Virus record (IMG/VR): IMGVR_UViG_3300023174_000040
Location: 62,001-126,000 of that record
Strand: one strand, 5' to 3'
Length of the DNA stretch: 64,000 bases
Under the pieces are notes generated by a model. That model was not told the origin of the DNA and made no database searches. It was given only the letters and a program-made list of their open reading frames with translations. Positions 1 through 64,000 of this stretch are shown piece after piece. Both the position numbers and the translations under genes were made by a program. The first letter of the stretch is position 1. Each line of letters opens with the position of its first letter.

Positions 1-696
1 AGTTGTTATACTCTCATATGTTATAACACAGAAGGTTTATCAGATGGAGATGTAATAAGCATAAGAATTAAATTATATAATCAGGACAGAACTTATGGTA
101 ATTCTTACGCAAGCAGTTGTGATTCTTTTTTACAATATTCTACTTTATTAAGCCCAACACAGCCAAGAGCAGAGTATGTAGAAAAGATACTAAATATTCC
201 TGTTTATCAATCAACAAGCATACCCAGAACAGACAGTGTGACAGACTTTAGTTTAGTTGCTAATACTTTAGATGCGTCATATCCAGAATATTTATATTTG
301 TGGATTATTCATCCAAAAGAATATATGTTTTTAGATGAAAATATATATATTAGAATAGAATATACAAAAAACAATGGTTTAAATTGGAATTTTTTAATTG
401 ACGCCTATTCTTCTGGGGGATGGCACAGCTTCATCAACTATGGTTGGGTATTTTTTGATTTAAAATCACAAATATTTTATACTCAATATGAACGTGCATC
501 ATCACAGGAAAATCATAATTCTCCAATAAGTTATTGTGATACTGTTCAGTTTAGATGCGCCACAGTAGACAAAAGTGGAGAGGTCGAATCTTTATCTAAT
601 TGGACTTATTCAAATGTTTTTTCTACTTTAAGCCGTTTTGGAGAAGACTGTTCCAATCAAGTTGAATCTAAAAGCCTATACATCTCTTTTGACTAA
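1..696 (+). CDS. hypothetical protein, 5'-truncated
   Basis: The frame of ORF 238..696 stays open back to base 1, so the true start lies upstream of the window. Confidence 0.75.
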   Translation, partial: SCYTLICYNTEGLSDGDVISIRIKLYNQDRTYGNSYASSCDSFLQYSTLLSPTQPRAEYVEKILNIPVYQSTSIPRTDSVTDFSLVANTLDASYPEYLYLWIIHPKEYMFLDENIYIRIEYTKNNGLNWNFLIDAYSSGGWHSFINYGWVFFDLKSQIFYTQYERASSQENHNSPISYCDTVQFRCATVDKSGEVESLSNWTYSNVFSTLSRFGEDCSNQVESKSLYISFD

Positions 697-705
697 GGAT
701 TTTTT

Positions 706-3700
706 ATGAATTTTGATCATTATGTTAAAAATTTATTTTTATTAAAAAAAGACGAAAATATAAAAAGTATTTCTGTTGGAGTAAAAACCATCTCTGGACA
801 ACCGTCCGAAGAAGAAGCAATAGTTTATTTTGTTGAAAAAAAAATTGATGAAAAAAAAATAGATCCTGATAAAATAATTCCAAAAACTTTAAAAATTAAT
901 GGCAAACAATATAAAACAGATGTTGTAGAAGGTAATTTTGAACTTATTGATTGTTATGCCTATAGCGATACTCAAAAACAATCTAATTATCTATGGTGTA
1001 CTGATTGTGAAAATCCTCCAGAATCTATACGTGCTCATAGAAAAAAAACAAGACCTTTAATAGGTGGAATTAGTATTGGAAATTCAACAATAGCAGGCGT
1101 AGGTTCAAATCTAACGGCTGGTGGTTATGGTTCTGCTGGTACATTAGGTTTAATTGCTATAGATAAAAGAGATGGCTGTGCAGTTGGAATAACTTGTGCC
1201 CACGTAGTTTGTTCTGATTATTTAATATCTAACGAAAAAAATAATGTAAATAATACAGCTGAACAAATTATTAATCAGCCAGCTTATTTTGACTGTCCTG
1301 GTGATATTTGCTCTGATACAGCTATTGGAAAAATAAAAAGACATTCCATAGCAAGTGCAAATCCAGATTATGAAAACTATATTGATTGTGCTTTAGTTTC
1401 AATAAATAATGGTTTATTAGATGAATCTTCTTTCGGTCAATTAGGATTTTCTTCACAAGAGTTAGATTGGGCCACAGAAGCAGAATGTAATAGTTTAATT
1501 ACCTCAAATATAAAATTATATAAAAGTGGTAGAACTACAGGCGCTATAGGAGGTGATGATTGTCCTATAGTTCCTTTTGCATTAAATGCATCATTAACGA
1601 CAGTAGCCCCTGCACAATATAAATATCCTAGTATTCTTTATCAGGGAGGTATAATTTTTAGGTATGCAGCAAATTCACCAGTGCCCGACCGCTGGGGCCA
1701 ACCGATGCCGAAAGAAGGGGTTGCAGTTGGGGGAGACTCTGGATCTGCTTTGATTGGGGATTTTAATGGAGTAAAAAAAATAGTCGGCATAATTTATGCG
1801 GCAGGCTCACAATATGATTATCAAGCAAATTTGAAAGTGGGTGTTTATGGCATAGCGTATCCAATATATAAACTGGCAGAAATTATGAATGTGGAACCAC
1901 TATCACAAACTCCTGGTAGAAATACTATAAATTATAGTAATTCAGAAAATTGGACATATAAAACTTTTGATTCTGATGAACCTTTTATTATTTTTGAAGG
2001 CAAAAAATATTGGCAGATAGGAACAGCAATAACTAGTGATACGCCCAAATTAAAATATGAAAAACCAACGACCAGTTTTTCTACAGAAACTTTTAAAATC
2101 TTTAAATTTTTAGATTCTAATTCTGCTAATTATTCCATACGAGATTATATGGGAGATCAATATAGTACTTTTACTACAAATGCATTTATAAACTATGTTC
2201 AAACAGTAGGAACTAATGGAGCCCCCAGTTATTATGGTACTTATGACCAATCTGGAAATGTTTTTGAATGGATAGACTCTTATGAAGCAAGTTTAGATGA
2301 TGTTAATACTGTGGGAATAAAACAAAGAGGTGGAAGTTTTGATTCTTTTTTTGACGAAATAGATAAAAATTATTATAGAATATTAGATGGAGCTTCTGAT
2401 AATTATTCTGTAGTTATCCCAAACGGAGGAGAAAGAATAAAAGGTGGACCAACGGTAGACGCAGGATTTAGACTATCTAGTAAAACCAATCCATTAAATT
2501 ATTTATTTAGAATTAATGAATTAACCAATGAGTTTGTGAATGTATCAGATGCTTCCAATCAGCCAGATTCAGATACTGGATTAGGAGTGGTTTCTTATAA
2601 TTATAGTATAATGAAATACACTGTGACTAATCAGGAGTATGTTGAATTTTTGAATTCAATAGACCCAGAGGGAACTAATTCAAGAAAGACATATCATATT
2701 GGAATGACATACGGGATAATAGATCAAAATTCTTATTCAATATTAACTAATAGCAGTAAACCAGGCGGTATAGATTTTATTAGCACCAATGGTAATGGAA
2801 ATAAATACAAAGTAAAATTAAATATGGCAAATAAACCAGCTATTTATGTTAGTTGGTATAGTGCTGCAAGATTTGCTAATTGGCTACACAATAGAGTTGA
2901 CAATCCTGATTCAATCGAAACAGAGACTGGCGCTTATAATCTTAATGGTATTTATTACAATGGATCTTCAAACCCCCCAGAGGCAAATTTTGAAGCAAGA
3001 TATAGAATACCAACAGAAAATGAGTGGTATAAAGCAGCATACTATAGTCCCATTAAAAATGTTTACCACAAATATGCAATGCAAAATAATAATATTCCTA
3101 GCAAGGTTTTTACAGCAATGTCTTATCAGCTATACAGGTTTACATTATTTGGATATGGATTATCTGATAAGGTTGTTTCTGGAAATGGTATGGAATTATT
3201 TCATCATTATAAATTTTATAGTAGCTATTTTCCAGAATATAATACGGGTACTTCTAGAATAAAGGGTGTTGAAGATTTGATTGATTCTGATGAAAATGAT
3301 GTTGGCACTGGGGTAGAGATTATATCTTCAAGTAATAATTCATTATTTTATACTCCAAATCAAATAAATTGTTTTAATAAAAATAAAAATATTTATATAT
3401 ATATGAATGAAAATTCCTCTCCTATAGCAACAATAAATTACGCAGAACCACTGGAAAAAACAGGTTTTGGATGGGATGGTATTTCTGGTGTCAATTTGAA
3501 AAATGGAAGCTTTAATGAATTTACATTTGTTACTATTAAAGATGGTATTAAAATTCAATATGATAGTTTTTTCAATAATCAAAATTTACATTTTTTAAAT
3601 TGGTCACAAGATTTTATTTCAGTAGAAATTTTACCAAAACCAATAAACTACAATAGATCATCAAATATCAAGAACGATTTTGGTAATTGGGGAATATTAA

Positions 3701-3735
3701 GAAGTGTCGTCAACAATAATATTTGGAATAATTAA
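706..3735 (+). CDS. trypsin-like serine protease fused to a circularly permuted FGE/SUMF1-like domain
   Basis: Protease motifs TCAHV, YIDCALV, GDSGSAL; FGE motifs YGTYDQSGNVFEW, RGGSF, GFRL, KYTVTNQEYVEFLN, VSWYSAARFANWL, RIPTENEWYKAA. Confidence 0.8.
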   Translation: MNFDHYVKNLFLLKKDENIKSISVGVKTISGQPSEEEAIVYFVEKKIDEKKIDPDKIIPKTLKINGKQYKTDVVEGNFELIDCYAYSDTQKQSNYLWCTDCENPPESIRAHRKKTRPLIGGISIGNSTIAGVGSNLTAGGYGSAGTLGLIAIDKRDGCAVGITCAHVVCSDYLISNEKNNVNNTAEQIINQPAYFDCPGDICSDTAIGKIKRHSIASANPDYENYIDCALVSINNGLLDESSFGQLGFSSQELDWATEAECNSLITSNIKLYKSGRTTGAIGGDDCPIVPFALNASLTTVAPAQYKYPSILYQGGIIFRYAANSPVPDRWGQPMPKEGVAVGGDSGSALIGDFNGVKKIVGIIYAAGSQYDYQANLKVGVYGIAYPIYKLAEIMNVEPLSQTPGRNTINYSNSENWTYKTFDSDEPFIIFEGKKYWQIGTAITSDTPKLKYEKPTTSFSTETFKIFKFLDSNSANYSIRDYMGDQYSTFTTNAFINYVQTVGTNGAPSYYGTYDQSGNVFEWIDSYEASLDDVNTVGIKQRGGSFDSFFDEIDKNYYRILDGASDNYSVVIPNGGERIKGGPTVDAGFRLSSKTNPLNYLFRINELTNEFVNVSDASNQPDSDTGLGVVSYNYSIMKYTVTNQEYVEFLNSIDPEGTNSRKTYHIGMTYGIIDQNSYSILTNSSKPGGIDFISTNGNGNKYKVKLNMANKPAIYVSWYSAARFANWLHNRVDNPDSIETETGAYNLNGIYYNGSSNPPEANFEARYRIPTENEWYKAAYYSPIKNVYHKYAMQNNNIPSKVFTAMSYQLYRFTLFGYGLSDKVVSGNGMELFHHYKFYSSYFPEYNTGTSRIKGVEDLIDSDENDVGTGVEIISSSNNSLFYTPNQINCFNKNKNIYIYMNENSSPIATINYAEPLEKTGFGWDGISGVNLKNGSFNEFTFVTIKDGIKIQYDSFFNNQNLHFLNWSQDFISVEILPKPINYNRSSNIKNDFGNWGILRSVVNNNIWNN

Positions 3736-3736
3736 A

Positions 3737-6700
3737 ATGAAAAGATATAATATAGCTTTAAAAAACAAATCAGATCAAGATAATTTTTGCAACGAAATGG
3801 TCTCTGTTGGGGCTACTAATAATTATGTTCCAGATAGATCTTGTGAACTTCTATCAAAATTTAAACACACATCAAATGCTACATTTATATTAACTGATGA
3901 TGAAGTAAAAAAATTGGAAAAAGATCCCAGAGTTTTAGCAATAAACCAACCATTTGCAGATAAAAATTATTTAATATTAACATGCGAACAACAAATAGAG
4001 GATGAAATTAAAAAATCTGAACCTCTTGGAATATTCAAATCTGATAGATTTTTTAAATATGAAAATCCTACAAAAAATCATCTTGATGCAATAAAAGAAT
4101 TAAAAAAAAGAATTTATAACCAACCAAATCAATCAATAAACACTATTCAATCATTGACATTAGAAGATAAAGAACTCACAATACAAAATTTGCCTGGTGG
4201 AGCAGATGTTGATATTATTATTTTTGATGAAGGACATCTAGATCCGGATAATCCAGAATATTCTATTAAAATTAATGGTATTGATAAAAGTAGAGTATTT
4301 CAAATAGACTGGTTTTCTCTTTTAGATACTGGAGTTTTTCCATCACGCACTGAAGATTTTCAGTATCCATATGGACCGACATATGCGGATCCCCCATACA
4401 GGAACCACGCATCTCATTGTGCAGGAATAGCAGCTGGAAAATTATTTGGATGGGCAAAAAAAGCAAATATTTATACCCTTTCTTATGGTTGGGTTGATAA
4501 TACAGGAAATTGGATAGGTCCAGAAGCGATACTAGAGTTTCATAACAACAAACCTATAAATCCTAGACACGGGAATAAAAATCCTACTATCGTAAACATG
4601 AGTTTTGGTTTTGCTGCATATAAGCCTATTAATAAAATTACTAAGGTCGTATATAGGGGAGTAACATATAATGCACCGAACGGAGGTTTCACTGGCGAAC
4701 AATTAGCTAATTATGGATTAATATCTTTTAATTCTTATATAATACATGGTGTAAGAGGTGATGCAACGATAGATAGTCAAATACAAGCAATGCTAGATGC
4801 AGGAATAATTTTAGTGGGAGCAGCTGGGAATTATTTTCATAAAATAGATGTGGTAGGAGGAGCTGATTATAATAATCATTACTATTATTTAGCGGACGGT
4901 CAAGAGCGAACAGAATACTATCATAGAGGATCTGGACCCACCTCAAATAATGGAGTAATTTGCGTAGGTAGTTTGTCTAATTATTTTAATGGATCTGAGG
5001 AATATAAGTCTGTTTTTAGTGAGACTGGACCTGGAGTGGATGTATATGCTCCGGGTGAAAATATTGTAAGTTGTATAGCAGGAAAATTTTCAGACAACAG
5101 TGATAAAGGCTATGACGGAGCCTGGTCCTCTTCTTATGTAGAACATCCAGATAATCCCAATTATAGAATAAGAAGAATGAGTGGAACAAGCATGGCTTGT
5201 CCTCAAGTTGTTGGAGCTTTGGCTTGCTATGCAGAGTCAAATAGAGAATTAACTCCAGAACAGGCAATGAATTTTATAAAAGATAATGCTATTTCTGCTA
5301 TAACAAGCGTAGGTTCAAATTATAATGATTTTAGAAATTTGCAAGGCGGAACAAATAAAATATTACATTATCCAAATATTAGTATAGCTACTTCTCTCTC
5401 AATCTTGACCAACGCTAGTTTTGAAACAACTACAGACGGAACTACCTCGCAATATATACCGGGATGGACTACGTATGGAGTTGCTAAATCTTCCATTTCT
5501 GTTGAGATTATTGACGGAGGCCCGGCACTAAAAATTTCCAGCACGAGCAAGGCATTCTGCTTTGAATTACCAATAGACCCTGCCCAAGACTATATTTTAA
5601 GCTTTAGAGCCAAAGCCAGTAATGCTAGACCGAAGGTAGAGTTTAATCCTACGTCTCCCTCACAATTCTGGATACCAGAACCAACACAATCTAATTTTGA
5701 CTGGAGGAATTTTACATTTACATGGTCCGCCTCAGCGAGAGGCAATGTAAAGGAAGTATGGATTGCTCTGCTACTGGAATGGGTTGGAAATGGGGCGACT
5801 GTATGGTTCAAGGATGTGAAATTAGAGCCTGTTGGCGGAGGCATCAATTCCATACCGAATTCTACCTTCTCGGAAACCGTGATAGAAACAACCGTGCCGA
5901 ATGGTTGGTCTATATATTCCGGAGTAGCGACAGTTTCGTTGGACCAGACCCAATCGACAAACAAATCTAGGAGTCTCAAGGTTAGCGGCGTCGGCCAGCC
6001 TGTAAGGATAGCTCAATCATTCAATTTGGATTCTGTCAAAACTCAAGGGATAAAGAGAGTAAAAATTTCTGCGTGGGGAAAATCAAATGGGCTCGGAAGT
6101 GATCGAGTAAAATTAGAAGTTTATGGAGCTAACACATCCTCTCCGACTATTTTAAATCTTTCCGGTGACACTGATTGGACAAAAGGAGAGATCATATTGA
6201 ATGTTGATCTCCAAAGTTCGTACCTTTTATTGTGGGTAAATGCTCCGAGACCGTTTTTGGGCGATGCATGGTTCGATGATATTCGTATAGAGGCTGTTGA
6301 AGATTCAGAGGTCGTGAATCTCCTTTCCAACCCTTCATTTTTACCTTCTGTTGCAAATCCTAATATTCCTGATTATTGGGGAGTTTGGGGAGATGCCACT
6401 TTAGGTATAGATCCTTGGACGCTTGATTTTTTTAGTATTGTAGATGAAATAAGTCCTGTAGCTTCTGCTGGCGTAATCAAAATAAGATATCCTTCTACAG
6501 GAAATTTTGTTCCAAAACCAGGCTCCAATCAACTTTCAATGTACTTGCTCACTGGCTCTCCACTATCGTTGGTTCCCGGAACCTATACTTTTTCAATTTA
6601 CGCAAAAGCGGATCGTTCAAATACTATTATTAATATCCAGCATCCATCAAAATTTTTTGCTACGGCACAGGTTGGTACAGAATGGCAGAGAATAACCGCT

Positions 6701-8389
6701 ACAAGTACGGACTTTGCTCTATTGCCATCAATTCATATTCAAGATCCAAATAGCACGGTTTGGTTTTCAGCTCCTCAGTTAGAAGCGGGCTCTAATGCTA
6801 CATCGTTCCGAAAGCCACCAGGCCAAGGAATTACTAGTAACCCAAGTCTCTCAAGTAATGTTTCTGCTACGCTAAAATCTACTATTCGAAACCATACTAT
6901 TAGTAAAATATACAGAGAAAGAGCAGCAAACGTAGTTCAACCGCTAACCATATATACAGAATATGATTATGTTCTAAATGAAACTAATGTTAGGGCAAGA
7001 TTGATCTGGTCTGGCAATGGTCAGACAACCATTCAGTGGAAACTCATAAGTGCTAATGGCACAGATTTAACAACAATACAATCAATAAATTTGAGTAAGC
7101 CAGGAATACACACATTCAATGTACCCATTTCTGGGTTGTCGGCTGGGGTCATTACAATTCAGGCTACGGCCTATTCTTCTGGTTCAGTAGTCGGCATGGC
7201 TTCAAATAACTTCAGAAAACTTAACAACGTGGCACGAGATGTTCGAGTGAATCGTTTCACTAGAAGTTTAAGAGTAAATAATGAACCATTTATTCCACTG
7301 TTTCTTCCAATCAACCCTACCGATGTTACAGATTGGCATTTGAATAGGTTTAAGACAGCAGGTTTTAATTGTTTAGTGGGAACACCAGGAACTCTACTTC
7401 AATCTGAAATTATAAACAACTCTGTACCACTCTCAAAAATTAATAACATAAATCAGCAGTTAGATAAATTGCATGCAGCAGGCATGGGTTTATTTTGGCC
7501 AATCCAATGGTCTCTCAATGACTGGTGGAATAATAAAAATTTTTATGATGGAAATATTTCGGGTTTAGCCAATACATATCAATGGATAGTCTCTACGTTT
7601 AAAAATCATCCCGCTATCTTGGGATGGTATATCATGGACGAACCTAGTGTATCTGATTGGGAAACCAACAGTGGTTTCTCTGAGTCAAATGTGAAAGATC
7701 TATGGCTTGCTGTTAAGACCTCCGATCCCGGCCGTCCGGCATACGTTAATTGGAATCATTCTTGGCAAATATCTCCTTATGGAGGATTTGAATGTACTGA
7801 CATATTGAGCCATGATGACTATTCTTTATCGGGAGAGACTTTTGATTATGGGGAATTATTATCTAATGTCAGGATGGTAAATAATTCTCAAGTAGGTCGA
7901 AAACCAACGTTCGAATTTATTTCGGGGTCGTATGACGAAGTTTTAATGAGACCATCTGCTGCGGCCCTGCGTGTTCATGCTTGGTTACATCTTGTTCACG
8001 GAACAAGAGGTTTTGGTTATTGGTCCAAGATTCCTATGGATCCTCAGGTATGGGCCGAAATGAGGACTTTCAATGAAAACTCTGCGGACTTACACAATCT
8101 TATTCTAGGAAATCCTGATGCTGTTTTGAGAACATCTAGTATTCCAAGTTCAACTATTCAGTATGCCATGTGGACGGTGGATGATTTTGCGTATTTGATC
8201 GCCGTGAATACTGCTTACTGTGATCAAACATTGAATATTGATGTCGCAAGCTTCTGCGAAAGGACGGTATCATCTGCAATTAAGCTTTATAGTTCAGGTA
8301 GTATTAATTCGGTTGATGGCATATTGAATGATAATATTGGACCATTAAATTATTGTGTTTATCGTTTCGTACTGGAACCAGGGACTTGA
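3737..8389 (+). CDS. S8 subtilase with carbohydrate-binding-like domains and a C-terminal glycoside-hydrolase-like domain
   Basis: Subtilisin motifs VDIIIFDEG, HASHCAGIAAG, AAGN, SGTSMACP; repeated N.SFE / WFDD.R.E galactose-binding-like segments; HPAILGWYIMDEP; ATG 3737 preferred to 3704. Confidence 0.85.
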   Translation: MKRYNIALKNKSDQDNFCNEMVSVGATNNYVPDRSCELLSKFKHTSNATFILTDDEVKKLEKDPRVLAINQPFADKNYLILTCEQQIEDEIKKSEPLGIFKSDRFFKYENPTKNHLDAIKELKKRIYNQPNQSINTIQSLTLEDKELTIQNLPGGADVDIIIFDEGHLDPDNPEYSIKINGIDKSRVFQIDWFSLLDTGVFPSRTEDFQYPYGPTYADPPYRNHASHCAGIAAGKLFGWAKKANIYTLSYGWVDNTGNWIGPEAILEFHNNKPINPRHGNKNPTIVNMSFGFAAYKPINKITKVVYRGVTYNAPNGGFTGEQLANYGLISFNSYIIHGVRGDATIDSQIQAMLDAGIILVGAAGNYFHKIDVVGGADYNNHYYYLADGQERTEYYHRGSGPTSNNGVICVGSLSNYFNGSEEYKSVFSETGPGVDVYAPGENIVSCIAGKFSDNSDKGYDGAWSSSYVEHPDNPNYRIRRMSGTSMACPQVVGALACYAESNRELTPEQAMNFIKDNAISAITSVGSNYNDFRNLQGGTNKILHYPNISIATSLSILTNASFETTTDGTTSQYIPGWTTYGVAKSSISVEIIDGGPALKISSTSKAFCFELPIDPAQDYILSFRAKASNARPKVEFNPTSPSQFWIPEPTQSNFDWRNFTFTWSASARGNVKEVWIALLLEWVGNGATVWFKDVKLEPVGGGINSIPNSTFSETVIETTVPNGWSIYSGVATVSLDQTQSTNKSRSLKVSGVGQPVRIAQSFNLDSVKTQGIKRVKISAWGKSNGLGSDRVKLEVYGANTSSPTILNLSGDTDWTKGEIILNVDLQSSYLLLWVNAPRPFLGDAWFDDIRIEAVEDSEVVNLLSNPSFLPSVANPNIPDYWGVWGDATLGIDPWTLDFFSIVDEISPVASAGVIKIRYPSTGNFVPKPGSNQLSMYLLTGSPLSLVPGTYTFSIYAKADRSNTIINIQHPSKFFATAQVGTEWQRITATSTDFALLPSIHIQDPNSTVWFSAPQLEAGSNATSFRKPPGQGITSNPSLSSNVSATLKSTIRNHTISKIYRERAANVVQPLTIYTEYDYVLNETNVRARLIWSGNGQTTIQWKLISANGTDLTTIQSINLSKPGIHTFNVPISGLSAGVITIQATAYSSGSVVGMASNNFRKLNNVARDVRVNRFTRSLRVNNEPFIPLFLPINPTDVTDWHLNRFKTAGFNCLVGTPGTLLQSEIINNSVPLSKINNINQQLDKLHAAGMGLFWPIQWSLNDWWNNKNFYDGNISGLANTYQWIVSTFKNHPAILGWYIMDEPSVSDWETNSGFSESNVKDLWLAVKTSDPGRPAYVNWNHSWQISPYGGFECTDILSHDDYSLSGETFDYGELLSNVRMVNNSQVGRKPTFEFISGSYDEVLMRPSAAALRVHAWLHLVHGTRGFGYWSKIPMDPQVWAEMRTFNENSADLHNLILGNPDAVLRTSSIPSSTIQYAMWTVDDFAYLIAVNTAYCDQTLNIDVASFCERTVSSAIKLYSSGSINSVDGILNDNIGPLNYCVYRFVLEPGT

Positions 8390-8504
8390 CGACACCTTCC
8401 ATGTCTAGCGTAAATGACCTCGATGGAAAAACATAAACAGACTGAGGCAAGTCAAGTGTGATATTTATGGGAAATTACTGTAACTAACAAACTATATTAT
8501 TTGG

Positions 8505-9170
8505 ATGCAAAACAAAGTTTGTTTTTTAATACCATCAACTTCAAATAAGTGCGATTATAAAAGTGTAGAATCTTCTACTTTATATTCCGAGTACTATAAA
8601 TCCATTAAAAAATTTGATATTGAAAAGTATAATTTTTTGATTGGCTTTGATAGCGATGATATCTTTTACAAAAATAATTTAGAAGAACTAAAGAAGTTGC
8701 TTCCAAATAACTTTGATTATTTTTTTATAGATAATCCTAAAAAAAGTTATGTTGAAATAGTCAATAAATTATCAATTATAGCTAAGAATTTCTACAATGC
8801 TGATTATCTTTTTGTGAATGGGGATGATCTCAATCTATCTAGATTAGATTTCATAGATTCTTTTATTGAATATATTAACTCCAATAAGCAGATAGGATTG
8901 GGACATGCCCAAGACTGCTCTAGCGTCTATGGTATTTGCACCAACCCTTTTGTTAGCATGGAACATGTCAACAGGTTAGGTTATTTTTATCCTAATGAAA
9001 TCAAGAATTGGTATTGCGATGATTGGATTCATTTACTATATCAAAAATTAGATAAAGTTATAAAAACAGAAGATTGCATAATAAAAAACAAAGTTATAGC
9101 AAGATATGATATTTTTAGTGTAAAAAATAGGTTAGATATTTTGGTTAATGAGGCATTTTCTAAGTTTTGA
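8505..9170 (+). CDS. GT-A fold glycosyltransferase-like protein
   Basis: FLIPST start, IGFDSDD, YLFVNGDD, NWYCDDWI resemble the GT2-like proteins of large phages. Confidence 0.6.
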   Translation: MQNKVCFLIPSTSNKCDYKSVESSTLYSEYYKSIKKFDIEKYNFLIGFDSDDIFYKNNLEELKKLLPNNFDYFFIDNPKKSYVEIVNKLSIIAKNFYNADYLFVNGDDLNLSRLDFIDSFIEYINSNKQIGLGHAQDCSSVYGICTNPFVSMEHVNRLGYFYPNEIKNWYCDDWIHLLYQKLDKVIKTEDCIIKNKVIARYDIFSVKNRLDILVNEAFSKF

Positions 9171-9326
9171 AATATATTCTGTGTTGTCATTTGTTTTTTT
9201 TTGAAAAAGTTTCTGGACTTTTTGTTTCTTTTGGGTACAGTTGACTGTTGCGACGATTGATCGTGTCAAGAGAGGTTAGAGTCTTATTGGGTTTCCCGCT
9301 GAAACGGAACCTTTTTAATCCTTTAA

Positions 9327-9345
9327 GTTTCTTTTTGGTACGGTT
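9327..9345 (+). promoter_or_regulatory. 19-nt conserved motif GTTTCYYTYYGGTACGGTW (candidate phage promoter)
   Basis: gtttctttttggtacggtt lies 66 nt upstream of ATG 9411; a degenerate copy is at 9224-9243. Confidence 0.65.
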
Positions 9346-9410
9346 GTTGGTCGTGCGACAGTCCTCATGTGAGGCTGGCACAAAGAATAGTTTTTAAAAG
9401 AGGTGTAATT

Positions 9411-9689
9411 ATGGCTCGTCCTAAGAAGTATGTTCGTGGTCGTCGTGCTGGTAAGAAGAGTGTTGATATGGAAACGTTCCTCACTACGGTTGCCAAGGTG
9501 GCTGCTGCTGGTGGTACGCAGTCGGAAGTTGCCGATAAACTCGGTCTGACCGCTGGTGCTGTCAGCCTGCGTTGCAAGGCTCTCCGTGATCGTGGTGTCA
9601 AGGTTCCGAAGTTCACCAAGGCTGGTACTGTCGGTCGCCGTATTGACGTTGCCGCCTGTAATGCTATTCTGGCCGCTGCGGCTGGTTGA
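9411..9689 (+). CDS. small basic helix-turn-helix DNA-binding protein
   Basis: GTQSEVADKLGLTAGAVSLRCKALR HTH pattern; aagagg RBS; paralog of 12547..12816. Confidence 0.75.
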   Translation: MARPKKYVRGRRAGKKSVDMETFLTTVAKVAAAGGTQSEVADKLGLTAGAVSLRCKALRDRGVKVPKFTKAGTVGRRIDVAACNAILAAAAG

Positions 9690-9696
9690 TCGTTAC

Positions 9697-9759
9697 AGCA
9701 GAGGTGGGGAGCCTGCAACAAGGTGGTTGTGGAACAGGTTCAATTCCTGTTATCTGCTT
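9697..9759 (+). ncRNA. compact tRNA-like element
   Basis: AGCAGA/TCTGCT closing stem, AACAGG-TTCAATT-CCTGTT T-arm and GCAAC/GTTGT hairpin; no canonical D-arm or anticodon loop. Confidence 0.35.
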
Positions 9760-9792
9760 AAGACCCGCCCTAAATTGATTAGGGCGGGTCTT
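9760..9792 (+). terminator. intrinsic terminator hairpin
   Basis: aagacccgccctaa / ttagggcgggtctt inverted repeat followed by atctttt. Confidence 0.7.
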
Positions 9793-9815
9793 ATCTTTTA
9801 ATAAATCGAGATTTT

Positions 9816-10265
9816 ATGCTTAGTGATAAAATAAAAGTATTTCAAAATTGTGCAGGAATTAATTTCGCAAAAGACGGGTATTTATCCCCGGCTCTTATCG
9901 CTGAATATACAGATTCTGAAATCAATGTATATTCAGCAGATTTTAATTCGCCTGATGATAAAGAAAAATTTGCCGACTTTATCAGATATCAGATAATTGA
10001 AAAACAACTTGTTGAGTATCTTTTTGTTGCTGAATCTTGGATGAGTCTTTATGAAAAAGATGGATCTTTTGTTAAAAAGATAGAAGCAATAACAATGACT
10101 CACTGCAGCAAGTTTCTTCCATATGAAACAGGCTATTATTCGGAAATAGAAAGATTTTCCGAAGATACTGCTATTCTTAAAGAATGGGTTGAATTTGGTA
10201 AAACATATGGTAGTGAAGGTAATTTTTCTAATTTATTTCTTAAATGTTCTCACGAATGGAATTGA
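9816..10265 (+). CDS. hypothetical protein
   Basis: 149-aa ORF co-oriented with its neighbours. Confidence 0.7.
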   Translation: MLSDKIKVFQNCAGINFAKDGYLSPALIAEYTDSEINVYSADFNSPDDKEKFADFIRYQIIEKQLVEYLFVAESWMSLYEKDGSFVKKIEAITMTHCSKFLPYETGYYSEIERFSEDTAILKEWVEFGKTYGSEGNFSNLFLKCSHEWN

Positions 10266-10282
10266 ATAATAAAGGAATCATA

Positions 10283-11368
10283 ATGTCTGTGATCGAATCT
10301 GCCAATCTGTATTATAAAGAAGGCGCCAGTGACAAAGTTTATCACGCTACCATTGAAGATATTAGCAATGGGTATGTTGTGAATTTTAGTTATGGACGTA
10401 GGGGAAGTGCCTTGAAAACAGGTAGTAAAACCCAAAGTCCAACTACTCTCGAAGATGCCAAGACTATTTTTAATAATCTTGTAAAAGAAAAAACGAGCAA
10501 GGGATATAGGTTTGTTGAAAATGCCAATCCCTCTGAAATTCCTGTTGTGAGTGATGATCTGCCTGATACTCCCAATGAGATACAGTGCGTTCTCTTAAAT
10601 CCAATTAGTCAAGATGAAGCTGAAAAGCTTATTAATGATGATAATTGGGCTCTCCAGCACAAACTTGATGGTGTCCGGTTTATGCTGGGCAAGGAAAAGG
10701 ATCAGTCTCCCCACGGAATTAATCGTAAAGGCAAAAGGATCAGCATTCCTACTGTGATTTGGAATGTTGTCACTAAGTTTGATGATAATTTCTTAGTTGA
10801 TGGTGAACTAATTGGTGAGACTTTGCACGTTTTTGACATTCTCGAATATCGTAGCGAATGTCTCAGGAAGAAAAGTTTGATTGAGAGGATGAAATATCTC
10901 AAGACTTTGTTTAAGTACATTGAATCTGAGAATATTATTCATACTCCTCTTTATCTTGAAAAGAAAGAAAAGCGTGAGGTTTATGACAGTTTGCTTAAAG
11001 AAAACAAAGAAGGAGTTGTCTTTAAGCATATTGATGCTCACTATAATATTGGTCGCCCTGCAAGTGGCGGAAACTATTTGAAGTACAAGTTCTATAGCAC
11101 TTGTAGTTGCGTGGTAACTGATATTAATAAAAAGCGTAGTGCCGCTATTGGTCTTTATAAGGGAAAGAAACTTGTGAAGGCTGGTAACGTAACCATTCCT
11201 GTTAATTTCGATGTGCCGAATGTGGGCGAAATCGTAGAGGTAAAATACCTCTACGCCAGAAAGCAATCTGGTTCTCTGTATCAACCTATTTATTTGGGTG
11301 TTAGGAATGACATCTCAAAAGAAGAGTGCCAGCAAACACAATTAAAGTTTAAAGCAGAAGAAGAATGA
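10283..11368 (+). CDS. lig: WGR-domain ATP-dependent DNA ligase
   Basis: N-terminal WGR-like SDKVY...FSYGRRG; adenylation motif QHKLDGVR, VDGE, FDIL, EGVVFK, LKYKF; OB fold with EVKYL and YLGVRND. Confidence 0.9.
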   Translation: MSVIESANLYYKEGASDKVYHATIEDISNGYVVNFSYGRRGSALKTGSKTQSPTTLEDAKTIFNNLVKEKTSKGYRFVENANPSEIPVVSDDLPDTPNEIQCVLLNPISQDEAEKLINDDNWALQHKLDGVRFMLGKEKDQSPHGINRKGKRISIPTVIWNVVTKFDDNFLVDGELIGETLHVFDILEYRSECLRKKSLIERMKYLKTLFKYIESENIIHTPLYLEKKEKREVYDSLLKENKEGVVFKHIDAHYNIGRPASGGNYLKYKFYSTCSCVVTDINKKRSAAIGLYKGKKLVKAGNVTIPVNFDVPNVGEIVEVKYLYARKQSGSLYQPIYLGVRNDISKEECQQTQLKFKAEEE

Positions 11369-11539
11369 TCAGTCTTTCTTTTTGAGGCTTTCATTCTCTA
11401 TCTGCAGTTTTCTGATTTGGCTTTCAAGTTCGTTGATTCCTCTTATGATTCGGAGAATTTGATCCCTTTTCTCTTCTTCATATGTGTTTGTTGCGATTCT
11501 TTTTAGTTCGCTCATATCCTGTGGCAAAATAGCTGGCAT
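11369..11539 (-). CDS. small hypothetical coiled-coil protein
   Basis: Likely coding part (MPAILPQ...) of ORF 11369..11689. Confidence 0.35.
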   Translation of the reverse strand: MPAILPQDMSELKRIATNTYEEEKRDQILRIIRGINELESQIRKLQIENESLKKKD

Positions 11540-11591
11540 ATAATTCCTTTTTGTTAAAAATCTTCCTAAAAATAAGATAGTAAAAACAAAA

Positions 11592-11610
11592 GTTTCTTTT
11601 TGGTACGTTG
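11592..11610 (+). promoter_or_regulatory. conserved 19-nt motif copy
   Basis: gtttctttttggtacgttg upstream of 11646. Confidence 0.6.
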
Positions 11611-11645
11611 AAGACTCGACCTCTCCACGGACGGAACTAATAATT

Positions 11646-12398
11646 GTGATATACAAAAACAAAAGCAAAGCAATCAAAGAAACTGGCATTAGTTACTTGG
11701 GCAGCGTCAATATGACTGCCAAGCATTCTAAGGCATTTAAATATAACGAACTTACATATTCTTTGTATTTATCTCCTGCAAACACATCTGGATTTGAAGT
11801 TTGTGCAGGAAGAACAAAAGAATGCACAATTGCTTGTTTGCACGAATCTGGACTTAATCGCATAGATCAGAAGCAGAATAATATCAATAAGTCTAGAATT
11901 GCAAAGACAAGGCTCTTTTTTCAAGAGCGTGATTATTTCATGAGTTGGATGATTGATGAAATTGAATCAACAAGAAGTAAGGCTAAGAAACTTGGATATA
12001 ATTTTAGTGTAAGATTAAATAACACAAGTGATTTATCTCCTGAAATCTTTACACTTGGAGATAAGAATATTCTCGAGATATTTGATGACTGCCAATTTTA
12101 TGAGTATAGCAAGATTTATCGAAGAATTGCCTTAACTAAGAAATATAAAAATTATGATCTAACTTTTTCATATAGTGGAAATAATATTGAAGAATGTCAA
12201 AAGGCAATCAATATCGATAATACTAGAGTGGCTGTGGTTTTTAAAGATAAGTTGCCTGAAAAGTTTATGGATCATGAGGTTATTAGTGGGGATGAATATG
12301 ATATGCGTTATCATGATCCAAAAAACGTAATAATTGGTTTGAAATTCAAAAAGGTTAGAAACGAAATCGATCTTAATAACAATTCTTTTGTTGTCTAA
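11646..12398 (+). CDS. Gp88-like phage protein
   Basis: EVCAGRTKECTIACL, VRLNNTSD, QFYEYSK, YDLTFSYS, VAVVF, GDEYDMR match the GP88 family pattern. Confidence 0.7.
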   Translation: MIYKNKSKAIKETGISYLGSVNMTAKHSKAFKYNELTYSLYLSPANTSGFEVCAGRTKECTIACLHESGLNRIDQKQNNINKSRIAKTRLFFQERDYFMSWMIDEIESTRSKAKKLGYNFSVRLNNTSDLSPEIFTLGDKNILEIFDDCQFYEYSKIYRRIALTKKYKNYDLTFSYSGNNIEECQKAINIDNTRVAVVFKDKLPEKFMDHEVISGDEYDMRYHDPKNVIIGLKFKKVRNEIDLNNNSFVV

Positions 12399-12546
12399 AT
12401 ATAAGTGTCCGCCACACACAACAGAAAAATCTCAAGAATCCACAGAAGAAAATTTTTTTCTAGATAGCCCCTTGTCTTTTGTTTTTTGTTGTGTATCGTT
12501 GATCTGAAGAGCATATCTGTGTGGTATGCGAAAGAACTAGAGACAA

Positions 12547-12816
12547 ATGGAGGATTTCACCATGTCCAAGAAAACAGCCGGCGATAAGAGAACATACGTC
12601 ACCATTGAGAATTTCCTCAGAGCGTATGAGAATCCTGCTTTTGGCTCTATTGGTGAAGTGGCAGACCATCTTGGCCTCAAGCCTAGTGCCGTGAGCCAAA
12701 GAGCTAGTAAGTTACGCCAGAAAGGTGTTGACCTTCGTAAGTTCAGTGGCAGTGGTCGCCCAAATGTTGTTGAAAAAGCAAACGAAATTCTGAAGCTGAT
12801 TCGCAGCAAGAAGTAA
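12547..12816 (+). CDS. small basic HTH DNA-binding protein
   Basis: SIGEVADHLGLKPSAVSQRASKLRQKGVDLRKF; paralog of 9411..9689. Confidence 0.75.
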   Translation: MEDFTMSKKTAGDKRTYVTIENFLRAYENPAFGSIGEVADHLGLKPSAVSQRASKLRQKGVDLRKFSGSGRPNVVEKANEILKLIRSKK

Positions 12817-12838
12817 GTTTGTAAAATAACTGAAATCC

Positions 12839-12888
12839 AATCCCCCATTGGTCATCTTAATTGCGACCAATGGGGGATTATTTTTTTT
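12839..12888 (+). terminator. intrinsic terminator
   Basis: aatcccccattggtc / gaccaatgggggatt followed by a T-run. Confidence 0.8.
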
Positions 12889-12956
12889 AGCATTGACAGA
12901 TCACCATTATTTTTGGTAGGCTCAAAGGTTTATTTGTTGCTCAAAGTCCCTGCCGT

Positions 12957-12975
12957 GTTTCTTTTTGGTACGGTT
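12957..12975 (+). promoter_or_regulatory. conserved 19-nt motif copy
   Basis: gtttctttttggtacggtt upstream of ATG 13003. Confidence 0.65.
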
Positions 12976-13002
12976 GTCCCCTGTCCCGACAAAGAGGAAA
13001 AA

Positions 13003-13116
13003 ATGTCTACAACTACTGCCCCTGTAAAAACGCCAGTTAGAAGCCCCGATAAGACACCCAGCAGCGATCCTTTTAAGAGTCCGAAACCAACTGTGATGCC
13101 CGAACCAAAAAACTAA
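13003..13116 (+). CDS. small Pro/Thr-rich peptide
   Basis: gagga RBS before ATG 13003; MSTTTAPVKTPVRSP. Confidence 0.55.
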   Translation: MSTTTAPVKTPVRSPDKTPSSDPFKSPKPTVMPEPKN

Positions 13117-13117
13117 T

Positions 13118-14131
13118 ATGTATAATAATTCTTTGCATGTGAATCCTGGTATTAGAAATTTTTGGACTAATCTCAGGAAGAATGATTCTGAATTTCATGT
13201 ATTCAAGAAAAATAGGAATCTAGTATATTTCGGTCACGATCTCAGTAAGAGTAGTTACGAGTTTGTTCAAGATAGAATGAACAATCTTGGGATAAAGTTT
13301 GACCATAATAATTTGACGATGAGTTTCCTTAAAGCCCTTGAAGTTGAAAAGGGCAAAGAAGAAGTTCTTAGGGATCTTGCAATCAAGGCAGTTTGTGAAG
13401 CATTTGAAATTCCAGAAGATTTGCTTGATGCGAGTCTCAATGATGATGAAAATATTGAAGTAAATAATACCGAAGAAAACTTCCCTGAAAATGTAGATTA
13501 TGATTCTCTTGATCAAAATATCAAAGATCTGATCAATAAAAGGATCTTGATCAATTCAATTATCCAAGGTGCCAGCATTCATGCTTTTTATACAATGCAC
13601 CATCTTGTGAAAAATGAATTGGATGAAGTATCCCCTGAATTGATTAAATTGTATGATGAAATCAGTGTGGGTACAGTTTTTTCTTATTGGAAGATTGACT
13701 ATTCAGCTATAGTTGATAAGATGGATCCCTCCATGCTGGTTCAGGGTAGTTCTAAGGTGGAATACGAAGAAGATTCAGATGAACCTTCTGTTGTTGCGGC
13801 CGCTAGAACATTTGCAGTTCTTTGCCAAGAATTAGTGAAGGGTGCAATTGAATGTATTGCACTTCATGGCAGCAGAGATATTTCGGAAGAAGAACTCAAA
13901 ATTGTTTATAGTTTTGCTGATAAAAGAAGCGACGAACCAAGATATATCCAAATTGGTTCAGAAGTTTGGCGTAAAATTCTTTGCCTGATCAAGCAGTATA
14001 GAGAAAATGAAAAGATTTCTCTTCCTGAGTTCATCATGAAAATCTGTGTTCTTGAGCCAAATGATATTGAAAATTTCTTTGAGTTCTTTATGTCTGGTGA
14101 GAATGATAAAGCTATTGCCCTCCTAGATTGA
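13118..14131 (+). CDS. hypothetical phage protein
   Basis: 337-aa ORF starting right after the previous stop; no motif recognised. Confidence 0.8.
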   Translation: MYNNSLHVNPGIRNFWTNLRKNDSEFHVFKKNRNLVYFGHDLSKSSYEFVQDRMNNLGIKFDHNNLTMSFLKALEVEKGKEEVLRDLAIKAVCEAFEIPEDLLDASLNDDENIEVNNTEENFPENVDYDSLDQNIKDLINKRILINSIIQGASIHAFYTMHHLVKNELDEVSPELIKLYDEISVGTVFSYWKIDYSAIVDKMDPSMLVQGSSKVEYEEDSDEPSVVAAARTFAVLCQELVKGAIECIALHGSRDISEEELKIVYSFADKRSDEPRYIQIGSEVWRKILCLIKQYRENEKISLPEFIMKICVLEPNDIENFFEFFMSGENDKAIALLD

Positions 14132-14141
14132 TTTGAGGGAG

Positions 14142-14160
14142 GTTTCTTTTTGGTACGGTA
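14142..14160 (+). promoter_or_regulatory. conserved 19-nt motif copy
   Basis: gtttctttttggtacggta upstream of 14211. Confidence 0.65.
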
Positions 14161-14210
14161 GAGTGTTGTCAGCGACGGACAAATAAAATTTTTACAAGGA
14201 GATCCATAAT

Positions 14211-16397
14211 ATGAAGATCAACACGAACGGTTCTAATCTCAAGACTAATAACTTTAATGCCGAATCCATTGAATTTGGAATTGGCGATGTTAGCACTATC
14301 ATTGATATCCTCCGAAATAGGCTTTATGCAAATCCTATTAGGACCTTGACCCAGGAATATCTTTGCAATGCACGGGATAGCCACCGTGATTCAGGCAATA
14401 GTGATACTCCGGTTTCTGTTACGCTTCCCACCAAGTTGGATAGCGTTCTTAAGATCAGGGATTATGGTACTGGTCTTAGTCCGGAACGTGTCAAGGATGT
14501 TTTCGTCAATTATGGAAGCAGCACAAAACGTGCCGATAATGTCCAAACTGGTGGTTTCGGTATCGGAGCCAAAAGTGCGTGGGCATACACCGATAGTTTT
14601 ACCATTCTTAGTTACTACAATGGTAAGCTTCGTTCATATATTGCCCATACCGGCAAGAATAGCAATGGTACTCTTGAACTCATTAGTGAGGATGACACCA
14701 ATGAACCCAATGGTGTCGAAGTTCAGATTCCAATTCGTGAGTCCGATATTGAACAGTTTGTCTATGCTGTTTATCGATGCACTTTCTTTTGGGATGTAAA
14801 GCCGGAATTGAAGGGAATCACCAAACTGGAGATTCCTGCTTCTTGGCTAGATTCTAGCAAGAATATTTCATTCAAGAACGGCAATTGGTTTATCCTTCAT
14901 AAGGATGATTTCATCAAGCGTCTTTTTGATTCTTATCACGCTGACATCTTTGTCCTTATTGATAAGATCCCATATAGCATCAATAAATTTGCATCTCATG
15001 AACTTTCTGCCAATGTAAATGCTCTCAGGAATTCTTCATATGCAACTCATATGAGTTTTGTTGAAGTTGATAACGGAATTCTTGAAATCAGTGCTACTCG
15101 TGAAAGTGTTAGCGACAAGGATGATAGCAAGAAGAAGGTAAATGATATTTGCGGTGAGGCCATCAAGAGTCTTGTATCTTGTGTTGATGATGAACTTGGC
15201 AAGGATTTTGCCACTATTGAAGAATATATCAAGTTCTACTTTAGTGTGAAGTGTATCTTTAACTTTGCATCACTTCCAACAAAGATTGAGTTTACCTTCA
15301 AGAAGGGTGGTTTTGATTATAAGTATAATAGCGGTCGTCTTGTTTCTACGAGTTTTGATGGTTGCCGTATCAATAAGTATCACCTCAAGCAACAGAAAAC
15401 TCGAAGCGTATTGAAGATTGAGGAAAACCATCCTATTGAGATTGATCAAGCCTTGAAGTCTTGTTTTATTCTTGATGATGGTCGAAACCCAAGATATACT
15501 ATCAAAGAAAAGATCAAGAAGTATTTTGCGGATAACCAGAGTGTTACTGCGGTATATTGCATCGAAGGTTATAACACCGATCAGCAAAAGCGTTTCACAG
15601 AACATCTTGGTGCTAAATATATGCTTGATCTTCCCCACAACAGGGTGAGTTACAAGCAAAAGAGAGAGGCTGGCAAGATTAGTTATCGGGAGATTATGCT
15701 TAGTAGTGCCTACAGCAGCAAGAAATTGGCTTCTGGCACTAAGAAGGATGTTACTCTCGATGAAATCGAAAGTTCATCTAATGAATTCGTTGTCGTTCCT
15801 TTCTCGGGCGACGAAATGTATCACGATGAAACTTTTGAAGATAATGTCAAGTTTATCATCAATCACGGCAAATATACCGTGATCAAGTGTTCTAAGAAGG
15901 ATTACGCCTTGATCGTTGGTTCTGCAGACAATGTTCATACTTACGAAGATGTAATTGAGAGTTTTCCTGATTATATCGAAGTGGATGATAAGGTTATTGA
16001 GAACTTTGTTTATCGTCAAGCAAGCAACACTCTTGATTTTATGAGGAAGTTCATTGATAGGGTCGAATGTCCCAAACTCAGGGAATACTTTGAAATCAAG
16101 GGTGGAATCAAGGAAACGGGTAGGGGCGGAATTCCGCCTGCTGCTCGTGCGGATATCCCCGACCGTATCATCAGCCTCTACCCACAGTATGCCACAATTA
16201 ATGGCAATCTTGATAAGATGAATAAATTGGAGAATGAAATCAACTCAAAGTATCCGCTTCTGAGGTGCATCTCGACCGGCATGAATTATGGTTATGGATA
16301 TTATGGTCACGGTCATGATCGTGATGAGGTTGGCCGTAAGAATAAGGAAATGAATGATCTTGTATTCTATATCAATAATAAGTCCAAGGTGAACTAA
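14211..16397 (+). CDS. rIIA: rIIA-like protein with an N-terminal GHKL (HSP90-like) ATPase domain
   Basis: LYANPIRTLTQEYLCNARDSH, IRDYGTGL, GGFGIGAKS, NGVEVQIP. Confidence 0.8.
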   Translation: MKINTNGSNLKTNNFNAESIEFGIGDVSTIIDILRNRLYANPIRTLTQEYLCNARDSHRDSGNSDTPVSVTLPTKLDSVLKIRDYGTGLSPERVKDVFVNYGSSTKRADNVQTGGFGIGAKSAWAYTDSFTILSYYNGKLRSYIAHTGKNSNGTLELISEDDTNEPNGVEVQIPIRESDIEQFVYAVYRCTFFWDVKPELKGITKLEIPASWLDSSKNISFKNGNWFILHKDDFIKRLFDSYHADIFVLIDKIPYSINKFASHELSANVNALRNSSYATHMSFVEVDNGILEISATRESVSDKDDSKKKVNDICGEAIKSLVSCVDDELGKDFATIEEYIKFYFSVKCIFNFASLPTKIEFTFKKGGFDYKYNSGRLVSTSFDGCRINKYHLKQQKTRSVLKIEENHPIEIDQALKSCFILDDGRNPRYTIKEKIKKYFADNQSVTAVYCIEGYNTDQQKRFTEHLGAKYMLDLPHNRVSYKQKREAGKISYREIMLSSAYSSKKLASGTKKDVTLDEIESSSNEFVVVPFSGDEMYHDETFEDNVKFIINHGKYTVIKCSKKDYALIVGSADNVHTYEDVIESFPDYIEVDDKVIENFVYRQASNTLDFMRKFIDRVECPKLREYFEIKGGIKETGRGGIPPAARADIPDRIISLYPQYATINGNLDKMNKLENEINSKYPLLRCISTGMNYGYGYYGHGHDRDEVGRKNKEMNDLVFYINNKSKVN

Positions 16398-16408
16398 GGA
16401 GATAAGCC

Positions 16409-16750
16409 GTGATCAAAGAAATATGGACAATCATTTGTGGTGGAAGAAGCTTTGATAAGAACGATGAATTTTTTCAAACTAAACATACTTTTAGACTTGA
16501 AAAATATAAAGATAAAATCGAATGTGATATATTTAAGAACTACTACAAGGTCAAAGAAAATTTAATGTCCTTGATGAAGGAATTGAATGTCTTGGAGGAT
16601 AGGATCAACGACAAATATCCGCTGATGCTGTGTGCGGGCATAAGCCCGAAAGGTTCCTTCCGGTACGGTATGACACCAGAGCAGGTGGACGAGGAAAACG
16701 AAAAGATTCTGAAAGAATTGATCTTTTATATTAACTCTAAGAAATCATGA
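16409..16750 (+). CDS. hypothetical protein resembling the rIIA C-terminus
   Basis: LNVLEDRINDKYPLM...KELIFYINSK vs rIIA MNKLENEINSKYPLL...NDLVFYINNK. Confidence 0.65.
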   Translation: MIKEIWTIICGGRSFDKNDEFFQTKHTFRLEKYKDKIECDIFKNYYKVKENLMSLMKELNVLEDRINDKYPLMLCAGISPKGSFRYGMTPEQVDEENEKILKELIFYINSKKS

Positions 16751-18072
16751 AATACTATCTTCTTTCTAATTCAATTGTTATAAATACTTCGGGTCAAACT
16801 TATACCATTAGCAATAATGACTATAGGTATGATAAGATTAAGACATACCTGAATGAAGGTAAGTTTGAATTGGTTGCGGATGCTATTAATCCTACCAAGA
16901 ATCTCAATAAAGATGGTTTCACGGTTATTGATGGACTTGTCCATTATGGCAAGGATCCTATCCCGAGCATATTGGGTAATCAGTTTCTTCTCTTCAAAGA
17001 AACAAGTTGGGTATTCAAAAGTCTTTTCAACTTCTGGTATAATCTGAAGAATAGGGTCGATGATCATGCTGCCTCTGAAATGATCCAGGCTCTTATTGAG
17101 AACAGTGCCTATCCTGTTACCGAGGATGGGTTCTATCTGATTTATTCAAACAACAATTCAGATCAGACAAATAGTGTTTTGAATAAAAAGAATCAATCTG
17201 ATTCTCATATTCATTTTTATAATATTGCTAATTGTCCCGAGAAATATTTCACAGCATTTAGCAATCGTAAAAATCTTGATGAGGTTCTTGAGAGTGTTTT
17301 CGGATTTAGTGCTAAGAAACTCAAGAAACTTGCACTGCAGAATATTTTCAAGCCTGATAATAATTTCTTGGACTATAGGTTTTTCTTTTTTGGAGAAGCC
17401 TTCAAGGATGCTCTTCATGCAGACAATCTTTATGAAGTTATTGAAAAGAATATCTTTAACGTTGACTTCGGAGATATTGCCGGCTATGGCGGTTTGAATA
17501 GTTTTATTAAAGATTACACAAGAGAAAAAGATGGATCTTACAATCAAAAGAAAATCCTTAATTTTCTCAAGAGTTCAACCCGTCAGGCCGCATTCATTGA
17601 AATCGGGGATCAATACCCAAGGTTGAAGGAAACCATTAACCTGGACGTTCAACAGGTTGGTCTTGTAAACAACGCAGATGAAATCCTTAACTATCTTAAC
17701 AAGGAAACTGCCAAGTTGCAGGATCCCGAATTCGATCTTAAAATCAAGGAAAATTTTCCTGACTTTTGGAGTCTCAATGAACATGAAGTTGACGATATGA
17801 GATTGTTGATGCCCAATACAAATTACGATCTCAAAGAGTGGACTAATATTATGCAGAACTGCATCCACGGTTATGCCGATAATGTTTTGAAGGCTAAGAC
17901 AGTTGTATTTGCAATCATGGACAAGAATACTAATGAAATGATTTATAATGTTGAAGTTGCAAGAAAGAACATTGTTCAGTTCAAGGCTCGTGGAAATAAT
18001 GAACCCAAAAAGGCAGATATGAAAAAGATTTGCAGCCTGTTGGCAGATCGTGGTTTGCTTTTCAAAGAGTGA
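16747..18072 (+). CDS. rIIB-like N-terminus fused to a PcfJ-like C-terminal domain
   Basis: Follows rIIA; LFNFWYNL...YPVTEDGFYLIY is rIIB-like; LKEWTNIMQNCIHGY...IVQFKARGNNEP is PcfJ-like. Confidence 0.6.
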   Translation: MKYYLLSNSIVINTSGQTYTISNNDYRYDKIKTYLNEGKFELVADAINPTKNLNKDGFTVIDGLVHYGKDPIPSILGNQFLLFKETSWVFKSLFNFWYNLKNRVDDHAASEMIQALIENSAYPVTEDGFYLIYSNNNSDQTNSVLNKKNQSDSHIHFYNIANCPEKYFTAFSNRKNLDEVLESVFGFSAKKLKKLALQNIFKPDNNFLDYRFFFFGEAFKDALHADNLYEVIEKNIFNVDFGDIAGYGGLNSFIKDYTREKDGSYNQKKILNFLKSSTRQAAFIEIGDQYPRLKETINLDVQQVGLVNNADEILNYLNKETAKLQDPEFDLKIKENFPDFWSLNEHEVDDMRLLMPNTNYDLKEWTNIMQNCIHGYADNVLKAKTVVFAIMDKNTNEMIYNVEVARKNIVQFKARGNNEPKKADMKKICSLLADRGLLFKE

Positions 18073-18296
18073 TGGATAAACGAGCGTCAGCGATGAAAAC
18101 AACCGAATTAGAATTAACAAAAACTGAACTTCGTTATTTAGCCGACTTGGTTATCAACAACATACAAGATGGTAATTATTGGGGCAATAAAGATCAATTT
18201 ACCAAAAATCAAAACAAAGTTTTTTCCAAATTGTGTGAAATTGGTATTGAGTTTGGTTTTGATATAGACTCATGGGTGACTAGGGAGCATTATTAA
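18072..18296 (+). CDS. hypothetical protein
   Basis: Start overlaps the upstream stop (alternative start 18093). Confidence 0.6.
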   Translation: MDKRASAMKTTELELTKTELRYLADLVINNIQDGNYWGNKDQFTKNQNKVFSKLCEIGIEFGFDIDSWVTREHY

Positions 18297-18308
18297 AGTT
18301 AAACAATA

Positions 18309-18566
18309 ATGGCTAAAAAAAATAAACTCATGGCGGGCTCCAAAAAACAATTGGAGGCTCTTAAGGCAAAATACGGTCATAGCATCAATCATGTTGATGT
18401 TACCCTCCCAATGACTTACAACGAAGTCCTGAGTTATTTTGGGCCTCCATGCGAAGAATACGAGCCTCTGTGTGGCTGTTGTCGTGCTTGGGTTGAATGG
18501 CAAACCTCCGGCCAGAGAGTCACCATCACTCTTGAAAGAGACGAAGTCATAAAAATGATATATTGA
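18309..18566 (+). CDS. hypothetical protein
   Basis: 85-aa ORF with C..Y.PLCGCC. Confidence 0.7.
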   Translation: MAKKNKLMAGSKKQLEALKAKYGHSINHVDVTLPMTYNEVLSYFGPPCEEYEPLCGCCRAWVEWQTSGQRVTITLERDEVIKMIY

Positions 18567-18597
18567 TTAAATGTATTAAATGTGCTATAATAAGCAC

Positions 18598-18825
18598 ATG
18601 CCAAAATACTATGTAAAATATAAAAATAAATCACTCATCACAGACCAATCAGATCCAGAAGAGGCAGCATATTGCCTTATTCTTATATTGGGTCCACAAT
18701 GGATATGCAGCCATTCAGACTACATTCATGTTGATGAACGTGGATTCAGAACAGAAGAAGCAGAAAATAAATTTGAATTTACAAGTTTATTAGAAAAAGT
18801 TTATAGAAAAAGGTATCCAGAGTGA
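18598..18825 (+). CDS. hypothetical protein
   Basis: ORF track 18580..18825; start at MPKYY. Confidence 0.6.
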   Translation: MPKYYVKYKNKSLITDQSDPEEAAYCLILILGPQWICSHSDYIHVDERGFRTEEAENKFEFTSLLEKVYRKRYPE

Positions 18826-18840
18826 TCTGGATACCTTTTT
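18807..18840. terminator. bidirectional terminator between convergent genes
   Basis: aaaaaggtatccaga / tctggataccttttt. Confidence 0.75.
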
Positions 18841-18848
18841 TTTTTAAT

Positions 18849-19097
18849 TTATTCATCGCTTTTGTAAATATTTTCTGCGAATGGGTTGTTTACTGCGACA
18901 ACCTTAACGTTATTATCTCCTATTGTAAGCATTCTAAAACGCTTAATTAATTGGTCTCTATTTGGCTCATCTTTTAGAGCAAACACAGCAATGTTCGAAT
19001 TGCTTGGCCAAGGAATTTTTTTGTTTATTCTTGAAACATAATAAACAAATGTTTCTTTATCCTTGCTTGAATCCACAATCTCTAAGTTATTGTTCAT
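18849..19097 (-). CDS. hypothetical protein
   Basis: 82-aa ORF; ggagg upstream on the minus strand. Confidence 0.6.
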   Translation of the reverse strand: MNNNLEIVDSSKDKETFVYYVSRINKKIPWPSNSNIAVFALKDEPNRDQLIKRFRMLTIGDNNVKVVAVNNPFAENIYKSDE

Positions 19098-19236
19098 CTT
19101 TACCTCCTTGATAAAAGTTTGAACTACATAGTATTTATCCTTCTGATAATAATTTTGAAATTTACTCTTTACTAAAATAAAATTTTACACTATAATATTT
19201 CAAGAACTCATTAATTTAAAAAGAAAGAAAGAAAAT

Positions 19237-19527
19237 ATGAGCAAAGTTAAACAGTGTTCACCATGTGGATATCAAGTATTACTTGAACTTTTAAGTGCCC
19301 AAGAAATGCTTGGCACAAAGATTATTTTAAATGAAGCCTCAAAGACAATGCGGGATTTCCAGGCAATTGTATTAGCGGTTGGACCAATGCTTAAAGAAGA
19401 TTATGGTTTTAAGGTCGGTGACAGAGTATTGCTATCTGGCACTGGCGTACCAGTCCCAAATTATGATGATAGTGAAAGAGATAAGGTTCTAATGGAACCA
19501 CAATCAATAAAAGCAGTTCTTTCTTGA
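19237..19527 (+). CDS. groES: co-chaperonin GroES-like protein
   Basis: GTKIIL...AIVLAVGP...FKVGDRVLL...IKAVL. Confidence 0.8.
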   Translation: MSKVKQCSPCGYQVLLELLSAQEMLGTKIILNEASKTMRDFQAIVLAVGPMLKEDYGFKVGDRVLLSGTGVPVPNYDDSERDKVLMEPQSIKAVLS

Positions 19528-19586
19528 TTTTTGATTTAAAAAAGACTATATTAAACTTTAACAATTTTTTAAAAAAGGAGTAAAAA

Positions 19587-19997
19587 ATGATTGATGTTTC
19601 TAATGTTAATGATGCGCTACCAATTTTAATGAAAGATGATTCAACGTTTGAATCACTTAAATCAGATTTCCCAGATATCCTTGCGGATTTAGTTACGTTT
19701 AGAACAAATCCAAACTGCAGTTGCAGAGGAAGAGTGGTCAAGTTCTTTACAACTAAATTAGAGGAATCCCCGGGAGTACTTAACAAGTATATTAAAGACC
19801 CTAATTCTCTAAATACTGAGCTTCAAAAAATAAAAACTCAGAGAATTGACAATAATTACTCAGGCAGAATTTTGACTGTCAGCAAGGGAGATGAGGCTTG
19901 GAAGACTTTTGCACAAGAAATTACAAGTGGTGGCAAGTATTTCCGTGCATTTAGTGTTGTTGAAAATGGAGATTCCCTAAAAGTATATTTTCTATGA
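19587..19997 (+). CDS. hypothetical protein
   Basis: aggag RBS; NPNCSCRG. Confidence 0.75.
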   Translation: MIDVSNVNDALPILMKDDSTFESLKSDFPDILADLVTFRTNPNCSCRGRVVKFFTTKLEESPGVLNKYIKDPNSLNTELQKIKTQRIDNNYSGRILTVSKGDEAWKTFAQEITSGGKYFRAFSVVENGDSLKVYFL

Positions 19998-20281
19998 TTT
20001 TCTTAATCTATTTAATAACTTGTTTGGGAGTTGCTTATGGTTGGAGCGATACTGATGCAAGTGTTCCTTTTAGGAACATGGTGGCAAAAGTTCCATACAT
20101 AAGGACAGCTTTATTGTGTCATGAATGCAGTAGTTTCTGGATCAGTTTATTTGTGAGTTTGTTTATCAATCCCCTCCAAGATGCTACATATCCAGGAGTG
20201 AGCAATATTTTTTCTGCTTTTTGTGGATTTTTTATAAATTTATATTTTGTCAGAAAAAAAATAATTCCATACAAGGATTAA
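19994..20281 (+). CDS. small membrane protein (DUF1360-like)
   Basis: Hydrophobic segments and LLCHECSSFW. Confidence 0.6.
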   Translation: MIFLIYLITCLGVAYGWSDTDASVPFRNMVAKVPYIRTALLCHECSSFWISLFVSLFINPLQDATYPGVSNIFSAFCGFFINLYFVRKKIIPYKD

Positions 20282-20325
20282 TTTTACCGACAGCATAAAT
20301 ATTATAAAGGAAAATTATAATATTT

Positions 20326-20922
20326 ATGCTGTCTTATTTTGAATTCTATAGCGAGCAAGGAAATCCAATAGTACAGAAGGGTCTGTTTAACAGAGCCACC
20401 AGTTTTAAATTATTGGATGAAGTAAATAAGCCGAAGCCCATATATGCCTCTAGGTGGATGATAAGAAGGGATATAGAGGCTGTTACTGAAATAGCCTGTC
20501 GTGGCAAGGCCCAATCTGAAAAGAAGCGAATAAAGAGAGATTTGGAAGATTCTTTAAGCGATCCTAATATGCTCGGATTGGTTTGTGAAGATAAAGATGG
20601 AGAAATAATAGGTTTTGTCATCTTTGCTTCAACAAATACATTTTATCAAATCTTGATTTTAAACACAAAAAAGGATGCAAAAAAAGTAATCGAAAGTTTA
20701 CTCTCTAGAATATTCGAAAAACTCGGCAGCCAAGGCACCCCAAGACAAAAATGTAAAGTGGTTGTAAAAGATAATAAAAATAGTCCATCTTGGTGGTATA
20801 AATTATTAAAGGATTACGGGTTCGATGGAAGAGAAGTAGGTGAACAATGGATGTTTACATACTATAGTCAAAAGGGTTTTGGAGATGACTTTGCTCAAGG
20901 ACTCCTTGAAGACAATAGTTAA
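20326..20922 (+). CDS. GNAT/RimI-like acetyltransferase-fold protein
   Basis: RWMIRRDIEAV, GLVCEDKDGEIIGFVIF, LLKDYGF. Confidence 0.55.
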   Translation: MLSYFEFYSEQGNPIVQKGLFNRATSFKLLDEVNKPKPIYASRWMIRRDIEAVTEIACRGKAQSEKKRIKRDLEDSLSDPNMLGLVCEDKDGEIIGFVIFASTNTFYQILILNTKKDAKKVIESLLSRIFEKLGSQGTPRQKCKVVVKDNKNSPSWWYKLLKDYGFDGREVGEQWMFTYYSQKGFGDDFAQGLLEDNS

Positions 20923-20929
20923 AGAAATC

Positions 20930-20948
20930 CTTTCCCTCCGGTACGGTT
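20930..20948 (+). promoter_or_regulatory. conserved 19-nt motif copy
   Basis: ctttccctccggtacggtt upstream of 20968. Confidence 0.65.
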
Positions 20949-20967
20949 CCTGTTCAGGAGAGAAGCC

Positions 20968-21507
20968 GTGCAAATTCTAGAAAACTATAAATTCAAATCA
21001 AAGTCTAGCGAAGTCTTTGTTAAAGACTATTCATTTAATAAATTCGTGAAAGACTTCCCTGAATTCTCTGATTTACTACTCAGAATGAAAACTCATCTGA
21101 AAAATAATCATAAATATTATCTTGTGGATCTAATCATTAAAGACCACAAGAAAAATCAAAAGACTTGTGTCGATGTTCGCTATCATGTTGATGGTGAATA
21201 TGAAAGCAATAATCAATATTGTCTTTGGGTTAGTGGGCCAAATAGAACTTTGTTCCCTAAAGAACAATTTAATTTAGAGAGTTTTCCAAGTTCAAGAAAC
21301 GACCAGAATAATTTTTTGGAATTGTTCCTCAAAGATAAGGAATCTTTCGAAGTGCCAGAGGAAACTTTTGTTGTATACTCCAGCAAAGATCCCCATAAAG
21401 GTGTGGTTTGCGAAAAGGATGGCCGACGAATCTTTGTGCGTTTAATGGCAACAGATTACATAAAGCCAAAGAATTTCATCAAGAAGGGTTTCTCTCAGGT
21501 ACGGTAG
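20968..21507 (+). CDS. putative 2OG-Fe(II) oxygenase-fold protein
   Basis: HVDG (HxD), distal H in DPHKG, and RIFVR. Confidence 0.5.
   Translation: MQILENYKFKSKSSEVFVKDYSFNKFVKDFPEFSDLLLRMKTHLKNNHKYYLVDLIIKDHKKNQKTCVDVRYHVDGEYESNNQYCLWVSGPNRTLFPKEQFNLESFPSSRNDQNNFLELFLKDKESFEVPEETFVVYSSKDPHKGVVCEKDGRRIFVRLMATDYIKPKNFIKKGFSQVR
21488..21506 (+). promoter_or_regulatory. conserved 19-nt motif copy
   Basis: gtttctctcaggtacggta followed by a gtctct/agagac hairpin; upstream of 21547. Confidence 0.6.
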
Positions 21508-21546
21508 TCTCTTGTTAGAGAGACTCAAAAAACAATAGAGAGAAAC

Positions 21547-21711
21547 ATGAAAGATAAAGATTGGATCGACCAGAAGGTTCTTGAAAAGGTCATTAAGAAG
21601 AATTACGTTAATAACAAGAATAGTTTTTGCAGCGAGTGCGGTGCGTATACAAAGGAAAAGGTTTGTAGGGATTGCCTTGTTGAAAATGAATACTTGGAGT
21701 ATGTAAAGTAA
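21547..21711 (+). CDS. small CxxC-CxxC protein
   Basis: 54-aa ORF read by hand (CSECG...CRDC), below the ORF track cutoff. Confidence 0.55.
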   Translation: MKDKDWIDQKVLEKVIKKNYVNNKNSFCSECGAYTKEKVCRDCLVENEYLEYVK

Positions 21712-21718
21712 AGTAATT

Positions 21719-22348
21719 ATGTACGATAGTTTTAAATATCTTTATCCGCCTCGCCCGGAAAATGCCCTGCCGCCGGATAGAATCCCGGTGTTTGAAAAGT
21801 CGGGGTATACTGGGCAATACAAGAAGAATGGCACTTGTAGCATCTTTGCAATCAATCATCCCAAAGATTTTATTGCAATGACTCGCCACAATGATAACCA
21901 TAAACAGTGGGAATTTTCCAACTATTTTAGGGATTGTTTCACAAAGTATCTTCCGGCCGATAAGTGGCACGTTCTTGTTGGTGAAGTAATTCACAGCAAA
22001 ACAACCAGCATCAAAGACACTGTTTATATCTTTGATATTATCGTATATAACTCCGAAGAACTTTATGGAAAGACTTTTACTGAACGGCAGAATCTTCTGA
22101 GGGATATTTTCCATCCTGAAAATAAAAAAGAAGAATACAGCCACTTTGAAATTGAGCCAAGATTTTGGCTTGCAAAAAATATCGAAGAAGGTATCCTAGA
22201 TCTCTTCAACAATATCAAAGATAAAGATGTTGATGAAGGCTTTGTGTTAAAAAAGAGAGATAGCGTCCTAAAGGATTGTGCTGGTCAAAAAAGCAATAAT
22301 AGTTGGCAAATAAAATTCCGTCATCCTTCAAGGAAGTATAGGTTCTAA
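21719..22348 (+). CDS. ATP-dependent ligase-family nucleotidyltransferase (adenylation domain only)
   Basis: Motif I QYKKNG, LVGE, IFDII, EGFVLK, WQIKFR; no OB domain. Confidence 0.7.
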   Translation: MYDSFKYLYPPRPENALPPDRIPVFEKSGYTGQYKKNGTCSIFAINHPKDFIAMTRHNDNHKQWEFSNYFRDCFTKYLPADKWHVLVGEVIHSKTTSIKDTVYIFDIIVYNSEELYGKTFTERQNLLRDIFHPENKKEEYSHFEIEPRFWLAKNIEEGILDLFNNIKDKDVDEGFVLKKRDSVLKDCAGQKSNNSWQIKFRHPSRKYRF

Positions 22349-22349
22349 A

Positions 22350-23072
22350 ATGCTTGAGTTTTACAAGAACAGCGATATTCGGGAAGAACTCAAGAATATT
22401 CTCAGCGATAGGCAACTGATCAGTTCGCTCTTTAGAAGCGTTCCTGAACTTGAGTCAATTGGTTTCTCTGTAACCAATGAGTATGACGATAGCAACTATT
22501 ATGATAGTGTAAGACTTGAAAGCGTCAATGGTTATTCTTGGAATCCTTATGAAGATGATTATGATGATGATTATGATTCAAGCAATAGCCCTACCGGCAA
22601 GAAGTTAGACGAGGAAATTGCACGGGCTTGTGCGAGTTTAATTGAAGAAGTAGGCAAAGATTTTGGATACGGAGATGAAAACTCTCTTCTAAGATCGGAT
22701 TACACCTCGCCCAGTTCTACAACTAAGCCCTACAGAGAATTTAATAGGTTTATTCTCGATCTTGCTGCTGGAAATAAGCTAAAGGACGAATCTATTCTGG
22801 CTAAGATCGCATCAAAATTTGATCCAAAGTGGGCCTTGTATTACGCCTTTGATCATGGAAGAATGAACAAAGAAATTGAGGACAAGATCTTCCTTAAAAA
22901 GGGAAACATGAGGGAAGCCTACCTTTATAGTGTTCATGTTTTAAAGGATGTTCTTCCAAAGAACATTGAGGATTTTCATATTCTTAATTCTTTTGGAAAG
23001 AAAAAGGAATCCTCTGATCAGGAATATCTTAATAAGTATCTTGAATTCAAGAAAACATTAGTTGTTGAATAA
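22350..23072 (+). CDS. hypothetical protein
   Basis: 240-aa ORF directly after the ligase-like gene. Confidence 0.75.
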   Translation: MLEFYKNSDIREELKNILSDRQLISSLFRSVPELESIGFSVTNEYDDSNYYDSVRLESVNGYSWNPYEDDYDDDYDSSNSPTGKKLDEEIARACASLIEEVGKDFGYGDENSLLRSDYTSPSSTTKPYREFNRFILDLAAGNKLKDESILAKIASKFDPKWALYYAFDHGRMNKEIEDKIFLKKGNMREAYLYSVHVLKDVLPKNIEDFHILNSFGKKKESSDQEYLNKYLEFKKTLVVE

Positions 23073-23425
23073 TTTTCAACCTTATCAAAAAATCTAACTT
23101 CGGCCAAATTTGATCCTACTACTTTTTTGTTTTCATATTCTTTTCCAATAACGATAATATTAACCCCTTGATCAGACAGTAGTTTCTCCATTTCCTCTTC
23201 ACTATCAAATACAAATACGCTATCTACGTGTTTGATGCTGAGGAGAAACTCTTTTCTATTTTCTTCTTTATTGAAAGGTCTATCTTTGCCTTTTAATAAA
23301 GAAACTCTTTGATCGCTATCTATTCCAACGATTAATCTGTCTCCAAGACTCTTTGCATATTCCATAAGTCTAATATGGCCTATATGTAAAATATCATAGC
23401 ATCCGTTAGTCCAAATTGTTTTCAT
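23018..23425 (-). CDS. cytidylyltransferase-family nucleotidyltransferase (RfaE domain II / HldC-like)
   Basis: MKTIWTNGCYDILHIGH, LIVGIDSD, KGKDRPFN, YSTT. Confidence 0.85.
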   Translation of the reverse strand: MKTIWTNGCYDILHIGHIRLMEYAKSLGDRLIVGIDSDQRVSLLKGKDRPFNKEENRKEFLLSIKHVDSVFVFDSEEEMEKLLSDQGVNIIVIGKEYENKKVVGSNLAEVRFFDKVENYSTTNVFLNSRYLLRYS

Positions 23426-24162
23426 GGAGTTGATACTCCAAATTGACTGACTACCTTCAAAGAGCATTGGTTTGCGAATCTTATGCTCTTTTCTATATTC
23501 TTGGTTTTCATATAGCCCACAACAAATGCAGCAAGAAAAGTATCTCCTGCGCCGCAAACATCCCTAATCTCAACTTTCCTTGTTGGATATTTTTTTATTT
23601 TTTGTTTGTGGAAGTGTATTGCCCCATTCTCCCCGTCTGTAACTACTAGGTGGCAACAATCAGGGAATTTTAAGCCTTGAATGTTATTCAGGTATTCTTT
23701 TTGATTTACCTTCAAGAAGTCAATAAAGGATAAATCTTTTGGTTTTCTTTTTGTATCCATGAACCTAACAGCACTGTTTTTGCATATAAGTTCTAAATCA
23801 GGTTCTTGTAAAAACCCTTTGTTATAATCTGATATTACTATTGCATCATATTTTTGATGTTTGTATTTTTTAGTGTTTATTCTTTCGCAACTATCGTGAA
23901 CATCTTCTCTAAAGACTATTGAATTATATCTTGTATCAATAAATCTTCTTTTTATTATCTTTTGTTTATTTGTTATTAAATCCACATCTGCAGAAGGCAA
24001 TAAAGAAAGAATATTTCTAACGACATTTGCCGCCATGCCATCTGTCGAGTTCTTCTTTCCATTATTTTTAAAACACAATGCAGGGGCTTCTGGACATACT
24101 CTTTCGCATGTCCCGTAGATGTATTCGTCAGAGCAGGATTCGCCAACTACTAATATTCTCAT
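23422..24162 (-). CDS. PfkB-family sugar kinase (RfaE domain I / HldA-like)
   Basis: ILVVGE...D.YIYG...RVCPEAP, AIVISDYNKG, LKVN, DVCGAGDTF. Confidence 0.85.
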   Translation of the reverse strand: MRILVVGESCSDEYIYGTCERVCPEAPALCFKNNGKKNSTDGMAANVVRNILSLLPSADVDLITNKQKIIKRRFIDTRYNSIVFREDVHDSCERINTKKYKHQKYDAIVISDYNKGFLQEPDLELICKNSAVRFMDTKRKPKDLSFIDFLKVNQKEYLNNIQGLKFPDCCHLVVTDGENGAIHFHKQKIKKYPTRKVEIRDVCGAGDTFLAAFVVGYMKTKNIEKSIRFANQCSLKVVSQFGVSTP

Positions 24163-24210
24163 ATCCCCATTTTTTGTTGACTATTTTAGTATCCACAGTA
24201 TAATAATAGC

Positions 24211-24555
24211 ATGAAATGCCCAATTTGTCAACAAAAGATGGATCTCGTAGTTACTAGTCACAAAAATAAACCTTTTGTGGATAATAATCTATATCCAAAG
24301 ATGTGTTTTGCTTGCTATAGTGTTCCTAAAACCCTAAAGCAGACTCTAGATAAAGAAGGAAATATAAAAGAACAAATAGAATTGGAATATTCTATAGAAA
24401 ATCTACATTCAGCCCAAGAACTTTTTGATCAAGGTTCTGCTGATAATCTTAATCAGGCAAAAAAATCAGTGCAGAGTGTAAAAGCTTTGAATGTTTTAAA
24501 AGTAAAAAAAGAAACTAAGAAAGATAAACCAAAATTAGACTGCCACTTGATCTAA
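24211..24555 (+). CDS. hypothetical zinc-finger protein
   Basis: CPICQ...CFAC. Confidence 0.65.
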   Translation: MKCPICQQKMDLVVTSHKNKPFVDNNLYPKMCFACYSVPKTLKQTLDKEGNIKEQIELEYSIENLHSAQELFDQGSADNLNQAKKSVQSVKALNVLKVKKETKKDKPKLDCHLI

Positions 24556-26400
24556 GTGCTTATTAATTAGATTTTCTATTTTGGCATAGTCCGACATTCT
24601 ATAGTCTGTGTGCTTTTGGTTCATGCTCTTATTGTTATCGGGATGCAGATAATAATCTTTCAATAATTTGGCTAATTCTTTTTGACCTTCGGTTCCCTTT
24701 TTTTCAAAAATTTCATCAAACATTCTGCTTATAGAATCGTGCCATAATTTACTTACATTTTCTTTACCAAGCATCTTGATCATTCTAAACATGTAATCAG
24801 ATGGCCTGTCGCTTCGCCACCCGTTTTCGTTAAGAAGTATCGCAGAAACTGAGCCCATATTGAACACCGATCCAGCATCCAGGAACTCTTTAACCAGATA
24901 TTCCATATTTTCTCGAGAATCTCTTGCTCGAAGATATTTGCTCCTAAACACTGAGTCAACTTCACTTGGAAGCAAACCTTTAATATTTTCTCTTCCAAGA
25001 ATATTAAGTGTTTCTTTGATATTATCCGAATGAACAATCCAACCCACAATCTCTCCTGGGCTTGTTTTTAATTTACTTATTACTTCAGGCCCTAATAGTT
25101 TTGCCATTTCTGTTTTATTTGTAGACCTTTTTATAATTCCAATTATATGAATCCCTTGCATTTTAGTTAGATTATTTTTACCAATAATATCCACCATTTG
25201 ATATGTATCTAATTTTGTATCAAGCCTGCTATTTCCCGAATGGGACTTTGCTTTCGCCAGTGGCGGCGAATTAGAAATGAGATCATGAATTTGCGATCCA
25301 ACCAATTCGCCCGTATGGTCAGCGACCATTTTCTTAACAGCAGGATTATTGATATTTGATGAATTTATATTCCAAAGAAAATCATGCATATTAAATGAAT
25401 CGAAATTAATATTTAAATCCTTGATCATAGATGCTATCTTGAAAAAATCATCTCTACGATACACTCCGGAGTTATTGTTAATAATTTCCGCTAAATTCCG
25501 GCCTGATATATTTTTCTTTAGATCTTTATCTATTAATGGATTCAAAAATGTGGAACTATCAAATTTTAACCTGATGTTATAACAACTGCTTGCTCCGTTT
25601 GCATATTTCTTTAAAAAGTCATAATATTTCACATCTAATTCTTCAACATGGTTGTCTTCAACATCCATGAATTGATGACTATCTTCTCCCTCATCTAAAC
25701 AATTCACAAATTGATACACTGGTTTATCTTTATCATGGATAATATAAATATTATTTCCTAAGTAGCTTTCATGATAATCTCCATCTGGTGCTGCGGTACA
25801 CCATTGGGTCCCTTTACCATAACTGCATAATATTCTTTTTCTGGCTTTTATTTCATTTTCATCTTTTGGTAATCCGTGTTCTGTTCCACTTCCCAACGCC
25901 GGTAGAAAATAAAGTTTTAAATCAGCGTCTGTGGCAACCAATTCTATTAGCTTATCATCACCCTCTAGTGTCTCGCCACTTTTTCTTAATTTTCTTTCTT
26001 GTCTATTGCTTATCTCTTGACTTGCTTTTATGTATTCTTCAACTTTTTCTTTGATTTCTTGTCCAACCTTAAACCAACCTTTAACTCCTATTTCACTTTT
26101 AGGCAATTTGCCGCTATCAATCATTTTTTTGGCAACATTGATTGAAATTTCCAAATCTTCTTTTCTGTATCTTTTTACGCTCCAATAACCCATTGCAAAA
26201 CTAAACCAATTAAAGTTTTCAAGATTCTTTTCTTTTAAAACCTGAATTATGATATCCTTAGGAGGAAATAATACTATTTGAGGATGAGCATCCAAATATC
26301 TTTTTTCTTCTGGTTTGGCGTATTTTACTAGATTAGCCAGGTACGCATCAAAGTCAGAAGCTATATTTTCGTTTAAAAAGAACCAGTTCTTAAAATTCAT
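24535..26400 (-). CDS. large hypothetical phage protein
   Basis: 621-aa ORF; MNFKNWFFLNE start, GTQWCTA motif, repetitive helical C-terminus. Confidence 0.8.
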   Translation of the reverse strand: MNFKNWFFLNENIASDFDAYLANLVKYAKPEEKRYLDAHPQIVLFPPKDIIIQVLKEKNLENFNWFSFAMGYWSVKRYRKEDLEISINVAKKMIDSGKLPKSEIGVKGWFKVGQEIKEKVEEYIKASQEISNRQERKLRKSGETLEGDDKLIELVATDADLKLYFLPALGSGTEHGLPKDENEIKARKRILCSYGKGTQWCTAAPDGDYHESYLGNNIYIIHDKDKPVYQFVNCLDEGEDSHQFMDVEDNHVEELDVKYYDFLKKYANGASSCYNIRLKFDSSTFLNPLIDKDLKKNISGRNLAEIINNNSGVYRRDDFFKIASMIKDLNINFDSFNMHDFLWNINSSNINNPAVKKMVADHTGELVGSQIHDLISNSPPLAKAKSHSGNSRLDTKLDTYQMVDIIGKNNLTKMQGIHIIGIIKRSTNKTEMAKLLGPEVISKLKTSPGEIVGWIVHSDNIKETLNILGRENIKGLLPSEVDSVFRSKYLRARDSRENMEYLVKEFLDAGSVFNMGSVSAILLNENGWRSDRPSDYMFRMIKMLGKENVSKLWHDSISRMFDEIFEKKGTEGQKELAKLLKDYYLHPDNNKSMNQKHTDYRMSDYAKIENLINKHLDQVAV

Positions 26401-26452
26401 GATACTTTATTTAGATATTTGAGTTTGTTTTTATTCTCTGTATAATAGGGGG

Positions 26453-26689
26453 ATGACCTACACAGAAAAAGAATACGAACTGGCGATGAGATATGTTAAT
26501 GGTGACATAAACGATGTCCAGTTGAATTATTTAGCCGTTCAGGGCAAAACAACTGAAAAAAGAATAAGAGAAATAGCCGAATATGTCAATTTCGTGAGTC
26601 CGTTTTTAATTGCATCCGGACTAATCTTGGCTTTTCTGGCTTTTCACCTAGTCTTTTGTTTTCTATGTGTTGTTTTTAATTTCAAATAA
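26453..26689 (+). CDS. small membrane protein
   Basis: C-terminal hydrophobic helix. Confidence 0.6.
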   Translation: MTYTEKEYELAMRYVNGDINDVQLNYLAVQGKTTEKRIREIAEYVNFVSPFLIASGLILAFLAFHLVFCFLCVVFNFK

Positions 26690-26729
26690 CTAATTTTTTC
26701 CGGGAAATCGTAGACGACCGGCAAACTGC

Positions 26730-27101
26730 TCAGTCTCTTATATTTTCGATATTAAATAGCCAGTTCTTAAAACTCTCTCTCCAATACATAGTAGATGCTA
26801 CCGGACTACTGAGAGTATAGTCCATATTTCTTCCGCTATTCTTTACAAATCCTAATTTTTTGTAGAATCTATTCAAAGCTTCTTTCTTACCTTTATCTGC
26901 TTCTGGTCTGATCACAATAGGCTTACCAACTCTTTTTGCATAATCCTGCAACATTCTGATTATATCTGAACCAACACCACTGTTTTGTTTTTCCTCTGGT
27001 ATTTTGACTGTCTCCAATTCGATTTTATGTTTATCTTCAAATGCAGAAACATTTGCGAACGGGTATTTTTGATTTATTTTGTCCAAAACAAGGTCTAGCA
27101 T
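26730..27101 (-). CDS. GNAT-family acetyltransferase
   Basis: QNSGVGSDIIRML (Q/RxxGxG) and LNRFYKKLGF; real start MLDLV, the upstream part is a shadow of the + strand gene. Confidence 0.75.
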   Translation of the reverse strand: MLDLVLDKINQKYPFANVSAFEDKHKIELETVKIPEEKQNSGVGSDIIRMLQDYAKRVGKPIVIRPEADKGKKEALNRFYKKLGFVKNSGRNMDYTLSSPVASTMYWRESFKNWLFNIENIRD

Positions 27102-27213
27102 AATATTATCTATCTTTTTATTCAAAAAAAATACAGAGATTGCTCTTGACCCTGAACGCCTTTTTGCTACAATGCTCACTGTTCGAGGACGATTTTTAAC
27201 CAAAGGAGTAGAT

Positions 27214-27603
27214 ATGATTAAGTTTCTTAGTTTTGTTTCTTGTTTAGTGGTTTGTGCTGGATCGTATGCCGGCCAGACCAGTATTGATAGCACCGATACA
27301 TCAGTTTCGGTTCTCAGGACCGATAGCATTGCCCCTGCTGCAACAACTGCCGCCCCAGTTGCTATCGCTAATTGCTGCAACACTTGCAATAGTTGTAATG
27401 ATGGTTGCATCAACAACTGTGATAGTTGCTGCAAGAAGCGTGAAAGGGCTTTCAGCCGCTCCCGCACTCATACTGAGAATGTAACCTGCCAGAACTGCCA
27501 GCAGGTTAAAGAGGAGACGGATACCGTTGAGACTAGTCGCAAGCGACTCAATGGTAGTGTAATCAAGAGAAGTCGTAGCCGTACTTCCGTTTCGGTACGG
27601 TAA
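27214..27603 (+). CDS. secreted Cys-rich, basic low-complexity protein
   Basis: aaggag RBS, signal peptide MIKFLSFVSCLVVCAGSYA, CCNTCNSC repeats, RSR-rich tail. Confidence 0.75.
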   Translation: MIKFLSFVSCLVVCAGSYAGQTSIDSTDTSVSVLRTDSIAPAATTAAPVAIANCCNTCNSCNDGCINNCDSCCKKRERAFSRSRTHTENVTCQNCQQVKEETDTVETSRKRLNGSVIKRSRSRTSVSVR

Positions 27604-27617
27604 CTGCTTGTCCCGCC

Positions 27618-27718
27618 ACCCCCTTGCTCGTGTCTCCCGTGTTCAACCCGCACGGTCAACGTAGCATATCACGGTTCTCCTGCACAACCAGATATGCCGA
27701 GACTCCGAGCAAGGGGGT
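27618..27718 (+). ncRNA. candidate structured non-coding RNA (three-way junction)
   Basis: 13-bp outer stem acccccttgctcg/cgagcaagggggt, plus gtctc/gagac, ccgtg/cacgg and gcatatc/gatatgc; follows a motif copy at 27584-27602 and ends in a T-run. Confidence 0.55.
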
Positions 27719-27735
27719 TTTTTATTTTAAAAAAT

Positions 27736-27933
27736 ATGAGAGAATTAAACTCTGAGGACTTGAGTAAGTTCGCAACCAATAACGGTTTCATCCTTAAAAA
27801 AAAAGATGAAGAATATGAACTTTATAGCAAAACAGAAGATAAGGTTCTGCTTTTCAAGAGTGTAAAAGAAACATTTAGAAGAATCTCTGACGAAATTAAT
27901 ACTTTAAAGAAAACGAAAAATGTCCTACATTGA
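27736..27933 (+). CDS. hypothetical protein
   Basis: Start MRELNSE within ORF 27694..27933. Confidence 0.6.
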   Translation: MRELNSEDLSKFATNNGFILKKKDEEYELYSKTEDKVLLFKSVKETFRRISDEINTLKKTKNVLH

Positions 27934-28291
27934 CAACAGTAAGGAAATCAAAGAGACTATTCTCAAGTTGAATAGCCTATGTGAAGCAAATAAAGAAATT
28001 TATATCAATCAACTAGATCACAAGGCTAATCTTAGTTCTGCTCTTTTCAAGATCAAGAATAATCTTGAAAGGCTAGTTAAGAATCCAAAAGACTTGCCAG
28101 AAGTTATTTTCAATTGCTTTGAAATTGCAAAGCCATTGACACCATACTATAGCACCGATCTTGGTAAAAACAAAATTGATCAGCCATTGACCAACGAAGA
28201 AAAATTAGGTTTTCTTGAGAAGTTGGAAAAGTTTCAAGTCACAGATGAAATGAAAGAAAAATATAAAGGAACAGTCAATCAAGGAGGTTAG
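27920..28291 (+). CDS. hypothetical protein
   Basis: 123-aa ORF. Confidence 0.7.
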   Translation: MSYIDNSKEIKETILKLNSLCEANKEIYINQLDHKANLSSALFKIKNNLERLVKNPKDLPEVIFNCFEIAKPLTPYYSTDLGKNKIDQPLTNEEKLGFLEKLEKFQVTDEMKEKYKGTVNQGG

Positions 28292-28292
28292 T

Positions 28293-28487
28293 GTGAACTC
28301 TGATTATCGGGTTGTAAATATTGGTGAGGTCAAGGACTATTTCATTATTCAAGAAGTTTACTATAATGATAATGAAGAAGTAATCAGTGCGACAAATGCA
28401 AGCCCCTGTGGAAATTCAATTGAAGAACTGGTACAATTTGCCGATTGTGTTTTAAAGGCAAGTAAAAAACCAGTCCTAAAATTGTAA
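28293..28487 (+). CDS. hypothetical phage protein (YRV...EVYY family)
   Basis: Resembles 54455..54691. Confidence 0.65.
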   Translation: MNSDYRVVNIGEVKDYFIIQEVYYNDNEEVISATNASPCGNSIEELVQFADCVLKASKKPVLKL

Positions 28488-28541
28488 AGAAGGGGATAAA
28501 AGGTTTAAAGGTTGATTTTGGTTTGATTTAGGTTGATTTTT

Positions 28542-28818
28542 GGCCCAGTAGCTCAATTGGATAAGAGCAACAGCCTTCGTGAAATAGGAGTGCTTAAAGA
28601 GAAATCTTTAATGTAGAATCGCTTAAATTCGGTGAAGGCTTAACTGCTAATACCGAGCCAAGCCTAAGCAATTAGGAAGGTGTAGAGACTTAACAGGCGA
28701 CACCTAAAGTTGAAAGACAATGGTGAAGATAAAGTCCAGACCACAAACAGTAATGGTAGTGAAAACTATAGTGGTACCGCTAAGCTGTAGGTTCCAAGTT
28801 CGATCCTTGGCTGGGTCA
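28542..28818 (+). tRNA. tRNA-Arg(UCU) interrupted by a group I intron
   Basis: Exons 28542-28577 and 28780-28818 join into a cloverleaf (GGCCCAG/CTGGGTC, ACAGC-CTTCTAA-GCTGT, TTCGATC loop). Confidence 0.9.
28578..28779 (+). ncRNA. group I self-splicing intron (202 nt, no ORF)
   Basis: Core motifs aaattcggtgaa, aataccgagcc, gtagagact, aaagtcc; terminal G; P1 CTTC/GGAG with a U-G wobble at U28577. Confidence 0.9.
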
Positions 28819-28876
28819 TTTTGTTTTGTTTTGAAAAAGAGCAAAGTATTTACTATTAATATTTTGTAGTAATCAC

Positions 28877-29016
28877 ACAAGAGTAGCTCAACGGGTAGAG
28901 CGTTTGACTGTCCAAAGCCACTGAATTGAAGCTCAAAAAAGCTGGCAATCTATCGGGTTCAATACCCAAACAGTGGATTAATCAAATGGTTGCAAGTTCG
29001 AATCTTGCCTCTTGTG
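28877..29016 (+). tRNA. tRNA-Asn(GUU) with a 67-nt anticodon-loop insertion
   Basis: ACAAGAG/CTCTTGT acceptor with G73, D- and T-arms intact; removing 28911-28977 restores TTTGA-CTGTTAA-TCAAA. Confidence 0.8.
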
Positions 29017-29017
29017 C

Positions 29018-29281
29018 TTAGTTTTTTCTATCATGATAATCAACAACTTCTCTACACAATTTAACAAATTCTTCTGAACTTAAAGTGTGTTTTGCTAAAT
29101 TGGCCTCCTTGAGAACAAGTTGACAATTATCTAGTGTGTTTTCTCCACCACTGTCAACCAGAGTCTCTAGTGGTGTTGGTTTTTTTATGCCTACTCCTGA
29201 AATGATTGAAAAGAGGAGGATTGAAGTATTAGAAATTCCTGAAGATATTTTGTCTGCTGCTCTTGGTAGCCCATCGGCCAA
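29018..29281 (-). pseudogene. HNH endonuclease C-terminal remnant
   Basis: SGGENTLDNCQLV...AN.AK resembles the HNH tail, but the catalytic His is absent and the 5' part overlaps a + strand gene. Confidence 0.4.
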
Positions 29282-29987
29282 GAATCACAAGAATAAATAC
29301 CCAATCATCAATGATTGGGCTTCTAATCAGGAAGTCGTAAAAGCACATTATGAAAGATACCAGGAAGTTGTAAGCGATAAAAGCAACTTCTTTATCAGAC
29401 CCGTAAGTGCAAACTACACAAACAATATTGCAAAGTCACTTTTGAATAAAAGTAGCCATTGCATTCTTGCACCAATATTATTTGATGCTCCCAATCCTTA
29501 TTGGGAGAGTGATTATCATGATATTTTGAAGAAACATCCTGATTTGGAGAAAAAGCTAATTCTTGTCCATATCAGCGACATGGAGTATGATGAAAGAATT
29601 GAGCAAAAAGAGAAGCATTCTCCAAAGGTTAAAAAGTCTTTATATAATCGTGAAGAGAATTGTTCTTCAAAGGTTGAAGAGCCTGTTTTGAAAGCTAAAG
29701 ATTCTTCTGGATCAGGGACTATTCACGTTCCCATTCGTTCTAAACACCCTGCTCAAGAGAAAACCATGAATCGTGCAGATATGTTGGTCGCCAAGGTCTT
29801 CGGATTGATATCTGCTAATCCAAGCCTTAACAGGAAGGAAATTCATAATCGGTGTGGCAACAATTTTAAGGCTGGGGAGTTGGATACAACTTTGCAAACG
29901 CTTATCGCCCAAGGCCGTATCTACCTTAAAAAGGTCTTGACCCGTGGGCGACCTGCGGAGCGATTCTGGCCGATTGGCTTGGAATGA
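29187..29987 (+). CDS. hypothetical protein with a possible C-terminal winged helix
   Basis: ORF 29136..29987; LNRKEIHNRCG...LQTLIAQGRI. Confidence 0.7.
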   Translation: MPTPEMIEKRRIEVLEIPEDILSAALGSPSAKNHKNKYPIINDWASNQEVVKAHYERYQEVVSDKSNFFIRPVSANYTNNIAKSLLNKSSHCILAPILFDAPNPYWESDYHDILKKHPDLEKKLILVHISDMEYDERIEQKEKHSPKVKKSLYNREENCSSKVEEPVLKAKDSSGSGTIHVPIRSKHPAQEKTMNRADMLVAKVFGLISANPSLNRKEIHNRCGNNFKAGELDTTLQTLIAQGRIYLKKVLTRGRPAERFWPIGLE

Positions 29988-30041
29988 TCTGAGATTACGA
30001 TAAGTGAGCTAGAGTAATGAACGATGAATCTAAGGTGAATC

Positions 30042-30428
30042 ATGAAACCTAAACTAATCGAACTCTTGGAAGAAATCATAGAATCTGCTGATTCTTATTA
30101 CACAGAATCAAATCCAGAAGTTCCAGTAATACTGGAAAAAATAGTTTTTAATGCTGCTAGAGTGATTAAGATATTATCAAAGGATAATAAAAAAATATCT
30201 ATCACAGAAGGTGACACTCTAGCAAACATCCGAACTACAGATTCTTATCGTGAAATGCCAAGTGGTCCGCCGCCTTCTTTATCTAAAAATGCAGAGATTA
30301 AGAGTTTGAAACTTACTGATAAAGAAATTGAGGCGATTGAACTGTCGATGGTTAAGCGACTGGATTTGGATGCTATATACACTCTCCGCAATCTACTTGA
30401 AAGAACAAAGGGAAAACATGAGTTTTGA
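30042..30428 (+). CDS. hypothetical protein with an LTDKEIEAI module
   Basis: ORF track; module shared with 30857..31312. Confidence 0.7.
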   Translation: MKPKLIELLEEIIESADSYYTESNPEVPVILEKIVFNAARVIKILSKDNKKISITEGDTLANIRTTDSYREMPSGPPPSLSKNAEIKSLKLTDKEIEAIELSMVKRLDLDAIYTLRNLLERTKGKHEF

Positions 30429-30567
30429 TGATTGGTTAAACTGTGATCGAAAAGGAGGCTCTTTCTCTGAAAATGTCAAAATTTTCATTGAACAAAAAAA
30501 CACAGATGGCATAATTAGCTTATTATCAGAAGCTTACAAACAAGGATATGATAATGGATGTTTTTGA
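30418..30567 (+). CDS. hypothetical protein
   Basis: Start MSFDDW within ORF 30328..30567. Confidence 0.5.
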   Translation: MSFDDWLNCDRKGGSFSENVKIFIEQKNTDGIISLLSEAYKQGYDNGCF

Positions 30568-30623
30568 AGTTCTTCTAGACCCCCACCAAAACTTGCTTCA
30601 GAGGCTTAACTTACGGAATGTGA

Positions 30624-30857
30624 ATGATGACTAACCTACCAGAAATAGAAAAAATATCAGTAATGAGTCTTAAACCAGATGATATACTGGTTTTTAGTAC
30701 CGATGAAAAAATACCTAGTGCTGATTATGCAAGAATAGACCAAAAAATAACTGACTGGAAGATTCAGAGCAATATAGCAAACAAACATTTGATACTAAAT
30801 TCTCTAAAACTAGAAGTATTGTCAAAAGAACAGGCTCAAAAACTGGAAAATAACTAA
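30624..30857 (+). CDS. hypothetical protein
   Basis: ORF track. Confidence 0.65.
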   Translation: MMTNLPEIEKISVMSLKPDDILVFSTDEKIPSADYARIDQKITDWKIQSNIANKHLILNSLKLEVLSKEQAQKLENN

Positions 30858-31312
30858 TGATTAATGAACCTATTGCATGGGCGGTCATGCAACCCGATTC
30901 TTATTCTGTTTTCGTATCATATGATAAAGCGGTTGCTCATCGTGATATTTGTGCTGGTGGTGATATTATTCCTCTTTATCGTTCACCCAACCCTACCGAT
31001 AAAGAAATTGAACGATTGAAACTTACAGATAAAGAAATTGAGGCGATTGATTGGGCGGAAATGGATGCAATTCTGCAAGCGGCAAACGAAACCTCTCCAG
31101 ATCAGATTCAATTGTGGCAAAAAAGAGCCACCATCCTCCGTAATCTATTAGAAAGAATAATGGATGAAAACATAATACCCACAGATGATTGGAAAAATGT
31201 TGCTTTGAAACTTGGCGAATTATTGTCAACCCAAGGCCCAGAAAAGTATTATACTTTTACTCCAGAACAATGGTTTGAGTGGGCAAAATCTACAATAGAG
31301 GGAAACAAATGA
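30857..31312 (+). CDS. hypothetical protein (EPIAW...IIPLYR and LTDKEIEAI modules)
   Basis: ORF track; stop/start overlap with neighbours. Confidence 0.7.
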   Translation: MINEPIAWAVMQPDSYSVFVSYDKAVAHRDICAGGDIIPLYRSPNPTDKEIERLKLTDKEIEAIDWAEMDAILQAANETSPDQIQLWQKRATILRNLLERIMDENIIPTDDWKNVALKLGELLSTQGPEKYYTFTPEQWFEWAKSTIEGNK

Positions 31313-31494
31313 ACGAAGATAATTTTATAGAATTGTCCGCACCCGTTTCTCTCAAGGATTTGACGAGAGAAGCAGAAGATTATTGTGAAGAACTAGGAGT
31401 TGAATATAATCCTAAAAAAATAATGGTTGGTACAGACTATGGAACTAGAGTAGTTTTATGGTATGATAATGAGGAAAACAATGATAAACAATGA
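31309..31494 (+). CDS. hypothetical protein, paralog of 41565..41750
   Basis: REAEDYCEEL...TDYG shared. Confidence 0.7.
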   Translation: MNEDNFIELSAPVSLKDLTREAEDYCEELGVEYNPKKIMVGTDYGTRVVLWYDNEENNDKQ

Positions 31495-31681
31495 TGAAGA
31501 GTATCAACAAACAATATTTAATATTAATGAACAAAAACAAAGACTTATTCAATATTCTCAAAATTGGGAAAAAGAAGGCTATTCAAAAGAGCAAGTCAAA
31601 AAACTACTAGAGCCATTAGAGTCTTTTCATATAGGGCTTGTTGAAGAAGCCGAAAATTATATGAATGGAAAAAATAAATGA
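31481..31681 (+). CDS. hypothetical protein
   Basis: gagga RBS; MINNDEE. Confidence 0.6.
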   Translation: MINNDEEYQQTIFNINEQKQRLIQYSQNWEKEGYSKEQVKKLLEPLESFHIGLVEEAENYMNGKNK

Positions 31682-31829
31682 AATATTATCTATTCACTAT
31701 ATTTTGTACCCTAATCTTAATGTTTTGGATATATGCTTTAGAAATTAAAGTGAACGATCTAGAAGAAAAAGTAAGAATTCAAAGAGTAGAAATTGATTCA
31801 CTAGTTAAAAATAAGGATTGGGTAGAAAA

Positions 31830-32072
31830 ATGACTAAATACAAAATTTGTAAATTTGTTGATGGTAACGGAAAAGAATGGTATCAAGTCAAGAAAAAAGG
31901 GTGGTTATTTTGGCGTTACTTGGATACATTTGAAAAAATGGCACTACGTTCTTATAGAGTTATTCTTAAACTTTCTAATGTAGAAGAAGCAAACAAATAT
32001 ATCGAAGAAGATAAATGGCGTGATAGATCATGGCAAGCTAAAAAAGTAGAATGTTGGAATTATAATGACTAA
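31830..32072 (+). CDS. hypothetical protein, paralog of 41740..42216
   Basis: KYKICK...EWYQVKKKGWLFW shared. Confidence 0.7.
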   Translation: MTKYKICKFVDGNGKEWYQVKKKGWLFWRYLDTFEKMALRSYRVILKLSNVEEANKYIEEDKWRDRSWQAKKVECWNYND

Positions 32073-32415
32073 AAATCAACCTAAAACATGGTTCATAGAT
32101 TTTGATGGCACTCTTGTGACTCAAAAAAGCCACATGAGTTCAGAAGATTTTATTCTTTCAACTACAAAATCCTTCTTTGAAGAAATAATAAAAGAAGAAG
32201 ACTTTGTAATTATTACCACCGCAAGAACATGCGATGATAAAGAAAGAATAGAAAAATTCCTTAAATATCATAATCTTAAATTTGATCTAATTGTTTGTGG
32301 AATCCCCAAAGGCTCAAGAATTTTAATAAATGACAAAAAGCCAGACGGGACTTTAACTGCTTATGCTCATAATTTAGAAAGAGACAAGGGAATTGATCTT
32401 TCCCTATTTGTTTAA
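32065..32415 (+). CDS. HAD-superfamily phosphatase
   Basis: WFIDFDGTL, IITTAR, RILINDK. Confidence 0.8.
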   Translation: MTKNQPKTWFIDFDGTLVTQKSHMSSEDFILSTTKSFFEEIIKEEDFVIITTARTCDDKERIEKFLKYHNLKFDLIVCGIPKGSRILINDKKPDGTLTAYAHNLERDKGIDLSLFV

Positions 32416-32453
32416 ATGAAAAATGTTGTATAATAAGTCAAAGGATTAAAAAA

Positions 32454-33149
32454 ATGCAAAGAAGAGATTTTCTAAAAACCAGTGCCTTATCATCAGGATT
32501 ATTTTTAAGTAATAATTTATTTAATAATAGTCATCAACCAAAAGATATTGATTTAATAATAGATGCTATAGAAAAACAAGCATCACTAAGTTATGTTCCT
32601 GTTTCTAGCGAATCACCAAAAGTTTTTAAATTATATGATTTTCAAAAAGAAATTATAAGAAATATTTATGAAAATGAACAAGTAATTATTATTAAATCTC
32701 GTCAAATAGGAATGTCAACAATTTTGAGAGCGATTGTAGAAATCAATGAGAAGCAATTTGTAAATTCTTCAAAATATCATTTTGATTTAAAGTATTATTT
32801 GGGCTTGCGTCATGATAGAAATATTTTCAGGAGGGTGGGTGATGAGTCGAGTGTCAAAAACATTTCCAAAGGCGAGAAGGCCATGGGTGTGATTGATGAA
32901 AATATTGCAGTTATTTGTAACCCGTCAGCCCTTATGCCTCTGCCATATATTAAAACTGTTATTGCTGGAAGTATTGATGGGCAAGGCCGTATGAAGTGGG
33001 TATACGATAATGCAGAAAAATACGGTTACAAAGTTTTTGTTTATCCGTATTATAAAACAACGCCTAGTTTAGAACGTTGTTTCTTGTATTTTAAAAAGAA
33101 CTTGTCTAAAAAGCATTGGCAACAAGAGTTTGAGTGCAAGTTTTCTTGA
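32454..33149 (+). CDS. twin-arginine-type leader fused to a terminase-ATPase-like fragment
   Basis: MQRRDFLKTSALSSG; LYDFQKEII, IIIKSRQIGMST, WQQEFECKF. Confidence 0.6.
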   Translation: MQRRDFLKTSALSSGLFLSNNLFNNSHQPKDIDLIIDAIEKQASLSYVPVSSESPKVFKLYDFQKEIIRNIYENEQVIIIKSRQIGMSTILRAIVEINEKQFVNSSKYHFDLKYYLGLRHDRNIFRRVGDESSVKNISKGEKAMGVIDENIAVICNPSALMPLPYIKTVIAGSIDGQGRMKWVYDNAEKYGYKVFVYPYYKTTPSLERCFLYFKKNLSKKHWQQEFECKFS

Positions 33150-33157
33150 GGACAAAA

Positions 33158-33730
33158 ATGAAAATAGAATATAATGAAAATCCATTAGCAAGTAAAGTAT
33201 TTCTTGACGATACTGAAAAACGGTTATTGTTTTGGAAATACAAATGGGACATGATCGGAGACAGTGTTTCTTGGATTGAATTTAACATAAAAGAAAAAAA
33301 AGAAACTAATTTGGATAATATCCAAAATAAATTGGCTGGTATTTCTGAAAAATTTATGGAAACAAAATATGATGAAGAATCTATAAAATATTTTATAGAA
33401 GAACTACAAAGTAGTCATTGTGGAGATTGTGTTTATGAGCCTCAAACTTGTGCAAAATGCTATGCGGAAGAACATCTTGGAATAGATAGCACACCCAACT
33501 TAAAACATTGGGGAGGAACGGCACGTAGGATCATGAGTGCATTTTCTAAAAACTCAACAATAGAACAGGCTATTGATATATTAAAAAATAAAAATTACGA
33601 CTCAGATGAATATAAAGATTCAGATGAATATAAAAATTGGTCTAAAGAACATATCGACAAGTGGAAACAAGAAGATATTTGGGCTATTGAATACTTAGAG
33701 TATTATAAAAAAGAGATATTGAAAAAATAG
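33158..33730 (+). CDS. hypothetical protein
   Basis: HCGDC...CAKC. Confidence 0.7.
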   Translation: MKIEYNENPLASKVFLDDTEKRLLFWKYKWDMIGDSVSWIEFNIKEKKETNLDNIQNKLAGISEKFMETKYDEESIKYFIEELQSSHCGDCVYEPQTCAKCYAEEHLGIDSTPNLKHWGGTARRIMSAFSKNSTIEQAIDILKNKNYDSDEYKDSDEYKNWSKEHIDKWKQEDIWAIEYLEYYKKEILKK

Positions 33731-33772
33731 AATATTATGAAAACTCATTTAGCAAAGAAACAGGAGAATTAA

Positions 33773-34348
33773 ATGTCTAGAGTGGGTATTGATTTAGATG
33801 GTGTTTGTTATGATTTTGCCGGATCTGTGTGGCGATATCTTTCAGATATAGGACACGCATCGGCTGAAATTGCTTCTAAAACAGGGAATCCCTCAGACCC
33901 AGATATTTGGGACTTTTACAAAAAATGGGGTATGGATCTTGATGATTTTTTAAAGCATGTGCATGAAGGAGTAGATAAAGGTTATATTTTCAGAGGGCCA
34001 TGTAGATTAGGAGTTAAAGAATCATTAAATTTACTTTTAGAACATGGTCATACTGTTGTTATAGTAACCGATAGAAGCCAAGGTTCTACTCCTGAATCTG
34101 CAAAGTCTGCAACAACACAATGGCTTTTAGAACATGAACTTCCTTATCACGAACTCCATTTTAGTGTTGACAAAACTGGATTTGATACTGAATATTTTGT
34201 TGAAGATCGTATAAAAAATTATGATGCACTAGAAGCAGCAGGAATAAAAACTTATCTTGTGGATAGACCTTGGAATCAAGAAAAAGACAATAGAAGAAGA
34301 GTTGATGGAATTAGGCACTTTGTTGAAAAAATAATTTTTCAATATTGA
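33773..34348 (+). CDS. 5'(3')-deoxyribonucleotidase (NT5C-like HAD)
   Basis: VGIDLDGV, VIVTDR, WLLEH, YFVEDR, LVDRPWN. Confidence 0.85.
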   Translation: MSRVGIDLDGVCYDFAGSVWRYLSDIGHASAEIASKTGNPSDPDIWDFYKKWGMDLDDFLKHVHEGVDKGYIFRGPCRLGVKESLNLLLEHGHTVVIVTDRSQGSTPESAKSATTQWLLEHELPYHELHFSVDKTGFDTEYFVEDRIKNYDALEAAGIKTYLVDRPWNQEKDNRRRVDGIRHFVEKIIFQY

Positions 34349-34349
34349 A

Positions 34350-34682
34350 ATGACAAAATTTCTAAGTCTAATATTTCTTGTTTTTTTAATTGGGTGCGAA
34401 CCCGGTGAATTTAGACAAGGCAAGGTTATAAATAAAGAGTTCTTAGCCGCACACAATGAAAAAGCGTCTGTGCTTGAGCCAAGTTTTGGATTTGGCTGGG
34501 ATGGTAAACCAAAAATAACTTGGAATATAGTTCAAAAAACTGTATTGATTCCAGACAGATTTTTAATTACAATAATGATACAAGACAAATCAGGCTGGTG
34601 GGGTGAAAAGATCTACTTGAGTAAAGAAGAATATGATTCTTTTACTTTAGGAGATCATTACCCTCATTTTGAAAAACCATGA
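34350..34682 (+). CDS. putative lipoprotein
   Basis: Lipobox-like FLIGC. Confidence 0.65.
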   Translation: MTKFLSLIFLVFLIGCEPGEFRQGKVINKEFLAAHNEKASVLEPSFGFGWDGKPKITWNIVQKTVLIPDRFLITIMIQDKSGWWGEKIYLSKEEYDSFTLGDHYPHFEKP

Positions 34683-35121
34683 AATTATGAAAACCTTAAT
34701 AGACTTTTTACCAGTAATTGCAATATTTTTAATATTGCTTTGGGCTTTGCGTTTACCAAGTTGTAGTCTTTATGATTATCTAAATGGAATAAAACCAAAT
34801 TCTATTAATGAAAAACAAAAACAAGGCGTTGTTGTGCATTGTAAAACTTGTAATGCAACGGGAGAGACCAATCAAGATGTTAATTTATTAATGTCTGAGG
34901 CGTCGTTTGCTATTTGGTATAATATTCATGTAAATTCAAACAAATGTGAAATTTGTTCAAAAAATAAACTTTGTGATGTTGCTCAACAAAAATATGATGA
35001 AATTATGGAAAAGTATAAAGAACTCGGACCAAAAATTGAAAAAGCAGTTTGTCCCGACTGTATGGGAATGGGAACTTACACCCAGTTTGATGGATATAGA
35101 TTTGGAAGAGAAAAATTATGA
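34669..35121 (+). CDS. membrane-anchored protein with DnaJ-type CxxCxGxG motifs
   Basis: CKTCNATG, CPDCMGMG. Confidence 0.65.
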   Translation: MKNHEIMKTLIDFLPVIAIFLILLWALRLPSCSLYDYLNGIKPNSINEKQKQGVVVHCKTCNATGETNQDVNLLMSEASFAIWYNIHVNSNKCEICSKNKLCDVAQQKYDEIMEKYKELGPKIEKAVCPDCMGMGTYTQFDGYRFGREKL

Positions 35122-35152
35122 ACGAACAAAACACTAAGAAAAGAAGATTCAA

Positions 35153-35653
35153 ATGAGATATTCAAATGACGTTATGGGAATGGTCAACTTCCCTGTTGAT
35201 TCTGAGGAATACAAATCCTCCGATGAAGGCGGAATGTTTGTTCAATTATGGTGCATAGAAGAAGAATTGCATTCTTGTGGAATTTGTTGTGGATATGATA
35301 GTATATTCACCACAAGGTCAGAAGTTTTAGTTGGAACAGAAACAGAAAAAAATACTGATAATTTTCATGAAATTGAAGAGGGCAAAAACCCTGTTGATTG
35401 GGAACAAAAGTTTTACTTAACAGAAAAATTGTTTGATAGACCTCTTGAAACTTGTGATGTTTGTAGATGTTCTTCAATTCCCCTAATTGCTTGTGTTACA
35501 ATGGGTAGCACAGGATGGAGTGGTTGGGATGGTGACGAATATTGGCGTTGTAAATATGAAGATTTAAATGACGCTGGACAAACAATATACAATTCACTTA
35601 AATCCGCATACCCAAAATCTAAACTTTTACTTGTAACTTGGTTGGACACATGA
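35153..35653 (+). CDS. hypothetical protein
   Basis: ORF track; LLLVTWLDT C-terminus. Confidence 0.7.
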   Translation: MRYSNDVMGMVNFPVDSEEYKSSDEGGMFVQLWCIEEELHSCGICCGYDSIFTTRSEVLVGTETEKNTDNFHEIEEGKNPVDWEQKFYLTEKLFDRPLETCDVCRCSSIPLIACVTMGSTGWSGWDGDEYWRCKYEDLNDAGQTIYNSLKSAYPKSKLLLVTWLDT

Positions 35654-36006
35654 AAATGAAAAAAATTAAAAGAAAACAAATAAAAGAATTAATAACCTCT
35701 GTGAGTCCTTGGGATTTGTCTGGAAGTCCAGAAGATATTTGTAAAAATTTAAGAACAACTCAAGATGCTTATTTAGAAGATCGAAATGATGTTATTGAAT
35801 CATGTTGGTCTTGGGAAAGTACTGCTTATAGTGATCATGGAGAATTTGAGTTAGTTATTACTAGACTAGAAAACGATAAAGAGTATAATGCTAGAGTTAA
35901 AGAGTTAATGAAAATTAAGGAAAAGAAGAAAGCCGATAAACAAAAGCAAGATGAATATGAACTACAGGAATATTTGAAACTAAAAAATAAATTTGATAAG
36001 GAATAA
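35650..36006 (+). CDS. hypothetical protein
   Basis: ORF 35638..36006; ATG overlaps the upstream stop. Confidence 0.7.
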   Translation: MKMKKIKRKQIKELITSVSPWDLSGSPEDICKNLRTTQDAYLEDRNDVIESCWSWESTAYSDHGEFELVITRLENDKEYNARVKELMKIKEKKKADKQKQDEYELQEYLKLKNKFDKE

Positions 36007-36187
36007 TATGAACTGGGAATGTAATCGTTGTGGCTATAGAGTTCAACCTGTTAAAGAGGTCGAACCTGATGGAATGGCTTGGCCTGCTGGTCGGGCTTGC
36101 TCTAGATGTCTGGGCGAAATGGTATATCGCCCAATTTATAAAGGTTTGGAGGTTTTCTTAAAATGTATAAAACAATATCGGATTTAG
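35993..36187 (+). CDS. small zinc-ribbon protein
   Basis: CNRCG...CSRC. Confidence 0.6.
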   Translation: MIRNNMNWECNRCGYRVQPVKEVEPDGMAWPAGRACSRCLGEMVYRPIYKGLEVFLKCIKQYRI

Positions 36188-36399
36188 GTAAAAAAAGTGG
36201 ATGGAACGCTAGAGTATTTCAGTGGGAAGATTCTGATGAAGTAAGGCGTATGCTTCCAAATCCACAGGATCATTCAAAATGGTACTATGTAGATTTTTAC
36301 ATGACGAATGATTATACTAACGGCACTCGTATAGAAGGAACAAAAGAAGATCTACAAAGAATAGTAGACATGTTAAATATTGCAATTAAAAGAACTTAA
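36163..36399 (+). CDS. hypothetical protein
   Basis: ORF track. Confidence 0.6.
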   Translation: MYKTISDLGKKSGWNARVFQWEDSDEVRRMLPNPQDHSKWYYVDFYMTNDYTNGTRIEGTKEDLQRIVDMLNIAIKRT

Positions 36400-36400
36400 A

Positions 36401-36688
36401 ATGAAAAATAAAATTTTCTTATTGTTAGTCCTTTGTTTTATTGGATGTAATAGTACAAATAAAAAATTCTACAAATACTCTGTTAAATTAACCAGACCAG
36501 ATGGAGTTGTTCATAAAACTTTTATTATAGAAAGTACGAGTCTACCTATAATACATTCCGCCTATGGTGGGCAGTCTGAATTTTTTGAAGCAGAAAAATA
36601 TAATGGAAAATGGACAGGAGCATGGAACAGACATTTGGCTCCTGTTGGTTGGCTTGTTGAAATTGAACCGCTGATGGAGAATCAGTAA
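36401..36688 (+). CDS. putative lipoprotein
   Basis: MKNKIFLLLVLCFIGC. Confidence 0.65.
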   Translation: MKNKIFLLLVLCFIGCNSTNKKFYKYSVKLTRPDGVVHKTFIIESTSLPIIHSAYGGQSEFFEAEKYNGKWTGAWNRHLAPVGWLVEIEPLMENQ

Positions 36689-37002
36689 TGAACTACGAAG
36701 AAGCAGTGAAATATAGTTTCTCTATTCCTTGGAAACTTGATGTTTGCCATGTTGGAGAAAGATGTTGGTGCAGACTAATCCTGCCAACTGAGGTTATTAA
36801 ATACACTCAAAAATATAGTACTGGAGAAGAAGAAACTGAACGAGAGATAGAGATAATGCCAGATGGCAGTATAGACAAAGAAACAGCAGAATACTTTGTT
36901 GATTTACACAATGAAAAACTTAAAAGAGACAAGCTCGTATCCGAAGGTATTGTAAAAGTTATAGAAACTCCTATTAACCAAGATTATGGAGAATCTCAAT
37001 AA
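36688..37002 (+). CDS. hypothetical protein
   Basis: CHVGERCWC, PDGSIDKETAEY. Confidence 0.7.
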   Translation: MNYEEAVKYSFSIPWKLDVCHVGERCWCRLILPTEVIKYTQKYSTGEEETEREIEIMPDGSIDKETAEYFVDLHNEKLKRDKLVSEGIVKVIETPINQDYGESQ

Positions 37003-37331
37003 TGTTTAAAAATGACCACTCAGCAGTTCTTGGTTTTATAATCGGGGTACTTAGTGTGCCTCTTATGATGGGAGTATTATCTATTTTCATTAAAGATGAC
37101 AAAATTAATGAAATAGAATATAAATTTCAAGACACTCTAGAATTTATAGACAAAGATACAGGAGAAACTATTGAGAGATTTGACAACGTAGAATTTAGAG
37201 TCTTAGGCCCAGAGGGTTATATGTATATGGTTAAAATGATAACAGGCCCATCACCAGAAGTTTTGGTCATGAATCAATTTCCGCCAAATACTTATCTGAG
37301 ATTTTATCAAACACCAGAGAAAGTAAAATGA
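37002..37331 (+). CDS. hypothetical membrane-anchored protein
   Basis: N-terminal hydrophobic helix. Confidence 0.65.
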   Translation: MFKNDHSAVLGFIIGVLSVPLMMGVLSIFIKDDKINEIEYKFQDTLEFIDKDTGETIERFDNVEFRVLGPEGYMYMVKMITGPSPEVLVMNQFPPNTYLRFYQTPEKVK

Positions 37332-37772
37332 ACTTAATAAGCGAATTAGGAAACAAAACAGAAAAATGAGTAAATACTTTGTTCTTGAAAAAGATGATAA
37401 ATTTTTAGTTTGCGAAATTTTGGATTTTGGTTCTGAATTTCCTAACTCTTTTTCAACAAAAGAAGAAGCAGAAGAGATGCTTAAAATTAAAGAGCAAAGT
37501 GACAAAATTGCTAAAGATGTCGAGAGAATATTCAATGAACCATGATGATATTTGGACAAAATCTCTCCAATTAAAAAAAGCAAGAAGAGAGCATATGTCA
37601 AAATGTATGGATAGTTATGATTCTAATATACACGATCCAGCATTAAAACAATTACAAGAAGAGTGTGAAAAATTGGGACACAAATTTGTTTTTCAACAAT
37701 TTACTGTTGGGCATTATGCGTATTACTCTTGTGATTATTGTGGTTTTGCAAAAATAGAAAAAGGATAAGAAA

Positions 37773-37991
37773 ATGAATTTCATATCAACATTTATTCAGA
37801 GTTTCATAGTATCGGTAGCATTTTTTGTGTTATTTATTTCAACTATAGGTCCAATAATTGCTAAAACTTTTAATTGGCACGGAGATGATCCTACTGCCTT
37901 ATTTGGACCAGAATGGATTTGGAACTGGGGTTTCTTTTTAACTATAGTTTTGTTCTTTATTGTAGCCTTATTTATTGAAAGGTCGAGGTAA
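37773..37991 (+). CDS. small two-helix membrane protein
   Basis: Two hydrophobic segments. Confidence 0.6.
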   Translation: MNFISTFIQSFIVSVAFFVLFISTIGPIIAKTFNWHGDDPTALFGPEWIWNWGFFLTIVLFFIVALFIERSR

Positions 37992-38233
37992 ACCATGCCA
38001 AAGTGTATTATCGGACCAAATGGAGTAGCACATGGCTTAATGTGCAAAGATGGCAAATTATGTGGACAAAAAGGAAATATTCTACAAAGTTATTTAAAAG
38101 ATTCTAAGACAAAATCAGATCTACTCCTTATAGGTCCAATGTCATATGTTTCAAAAAAACCTTTATGGCCAATTTTGTGAATTCGCTATTTTACAAAAAA
38201 AGAAGATATTCAAAAATTAGTGGAGTAAAAAAC

Positions 38234-39193
38234 ATGATAACAATATTTGATGACAATAGAAATTTTTATCCTTATGAATTAATGAACTTCCCAGAAGGTG
38301 AAAGTTTTGTTAAACTAAATATTAATTCAAAAAACCCTGTAAATATACTTTGGAAGTATGAGAATGACCAAGAATTATTTGTTTTGGGTTTAATTATTGA
38401 TGTTATTTGTCACGATGGGGGTGTACTTAAAAATCTTTATATTCCTTATTTTCCTCACGCAAGACAAGATAGAAACACATCAAAAAATCAACCTTTTTCA
38501 CTAAGAGTATTTGTTGGATGTTTGAAGGAAATTCTTTTTGGCTACCTTACGAATGGGCCGTATCTGGAAAAAATAAAAATTCATAGTTTAGATATTCACT
38601 CTGGCGTTTTGAGTTCTCTAATTAACAATAATCCTTACTTAGTATGGCTATCAAACCCAGAGTTATTTAAATCATTAGATTCTTGTGAATTAATTCAGCA
38701 TTTTAATTTTAGCCATATAAATTGTATAATTTGCCCAGATAAAGGAGCGAAAGATAGATCAACACAATGGGCAGATAAATTAAACTTGCCAATTTTATAT
38801 TGCGAAAAAACAAGAGATCCAAGTACTGGTAGATTAAGTGATCCTGTTATTGTTAATATGGAAAATTTAAGGTCTGAATGGGCATACCTTCTAGTTGATG
38901 ATATTGGCACAGGATTTGGAACTCATATTCAATTGGCTAATTTTATTAAATCTAAAATTAATGTTCCAATAGAAATTTTTGTTTCTCATGCTGGATTTTC
39001 TAATGGAATCGAACCAGTATTAAATGTTTTTGATAGAATTTATACAACAAACAGTCTGGTCAAGGGACACAACAAAATATTAGACTTGCAAAGACAAAAC
39101 AACCCGCTACAATGGGGGAGTATATTTGTTGTTGATGTTGAAAAAATCTTTGAAAAACAAATGCAAGAGCGGCGAGGAGCAGACCATGAATAA
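38234..39193 (+). CDS. prs: ribose-phosphate pyrophosphokinase-like protein (candidate Adps)
   Basis: NFPEGES, IPYFPHARQDR, LDIHS, CPDKGA, KTRD, LLVDDIGTGFGT, VSHAGF. Confidence 0.9.
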   Translation: MITIFDDNRNFYPYELMNFPEGESFVKLNINSKNPVNILWKYENDQELFVLGLIIDVICHDGGVLKNLYIPYFPHARQDRNTSKNQPFSLRVFVGCLKEILFGYLTNGPYLEKIKIHSLDIHSGVLSSLINNNPYLVWLSNPELFKSLDSCELIQHFNFSHINCIICPDKGAKDRSTQWADKLNLPILYCEKTRDPSTGRLSDPVIVNMENLRSEWAYLLVDDIGTGFGTHIQLANFIKSKINVPIEIFVSHAGFSNGIEPVLNVFDRIYTTNSLVKGHNKILDLQRQNNPLQWGSIFVVDVEKIFEKQMQERRGADHE

Positions 39194-39644
39194 AACCGAC
39201 AACGAGCCGTCTCCTGGTTCTCACGGGTGGTATCGCATTGTCGTCGATAGTCAAACAGGCAAAGTCATCAGGCGAGAAGACTGCGGCGATTCTCCGCTAA
39301 AGGTTGAACGTGAAGCAAACGACGATGACGACAAATCGCACACGCTGATAGCGTCCGCTGTGGTTTCTCTTGTCGCCTCTCTTGTTACTTCGGCGTGTTT
39401 TATTTCTTGCCAACGGCAGGACGTTGACGGCCGACTTCATCCGGCTCTCTTGAAACTGACGGACCAACAGAACGACCTAAACATCCATGACATCCAGTTG
39501 GAGCGGCTGTGGAGCAATATTGTTCTCACCACAATCTCGGCCGCTTTGTCCCGTAGACCTCAAGCCAAGACGAAATCAAGCGTCTGCGACTTACCCACTT
39601 GGAGCGGCAGGTGCCTGATATTAGCCAAACTTATAAATTATTAA
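39186..39644 (+). CDS. hypothetical protein on a GC-rich patch
   Basis: MNKTDNEPSPGSHG start; about 53% GC in a sampled 60-nt line. Confidence 0.5.
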   Translation: MNKTDNEPSPGSHGWYRIVVDSQTGKVIRREDCGDSPLKVEREANDDDDKSHTLIASAVVSLVASLVTSACFISCQRQDVDGRLHPALLKLTDQQNDLNIHDIQLERLWSNIVLTTISAALSRRPQAKTKSSVCDLPTWSGRCLILAKLINY

Positions 39645-39877
39645 ATATTGCTCTTGAGAAAAGCTTAATAATTAGAGATTGTCGGCAGGTTTTCTGCGAT
39701 GAAAAATTGTATAATGAAATTTATGATATAATACAACACACTACTACCATTGACACACTAGATCAAATGGCAGATGAAGTGCATTGTTTGGCAAATAACG
39801 GTTATATTGATGATGATGCGGAGCGTTTTTTGATAATGAAAATTAGTGATCAAAAAATTTCACTTTCTAATACTTAA
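39599..39877 (+). CDS. hypothetical protein
   Basis: ORF track. Confidence 0.55.
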   Translation: MERQVPDISQTYKLLNIALEKSLIIRDCRQVFCDEKLYNEIYDIIQHTTTIDTLDQMADEVHCLANNGYIDDDAERFLIMKISDQKISLSNT

Positions 39878-39895
39878 AACAAAAAGGAGTTATAA

Positions 39896-41521
39896 ATGAA
39901 CACTTTGCCAATTTTACTCAGCGACAGTTACAAACAATTTCATTGGATGATGTATCCAAAAGGAATTACTAAATTGTATAGTAATATGACCCCAAGAAAT
40001 TTTAAGCACCTTAAAACAGATCGTGCATTATTTTTTGGGCTGCAATATTATATTAAGGAATACCTTATCACACAATGGAACGAAAACTTTTTCAAAAAAC
40101 CAAAAGAAGAAGTTGTTAAAGAATTTAAAAGATTTCATAAACATTTTAGTAACTATGATATGCCAACAGAGCATATTGAAAAATTGCATGATTTAGGCTA
40201 TATGCCAATTCTTATCAAAGCATTACCAGAAGGTAGTCTTGTTGAAGAAAAAGTGCCATTTTTTACTATCACAAACACCCACCCAGACTTTGCTTGGTTG
40301 GTTAACTTTCTTGAAACTCAAATGAGTACAAGTATTTGGGATTTTTGTGTTGTAGCAACCATTGCTTATGAATATCGTAAAATATTAAATAAATGGGCAA
40401 ATAAAACTTGCGATAATAGAAATTTTGTTCAATGGCAAGGTCATGATTTCGCACAACGAGGAAGAAGTAGCCAAGAAAGCACACTAAACCAAGCAGGACA
40501 TTTGCTTAGTTTTACCGGCACTGATACCATTCCCAGTGTTTTAATGCTGGAAAAATATTATAATGCCAATATGGAAAAAGAGTTAATCGCAAGTAGTGTC
40601 CCGGCTACAGAACACAGCATTATGACTAGTTATGGAAAAGAAAATGAAATTGATGCTTTTGAAAGAATCTTGGATCAATTTCCAACTGGTATTGTGAGCA
40701 TAGTTAGCGACAGTTTTGATCTGTGGCAAGTATGCACTAGTTTTTGTACTCAACTTAAGGATAAAATCTTAAGCAGAGATGGAAAAATGGTCATCAGACC
40801 TGACAGTGGAGATCCTGCTGATATCGTGTGCGGATTAAATATACTTAAATTTGATAATTTTAAAAAAGCCGAAGAATGTTTTCATTTTCATATAGATAAT
40901 GGTAAAAATCTGTTTATAGTTGATGACAAGTGCTACAAGGTTAAAATTCATTCTGGTAGTGAGTTTATCTACGAGCCATATAATCTAAACCCTTCGGAAA
41001 AGGGAGTTGTAGAACTTCTTTGGGACGTTTTCGGTGGTACAATTAACAGTAAGGGATATAAGGAACTAGATTCTCATATCGGAGTAATCTACGGCGATAG
41101 CATTAGCCGAGAAAGAGCAGAAGATATTTGCTCTAGGCTAGAAAAGAAAGGTTTCGCTAGTAATAATATCGTTTTTGGCATAGGAAGTTACACATATAAT
41201 TATAACACTAGAGATAGTCTTGGTATTGCTGTTAAAAGCACCTATTGCGAAGTAGATGGTATTCCTAGGGAGATTTTCAAAGACCCTGTAACGGATGACG
41301 GCGTTAAAAAGAGTGCAAGAGGATTACTGAAAATAGACTCAAATGAAAATAGAGACTATATTCTTAAAGATTGTGTTTCTAAAGAAGAAGAAACTCAAGG
41401 TTATTTGAAGCCAGTGTTTTCTGACGGCAAACTTTTAGTAGATGATGAATTGAGTGTCATTAGAACAAGAATAAACCATGCAGAACTCTGGCTCTGTCCA
41501 GCGATTAAAGATGAACAATGA
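39896..41521 (+). CDS. nadV: nicotinamide phosphoribosyltransferase-family protein (candidate Namat)
   Basis: LLSDSYKQFH, FFGLQY, HDFAQRG, FTGTDT, VPATEHS, SIVSDSFD, VIRPDSGDP, IYGDSI, FGIGS, KDPVTDDGVKKSARG. Confidence 0.95.
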   Translation: MNTLPILLSDSYKQFHWMMYPKGITKLYSNMTPRNFKHLKTDRALFFGLQYYIKEYLITQWNENFFKKPKEEVVKEFKRFHKHFSNYDMPTEHIEKLHDLGYMPILIKALPEGSLVEEKVPFFTITNTHPDFAWLVNFLETQMSTSIWDFCVVATIAYEYRKILNKWANKTCDNRNFVQWQGHDFAQRGRSSQESTLNQAGHLLSFTGTDTIPSVLMLEKYYNANMEKELIASSVPATEHSIMTSYGKENEIDAFERILDQFPTGIVSIVSDSFDLWQVCTSFCTQLKDKILSRDGKMVIRPDSGDPADIVCGLNILKFDNFKKAEECFHFHIDNGKNLFIVDDKCYKVKIHSGSEFIYEPYNLNPSEKGVVELLWDVFGGTINSKGYKELDSHIGVIYGDSISRERAEDICSRLEKKGFASNNIVFGIGSYTYNYNTRDSLGIAVKSTYCEVDGIPREIFKDPVTDDGVKKSARGLLKIDSNENRDYILKDCVSKEEETQGYLKPVFSDGKLLVDDELSVIRTRINHAELWLCPAIKDEQ

Positions 41522-41564
41522 AATTTGGCAACGATATTTAAAAAAAGAAAGAGAAAGATTTTAG

Positions 41565-41750
41565 ATGAATGAGGAAGAAGCCTGGGGCTGGGCATATAAT
41601 AATCCAACTCTTAGCAAGCTAATAAGAGAAGCCGAAGACTTTTGCGAAGAATTACGTAAGCCTTTAGACTACACAAAAATAAAAATCAGTACAGATTACG
41701 GAAGAAAGGTAGTTATGTATTATGAAGAAGAGGAAGAAAATGAAATATAA
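41565..41750 (+). CDS. hypothetical protein, paralog of 31309..31494
   Basis: REAEDFCEEL...TDYG. Confidence 0.7.
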   Translation: MNEEEAWGWAYNNPTLSKLIREAEDFCEELRKPLDYTKIKISTDYGRKVVMYYEEEEENEI

Positions 41751-42216
41751 AATTTGTAAACTAATGGGCTGGGATGGCAGTGAGTGGTATCAAGTTAAGA
41801 AAAAAGGTTGGTTATTTTGGAATTGGGTTGGGAAATGTGAAGGCCCAATAGAATTGCCGTTATTTGTTGAGTTAAAATTTTCTACTTTTGAAGACGCTGC
41901 GAAGTGGATAGAACAACATGAAAAATTGATTAATAATAGAAAACCAAAAATATTAGAAGAAGTTACATATAATGAATCAGTTGAACAGGCAAGTCGTTTA
42001 GGCTATATCAACAATCATAAATATGGAACGGAAAAAGTGGAAAAAGATTTTGCAGACACAGAGACTCTGATACTGCTGGAATTAGTTCAATTAAAAATTG
42101 CCGTAAGGTCTTTGCTGGATGATGTTAACGAAAGATACCCAGATAAAAATCCAAGAGAATGGACTTGCAAACATATGCAATTACTGGATGACTTAATACA
42201 GAAGGACGTTGTGTAA
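41740..42216 (+). CDS. hypothetical protein, N-terminal half paralogous to 31830..32072
   Basis: KYKICK...WYQVKKKGWLFW. Confidence 0.65.
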   Translation: MKYKICKLMGWDGSEWYQVKKKGWLFWNWVGKCEGPIELPLFVELKFSTFEDAAKWIEQHEKLINNRKPKILEEVTYNESVEQASRLGYINNHKYGTEKVEKDFADTETLILLELVQLKIAVRSLLDDVNERYPDKNPREWTCKHMQLLDDLIQKDVV

Positions 42217-42493
42217 GAAAGGCCAACAACAGATGAAAATTCCTCATTCAAGAACAAGAGAGCAAATTATAATTTCAATGTGTTTTACTTATCGCCATGA
42301 TTATGGTCTTGCTAAAAGTCCCGGTGTTAGTGGAATGATTAGTGGCGGAATGACCGAAGAACAAAGAAAACTTTTGTATAATCAAATGGCTCAAATATTT
42401 GATAATGATATTGCTCCATATGTAGACTTGAAATGTTTTGGTGAAAATATTCCATGTTCAACTAAAAAATTTCGTGATCAACCATTTCACTAG
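42209..42493 (+). CDS. hypothetical protein
   Basis: MCFTYRHDYGL...LYNQMAQIFDNDIAP. Confidence 0.65.
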   Translation: MCKKGQQQMKIPHSRTREQIIISMCFTYRHDYGLAKSPGVSGMISGGMTEEQRKLLYNQMAQIFDNDIAPYVDLKCFGENIPCSTKKFRDQPFH

Positions 42494-42519
42494 TTCCAAA
42501 ATGATATGTGGAGAAAACA

Positions 42520-42822
42520 ATGAACACACTAATTAATGTGCTAGGAGGTATCAATATTATTCTAGCCGTCATGAGTTTTTTGCCATGTTTAATGGGAGGA
42601 CTAATGATATTTGATGCTCCTGGCTCAACAGAAAAAATATCGAATCATATAGTATCATTTTTGTTTTTAAGTTTTCCAGTAGTTTGTTTAGTTTGTGGAA
42701 TAATGTCTTTGTTTGTTAATAATAAATACCCCATTTATTTTGCACTATTTCCTATAGTTGAAGGAACAACATTCGTTTCAATATTGTATTTAATTTCATG
42801 GCAACGGAAAAGAATTAAGTGA
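42520..42822 (+). CDS. three-helix membrane protein
   Basis: Hydrophobic; FDAPGS motif. Confidence 0.7.
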   Translation: MNTLINVLGGINIILAVMSFLPCLMGGLMIFDAPGSTEKISNHIVSFLFLSFPVVCLVCGIMSLFVNNKYPIYFALFPIVEGTTFVSILYLISWQRKRIK

Positions 42823-42859
42823 AATAATAGGCCTAAACACATTACTTTAGAGGAATAAC

Positions 42860-43780
42860 ATGGATGAAAAAATCAAAATCACCACAGAAGGTAAATCTGT
42901 AGTTGCTACTCATAAAAATAAAGTTATTCGCAAATGGGATACTTTTTTCTACTTTAGCACAAAACTAGTGCTTCAATCACTTTCTCGGCCTTGGCATGAA
43001 AAGCAATTAACTGAAGAAGAATTTAAATCTAAAAATCCTCTCTTTTCTTTTGTTAAAAAAGATGTTTTATCAAAAGTATATCGTGCCTACTTAATAAAAA
43101 ATAATTACAGTTCTTTTAAAGAAGAATATGGAATAACCGCCTCTACCGCTAGAAAAATCATAAATTCAAAAATGAAGGAGATTTGGGTTGTAGACCCATA
43201 TCTTTTTACAAAGTTTTGTTTTAATTTAAAAAGAAAACCAAGCGCCGATAAAGTTCATAGACTCAGTGAGACAGTAGATCTATTAAAGCAAGTTAAAATA
43301 AAAAATCATTTACCTTTGGTTTTTTATTTTGGAGTCAAAGAATCCGAACTACCTTCTTTATTTGGTGAAGATTCTTGGAAAGAAATTTCCAAAAACAGTG
43401 AGTATAGAAACCATGTTTTGTGCAAAAGAGTTTGTAATATTTCTGCTGACTCTTTTTTGCCGCAAAATAGGTTAGAGTATGCTAAAAGATTCAAAGAATT
43501 TAACAAAATAAAAAAAACCGGTGCCCTAGAAAAATTTTATTACGAAAGCAATTTTGAATTGATTTATATTGTTTGTAACATATTTAAAATAAAAGAAATA
43601 AAAGATATCTGTAGTTCAAAATGCTTTGGTTTGCCTCTATGGGGTCAAGTTAACTCTAGTGATCACTATAATTTATTTGTATGTATAAAAGATTTCCTAG
43701 ATCTAGCTAAGAAGCATAAATATAAATACGATATCAATTGGACGAGAGAACAATGGGAAAAAACATTAAAAACCTCATAG
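42860..43780 (+). CDS. hypothetical protein
   Basis: 306-aa ORF with gagga RBS. Confidence 0.75.
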   Translation: MDEKIKITTEGKSVVATHKNKVIRKWDTFFYFSTKLVLQSLSRPWHEKQLTEEEFKSKNPLFSFVKKDVLSKVYRAYLIKNNYSSFKEEYGITASTARKIINSKMKEIWVVDPYLFTKFCFNLKRKPSADKVHRLSETVDLLKQVKIKNHLPLVFYFGVKESELPSLFGEDSWKEISKNSEYRNHVLCKRVCNISADSFLPQNRLEYAKRFKEFNKIKKTGALEKFYYESNFELIYIVCNIFKIKEIKDICSSKCFGLPLWGQVNSSDHYNLFVCIKDFLDLAKKHKYKYDINWTREQWEKTLKTS

Positions 43781-43782
43781 AT

Positions 43783-43895
43783 GTGGCCAAAATAACGGCC
43801 AAAGTGAATTTTCCCGCTCGGTACATTTATGGTAATTTTAAGCCAAAATACTAGAAAATTTCCCGCTCGGGAAAGTGGCCAAAATAACGGCCAAA
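43783..43895. repeat. intergenic direct-repeat cluster
   Basis: Perfect 21-nt gtggccaaaataacggccaaa at 43783-43803 and 43875-43895 flanking two tttcccgctcgg copies, one of which forms the hairpin tttcccg-ctc-gggaaa. Confidence 0.85.
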
Positions 43896-43916
43896 TAATG
43901 GAGCTTGGAACAAAAA

Positions 43917-44219
43917 ATGAGTGACGTTCCTGAATTAGACCGTTTAATCGAAGAAAACGAAAATTTTCGATGCAATATGAAATGGCGTCGAAGAGACAGA
44001 TCTTCTAAACTCTTTATGTTATTCATGATTTTACTTTTTCCAGTATATTTTTTTAATATTTTTATTTTTGGTGTAGAAGTTGCATCGATATTAATGGTTG
44101 TACTTTTTATTTTATCTCTTTCGCCATTAATTTACGAATGTTCACTTGATATATTTGAAGGTCTTCTTAAAGATAGTTATAAAAATATGGACATGACTAA
44201 AAAGTATAATAGAAAGTGA
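43917..44219 (+). CDS. two-helix membrane protein
   Basis: ORF 43905..44219. Confidence 0.65.
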   Translation: MSDVPELDRLIEENENFRCNMKWRRRDRSSKLFMLFMILLFPVYFFNIFIFGVEVASILMVVLFILSLSPLIYECSLDIFEGLLKDSYKNMDMTKKYNRK

Positions 44220-44321
44220 AGATCTTTACAAAATAAAATTTTTGATTATACTCACCTATTATGTTCCCGATCGGTATTGTTTTCGTTGTTTACAGGACGG
44301 AAATGGGGTAGAGTTGCTCCA

Positions 44322-44390
44322 GATGGCCTAAATGTTCCCGTTCGGGAACACATCAGGCTCGAGAAGACCAAGGAATTCGAGGAAACCATC
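44322..44390 (+). ncRNA. candidate structured RNA 5' of the tRNA-His-like gene
   Basis: gatgg/ccatc, cct/agg, tgttccc/gggaaca and ctcga/tcgag helices in a GC-rich intergenic segment. Confidence 0.35.
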
Positions 44391-44392
44391 AT

Positions 44393-44492
44393 GGTGAATG
44401 TAGCGTAGTGGTAGCGTGAGGGAAGTTCCGAACTGCGACAGCAGAGTAGGCAAACAAATGCCCTTGTGGTGGTTCGATTCCACCCATTCGCC
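44393..44492 (+). tRNA. tRNA-His-like gene with an aberrant, expanded anticodon arm
   Basis: G-1:C73, GTGAATG/CATTCGC acceptor and GGTGG-TTCGATT-CCACC T-arm; the anticodon loop is replaced by about 38 nt with no GTG. Confidence 0.6.
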
Positions 44493-44511
44493 CTGACCAA
44501 AGAAAAAAACA

Positions 44512-44700
44512 ATGACCGAAAAATTTACTGAATTCAAAGAAAGGCTATCTTCTATTGTTAAGGAAGAATATGCAAACGATTGGTTGCAAACCCCAAATAA
44601 AGCTTTTAACGGTAAAAAACCTATTGATTTAATTAATGAAGGAAATTTTGATCCTTTGTTTGAAATGCTGTATAGATTAGAGAGTGGAATACCGGGATAA
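44512..44700 (+). CDS. antitoxin Xre/MbcA C-terminal-like small protein
   Basis: WLQTPNKAFNGKKPIDLI resembles the DUF2384 toxin-binding domain. Confidence 0.5.
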   Translation: MTEKFTEFKERLSSIVKEEYANDWLQTPNKAFNGKKPIDLINEGNFDPLFEMLYRLESGIPG

Positions 44701-44760
44701 ACAAAAGCAGAACCAAAATGATATCTGACTATCAAGTTGAAGCTGAAATAGAGCCGTGAG

Positions 44761-45645
44761 GTGAAAATGACTAGTTACTCAGAAAAATATCACCAGTTCA
44801 TCTCAAACGTTACTTATGAGGATGTTGATTGTTTCATTAAAAATGGAACTATGATTAATGGGGAAAAGCCCAACAATATTCAAAAGATAGCTTTGTTTTC
44901 AATTATTAAGACAGAACCATATTATGCTTACTGCTATGCTAGGGATGTAATTAAAGACCGGTGGATTGAAGTTGAAGAAATCATAAAGAATAGCCGTCCA
45001 GAATATATCCATCATTATGCCAAAGATGTTATCAAGGGACGGTGGATTGAGTGCGAAGAGATTATCAAGAGTGATCCCCAGTATGCTTATCTTTATTCCA
45101 GAGATGTAATTAAAAATCGTTGGAATGAAGCAGAAGAGATTATTAAGACTGACCCATATTATGCCTATCTCTATGCTAGAGATATAATTAAAGATCGCTG
45201 GATTGAAGCAGAAAAAATTATTAAAACTAGTCCTGCATATGTTTACTATTACACCAAAGATGTCCTAAAAGATAGATGGATTGAAGCTGAGAGAGTTCTA
45301 ATCCACTATATGTATCTTTACGCCAAAGATATAATTAAAGGCAGATGGATCGAATCAGAAGGGATTATTAAAACTGATCCACGATATGCCTATTATTATG
45401 CTAGAGACGTAATCGAAGGTCGCTGGGTTGACGCAGAAGAAACCATAAAAACTAGTCCAGAGTATGCCTGTGGTTACGCTAAAGATGTAATTAAAGGAAG
45501 ATGGATTGAAGCAGAAGAAGTCATCAAGACTAGTCCAGAATTTCTTTATCAATATGCAGTCGAAGTAATCAAAGGAAGATTATCAGAAGAACTTGAAAGT
45601 GTTTTTGAAACACTCGAGTTTCCTTCCGGTACGGTTGGAGAGTAG
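44761..45645 (+). CDS. tandem-repeat (about 25-aa) helical solenoid protein
   Basis: About 9 copies of P.YAY.YARDVIKGRW.EAE.IIK. Confidence 0.85.
   Translation: MKMTSYSEKYHQFISNVTYEDVDCFIKNGTMINGEKPNNIQKIALFSIIKTEPYYAYCYARDVIKDRWIEVEEIIKNSRPEYIHHYAKDVIKGRWIECEEIIKSDPQYAYLYSRDVIKNRWNEAEEIIKTDPYYAYLYARDIIKDRWIEAEKIIKTSPAYVYYYTKDVLKDRWIEAERVLIHYMYLYAKDIIKGRWIESEGIIKTDPRYAYYYARDVIEGRWVDAEETIKTSPEYACGYAKDVIKGRWIEAEEVIKTSPEFLYQYAVEVIKGRLSEELESVFETLEFPSGTVGE
45618..45636 (+). promoter_or_regulatory. conserved 19-nt motif copy
   Basis: gtttccttccggtacggtt upstream of 45679. Confidence 0.65.
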
Positions 45646-45678
45646 CGAACCTCCTAAACCTCCCATTAAATAATTAAT

Positions 45679-45939
45679 ATGCCTAAATTTGAAATTACTA
45701 TTGAGCGTGAAGTCCCTAGTGTTAGGGAACGTGCCAAGATTGTGGTAATTGCAGATAGCGTAGAAGATATTAAAGATAACTTTGATCTCGATATGATTAA
45801 TGATGATGATATTGAACTTGAGTGGGAAGAGGTTATGGAGGGTCACGGTGGATTTCCCTGTGATTATGATATTCATAGCATCGACCCCGTGGATGACTCA
45901 GTTGAGGCAGATATTGAACTAACTGATTCTGACGAATAA
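45679..45939 (+). CDS. acidic hypothetical protein
   Basis: D/E-rich 86-aa ORF. Confidence 0.7.
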   Translation: MPKFEITIEREVPSVRERAKIVVIADSVEDIKDNFDLDMINDDDIELEWEEVMEGHGGFPCDYDIHSIDPVDDSVEADIELTDSDE

Positions 45940-45951
45940 TAAAACAAACAA

Positions 45952-45970
45952 GTTTCCTTCCGGTACGGTT
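45952..45970 (+). promoter_or_regulatory. conserved 19-nt motif copy upstream of the Tas-like operon
   Basis: gtttccttccggtacggtt upstream of ATG 46005. Confidence 0.65.
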
Positions 45971-46004
45971 GAGAGTAGTCTCCATAAAACAAAAGAAACA
46001 AAAC

Positions 46005-46367
46005 ATGAAAACAGTTACTAAAAAGCAAGTAATGATTGGTAATTTGGAAGTTGTTGGTGACGTTCATCTTCTTGAGCAGTGTCACGGCTGCTTGAGTCTT
46101 AATTGGCAGGGAAATGTTGAACGTGTATTGACGCCCACTACAACCAATACGTTCAACGTGCCTCCCGGCAAACGATGGTACGAGCCTATCGACAAGGGCG
46201 GAATCCCGCTGTATGGGTTTAACGAAGCCGGGAATGTAATTTGTTGTATGGTTCTTTTAGCCAAGGGTGAACAAGACCATAAGGGCAACAAGTACAATAG
46301 CGATGTTATTTTGGTTGCACCAGCCGAACGAACAGATACTTGGGGCTGGGACGTTTTGCAGAAGTAG
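46005..46367 (+). CDS. hypothetical protein
   Basis: Start MKTVTKK within ORF 45969..46367. Confidence 0.7.
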   Translation: MKTVTKKQVMIGNLEVVGDVHLLEQCHGCLSLNWQGNVERVLTPTTTNTFNVPPGKRWYEPIDKGGIPLYGFNEAGNVICCMVLLAKGEQDHKGNKYNSDVILVAPAERTDTWGWDVLQK

Positions 46368-46401
46368 TGATCCCCATAATTTCATAGAAAGATAAAATAA
46401 T

Positions 46402-47328
46402 ATGTCAAAGGAAAGTGCAACAAAGAAGAAGTGTCCCACTTGCGGCAAGGGCATTTCAAGCAAGAAGATTGCAGATAGCCTAATGCCAGATAGCCTGACA
46501 AGTCTTGGGACTGTTGCTAGGCTCAATAAAGATCTCACTAATAAGATCAAGACCCTCACCAAGGATGAAGTGAGGTATATTGTCGATTACTATTATATGA
46601 TTCAAGAGAATCGTAAGCGAAGCACTAATCAGATCACCGCTTTTGGCAAGGATAAAGAGCCTCATGAACTCTTTAGTTTCTTGAACGATCAAACAGAAGT
46701 TCTTGAAACTCAAATCAAACGGGCTATGGATCACTGGACTGATAGTTTTTTGATTGCAAAGATTTTGAAGGATAAGGTTTACGGAATCGGTCCTGTGATT
46801 ACTGCTGGTCTTGTTGCTCATATTGACATCAATAAGGCAAAGACCGCTGGTGCTATTTGGCGTTATGCTGGTCTTGATCCCACAAGTAAGTGGGAAAAGG
46901 GTCAAAAGCGTCCCTGGAACGCCAGCCTTAAAACCCTGTGCTGGAAGGTTGGACAGAGTTTCATGAAGTTCTCTGGTAAGGAAGAGTGCTTCTATGGTAA
47001 GCTTTACAAGTCCCAGAAGGAGTTTCTTGTAAAAAAGAACCTTGAAGGCGGATTCAAGGAACTTGCTGATTCTGTCTTGAATTCAAAGAACTTCAAGAAC
47101 AAGGAAGTTATCGCTAAGTATAAGAGTGGAATTCTGCCAGATGGTCATGTGGATGCTATGGCAAGGCGTTGGGTGGTTAAGTTGTTCCTGAGTAATGTCC
47201 ATGAACTTTGGTGCAAGGTTGAGGGAATTGATTGCCCCAAGCCTTATGTCATGGCTCATTTGGGACACACCCATCATATCATTCAGCCAAATCTTTTGGA
47301 TATTGATGAGTATTTGAAGAAGGATTAA
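46402..47328 (+). CDS. Nop-domain / IS110-related RNA-binding protein, TasA-like (no RuvC or HNH domain)
   Basis: Coiled coil, then VYGIGPVITAGLVAHIDI...GAIWRYAGLDP...WNASLKTLCW...HVDAMARRWVVKLFL (Transposase_20/Nop-like); no N-terminal DEDD RuvC domain and no IS110 SG serine motif; linked to 36-nt dual-repeat arrays. Confidence 0.8.
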   Translation: MSKESATKKKCPTCGKGISSKKIADSLMPDSLTSLGTVARLNKDLTNKIKTLTKDEVRYIVDYYYMIQENRKRSTNQITAFGKDKEPHELFSFLNDQTEVLETQIKRAMDHWTDSFLIAKILKDKVYGIGPVITAGLVAHIDINKAKTAGAIWRYAGLDPTSKWEKGQKRPWNASLKTLCWKVGQSFMKFSGKEECFYGKLYKSQKEFLVKKNLEGGFKELADSVLNSKNFKNKEVIAKYKSGILPDGHVDAMARRWVVKLFLSNVHELWCKVEGIDCPKPYVMAHLGHTHHIIQPNLLDIDEYLKKD

Positions 47329-47331
47329 AAC

Positions 47332-47490
47332 ATGAATTACTATATTGAAAAGCATGATATGGAAATTATTCTTGATGCTTTAGAATGTCTGAGTGAACAT
47401 ATCAAGACTAATAACAATAGTCCATATCCTTGGACTGTTGAAGATGTTGATGCACTTTTTCAAAGTTTTGATAATAGCAGGTCAGAGTAA
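47332..47490 (+). CDS. small hypothetical protein
   Basis: 52-aa ORF read by hand (MNYYIEKHD...). Confidence 0.5.
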   Translation: MNYYIEKHDMEIILDALECLSEHIKTNNNSPYPWTVEDVDALFQSFDNSRSE

Positions 47491-47536
47491 CAGATTATTG
47501 AAAAACTGTTTAAGTCAATGTCTGGGTAAGTAAACA

Positions 47537-47848
47537 ATGAATAAAAAGTTAAATTTTTTTAAAGATTTCACTTTAGGCGATGTCCTAAACAGTATAAATG
47601 AAAAATTTTTAGTTGATATGTCTAAAGATGAAGAAGAATACTTTCTCTGCCAAATAGAAATAGATAAAGTCGAACAGAATGATGTTGGAATTTTTGATGG
47701 AAAAAATTGTATGCGTTGTCTTTCCTCAAAAGATGTTCTTAAATTAATTGATCATATTTTAACAAAAGTCAAGAGTGAACCAGGTTTCTTGATTTTAACA
47801 TGCGTCATGAGTGAACCAGAAGCCCAGATAGGTTTATTGATAACATGA
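47537..47848 (+). CDS. hypothetical protein whose 3' end is TIGR-like repeat DNA
   Basis: ORF track; the last ~30 codons overlap the satellite array. Confidence 0.55.
   Translation: MNKKLNFFKDFTLGDVLNSINEKFLVDMSKDEEEYFLCQIEIDKVEQNDVGIFDGKNCMRCLSSKDVLKLIDHILTKVKSEPGFLILTCVMSEPEAQIGLLIT
47756..47829 (+). repeat. two-unit satellite TIGR-like array
   Basis: ATTTTAACA-aaagtcaag-AGTGAACC-aggtttcttg-ATTTTAACA-tgcgtcatg-AGTGAACC-agaagcccag-AT. Confidence 0.85.
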
Positions 47849-47926
47849 AAAAATAGTAGAGATCCGGCCGATTCCTTTTACCATTCGGCCCGAGAATAAA
47901 GAAACAAAAAGAAAACCTTAAAAATT

Positions 47927-48382
47927 ATGAATACTATTAAAATAGCCGCTGAAAAAGACTTGAATGTTGTAAATAAAATTTTTGAATGTTGGGACTTTCT
48001 TAAACTTTATGGATTTGTTCACGAGTTTGATGAAGATGAAGAGCAAATTTTAAAGTTTCTAACCGAGACTAAAAAGACTATTGAGAATTTATCAAACAAC
48101 CCAATTCAGACATTGATGGAATCCGATCCACATAATGAAGTTGTAGAAATTAATTTAAGCGGAAACAACGACCCGCTCAAAAGTTTTGTTCAAAATTTAG
48201 AAGATACTAATAAGAACAAAGTATTTTTCTTTTATGCGGATGTTTACGACCAAGTTCCAAATTTTGATTGGCCTAAAATTTGGGAAAAAATTGCCAAAAA
48301 TACAATCGAAGCACTACTGATGGAAAAGTATGAAGTAAAGTGGATGACCGGCGGATACGTTGGCAAATTTCCGGTTGAATAA
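47927..48382 (+). CDS. hypothetical protein
   Basis: ORF track. Confidence 0.7.
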   Translation: MNTIKIAAEKDLNVVNKIFECWDFLKLYGFVHEFDEDEEQILKFLTETKKTIENLSNNPIQTLMESDPHNEVVEINLSGNNDPLKSFVQNLEDTNKNKVFFFYADVYDQVPNFDWPKIWEKIAKNTIEALLMEKYEVKWMTGGYVGKFPVE

Positions 48383-48488
48383 AACCACATCGTCTGACTT
48401 GTGGTCAAAGATTGGAATTGTTTGGAACAATGTTATAAGTTAGACACCAGGTGATCTTTGAAAATCTTTAAATAAAGGAAAAGAAAAA

Positions 48489-48794
48489 ATGAACAATAAG
48501 ACTGGTTCAATGGTTTATGCTAAGATTACAGGTCGAGGTGAGTTTCCTATTGATATGTTAAGGTATGATTTGTGTAGTCCTGCAACAGAAGAAGATAGCA
48601 ATTTGATTCGCAGGACATTTTATGGTCTTAATTATAACTGGATTGTGATTGTTAAGCGACCTTTGCTTGAACGACGGCTTAAGAACAATCCTGTTTTTAC
48701 TTATGGTCGTTGGCAGAGTTTTGGTTGTAATATTGTTGAAGTTAATTCTTGTTACGAAAGTCGGATGGTAAAACCGGAAGTAATTGCCGGGTAA
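48489..48794 (+). CDS. hypothetical phage protein
   Basis: GRGEFPIDMLRYD...GRWQSFG. Confidence 0.75.
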   Translation: MNNKTGSMVYAKITGRGEFPIDMLRYDLCSPATEEDSNLIRRTFYGLNYNWIVIVKRPLLERRLKNNPVFTYGRWQSFGCNIVEVNSCYESRMVKPEVIAG

Positions 48795-48813
48795 TTTAAA
48801 ACTGGAGAAAAAA

Positions 48814-49140
48814 ATGCTAACCGAAATTAGTGTTGTTGCAAGCGATGATGAAACTTTTGAAAAGTATGGTGACGAAATAGACTTTAACATTGAAGTTGAA
48901 TGGGACGAATCAACAATAAGTTGGGAAAGTGATATTTGGAATACTTACGTTGGACCAACTGGAATTTTAGAAGAGTTTGTTGATGCTAAACTTAAGCAAG
49001 CCAAGTTAGATGGCGAACTTATGCCCCTGACTGAAGATCTTGAAAAGTTTGCAATCAAGAAACTGAGGGAGGGATGGCTTAAGGCCACAAATACATCAAA
49101 TGGCTATAGTGGTGAAATCTTAGATATGTATGAAGAATAA
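48814..49140 (+). CDS. acidic hypothetical protein
   Basis: ggaga RBS. Confidence 0.7.
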   Translation: MLTEISVVASDDETFEKYGDEIDFNIEVEWDESTISWESDIWNTYVGPTGILEEFVDAKLKQAKLDGELMPLTEDLEKFAIKKLREGWLKATNTSNGYSGEILDMYEE

Positions 49141-49767
49141 ATGATAAAACAAGCAATGAACGAGTTGTCTATTGAAGAAATTCAAAAAAATTTGAATTTT
49201 ACTGTCCCCAATATCACAGATTTTGTAGAAAAATACAAAAATCATTTTGAAGAATTTCTAAAAGATCCGACAGAACTTGTCACAAAAATAATTCGTGCAA
49301 TAGTGTCTAAAAAAAATTATGAGCATTTAGCAGAAGAATTAGATTTGCCGCCTTCATATGTTTATAGTATTGGCGTAATGATGAAAAATAATTCAGAATT
49401 TATAAAAAATTCTAATTCATTTGAGTCTATGCTTTGTTCTTTTTCAAAAAATATAAATTACGAATCTTTTTTACATTCAACAAAAGCAAAAAAAGAAAGC
49501 GAATTTATAATCAATATTTACAATTTTGAATTTCCAGATTGGTTTGACGAATCTGAACCATTGGTGATAACTTATCCTTGTGATATTTCTAATTACTTTG
49601 AATTACAAGATAATTTACATTTGAGGATTTTTGAAAACAATCATTGGGAATGTCCTTTGAGAAATCAAACTGGAGATAAACATCATTACATTACTGCTGA
49701 AACCAATCTTCAAAAAGAAGAAATGTTGCAATTTTTATTGTTGGGCTGTAAATATTTATTTTATTGA
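49141..49767 (+). CDS. hypothetical protein
   Basis: ORF track. Confidence 0.7.
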   Translation: MIKQAMNELSIEEIQKNLNFTVPNITDFVEKYKNHFEEFLKDPTELVTKIIRAIVSKKNYEHLAEELDLPPSYVYSIGVMMKNNSEFIKNSNSFESMLCSFSKNINYESFLHSTKAKKESEFIINIYNFEFPDWFDESEPLVITYPCDISNYFELQDNLHLRIFENNHWECPLRNQTGDKHHYITAETNLQKEEMLQFLLLGCKYLFY

Positions 49768-49779
49768 GAAGAAAAATTT

Positions 49780-50184
49780 ATGAATATCGGAAAACTTATT
49801 AAAGAAAATCGCAAAAAATTAAATATGACCCAAAAAGAGTTGGCACAAACTCTTGGAATTAGTCATATCACAGTTTGCAGATGGGAAACTAATTTTATAG
49901 TTCCAACAAATTATAACTGGATAGTTCTACAAAATTTATTCGGACTACGAAAAGACAATTTAATAATGCCAACTAAAGGCTTTACACCAGTAAAAGTTAG
50001 AATTATTAAGCCTTTGAAAAAATTCAAGAAAATAAATAAAACCGCTGAAAGAAACAAACAAATTATCGAAAATTATAAAAAAGGAATACCAATAGACAAT
50101 TTAGCAAAATTCTACTCCATAAAGGAAAGTACAATAAAAAGTATTCTACTTAGTCAAAAAATAAAATTAAATGTAAGAGAATAA
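49780..50184 (+). CDS. XRE/Cro-family HTH transcriptional regulator
   Basis: IKENRKKLNMTQKELAQTLGISHITVCRWE; second HTH-like tail IDNLAKFYSIKESTI. Confidence 0.85.
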   Translation: MNIGKLIKENRKKLNMTQKELAQTLGISHITVCRWETNFIVPTNYNWIVLQNLFGLRKDNLIMPTKGFTPVKVRIIKPLKKFKKINKTAERNKQIIENYKKGIPIDNLAKFYSIKESTIKSILLSQKIKLNVRE

Positions 50185-50211
50185 GATTTTGATTCCCAGC
50201 CAGTGGCTGGG

Positions 50212-50840
50212 ATTTTAACAAGAGTCAAGAGTGAACCAGAAGCCCAGATTTTTTCATTTTGCCGGAGTGAACCAACCTGATTGATTTTAACAAGGACGAG
50301 AAGTGAACCATTATTAACGATTTTAACATGAACGTTGAGTGAGTCATCAGACTGGATTTTTACATACTGCCGGAGCGAACCAAGCCCGACGATTTTAACA
50401 AGGTGATCAAGTGAACCAGCGATGGTGATTTTTAACAAAAGAACCATCATTCGATATTTAACAAGGTAGTTGAGTGAACCAATGTGAGAGATTTTGCATG
50501 TATAGTGAGTGAACCTTCGACCCGGATTTTAACACTGATCAAGAGTGAACCTAGCCCTTCGATTTTAACAAGGTAGTTGAGTGAACCACAGTCGGGAATT
50601 TTAACAAATTTGGTGAGTGAACCATCATTCGATATTTTAACAAGGTAGTTGAGTGAACCACAGACCCGGATTTTAAACAGTGATCAACAGTGAACCAATT
50701 TGCTTGATTTTAACAAGGTGAAAGAGTGAACCTAGTGCCGGTATTTTAACAATGTGCGAGAGTGAACCAAATAAGAAGATTTTAACATGATGGTTTAGTG
50801 AACCTAGCTGTGCGATTTTAACAATGTGCGAGAGTGAACC
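50212..50840 (+). repeat. TIGR-like tandem interspaced guide RNA array (18 units, 36-nt period)
   Basis: Alternating ATTTTAACA and AGTGAACC blocks separated by variable 9-nt and 10-nt segments; one unit partly deleted. Confidence 0.88.
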
Positions 50841-50891
50841 AAAAAATTCTACTTGAAAAAAGTTTAAAAGTGTGTTAAAGTGAAAAACCAA

Positions 50892-50910
50892 GTTTCCCTC
50901 CGGTACGGTT
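50892..50910 (+). promoter_or_regulatory. conserved 19-nt motif copy
   Basis: gtttccctccggtacggtt just downstream of the array. Confidence 0.65.
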
Positions 50911-51024
50911 GGAGGGAACTTTGTGAGCGTGACTTGGGGCTGCCTCTCCTAAATCTATAGTCCGTAAAAAGTGTAAAAATAATCAGTGCAGAATAACCCA
51001 CAAACACTCAAAGGAGAAATTAAA

Positions 51025-51369
51025 ATGAAATGGACAAATTGTTATACGCAAGAAAGTGCCAAGTATATTGCTAACTGCCCTACTATTGCAAGGGCTTATG
51101 GATATTCCACCAATTATAAGCCTAATCAATCATACAAAATTTTAGAATTTAAAAATGGTCTTGGAGATATTTGGTGTGAAATACAAATAAAAGGTATTTT
51201 CTTTAATAAATGTTTTAAGTGTTGGCATCCGTCTGAATATGGCCCAACATCTTTTATACCATCCTTCAAAAGTAAAGAAGATATTAAAGATTTTTTCATT
51301 GCTCTTGAAAAAGAATATAGTAATTATAAATTAAAAAACACAATTACAATTCAAGAATCATCAATGTGA
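51025..51369 (+). CDS. hypothetical protein
   Basis: aaggag RBS. Confidence 0.7.
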   Translation: MKWTNCYTQESAKYIANCPTIARAYGYSTNYKPNQSYKILEFKNGLGDIWCEIQIKGIFFNKCFKCWHPSEYGPTSFIPSFKSKEDIKDFFIALEKEYSNYKLKNTITIQESSM

Positions 51370-51381
51370 ACTCCAAAATAA

Positions 51382-51466
51382 GCTGAAGTGGCGAAACTGG
51401 CGAAACGCAGGGGACTTAAAATCCCCCACATTAGAAACACTGCGGGTTCGAATCCCGCCTTCAGCA
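51382..51466 (+). tRNA. tRNA-Leu(UAA)
   Basis: GCTGAAG/CTTCAGC acceptor, GGGGA-CTTAAAA-TCCCC anticodon arm, long variable arm, TTCGAAT loop. Confidence 0.95.
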
Positions 51467-51482
51467 CTGTAAATAAAAACAA

Positions 51483-51842
51483 GGGGGCGTAAAGGTATCG
51501 ACTGGATAAAAAGATTTATAACTGCATGTCGAGGTTAGTCGAACGGCCTCGTTAAAATTCGACTAAAGCCTTAACTGGCACTGTTAATTACGCAATGGCT
51601 GCCTGATAAAAAGGGCAACCACGAATCTAGGAAGCTAATGTTGGATGCGTCCTAAAATTCGTCGTCAAATCCAACTGGTTTTCTGGTGGTCAACTTACCT
51701 GAAAACGAGAAAATAGGTTGAGAGATTTTAAAGACTTTTGTTTATTGTAATCTTTAAAATCTATTTGAACAATAAACCAAACATGTGAAGAAGTTATATT
51801 TTGATTTATTTCAGGACAGGAGTTCGACTCTCCTCGCCTCCA
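51483..51842 (+). ncRNA. ssrA: tmRNA; tag (A)GTVNYAMAA*
   Basis: 5' GGGGGCG pairs with 3' CGCCTCC-A, G-U at position 3, T-arm caggag-ttcgact-ctcct; tag ORF ggc act gtt aat tac gca atg gct gcc tga. Confidence 0.92.
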
Positions 51843-51867
51843 TTTATAATTTCAACTAAAGGAAAAC

Positions 51868-52074
51868 ATGAAAAAAATCGTTAATAACAACAACAATCTA
51901 AAAATAAAAAAGATCGTTGGTTCTACCCTTTGCTTTTTGATTTTATCTTCTGCCGTTATTGCAATTGCAGGTATTTGGGGTGGATTGACAGGAGAAATTG
52001 TTTGGCAATGTCTCCTTACATTTGGTGTAGCAGGATCATCAATTGCCTTGGGTGCTGCTGTCTACTTTAAATAA
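51868..52074 (+). CDS. two-helix membrane protein
   Basis: aagga RBS; hydrophobic. Confidence 0.7.
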   Translation: MKKIVNNNNNLKIKKIVGSTLCFLILSSAVIAIAGIWGGLTGEIVWQCLLTFGVAGSSIALGAAVYFK

Positions 52075-52078
52075 TATA

Positions 52079-52176
52079 GGTTGATTTCCCGACTTTAAAT
52101 AATCTGGATTGGTCAAAGGGGTTTGACTGTAAATCAAATGCTATTAGCTTCGCAGGTTCGAATCCTGCATCAACCA
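52079..52176 (+). tRNA. tRNA-Tyr(GUA) with an enlarged D-loop
   Basis: GGTTGAT/ATCAACC acceptor, TTTGA-CTGTAAA-TCAAA, long variable arm; about 16 extra nt in the D-loop. Confidence 0.85.
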
Positions 52177-52324
52177 GTTTATTTTTCCTCTGCCCTCTCC
52201 CTAGTGCCTCTCTCGCCCCACCGTTGGCCCTCTCCCGCCCGTTTCCCGCTTCTCGTTCCACAGACTCCATGAGCAGCAAAAACCTTCACAGTCACCTTTT
52301 TAAGAAGCTCTTTTAAGGGAAAAA

Positions 52325-52573
52325 ATGAAACCTATTGAAGTTGGATTTGATGGAAGTTTTCAGATATGGTCAAAACACTTACCATCTAAAACCACAGACA
52401 TAAGACTGGCAGAGTTGCCAACATCTGAAAACTTTTCAGAATCATCGAATCCAAATTTTCAATTACCCAATACATTTTTATGGATCAGATCAGAAGATCC
52501 AAGGTTATTATACAGAAACAAGGATGGCACACTTTATAATGTTAATTTTGAGTCTATAGCAAAATCTGTTTGA
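52325..52573 (+). CDS. hypothetical protein
   Basis: ORF track. Confidence 0.6.
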   Translation: MKPIEVGFDGSFQIWSKHLPSKTTDIRLAELPTSENFSESSNPNFQLPNTFLWIRSEDPRLLYRNKDGTLYNVNFESIAKSV

Positions 52574-52824
52574 ATCAACCACTAAACAAGAAAGGACTTT
52601 TTGTTGTGAGTTCTGTTAAAGCCAGTAAGTCAGTAAGGAATTGGGTTGTTGCAACATACTGCGATTATGGTCAAGAGAATAAAAAGAGAGTTCTTAGACT
52701 TAGTTATAGTCTAAAATCAAGTAAGGGTGCTTGGGATAAACTCAAGAATTATTTCAGCAAGAATGGTTATCGTTGTTGGCAAGAGGATAAAAAGGGAAAT
52801 ATCCTAAACGACAGTAGGTCATAG
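52570..52824 (+). CDS. hypothetical protein
   Basis: ORF track (TTG start). Confidence 0.55.
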   Translation: MNQPLNKKGLFVVSSVKASKSVRNWVVATYCDYGQENKKRVLRLSYSLKSSKGAWDKLKNYFSKNGYRCWQEDKKGNILNDSRS

Positions 52825-52827
52825 ATC

Positions 52828-53502
52828 ATGGAACATTTACAACAAAAATATTGTTTTTCATTATTAAAAAAATTCAATATTCCTATTGAAACAATAATAG
52901 ATGTGGGAGTATTTGTTGACACTCCTGTTTTAAGAAGTTTTTTCCCAGATAAAACTCACATATTATTTGAACCAATAGAAGAATTTCGGCCAATTATAGA
53001 AAATACATACAGAGATATTCAACACAAACTTTATAGTTTTCCTTTATATGAAGAAGACTGTGAAGTGAAAATGAAAATTAGTCTTGATGAAAATAAAAAA
53101 ATTAAACATTCAAGAATAACAAAAGAAGATTGTAAAAATTTTCGTGTAATGCAGGCTAAAAAGCTAGATTCAGTACTAAAAGACACCGATTTTAAAAAAC
53201 CTTACTTTCTAAAATTAGATGTCGATGATGCCGAATTAGAAATATTAAAAGGTGCAGTTGAAACTCTAAAATACTGTTCTGTTATACAGATAGAGATGCA
53301 CCCGAGAGATTTTCTGGAACGTTCTAATTTTATAGAACAACATGGTTTTAAATTGTTTGACATAGTGGATAATATTTACTATGAGGGACAATTAAGACAA
53401 TTCGATATGTTTTTTGTAAAAAGAGATATTTTAATAGAATATAATAGAGATTTTGAGAGTATGAAACTATTTGATCCAAATCTGTGGAAATCATTTAGAT
53501 GA
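52828..53502 (+). CDS. FkbM-family methyltransferase
   Basis: IIDVGV, LFEP, KLD, FLKLDVDDAELEILKGA, IQIE. Confidence 0.85.
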   Translation: MEHLQQKYCFSLLKKFNIPIETIIDVGVFVDTPVLRSFFPDKTHILFEPIEEFRPIIENTYRDIQHKLYSFPLYEEDCEVKMKISLDENKKIKHSRITKEDCKNFRVMQAKKLDSVLKDTDFKKPYFLKLDVDDAELEILKGAVETLKYCSVIQIEMHPRDFLERSNFIEQHGFKLFDIVDNIYYEGQLRQFDMFFVKRDILIEYNRDFESMKLFDPNLWKSFR

Positions 53503-53539
53503 AGTAGTATAATCCATCAAGGAAGATGGAGGTAGTAAT

Positions 53540-53791
53540 ATGAAGTACGGAAACTGTCTTTTTGGTGCATTTGTTTTATTGTGGACCGAAAGAAAAAATA
53601 ATCCACGATTTATAGTTAGGTACAGACCAGAGACCAGAATCCCGCACTTTATGGTAATTACCAAGGACTGTCTTTATCATTACAAGACTATTAAAGATAT
53701 TTTGCCTTGGCCACTATGCTATATTGTTTTCTTGGGAGAGTTTCAAAAACTTGAGCACGATAAAGAATACTTATTTCAAAAAAGAATATGA
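53540..53791 (+). CDS. hypothetical protein
   Basis: GNCLFGA...IPHF. Confidence 0.7.
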   Translation: MKYGNCLFGAFVLLWTERKNNPRFIVRYRPETRIPHFMVITKDCLYHYKTIKDILPWPLCYIVFLGEFQKLEHDKEYLFQKRI

Positions 53792-53855
53792 AGAAATGTA
53801 TTGAAGTTTCTTGTAGTTTCTTGTATATTTGCTATTGAATTCAAGGAGTAATTAA

Positions 53856-54296
53856 ATGAAAAAAATAGTTGCAAAAAAGTGGATTAAGGCTCTTAGAAGT
53901 GGAAAATATAAACGAGGAGAAGGTTTTCTCAAGCACTTCAACAGCAGGAATCAACCAAGGCACTGTTGTTTGGGAGTTCTTTGTGAGTTATATAATGAGT
54001 CAATGAAAAATAATCACAAGAAAACTCTTGCGGTTAAAACCTCTAATAGTGGTCGGCCTGCCCACGCCGACCGTCCCGAAAATGGATATGTTATATTCGG
54101 TGGCAAATATGGTAATTTGCCTGCTAATGTAAGAAGGTGGGCAGGAATGAAAGACTCTAATGGTGGGTTTACTTACATAGGAAAAGATCAATATGGTGAG
54201 TATAAAAAATTTGAGAGTCTATCTATATTAAATGATACTGGTAAGACATTCAAAACTATTGCTAACATTATTGAAAATAATATAGAGAGCATATGA
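53856..54296 (+). CDS. conserved hypothetical phage protein
   Basis: KKWIKALRSGKY...HCCLGVLCE...LNDTGKTFKTIANIIE. Confidence 0.8.
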   Translation: MKKIVAKKWIKALRSGKYKRGEGFLKHFNSRNQPRHCCLGVLCELYNESMKNNHKKTLAVKTSNSGRPAHADRPENGYVIFGGKYGNLPANVRRWAGMKDSNGGFTYIGKDQYGEYKKFESLSILNDTGKTFKTIANIIENNIESI

Positions 54297-54437
54297 GAGA
54301 CCTATCGCCAGAAGATATCAACGATTTGGACTGATGAGTTTGAATATATCATTCCAGATGGAAGTATAGATAAAGAAACGGCTGAATATGATTTACATAA
54401 TAGATCAGTAAAAGATTACAAGCATTACAAAAATTAA
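54293..54437 (+). pseudogene. decayed paralog of 36688..37002
   Basis: Encodes IPDGSIDKETAEYDLHN with no intact 5' frame. Confidence 0.55.
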
Positions 54438-54454
54438 GAATTAGGATTATATTA

Positions 54455-54691
54455 ATGAGTTGGAACTATCGAGTCATTAAAAAAGCAACCAAGATTCCTG
54501 GGGGAGGAATTGATATTACTTATATTGTGCATAATGTATATCATGATGAAAATCTAGACATTGTAAACATTGGTAAAATATCACTTCCCGTGTCAGATAA
54601 TGTCGAAGGATTAAAGCACAACTTGAAGAAAATGCTAGAGGCTTGTAAAAAGTCAGTTATTGACTATAATACTGGAGAAGAAGTGAATTAA
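54455..54691 (+). CDS. hypothetical phage protein (WNYRV family)
   Basis: Resembles 28293..28487. Confidence 0.7.
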   Translation: MSWNYRVIKKATKIPGGGIDITYIVHNVYHDENLDIVNIGKISLPVSDNVEGLKHNLKKMLEACKKSVIDYNTGEEVN

Positions 54692-54819
54692 CACTCACCT
54701 TTGAGTTGATCGCCAAGGGTAACGTTCTGTGCCTCTAATTCCTATGATCCTGCTATATGCTGGTTCGCTATGGTTCAATGCACAATAATGGGGGCGTTTT
54801 TTAATACAAAGTAAACAAT

Positions 54820-55083
54820 ATGAAAAATTTTAATTGTGGAAAATTTACTTTTGTTGTTTCTTCTCAACAAGCAGATGAAATAAAAAAACAACTAGTAAAT
54901 CTTGGTACTGATGAGAGCACTATTGACATAAAATTTGCATCGGGGCCAGAACAATATTTAGTAAAAATTGGCTCTAATAATTGCAATTTTGAATTTCCTG
55001 AGCCGTTAAAACATTTTTTTTATGACAATGAATGGACTAGTTTTAGAAAAATAATAAAATTATCAGATGGAACATATTTGTAA
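54820..55083 (+). CDS. hypothetical protein
   Basis: ORF track. Confidence 0.65.
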   Translation: MKNFNCGKFTFVVSSQQADEIKKQLVNLGTDESTIDIKFASGPEQYLVKIGSNNCNFEFPEPLKHFFYDNEWTSFRKIIKLSDGTYL

Positions 55084-55091
55084 AGGATAAT

Positions 55092-55361
55092 ATGAAAAAA
55101 TATAAAAGTATTGAAGTTCACGAAGATACATTTTGCGATATCTGTGGGAACTCATGCAAAGATAAATTGGGTAACTATGAAAGTGCATCCCTAAGTGCAG
55201 ATTGGGGATATTCTAGTGGTAAAGATGGAACCAGATATGACATTGATCTATGCGAAAAATGTTTTGATGAAACAATAGAGTTCTTGAAAAGCAAGACATC
55301 TCCATCTTTGCCATTAGATCCCCTTCCCCTGAAGGGTCACGACGCCCACAATGGATTCTAA
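55092..55361 (+). CDS. zinc-binding hypothetical protein
   Basis: CDICG...DLCEKCF. Confidence 0.7.
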   Translation: MKKYKSIEVHEDTFCDICGNSCKDKLGNYESASLSADWGYSSGKDGTRYDIDLCEKCFDETIEFLKSKTSPSLPLDPLPLKGHDAHNGF

Positions 55362-55746
55362 TATGCTCAATAAAGAAGCTGCACTTAATAGTTTTGTAGA
55401 AGTCAAGAAGATTCACCTTGATGTTTTACTTTGGGAAAGTAAGCCAAAGAGGCCGAGCGAAAAACTTTCTAAAACATTTGCTTTTGTGAGAATATTTATA
55501 AATGATTCTCTTGTTCACAAGTATGGACCAAAAGAACAATATCTAATGGAGAGAATCGGTGGAGAAGAAGAACAACGTTTATCATACATAGATGATTGTA
55601 AAGAATACCTGATAAAAGTTGGTTTTATAGATCCAAGATTCAGTGCAATTCAACATCTAACCCTCGATAATGACTTTTGCGAATGGAAAAATATACCTTT
55701 TTCTTCTAACATTAATGAAGTTAAACTAAAGAGGGAATTGGTTTAA
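55351..55746 (+). CDS. hypothetical protein
   Basis: ORF track. Confidence 0.65.
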   Translation: MDSNMLNKEAALNSFVEVKKIHLDVLLWESKPKRPSEKLSKTFAFVRIFINDSLVHKYGPKEQYLMERIGGEEEQRLSYIDDCKEYLIKVGFIDPRFSAIQHLTLDNDFCEWKNIPFSSNINEVKLKRELV

Positions 55747-55786
55747 ATATTTGATATGAAGATCTAAAAATCAAGACCACCAGAAT

Positions 55787-56116
55787 ATGAACGATATGCT
55801 AAAAGAAAAAATAAGTGAAAAGCCAGTCAGGATGATTGAAAAGGCTTGCTATTTCAATCAAATGAGGTCAGATGGAGACACTTGGCGTATTCATGGCGTT
55901 GTGGATGGAACGGAATTGATGCCTAGTCGCCCAATCGGTTTCGATAAAGATAAAAATATATTCGAAACCAAGAACACAATTTACAAGGTTGTTTCTTGGG
56001 GTACTATGACCAAGTGCATTGACGAAGAATTCTGGAAGCAAGTAGAAGCTGATATTAAAGAGATTAGGCAGCGACTTAATAGCTACCACAATTTAAAAAG
56101 GTTCAGTCTTGATTAA
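55787..56116 (+). CDS. hypothetical phage protein
   Basis: IFETKNTIYKV motif. Confidence 0.65.
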   Translation: MNDMLKEKISEKPVRMIEKACYFNQMRSDGDTWRIHGVVDGTELMPSRPIGFDKDKNIFETKNTIYKVVSWGTMTKCIDEEFWKQVEADIKEIRQRLNSYHNLKRFSLD

Positions 56117-56762
56117 GATTATCAAAGAAATTGTTTCAAAAGAAACTCATTGCTATGTTGCCGTAAGCATGGGTGTCGATAGCGTATCTTCTTTATTTTG
56201 GTTGAGAAGCAAGGGATACAACATTACTCCATTGCACTTTAATCATAATCTAAGAGAACAGAACCATGCCATGGAAAATAAGTTCCATGAACTTTGTGGT
56301 AAATTAGGATTAAAAGGTATTGTGGGCAGAGGTGAAAACTTAAAAACAGAAAAAGATTGCAGAGATGCCCGCTTAAATTTTTATAAAGAGGTTGTGGATT
56401 ACGAAGGTTATGTAATCACTGCTCATCATCTCAATGATTATGTGGAAAGCTATTTAATTAATTGTTTTCGTGGACAACCCAATCACAATCCTTTTGAATT
56501 AATTAGCGAGTTCGATGGATTCAAGATCATCCATCCTTTTCTATTAAGTAAGAAAAAAGATTTTCAAGAGTACGTTGACAGGAATAAATGGAACTGCTAT
56601 ACTGTGGAGGACGAAACCAATAAGGTTGTCAAAGGAAGCAGAAGAAATTGGATTCGTCAAATAATCATTCCAGAAATGAAAAAACAAAAGTTAAGTCTAG
56701 AAAAATATTGTTCAAGGAGAATTGAAAAGAACTTGAAGAATAAGACGGTAATTCTAGACTAG
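56109..56762 (+). CDS. tilS: tRNA(Ile)-lysidine synthetase, catalytic domain only
   Basis: VAVSMGVDS (PP-loop), HFNHNLR, RDARLNF, ITAHHLNDYVESYL, HPFL, EDETN, RNWIR. Confidence 0.9.
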   Translation: MIKIIKEIVSKETHCYVAVSMGVDSVSSLFWLRSKGYNITPLHFNHNLREQNHAMENKFHELCGKLGLKGIVGRGENLKTEKDCRDARLNFYKEVVDYEGYVITAHHLNDYVESYLINCFRGQPNHNPFELISEFDGFKIIHPFLLSKKKDFQEYVDRNKWNCYTVEDETNKVVKGSRRNWIRQIIIPEMKKQKLSLEKYCSRRIEKNLKNKTVILD

Positions 56763-56778
56763 CACAGTTGGTTAATTT

Positions 56779-57042
56779 CCGAAGGTAGCAAAACGGTTAA
56801 TGCAACAAACTCATGAATTTTCGTGCCATACGATTGGAAACTTCGTATGGGATGTCGTCAAATTCGGTGAAACCTAAATGCGTGAGCATATGGCAATGCC
56901 GAGCGAAGCCCGTAAGGGAACGTGTAGAGACTTAACGGCGACCACCTAAATCGTAAGATATGGTGAAGACAAAGTCCAAGGAGTGGTGAAAATCACACAA
57001 ACTTGAATTTGTAGACTGTGGGTTCGAATCCCACCCTTCGGA
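56779..57042 (+). tRNA. tRNA(CAU), probably Ile2, interrupted by a group I intron
   Basis: Exons 56779-56814 and 57006-57042 give CCGAAGG/CCTTCGG-A and ACAAA-CTCATAA-TTTGT; lies 16 nt after tilS. Confidence 0.88.
56815..57005 (+). ncRNA. group I self-splicing intron (191 nt, no ORF)
   Basis: aaattcggtgaa, caatgccgagc, gtagagact, aaagtcc; terminal G; P1 CATGAA/TTCGTG with a U-G wobble at the 5' splice site. Confidence 0.9.
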
Positions 57043-57046
57043 CGTA

Positions 57047-57087
57047 ACACGAGGCCGCTTGACAATATCAAGCGGCCTCGTGTCTTT
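57047..57087 (+). terminator. intrinsic terminator
   Basis: 16-bp inverted repeat acacgaggccgcttga / tcaagcggcctcgtgt followed by tttt. Confidence 0.8.
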
Positions 57088-57205
57088 TAATAGCTCTTAA
57101 GGACATAAATTATGATTTGATTTCATAATTTATATAGTATTTAGCCCTCCATTTTATGCGTTGTATTATACTTGAAAAACTTACCACCCAAGCTATAATA
57201 AATCC

Positions 57206-57682
57206 ATGTCTCAAAAAAAAATACAAACTGAAGAACCTGATGAACACTGGTCTTTTTTAGATTTTAAAGATAAAGTTGTTTTGGATTTGGGTTGTGGCAA
57301 ATTTTATTCATCAATATCCACCGCCCAGTGGTTTTTGAATAAAGGCGCACTTAAGGTTATTGGTGTAGATTTAAGTAAAGAAAATATTGATAACGATAGG
57401 TTTGTATCTTATGCCAAGGCAATAAGATCCTCAAAAGATCTGGAATATTTTTTAAAATATGAGCCAGAAGTAATTAAGTGTGATATAGAGGGTGCCGAGA
57501 TATACTTTAGAGATATTCCCTCTTTGCCTTCTGTCAAGCAAATCGCTTTTGAGTATCACTGTCCTGCTACAAAGAAGGTTTGCGAAGAATCTTTCATTAG
57601 ATGGGGTTTTGAAAACATAGTTCAGTACCAACTTTTTAACGAGAGTACGGACAGAATTGGAGTATACTATGCTTCCAAATAA
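57206..57682 (+). CDS. class I SAM-dependent methyltransferase-like protein
   Basis: VLDLGCG, VIGVD, IKCDIEGAE. Confidence 0.7.
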   Translation: MSQKKIQTEEPDEHWSFLDFKDKVVLDLGCGKFYSSISTAQWFLNKGALKVIGVDLSKENIDNDRFVSYAKAIRSSKDLEYFLKYEPEVIKCDIEGAEIYFRDIPSLPSVKQIAFEYHCPATKKVCEESFIRWGFENIVQYQLFNESTDRIGVYYASK

Positions 57683-57950
57683 ATCAGTCTTAATCTTATC
57701 TTCTTCTTTGGTTCTTGGCATCCTTTTTGTTTTCTTTTTGGAAACTAGGATATCTAGATCCACTATAGAAGAAAAACAAGCACTTTATCAAAGTGGTTTA
57801 AAAGAGGGCAAACTAGCCTTCTCTGCGAAAGAAAACATGTTTCCAATTGATGATAATATGGTTTATACCAATTGCACAACCTTCTTAAAATCAAAAGAAG
57901 AAGTTGAAGGATTTATAGAGGGATATACTTCTTTTTCAAAATCTAATTAA
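57657..57950 (+). CDS. membrane-anchored hypothetical protein
   Basis: N-terminal hydrophobic helix. Confidence 0.6.
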   Translation: MEYTMLPNKSVLILSSSLVLGILFVFFLETRISRSTIEEKQALYQSGLKEGKLAFSAKENMFPIDDNMVYTNCTTFLKSKEEVEGFIEGYTSFSKSN

Positions 57951-58744
57951 TTTTTTATTATATCTTTGACTTCTATCTTTCCAAAGTAGGTATTGGGATC
58001 AGAGGCGTAATTGTTGGCCAAGTGATATGAATAGCACAATTCGCTTATTTGATTGTTTTCTATTCTAATCATGGGAGTTTTACCTAATCCCCACATAGGA
58101 TAAGAAGCAGCATTTTCTCTTGATGTATCTAGCTTAGTAAAATTTGGAGTTATGCTTTCTTTTAGTTGTTTCTTCGGCATAATCCAAAAAGCATGATATG
58201 GTTGTGATAAAGTCATGAAAGATTTACCATTAACTGATGTTGTATTGATTGATTGTTGACTGGTAATGTCAGTTACGAATTTCTTTCCATTGTGATGTTC
58301 AACTCTAATAAAAGATGGAACACGTCCCAATTTCCATAATTCATCAAAATTTGATATGTATTCATTGAATGCATCGTAGGTCACCAACATATCATCTTCA
58401 ACATACATGAAATAATCATAATTATCAATATTATCTATAAAGTGTTTTCTGTGCACCCATGTTAAATGATAAGGATGCTCTAAATTATGCACACATACTT
58501 TAGCGTTTAAATTTACATGTTTATTAGAATCTACAATAATATCAACATCTGCTTTGTAGGTAGCGTAATTATTCAATAATTGTTTTACGTAATCTATCCT
58601 TTTTTCAACATAGTGAAATGCAATGCAAACTAATATTTTAGATTTTACTTCCATGTGTTTATGTATTATTTTATAAAATTTTTTAAAAACCATCAAACTT
58701 GCACCTAAAGTTTCTTTTTGGTACGGTCTGGTCGCAGCCTCCAA
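57947..58744 (-). CDS. glycosyltransferase-like hypothetical protein
   Basis: YDYFMYVEDD DxD-like motif; real start probably downstream of the ORF-track start. Confidence 0.55.
   Translation of the reverse strand: MEAATRPYQKETLGASLMVFKKFYKIIHKHMEVKSKILVCIAFHYVEKRIDYVKQLLNNYATYKADVDIIVDSNKHVNLNAKVCVHNLEHPYHLTWVHRKHFIDNIDNYDYFMYVEDDMLVTYDAFNEYISNFDELWKLGRVPSFIRVEHHNGKKFVTDITSQQSINTTSVNGKSFMTLSQPYHAFWIMPKKQLKESITPNFTKLDTSRENAASYPMWGLGKTPMIRIENNQISELCYSYHLANNYASDPNTYFGKIEVKDIIKN
58710..58728 (+). promoter_or_regulatory. conserved 19-nt motif copy
   Basis: gtttctttttggtacggtc upstream of ATG 58768. Confidence 0.65.
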
Positions 58745-58767
58745 CCAAAAATCAAAGGACTACAGAT

Positions 58768-59040
58768 ATGAAGATTGTTGCTGCTTTTATCCTGATGATC
58801 GTTGCTTGTGCTTCGGTTCACACTTCTTATGCTTCTGATCCCATCAAGATTAGCGACTCTGATATTAATAAGATTTTGAAGGCGAAGGAAATTGTTCGGG
58901 GAATGGTGAACTATCCCGATACCCTTGTTTTTCATGAGTTCGCCACCAAGGTTAATGGCAATACTGTGACGCTCAAGTTTACTGCGAAGAACGCATATGG
59001 AGTGTCTGAGACTCATACCAAGGACATTAAGGTTGACTGA
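58768..59040 (+). CDS. small secreted protein
   Basis: Signal peptide MKIVAAFILMIVACAS; FTAKNAYG. Confidence 0.75.
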   Translation: MKIVAAFILMIVACASVHTSYASDPIKISDSDINKILKAKEIVRGMVNYPDTLVFHEFATKVNGNTVTLKFTAKNAYGVSETHTKDIKVD

Positions 59041-59082
59041 AGTTGGCATAATTAACTTTCTACAAAATTAGCCCGCAAGATC

Positions 59083-59120
59083 CGCTAGGCCCATAGAGAA
59101 ATTTATGGGCCTAGCGTTTG
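59083..59120 (+). terminator. terminator hairpin
   Basis: cgctaggcccata / tatgggcctagcg followed by ttt. Confidence 0.65.
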
Positions 59121-59136
59121 GGCATTTATACCTATC

Positions 59137-59640
59137 ATGAAAATTGAAAAAGATTGGATTACAAAGGCTGGTCTTAGAGCCATTGTAATATTTAACCAAA
59201 ATGGACAATATCGCTGTGGTTATGTGGGTGTAGAAAAAGATAGCGGCTACTATGGGGTGGAAAACACTGATATTGATGAATACTTAACTGTTCATGGTGG
59301 TGTTACATTTTCTAGCCATTTAAACGGCCTGCCGGAAAATATTTGGTGGATCGGTTATGATTGTGCCCACAGCGGCGATCTTGTTAAATGGACAGATTCT
59401 TGGTCAAAGGGAGTAGAACGCTCCTTGAAATACTGTGTAAAAGAATGTGAAAGCCTTGCACTTCAGCTTTCCTATATTCCAATGAAAAATTATTTTTATG
59501 CCATTAATATTTCAAAAGGCAAACTTCCAGAAGATATGCACAAACAAATGCTTCTTCTTTCATTGGAAGCTCCCAATGGTTGCTTTTTAAAAGATTACTT
59601 TGTAAAATCTTACTTTCAATTTATTGGAGAAAAAGTTTGA
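59137..59640 (+). CDS. conserved hypothetical phage protein
   Basis: RCGYVGV...VHGGVTF...WIGYDCAH. Confidence 0.8.
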   Translation: MKIEKDWITKAGLRAIVIFNQNGQYRCGYVGVEKDSGYYGVENTDIDEYLTVHGGVTFSSHLNGLPENIWWIGYDCAHSGDLVKWTDSWSKGVERSLKYCVKECESLALQLSYIPMKNYFYAINISKGKLPEDMHKQMLLLSLEAPNGCFLKDYFVKSYFQFIGEKV

Positions 59641-60143
59641 ACAAGAGAGTTGCTAAAACTTTTCATCAACTGATGAAAAATGGCTGGTCTCCAGTAAGTT
59701 ACAAACATCATCCTGAGCATATCAAGAAAGCAATAAGTCTTGCTCACTTTCGGCCTGCTGCCAAACAGTGCTTTGCAAATAGTCAAAAACTATTAACCGA
59801 CCAGAATATAATTGAACTATTGTATGCGGAAGGTATTGTGGTTGGATTAAGTGGTATTTTTATTGAGCATGCTTGGGTAATAGATTCAAATGGTATCAAT
59901 CATGATATTACTTTGGACCCTGCTCCTAAAATAATTTGCAATCAAATTTTTTCTACCAAAGAGATTTACGCAAATATGGTGAAAACTGGTTGTTATACAC
60001 CATTGGATCAAAATTGGCTTGATATTATGAAGACCGCATGTTATTTTGGTGTTCCTACAAATCTTCCTCTAGGGGAAGTAGAAGAAAAAGTTAAAAATCA
60101 ATTTCAATTTCTCAAAGATATGAACCAAGAAATAGTGAAGTAA
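59637..60143 (+). CDS. hypothetical protein
   Basis: CFANS...YAEG...IEHAW. Confidence 0.7.
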   Translation: MNKRVAKTFHQLMKNGWSPVSYKHHPEHIKKAISLAHFRPAAKQCFANSQKLLTDQNIIELLYAEGIVVGLSGIFIEHAWVIDSNGINHDITLDPAPKIICNQIFSTKEIYANMVKTGCYTPLDQNWLDIMKTACYFGVPTNLPLGEVEEKVKNQFQFLKDMNQEIVK

Positions 60144-60144
60144 A

Positions 60145-60240
60145 ATGGAACACCTAAAAGACTTAAAGATTCTTCCTACCGATTATTTTGAGTATGGAGG
60201 ACAAATTGAACGATGGAAAGGTGAACTACCCACCCCCTAA
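60145..60240 (+). pseudogene. short ORF apparently truncated by the TnpB element
   Basis: MEHLKDLKILPTDYFEYGGQIERWK runs into the element end at 60221 and stops within it. Confidence 0.45.
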
Positions 60241-61430
60241 AGGGAGTGGGCTTCAAGTTTCATAGCCTTGTCTAACGACAACGACTCCACTTGTTTTTGT
60301 TTATTGAGCGACTTGGTTCCCAAACCACTCATATTCAAACCTTGTTTTAGTATGTTGAGACTGGCGTTGTGGTCTCGGTCAATGTTCTTCCCACAAACGC
60401 ACTTCCATTCACGATCTTTCAGCGATAATTCTTGATTGATGTATCCACAATCAAAGCAAGTTTTACTGCTTGGGAAAAATCGGTCTATCTTAATCAGTGT
60501 TCGTCCATACCATTCTGCTTTGTAGGATAGTTGACGAACGAATTCTCCCCAACCGCAATTCATCACCGATTTTGCCAACTTATGATTACTCATCATGCCC
60601 TTTACATTAAGGTCTTCTACGCATATGATTTGGTTTTCGTCAATCAACTTTCTGGAAAGTTTATGCAAGAAGTCCGTTCTATTGTTGGTGATTTTTTCAT
60701 ATATCTTGGCTACTTTAAGTCTTTGTTTTCCTCTGGTGGTTCCTCCTTTTGTCTTTTTGCTCAATTGTCTTTGGTTGTATTTTAACTTTTTCTCTAACTT
60801 GTGGTAGTGTTTAGGGTTGTCAAAAACTTCGGCGTTGGAGCAAACAGCAAAGCTTTTGATGCCCAAATCAACACCTATTTTGTTTTTGTTTTTCTTGAGT
60901 TTATTTTGCTCAACTTCACAAGTAAGTGAAACAAAATACTTGTTTGTTGAAGTCTTGGATATGGTGATGAACCTTATCTCACCAAATTCACGATGGATGT
61001 TTAGTCTGATTCCTTCCTTGAATTTGGGAAAATATATTCTGTCATTCTTGACAGAGATGTGTTGTGGAACTCTGAAACTTTGCTTTTTGTGTTTTGACTT
61101 GAAGATTGGAAACTTGGTTTCTTTCCTGAAAAACTTGTTGTATGCTGTGTCCAAGTCACGCAATGTGTGTTGCAATGTTTGGCTGTTGACTTCCCTAAGC
61201 CAGTTGTATTCGGTCTTCTTTTTAACCTTGGTCAGTTCGTTGGCACAATCGTAGTAGTTCAATGTCTTCTTGTTGTCTAAATACTCTTCTTTTCGTCTGT
61301 TCAAGAAATAATTCCACACGAACCTTCTGCAACCAAAGTGTTGACTCAGTTTTTCTTTTTGGTCTTTTGTGGGTAGTAGTTGAAACTTAAACGATTTGAG
61401 CATACAATGGTATGTATGCAGGTCAGTCCA
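60221..61430 (-). mobile_element. TnpB-only IS200/IS605-family (IS1341-like) element
   Basis: Right end reads ...gaagcccactccctttagggggtgggtagttcac on the minus strand; left boundary is approximate; no tnpA. Confidence 0.75.
60237..61403 (-). CDS. tnpB: RNA-guided endonuclease TnpB
   Basis: N-terminal HTH_OrfB-like region, RuvC IGVDLG / VEDL / DRDHNA, zinc finger CFDCG...CVCG. Confidence 0.95.
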   Translation of the reverse strand: MLKSFKFQLLPTKDQKEKLSQHFGCRRFVWNYFLNRRKEEYLDNKKTLNYYDCANELTKVKKKTEYNWLREVNSQTLQHTLRDLDTAYNKFFRKETKFPIFKSKHKKQSFRVPQHISVKNDRIYFPKFKEGIRLNIHREFGEIRFITISKTSTNKYFVSLTCEVEQNKLKKNKNKIGVDLGIKSFAVCSNAEVFDNPKHYHKLEKKLKYNQRQLSKKTKGGTTRGKQRLKVAKIYEKITNNRTDFLHKLSRKLIDENQIICVEDLNVKGMMSNHKLAKSVMNCGWGEFVRQLSYKAEWYGRTLIKIDRFFPSSKTCFDCGYINQELSLKDREWKCVCGKNIDRDHNASLNILKQGLNMSGLGTKSLNKQKQVESLSLDKAMKLEAHSL

Positions 61431-61490
61431 AATTTATACGGGAATTATGGTTTTTGTAGATTTTACTGGGTACGGTTGTTTTGAGAAGTA

Positions 61491-61509
61491 GTTTCCCTCC
61501 GGTACGGTT
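61491..61509 (+). promoter_or_regulatory. conserved 19-nt motif copy
   Basis: gtttccctccggtacggtt upstream of 61531; a degenerate copy is at about 61460-61477. Confidence 0.65.
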
Positions 61510-61530
61510 TGAGACTGCGGGGACACCAAA

Positions 61531-61971
61531 ATGAAAATCATTTTCTTAGATGTTGATGGGGTTCTAAACACTCCAAAAACAATAAAAAAGTTTGGTTTTG
61601 ATTTTATTGATAACATTCTTGTGGCTCTTGTCGCAAGAATCGTCAGAGAAACAGAAGCAAAAATTGTTCTTTCTTCAACTTGGAGAGTTCAAGAAAAAGA
61701 TAAAAATATTGTTATTCAAGCACTCAGTCAACATGGACTTGAACTTTTTGATTGCACTCCTGTAATTGAAAGGTCAGGAGGATGGACAGAAGGTGGATGG
61801 GTCAGGAGAAATGAAGAAATACAGGCATGGCTAAATAACAATCAAGCACAAAAGTTTGCAATATTAGATGATTTTGATGATGCTTGTATTGAAGGAAGTT
61901 TTTTTCAAACCGATGAAAACATAGGATTGACCGTTCCGATTACAGAAAAAATTATTGAACACCTAAAATAA
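61531..61971 (+). CDS. HAD phosphatase (Swiss-army-knife RNA repair-like)
   Basis: IIFLDVDGVLN, IVLSSTWR, FAILDD. Confidence 0.85.
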   Translation: MKIIFLDVDGVLNTPKTIKKFGFDFIDNILVALVARIVRETEAKIVLSSTWRVQEKDKNIVIQALSQHGLELFDCTPVIERSGGWTEGGWVRRNEEIQAWLNNNQAQKFAILDDFDDACIEGSFFQTDENIGLTVPITEKIIEHLK

Positions 61972-61975
61972 TATT

Positions 61976-62404
61976 ATGAAAAATCCAATGAAAAAGTCAG
62001 AAATTTTGGCGAGTCTTAAAAAGAATTATCCCAACACTGGATTCATTACTATCTCTTATGAGGGAAGTGGAGATAGTTTCAATGATTTCTACGACTGCAA
62101 TGCCTATGCTAAGTGTAGTTTGAAAAATCCTAAACTTTTGGATAGTTTTAGTGAAAAAGGCCGACCGCAAAGTGAAGACCTTAAAGATATAAGCAAAGAT
62201 CTTCATGAGACTAAAAACATTCTGGATAGTTGTATTTGGAGTGTTCTTGAGAGTCATGATGAAGTGAATTTTAACAACGATGGTTGCGAGGGCGAAATTA
62301 CATTTGATCTAGATAATGATAAGATCATTGTTTATAATCGTTACCGTGTAACAGAAACAGTGGACTCTCCTGACTACGAATACAAGGCAGGTGATTTTGA
62401 ATAA
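61976..62404 (+). CDS. hypothetical protein (DUF6878-like)
   Basis: ISYEGSGDS...NNDGCEGEI. Confidence 0.65.
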   Translation: MKNPMKKSEILASLKKNYPNTGFITISYEGSGDSFNDFYDCNAYAKCSLKNPKLLDSFSEKGRPQSEDLKDISKDLHETKNILDSCIWSVLESHDEVNFNNDGCEGEITFDLDNDKIIVYNRYRVTETVDSPDYEYKAGDFE

Positions 62405-63119
62405 TATAAATCCGGCTCCAGGCGTCATTAACGCAAATTATCTTAACAACAACAATCACTCAACCAATAATTATAAAATGAATAATACTAAAGCGGCTCC
62501 CAAACTTTCCCCTAGTCAAGAAGCACTTGTAGCCGCCCTTAATGAAGGAAAGCGAAACAAGGATCTTGAAAAGATTATCCTTGAGGATGCTCAGTGCTGT
62601 GTTGATTATGCAAGGTATATAATCAAGGGTCGTTGGCCGGAAGCAGAAGATATCATTGTTAATGCCTCCCTTAATACTAAGGTGCTTGGAGAAAAGTCTT
62701 GGGGTCGTACCAAGACTTTAGTTTATGTTTATGCGAACTTGATTAAAGATCGCTTCCATAAAGCAGAAGAAAAGATGACTAATGATAAGAGTTGGTATGG
62801 GCATAATTACGCCTACACTAAACTTATTCTTAGGCTTAAGGGTGAAATTGTAGATTTCAATAAGCCCGGTATTGTTGTGTGGCTGATGGATGATATTAAT
62901 AAGGGTAAAATTGGCAAGCGAATCAAGACTGAAAAGAAGTGGGAAATTCTCGATCAACTCTACAAGAGAATTACCTTGTTCGCTTTTAGCCACCCAGGGG
63001 ATCGTAATATTAAGAAATATGTCAATGAGCAGAAAAAGTTCAAGCAATCTATGATGCTCGAACTTCGTCGGCAAGATAAAGATATGACTGTCGAACAGTT
63101 GATTGAAAAGTTGAAGTAA
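62391..63119 (+). CDS. hypothetical protein with one copy of the YAR.IIKGRW.EAE module
   Basis: DYARYIIKGRWPEAEDII matches the repeat unit of 44761..45645. Confidence 0.7.
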   Translation: MILNNINPAPGVINANYLNNNNHSTNNYKMNNTKAAPKLSPSQEALVAALNEGKRNKDLEKIILEDAQCCVDYARYIIKGRWPEAEDIIVNASLNTKVLGEKSWGRTKTLVYVYANLIKDRFHKAEEKMTNDKSWYGHNYAYTKLILRLKGEIVDFNKPGIVVWLMDDINKGKIGKRIKTEKKWEILDQLYKRITLFAFSHPGDRNIKKYVNEQKKFKQSMMLELRRQDKDMTVEQLIEKLK

Positions 63120-63200
63120 TGGAATATCCTGACTTACAACCTTGGTTTGATAATCCCTCTGATGAATATCATGAGTTGGTTTGTGTAGAAGAATTTCCAT

Positions 63201-64000
63201 ATGATGAATAAGCGTGGAACCACCCTTGTTGAACTGCTGGTTAGCGTAACCATCATTGCAGTTTTATCTGGGCTGGTTCTCAGTGCTGTTCAAGCAACAA
63301 GAAAGTCTGCTGGTTACGTTGTTCATCTAAATTGGCTTAGACAGCGTAAATTAGATAATGCTCCCTATAGCAAGACATTAAAAATAGTCTTTATCGGTAA
63401 TAGCCATACATATTTCTCTGATATTCCAGGGGTTATTGTTGAGTTCGCAAAAACAGTAGGAGTGGAAATAAAGACTAAGGTAGTTGTTGTTGGGGGTCAA
63501 TCTTTAGAGGGTCATTGGAGTGGCCCTGATGCTCAAAACGCAATAACAAGTGAATTGAGTAATTTTGTTGTATTGCAAGATATTAGTCAGCGACCATATA
63601 CAGACCCGGATTTATATCAAGAATATGTAAAGAAATTCTGTGATCTGATCGACAATAAATCTGTTCCGATATTATACTTAGTTTGGGCACATAAAACTAA
63701 TTTATGGGTTCAAGGAAGTTTAACTGCTCAAGCTGTTCAAGCTATGAAAGACAATACCTATAGCGAAGTTTGTTTTGTTGGCGAAGCATGGAAAATAGTT
63801 CGTAATGAAAAACCAGATCTTGAATTATTTCTTGATGAAGTTCATGAAAATCCTACCGGGGCTTATTTGACAGCATGTGTTTTTCACAGTATAATTCATA
63901 GATTAGATCCAAGGGGATTGCCTTGCGAAGTTACTACTGAATCGGGGTCTACGGTTAGCGTTAGTCCTGAACTTGCAAATTATTTTCAAACAGTTGCTTG
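63201..64000 (+). CDS. prepilin-type N-terminal methylation motif fused to an SGNH/GDSL hydrolase; 3'-truncated
   Basis: Translated by hand (absent from the ORF track): RGTTLVELLVSVTIIAVL...AVQATR, FIGNSHT, VVLQD, DEVH; open to the window end. Confidence 0.85.
   Translation, partial: MMNKRGTTLVELLVSVTIIAVLSGLVLSAVQATRKSAGYVVHLNWLRQRKLDNAPYSKTLKIVFIGNSHTYFSDIPGVIVEFAKTVGVEIKTKVVVVGGQSLEGHWSGPDAQNAITSELSNFVVLQDISQRPYTDPDLYQEYVKKFCDLIDNKSVPILYLVWAHKTNLWVQGSLTAQAVQAMKDNTYSEVCFVGEAWKIVRNEKPDLELFLDEVHENPTGAYLTACVFHSIIHRLDPRGLPCEVTTESGSTVSVSPELANYFQTVA

What the first reader, a model, noticed from the sequence alone, without database searches (positions are those of the whole stretch)
56109..57042. 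tilS immediately followed by an intron-containing tRNA(CAU): a self-contained AUA-decoding cassette
Seen: a minimal TilS ends 16 nt before a tRNA with anticodon CAT, split after position 36 by a group I intron whose core closely resembles the tRNA-Arg intron. Established: TilS converts C34 to lysidine so the tRNA reads AUA as Ile, and position 36 is the known site of the Azoarcus tRNA-Ile intron. Inference: the phage supplies both enzyme and substrate, and splicing must precede modification, which could act as a timing gate.
Basis: partly seen in the sequence, partly recalled or inferred. Interest (0 to 1): 0.65.

Follow-up and report, generated by a model that had tools for sequence, protein, structure and literature searches.

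The report
Phage TilS plus intron-split tRNA-Ile2 cassette
A large freshwater phage carries, as one small unit, the enzyme TilS and a CAU-anticodon tRNA that together should read the isoleucine codon AUA, its commonest isoleucine codon; the tRNA gene is split by a self-splicing intron of the type known from beta-proteobacterial tRNA-Ile genes, a kind of intron I found no report of in phage tRNA genes.

Summary
A 217-aa TilS with only the N-terminal catalytic domain (56109-56762) ends 16 nt before a tRNA(CAU) (56779-57042). A 191-nt group I intron (56815-57005) splits that tRNA between U36 and A37, and a strong terminator hairpin follows.

The cassette reading is well supported:
- tilS followed by tRNA(CAU) is conserved in 12 of 14 related jumbo-phage contigs.
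- The same arrangement recurs in a second TilS lineage only 25-28% identical.
- The tRNA has G3-C70 and no initiator features.
- AUA makes up 46% of the phage's Ile codons, yet tilS genes avoid it.

The intron belongs to the Azoarcus-type tRNA-Ile family of Betaproteobacteria (70-81% identity). It is only 56% identical to the phage's own tRNA-Arg intron.

The "timing gate" idea is not supported. Most orthologous cassettes have no intron, and two relatives carry a different intron at 33/34, so the intron looks like a mobile passenger. 

Splicing, lysidine formation and Ile charging remain untested, and the host is unknown. 

New points: a conserved phage tilS-tRNA-Ile2 module, and IC3 introns in many phage tRNA genes (at least 119 viral contigs).

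The parts
56109..56762 (+). tilS: 217-aa tRNA(Ile)-lysidine synthetase with the N-terminal PP-loop catalytic domain only. The PP-loop reads SMGVDS. The TTG start overlaps the end of the upstream ORF (55787-56116) by 8 nt.
   Evidence: TIGR02432 scores 96.6 bits against a cut-off of 93.6; PF01171 E 2.9e-25. It aligns to residues 19-222 of Aquifex TilS 1wy5 and keeps the HFNHxLR, TAHHLND, EDETN and RNWIR motifs. SMGxDS is conserved in 14 related contigs. ATA supplies only 1 of its 17 Ile codons.
56763..56778 (+). 16-nt spacer between the tilS stop codon and tRNA position 1 (the 5' leader of the tRNA).
   Evidence: Read directly from the sequence.
56779..56814 (+). tRNA(CAU) exon 1, positions 1-36. 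It holds the 5' acceptor strand CCGAAGG, the D arm, the 5' anticodon-stem strand ACAAA and loop bases C32 U33 C34 A35 U36.
   Evidence: ARAGORN with introns allowed. ARAGORN reads the locally joined exons as a 73-nt cloverleaf. Orthologues without an intron are in L011, L015, L017 and others.
56815..57005 (+). 191-nt group I intron (IC3, Azoarcus tRNA-Ile type) with no ORF.
- Guide sequence GUG at 56823-56825 pairs with C34 A35 U36 (56812-56814) to form P1, with a U.G pair at the splice site.
- GAAUU at 56815-56819 can pair with exon 2 bases 57006-57010 (P10).
- P2: 56826-56833 with 56843-56850.
- P3: 56854-56859 with 56937-56942.
- P4: 56864-56867 with 56899-56902.
- P6: 56903-56905 with 56921-56923.
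- P8: 56943-56946 with 56962-56965.
- P9: 56983-56987 with 56992-56996.
- The terminal G is at 57005.
   Evidence: RF00028 scores 59.2 bits, E 1.8e-12. It is 70-81% identical to beta-proteobacterial tRNA(CAU) introns. RNAalifold on 32 unique introns recovers these helices with compensatory changes, and the window sequence pairs at nearly every position of them. P1 and P10 are read from the sequence.
57006..57042 (+). tRNA(CAU) exon 2, positions 37-73. It holds A37 A38, the 3' anticodon-stem strand UUUGU, a 5-nt variable loop, the T arm, the 3' acceptor strand CCUUCGG and discriminator A73. No CCA is encoded.
57047..57090 (+). Intrinsic-terminator-like hairpin (16-bp stem, 10 G-C pairs, loop of 5) followed by CTTTTAA. 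It closes the tilS-tRNA unit.
   Evidence: five terminator-like sites were found in the region against 1.6 expected, and this is by far the strongest.
56575..56603 (+). Sigma-70-like site inside tilS (TTGACA-17-TATACT with TG), about 175 nt upstream of the tRNA. It might drive the tRNA on its own; this rests on consensus match only.
   Evidence: 11 of 12 matches, but promoter-like sites are not enriched in the region (11 found, 12.6 expected).

Best explanation
This is a two-gene unit that lets a jumbo phage supply its own AUA decoding.

Shown from sequence:
- The window lies in a 323-kb IMG/VR virus record of about 35% G+C.
- A domain-minimal TilS and a tRNA with anticodon CAU sit 16 nt apart on one strand and are followed by a strong terminator hairpin.
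- The tRNA gene is split between positions 36 and 37 by a complete ORF-less IC3 group I ribozyme.

Inferred sequence of events:
1. The unit is transcribed, probably as one RNA.
2. The intron folds. Its guide GUG pairs with C34-A35-U36 (P1), and it splices itself out with guanosine, joining ...CUCAU to AAUUUGU... and restoring a 7-nt anticodon loop.
3. Host enzymes (RNase P, a 3' nuclease, the CCA-adding enzyme) finish the ends.
4. The phage TilS uses ATP and lysine to turn C34 into lysidine. It lacks the acceptor-binding C-terminal domains, so it presumably reads only the anticodon arm.
5. The modified tRNA is charged by IleRS rather than MetRS and reads AUA rather than AUG.

Why the phage needs it: AUA is the phage's commonest Ile codon (46% of Ile codons, about 36 per 1000 codons). 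Only its most optimised genes avoid it, such as the major capsid protein, a ligase and a topoisomerase-like protein. This implies that the host reads AUA poorly.

The intron is best read as a mobile passenger. It came from the gene pool of beta-proteobacterial tRNA-Ile introns and costs the phage nothing because it splices. It is not a built-in regulator.
For: TilS identity.

tRNA and intron anatomy.

Conserved linkage:
- In the SMGxDS TilS clade (50-98% identity), 12 of 14 contigs have a tRNA(CAU) within about 1 kb downstream of tilS.
- Two contigs of another TilS lineage (L228, L232; 25-28% identity; 215-aa NTD-only TilS) have a tRNA(CAU) with a 201-nt intron of the same family 20 nt after tilS.

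Ile2 rather than Met identity:
- G3-C70 is present in 14 of the 15 tilS-linked tRNAs. Silva et al. (PMC1635315) give this pair as a complete negative discriminator of tRNA-Met and tRNA-fMet.
- Initiator features are absent: 1-72 is paired, the D stem has C11-G24 and A12-U23, and the anticodon stem is A/U-rich.
- A37, A38 and A73 are present.
- Several relatives also have C4-G69 and C5-G68.
- The intron and its insertion site are those of beta-proteobacterial tRNA(CAU) genes whose exons carry G3-C70, C4-G69 and C5-G68.

Demand for AUA:
- ATA supplies 3160 of 6868 Ile codons.
- The other phage tRNAs read AGA, UUA, AAA, GAA, CAA and GGA.
- Genes that avoid ATA also avoid AGA, UUA, AAA and GGA. 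They include the Gp23-like capsid protein.

tilS avoids AUA:
- The window gene uses ATA for 1 of 17 Ile codons while using AGA 7 of 12 and TTA 9 of 19.
- Over 15 relatives, tilS uses ATA for 31 of 241 Ile codons against 370 of 1159 in flanking ORFs.

The intron as passenger:
- Within one tRNA lineage (acceptor stem CCGAnnG) three states occur: none (L017), 33/34 (L014, L018) and 36/37 (window, L016). Each intron's guide sequence matches its own site.
- In L014 a free-standing HNH gene lies beside the intron-bearing tRNA.
Against: - Transcription, splicing and modification are therefore all inferred.
- The PP-loop reads SMGVDS instead of the canonical SGGxDS. It is conserved in the clade, but its activity is untested.
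- The enzyme has no C-terminal domain, so how it would tell tRNA-Ile2 from tRNA-Met is unknown.
- The window tRNA lacks the E. coli IleRS/TilS elements C4-G69, C5-G68, U12-A23 and C29-G41. It shares A5-U68 with E. coli tRNA-Met (PMC9976931).
- The host is unknown. A beta-proteobacterial host is only suggested by the intron's relatives. My recollection (not tested) is that a tmRNA tag starting with Gly is more typical of Bacteroidota.
- More distant phage TilS genes (PA5oct, RsoM2USA, LR756502) have no adjacent tRNA.
Confidence: 0.72

Rival explanations
1. Timing gate. The intron delays supply of the TilS substrate, so that AUA decoding, and with it translation of AUA-rich genes, switches on at a set time.
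For: In the precursor the anticodon is locked in P1, so modification cannot precede splicing (read from the sequence). The genome holds gene classes that are AUA-free and AUA-rich.
Against: - Most orthologous cassettes have no intron, and two have a different intron at another site.
- From my own knowledge, introns of this family splice fast in vitro. PMC13168695 reports efficient self-splicing of the Azoarcus precursor at 37 C.
- The AUA-poor class includes the major capsid protein, a late gene, so the classes follow expression level rather than time.
Confidence: 0.05
2. The tRNA is an ordinary elongator tRNA-Met. The phage TilS acts on the host's tRNA-Ile2, or does something else, and the adjacency is incidental.
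For: ARAGORN labels it Met from the anticodon. A5-U68 matches an E. coli MetRS element. The distant phage TilS genes checked (PA5oct, RsoM2USA, LR756502, LR745206) stand alone.
Against: - It has G3-C70 and C2-G71, the opposite of the Met pairs G2-C71 and C3-G70.
- Linkage to tilS is conserved in two TilS lineages.
- The intron family and its site are those of bacterial tRNA-Ile2 genes.
- AUG is half as frequent as AUA in this phage, so an extra tRNA-Met would bring little.
Confidence: 0.07
3. Counter-defence spare part. The cassette replaces host tRNA-Ile2 that a host defence nuclease, or phage-induced shut-off, destroys during infection. Codon bias is secondary.
For: Phage tRNAs as replacements for host tRNAs compromised during infection is an idea cited in the jumbo-phage literature (PMC12619734; PMC13096335 abstract). 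Bringing its own TilS would make the replacement independent of the host.
Against: - No nuclease or defence context is seen at this locus.
- The phage tRNA set matches its A-ending codon bias across seven families, which codon supply explains without further assumptions.
- This reading does not exclude the best explanation.
Confidence: 0.12
4. The intron acts as DNA-level immunity. It interrupts the target of a free-standing homing endonuclease that cuts intron-less tRNA(CAU) alleles of co-infecting phages, so the intron persists through 'collaborative homing'.
For: In L014 an HNH endonuclease ORF lies directly beside the intron-bearing tRNA. Presence or absence of the intron is patchy among close relatives.
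Against: No endonuclease gene lies next to the window's cassette. This reading explains why the intron persists, not what the cassette does.
Confidence: 0.2

Closest known systems
[quoted passage not shown]
   Same: - Same host gene type, tRNA(CAU).
- Same insertion site, after U36: 40 of 40 bacterial hits read CTCAT|...G|AA.
- Same GUG guide pairing with CAU, and same P9 sequence.
- 70-81% identity over about 190 nt, similar size (191 nt against 202-215 nt), and no ORF.
- PMC13168695 describes the Azoarcus intron as 205 nt, in the anticodon loop, and self-splicing.
   Different: - It sits in a phage genome, in tRNA exons unlike the bacterial ones (acceptor stem CCGAAGG).
- It is more A/T-rich (46% G+C) and has shorter peripheral helices.
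- No Azoarcus sequence was available from a tool, so my direct comparison with Azoarcus itself rests on memory. The tool comparison is with other Betaproteobacteria, which include Rhodocyclales.
Phage and chlorovirus TilS (Pseudomonas phages MIJ3 and PA5oct; 39 of 41 chloroviruses)
   Same: Both are virus-encoded TilS homologues in A/T-rich viruses that also carry tRNA genes. In chloroviruses the gene is read as boosting AUA decoding (PMC6892783; bioRxiv 10.1101/2020.07.06.190819). PA5oct TilS is also about 200 aa with the N-terminal domain only, and is 29% identical.
   Different: In PA5oct, RsoM2USA and the huge-phage records LR756502 and LR745206 there is no tRNA within 3 kb of tilS. Here enzyme and substrate form one conserved unit, the tRNA carries an intron, and the PP-loop reads SMGxDS.
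Bacterial TilS type I (E. coli, Geobacillus) and type II (Aquifex, Mycobacterium)
   Same: The N-terminal PP-loop domain and the TilS-specific motifs are shared.
   Different: Type I has CTD1 and CTD2, and type II has CTD1 (PMC12514573). The phage protein stops at the end of the N-terminal domain, so it falls outside both described types.
Cyanobacterial and plastid tRNA-Leu(UAA) and tRNA-fMet group I introns
   Same: They are IC3 ribozymes in tRNA anticodon loops and share the same core blocks.
   Different: The tRNA and insertion site differ. Viral contigs also carry many tRNA-Leu(UAA) introns of this kind.

Membership tests
TilS (tRNA(Ile)-lysidine synthetase) | N-terminal PP-loop ATPase domain that reaches the curated TilS model cut-off | tested here: met
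   TIGR02432 scores 96.6 bits against a cut-off of 93.6, covering profile positions 2-189 of 189. PF01171 scores 89.5 bits.
TilS (tRNA(Ile)-lysidine synthetase) | Canonical PP-loop motif SGGxDS | tested here: inconclusive
   The motif reads SMGVDS. The G-to-M change is fixed in 14 related contigs, while more distant viral TilS keep SGGxDS. Its effect on ATP binding is unknown.
TilS (tRNA(Ile)-lysidine synthetase) | TilS-specific conserved blocks shared with solved enzymes (HxNHxLR, TAHHxxD..E, EDxTN, RNxxR) | tested here: met
   All are present in the alignment to 1wy5 and 1ni5 and invariant in alignment A1.
TilS (tRNA(Ile)-lysidine synthetase) | C-terminal tRNA-binding domain(s): CTD1 with or without CTD2, as in types I and II | tested here: not met
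   The protein ends at residue 217, which matches the end of the Aquifex N-terminal domain. The tRNA and the terminator follow. The types are defined in PMC12514573.
TilS (tRNA(Ile)-lysidine synthetase) | Forms lysidine at C34 of tRNA-Ile2 with ATP and lysine | not testable with these tools
   This needs an enzyme assay.
tRNA-Ile2 (anticodon CAU, lysidine at position 34) | Anticodon CAU in a 7-nt loop with U33, A37 and A38, plus discriminator A73 | tested here: met
   The joined loop reads CUCAUAA and position 73 is A.
tRNA-Ile2 (anticodon CAU, lysidine at position 34) | Not an initiator: no 1-72 mismatch, no A11-U24 or G12-C23, no three G-C pairs at the foot of the anticodon stem | tested here: met
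   It has C1-G72, C11-G24 and A12-U23, and the anticodon stem is ACAAA/UUUGU. The criteria come from PMC1635315. For contrast, beta-proteobacterial initiators fetched begin CGCGGGG and have the GGG/CCC anticodon stem.
tRNA-Ile2 (anticodon CAU, lysidine at position 34) | G3 or A3 with C70 or U70, the negative discriminator against tRNA-Met and tRNA-fMet | tested here: met
   G3-C70 is present in the window tRNA and in 14 of the 15 tilS-linked tRNAs. The rule comes from PMC1635315.
tRNA-Ile2 (anticodon CAU, lysidine at position 34) | C4-G69 and C5-G68, frequent in tRNA-Ile2 and TilS elements in E. coli | tested here: not met
   The window tRNA has A4-U69 and A5-U68. Relatives L011, L015 and L022 do have C4-G69 and C5-G68. 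This feature is frequent, not universal.
tRNA-Ile2 (anticodon CAU, lysidine at position 34) | Charged with Ile and reads AUA | not testable with these tools
   This needs aminoacylation and decoding assays. An isotype-specific covariance model (tRNAscan-SE 2.0 Ile2) was not on hand.
Group I intron, IC3, Azoarcus tRNA-Ile type | Matches the group I covariance model above its gathering score | tested here: met
   RF00028 scores 59.2 bits against 50, E 1.8e-12.
Group I intron, IC3, Azoarcus tRNA-Ile type | 5' exon ends in U paired with G of the guide sequence (P1); the intron ends in G | tested here: met
   CAU (56812-56814) pairs with GUG (56823-56825), with U36.G at the splice site. G at 57005 precedes A37. 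The junction restores the loop seen in intron-less orthologues.
Group I intron, IC3, Azoarcus tRNA-Ile type | Conserved P2-P9 architecture kept through compensatory changes | tested here: met
   RNAalifold on 32 unique introns: P2 has 7 pairs with changes on both sides and P3 has 3, with others in P5, P6, P8 and P9. The window sequence forms standard pairs at nearly every position of these helices, the one exception being a G-A in a short P5 helix. The P7 strands GACU and AGUC are invariant.
Group I intron, IC3, Azoarcus tRNA-Ile type | Inserted between positions 36 and 37 of a tRNA(CAU) | tested here: met
   The site is the same as in 40 of 40 beta-proteobacterial members.
Group I intron, IC3, Azoarcus tRNA-Ile type | Self-splices with guanosine and Mg2+ | not testable with these tools

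The most novel reading that the evidence does not exclude
The most novel reading has three parts.
1. The NTD-only TilS and its neighbouring tRNA form an orthogonal enzyme-substrate pair. The enzyme reads only the anticodon arm of the phage tRNA.
2. This pair makes AUA decoding a resource under phage control. Most phage genes are AUA-rich (tail, baseplate, helicase: 60-80% of Ile codons). They would be translated well only once the cassette is expressed and the intron, which sequesters C34-U36 in P1, has spliced out. A set of AUA-free genes (capsid, ligase, topoisomerase-like) would not depend on it.
3. More broadly, IC3 introns moving between host and phage tRNA genes would be a widespread and overlooked class of phage mobile elements.
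Probability: 0.12. Interest if true: 0.8.

Novelty: new variant of a known kind. Interest (0 to 1): 0.6.

Why it matters
- It gives a clean natural case of a virus carrying both a tRNA-modifying enzyme and its presumed substrate as one module. That makes the question of why phages carry TilS directly testable.
- It offers a set of about 200-aa TilS enzymes without acceptor-binding domains. These can be used to ask how tRNA-Ile2 is told apart from tRNA-Met by the anticodon arm alone.
- It shows that group I introns do occur in phage tRNA genes, and often (at least 119 viral contigs). A 2014 review noted that every phage group I intron then known lay in a protein-coding gene.
- The relatives form a natural series (no intron, intron at 33/34, intron at 36/37) in one orthologous tRNA. 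This is good material for studying intron mobility between hosts and phages.

Tried and rejected
- Reference elongator tRNA-Met: I tried to fetch it from five beta-proteobacterial genomes with a loop and T-loop pattern. The search returned only initiators and isolated 3' halves of tRNA-Ile2, so no local Met/Ile2 discriminant could be built.
- The E. coli identity sets for IleRS and MetRS do not separate the window tRNA cleanly.
- PHROGs holds no matching TilS family; the only hit was a weak QueC-like one.
- A gap-tolerant pairwise aligner gave inflated intron identities (shuffled control mean 0.73). I replaced it with MAFFT-column identities.
- I first read the AUA-poor gene class as 'early genes'. 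I rejected this because it includes the Gp23-like major capsid protein.
- A pattern drawn from the 67-nt tRNA insert found nothing in other viral contigs.
Exons and intron were searched by reference only. The joined form was examined only in local scripts for the cloverleaf. The database search with the joined tRNA was left out.
- No structure prediction was run, because the profile and PDB sequence matches already settle the fold.
Full report
**Where the window lies.** The window is bases 62001-126000 of a single 323,267-bp IMG/VR virus record. CheckV estimates it as 64% complete, and its G+C content is 30-38%. It is therefore a fragment of a jumbo phage, probably around 500 kb in full.

**Check of the observation.**
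- The ORF at 56109-56762 (+) has a TTG start and encodes 217 aa.
- It passes the curated cut-off of the TilS N-terminal-domain model: TIGR02432 scores 96.6 bits against 93.6, E 1.6e-27. It also matches PF01171 at E 2.9e-25.
- Its best solved relatives are the N-terminal domains of Aquifex (1wy5, residues 19-222 of 317), E. coli (1ni5) and Geobacillus (3a2k) TilS. The blocks HFNHxLR, TAHHLND, EDETN and RNWIR are shared.
- The protein ends where the N-terminal domain ends, and no C-terminal domain is encoded downstream. It is shorter than both described TilS types: type I has CTD1 and CTD2, and type II has CTD1 (PMC12514573).
- Its PP-loop reads SMGVDS rather than SGGxDS.
- Standard ARAGORN sees only a 3' fragment. 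With introns allowed it calls a tRNA(CAU) at 56779-57043 with a 191-nt intron.
- Rfam's group I model scores 59.2 bits (gathering score 50) at 56805-56998.
- ARAGORN's junction is 1 nt off. The group I rules (U before the 5' splice site, G as the last intron base) and the loop CTCATAA of intron-less orthologues fix the parts as follows: exon 1 is 56779-56814 (positions 1-36), the intron is 56815-57005, and exon 2 is 57006-57042 (A37 to A73).
- A hairpin with a 16-bp stem followed by a T-rich tail lies at 57047-57083 and closes the unit.

**Intron anatomy.**
- C34-A35-U36 (56812-56814) pair with GUG (56823-56825) to form P1, with U36.G at the splice site.
- GAAUU (56815-56819) can pair with the first five bases of exon 2 (P10).
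- RNAalifold on 32 unique related introns recovers P2, P3, P4, P5, P6, P8 and P9. Changes on both sides occur in 7 pairs of P2 and 3 pairs of P3, among others. The window sequence forms standard pairs at nearly every position of these helices.
- The P7 strands GACU and AGUC are invariant.
- There is no ORF in the intron.

**What the intron is related to.**
- A 30-nt pattern from P9 and the 3' end matched 40 stretches in 185,579 species genomes. All 40 are Betaproteobacteria, including Limnohabitans, Polynucleobacter, Comamonas, Massilia, Duganella, Limnobacter, Azonexus, Dechloromonas and Gulbenkiania.
- Every hit lies in a tRNA(CAU) gene. Where both junctions could be read, the intron is 202-215 nt and lies exactly after CTCAT and before AA.
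- These are the relatives of the Azoarcus tRNA-Ile intron, which is 205 nt, lies in the anticodon loop and self-splices (PMC13168695). Their exons have G3-C70, C4-G69 and C5-G68.
- The window intron is 70-81% identical to them. The best match is a Comamonas MAG at 81% over 189 columns. It is 87% identical to the intron in phage contig L016.
- It is only 56% identical to the tRNA-Arg intron of the same genome, with which it shares just the catalytic blocks.
- In the tree, the two phage introns sit inside an unresolved Burkholderiales group.
- I had no Azoarcus sequence from a tool. My impression that the P9 end is nearly the same as in Azoarcus rests on memory.

**Is the tRNA an Ile2 tRNA?** Four lines point that way.
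1. Sequence features. It has G3-C70. Silva et al. found this pair to exclude tRNA-Met and tRNA-fMet in 234 genomes (PMC1635315). It lacks every initiator feature, and it has A37, A38 and A73.
2. Linkage. In the TilS clade that shares SMGxDS (14 contigs, 50-98% identity), 12 have a tRNA(CAU) within about 1 kb downstream of tilS. Of the 15 tilS-linked tRNAs, 14 have G3-C70 and several also have C4-G69 and C5-G68. Two contigs of a different TilS lineage (L228, L232; 215 aa; canonical SGGxDS; 25-28% identity) have the same layout. There, tilS is followed after 20 nt by a tRNA(CAU) with a 201-nt intron of the same family.
3. Intron homology. The intron family and its site are those of bacterial tRNA-Ile2 genes.
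4. Demand. ATA is 46% of Ile codons and about 36 per 1000 codons, twice the frequency of ATG. For comparison, published figures are 0.6 to 16.8 per 1000 in bacteria (PMC12514573). I measured 4.8 per 1000 in the flanks of the 40 beta-proteobacterial tRNA genes.

The phage's other tRNAs read AGA, UUA, AAA, GAA, CAA and GGA. Against this reading, the window tRNA lacks the E. coli elements C4-G69, U12-A23 and C29-G41, and shares A5-U68 with E. coli tRNA-Met (PMC9976931). The identity is well supported but not proven.

**Codon-usage detail.**
- About 27 of 243 ORFs use ATA for fewer than 15% of their Ile codons. The same ORFs avoid AGA, UUA, AAA and GGA.
- They include a DNA ligase, a 728-aa HATPase_c/topoisomerase-like protein (0 of 61 Ile codons are ATA), an AAA ATPase with a VWA-metallopeptidase partner (0 of 28 and 0 of 33), and the Gp23-like major capsid protein (1 of 19).
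- Tail, baseplate and helicase genes use ATA for 60-80% of Ile codons.
- The classes therefore follow optimisation for expression, not early versus late timing. They imply that these codons are costly in the host.
- tilS is a special case. It avoids ATA (1 of 17) but not AGA (7 of 12) or TTA (9 of 19).
- Across 15 relatives, tilS uses ATA for 13% of Ile codons against 32% in flanking ORFs. This fits a gene that must be made before AUA decoding improves. The relatives are not independent samples, so it is a supporting hint only.

**The intron as passenger.**
- Within one orthologous tRNA lineage (acceptor stem CCGAnnG) there are three states. L017 has no intron. The window and L016 have the 36/37 intron.
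- L014 and L018 have a different 208-211-nt intron between U33 and C34. Its guide sequence GGU pairs with ACU at that site.
- Most other cassettes have no intron.
- In L014 an HNH endonuclease ORF lies right beside the interrupted tRNA.
- This pattern fits repeated invasion by mobile introns, not a conserved regulatory part, so the 'timing gate' idea has no support.
- That splicing must precede lysidine formation is a sound inference from P1, but it is a consequence rather than a demonstrated function.

**How common this is.**
- In 50 of the first 80 loci, ARAGORN places the core inside an intron-bearing tRNA. Most are tRNA-Leu(UAA); tRNA-Arg(UCU), CAU and others also occur. ARAGORN's anticodon calls for such genes are unreliable.
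- Fourteen viral contigs carry the Azoarcus-type P9 pattern.
- A 2014 review states that all phage group I introns known then were in protein-coding genes, despite the many phage tRNA genes (PMC3984707).
- A 2025 intron database reports viral introns as mostly subtype IA2 (PMC11835236).
- My literature searches found no report of group I introns in phage tRNA genes, nor of a tilS-tRNA module. The library is not complete.
- TilS itself has been reported in phages MIJ3 and PA5oct and in chloroviruses. In PA5oct, RsoM2USA and two huge-phage records no tRNA lies near tilS.

**Host.** The host is unknown. Three things suggest a freshwater beta-proteobacterium (Burkholderiales):
- the relatives of the intron;
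- the exons of L228 and L232, which closely resemble Burkholderiales tRNA-Ile2;
- the avoidance of ATA, AGA and TTA in optimised genes.

The phage tmRNA tag begins with Gly. From memory, that is more typical of Bacteroidota. I hold the host inference with low to moderate confidence.

**Limits.**
Searches were made exon by exon and for the intron, by reference. The joined form was used only in local scripts for the cloverleaf. The database search with the joined tRNA was left out.

**Verdict.**
- The cassette interpretation is well supported by comparative evidence (confidence about 0.7).
- The timing-gate addition is not supported.
- The parts belong to known families, except that the TilS is outside the two described domain types.
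- The arrangement, a conserved phage tilS-tRNA-Ile2 module with mobile IC3 introns in the tRNA, appears to be undescribed.

Noticed in passing
window 28542-28819: A tRNA-Arg(UCU) is split by a 202-nt group I intron (28578-28779; RF00028 scores 60.2 bits). By the terminal-G rule the intron lies between U34 and C35. In the P1 that Rfam aligns, the splice-site U seems to pair with A rather than G. Viral contigs L111, L121 and L124 carry similar tRNA-Arg(UCU) introns.
   Followed up: partly
window 28877-29017; L217 and L218 (minus strands): A tRNA carries a roughly 67-nt insert in its anticodon loop.
- The insert is almost invariant in two diverged relatives, while the tRNA's own stems differ.
- It folds as a three-way junction closed by CCACUG/CAGUGG, with one compensatory change in a hairpin.
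- It matches no Rfam family, is too small for a group I intron and is not a bulge-helix-bulge motif.
- A splice register of 35/36 gives GUU (Asn) in all three. A register of 36/37 gives Asp in the window but Tyr in the relatives.
- How it is removed, if it is removed at all, is unknown.
   Followed up: partly
window 44394-44493: A tRNA-Gly(UCC)-like gene has a 27-38-nt insert in the anticodon loop that includes the hairpin CUGC-GACA-GCAG. A match of the same length and score occurs in the 98%-related contig (G006:220665-220763).
   Followed up: no
window 51382-51845: A phage-encoded tRNA-Leu(UAA) is followed 16 nt later by a full tmRNA (RF00023 scores 139.6 bits; predicted tag GTVNYAMAA). tmRNA genes also lie near the tilS cassette in relatives L013, L019 and L020.
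   Followed up: no
whole record G000; e.g. window 14211-16397, G000 139439-142964 and 287484-292374: The genome has two codon-usage classes. About 11% of ORFs almost never use ATA, AGA, TTA, AAA or GGA, the codons read by the phage's own tRNAs. This class includes the Gp23-like capsid protein, a ligase, a topoisomerase-like protein and an AAA/VWA pair. Tail, baseplate and helicase genes use ATA for 60-80% of their Ile codons.
   Followed up: partly
viral contigs L048-L127 and further: The IC3 group I core is present in at least 119 IMG/VR contigs. It lies inside tRNA genes in at least 50 of the first 80 loci, mostly tRNA-Leu(UAA). I found no paper describing group I introns in phage tRNA genes.
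   Followed up: partly
L014 4430-5068 (minus strand): A free-standing 212-aa HNH endonuclease ORF lies about 20 nt downstream of the tRNA(CAU) that carries the 33/34 intron. It is a candidate for endonuclease-assisted intron spread.
   Followed up: no
L208, L211, L216 (beta-proteobacterial genomes G002-G004): Isolated 3' halves of tRNA-Ile2 (CTCATAATCC...CCCACCA) occur without a 5' half. They are probably duplicated attachment sites of integrated elements that target this tRNA gene.
   Followed up: no
window 57206-57682: A 158-aa ORF just after the terminator has a weak, sub-threshold SAM-methyltransferase signature (Methyltransf_31 and FtsJ-like; motif VLDLGCG). Whether it acts on RNA is unknown.
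   Followed up: no
G000:C1:172326-172414 (outside the window): ARAGORN calls a tRNA-Ser with the unusual anticodon ACU. I did not examine it.
   Followed up: no
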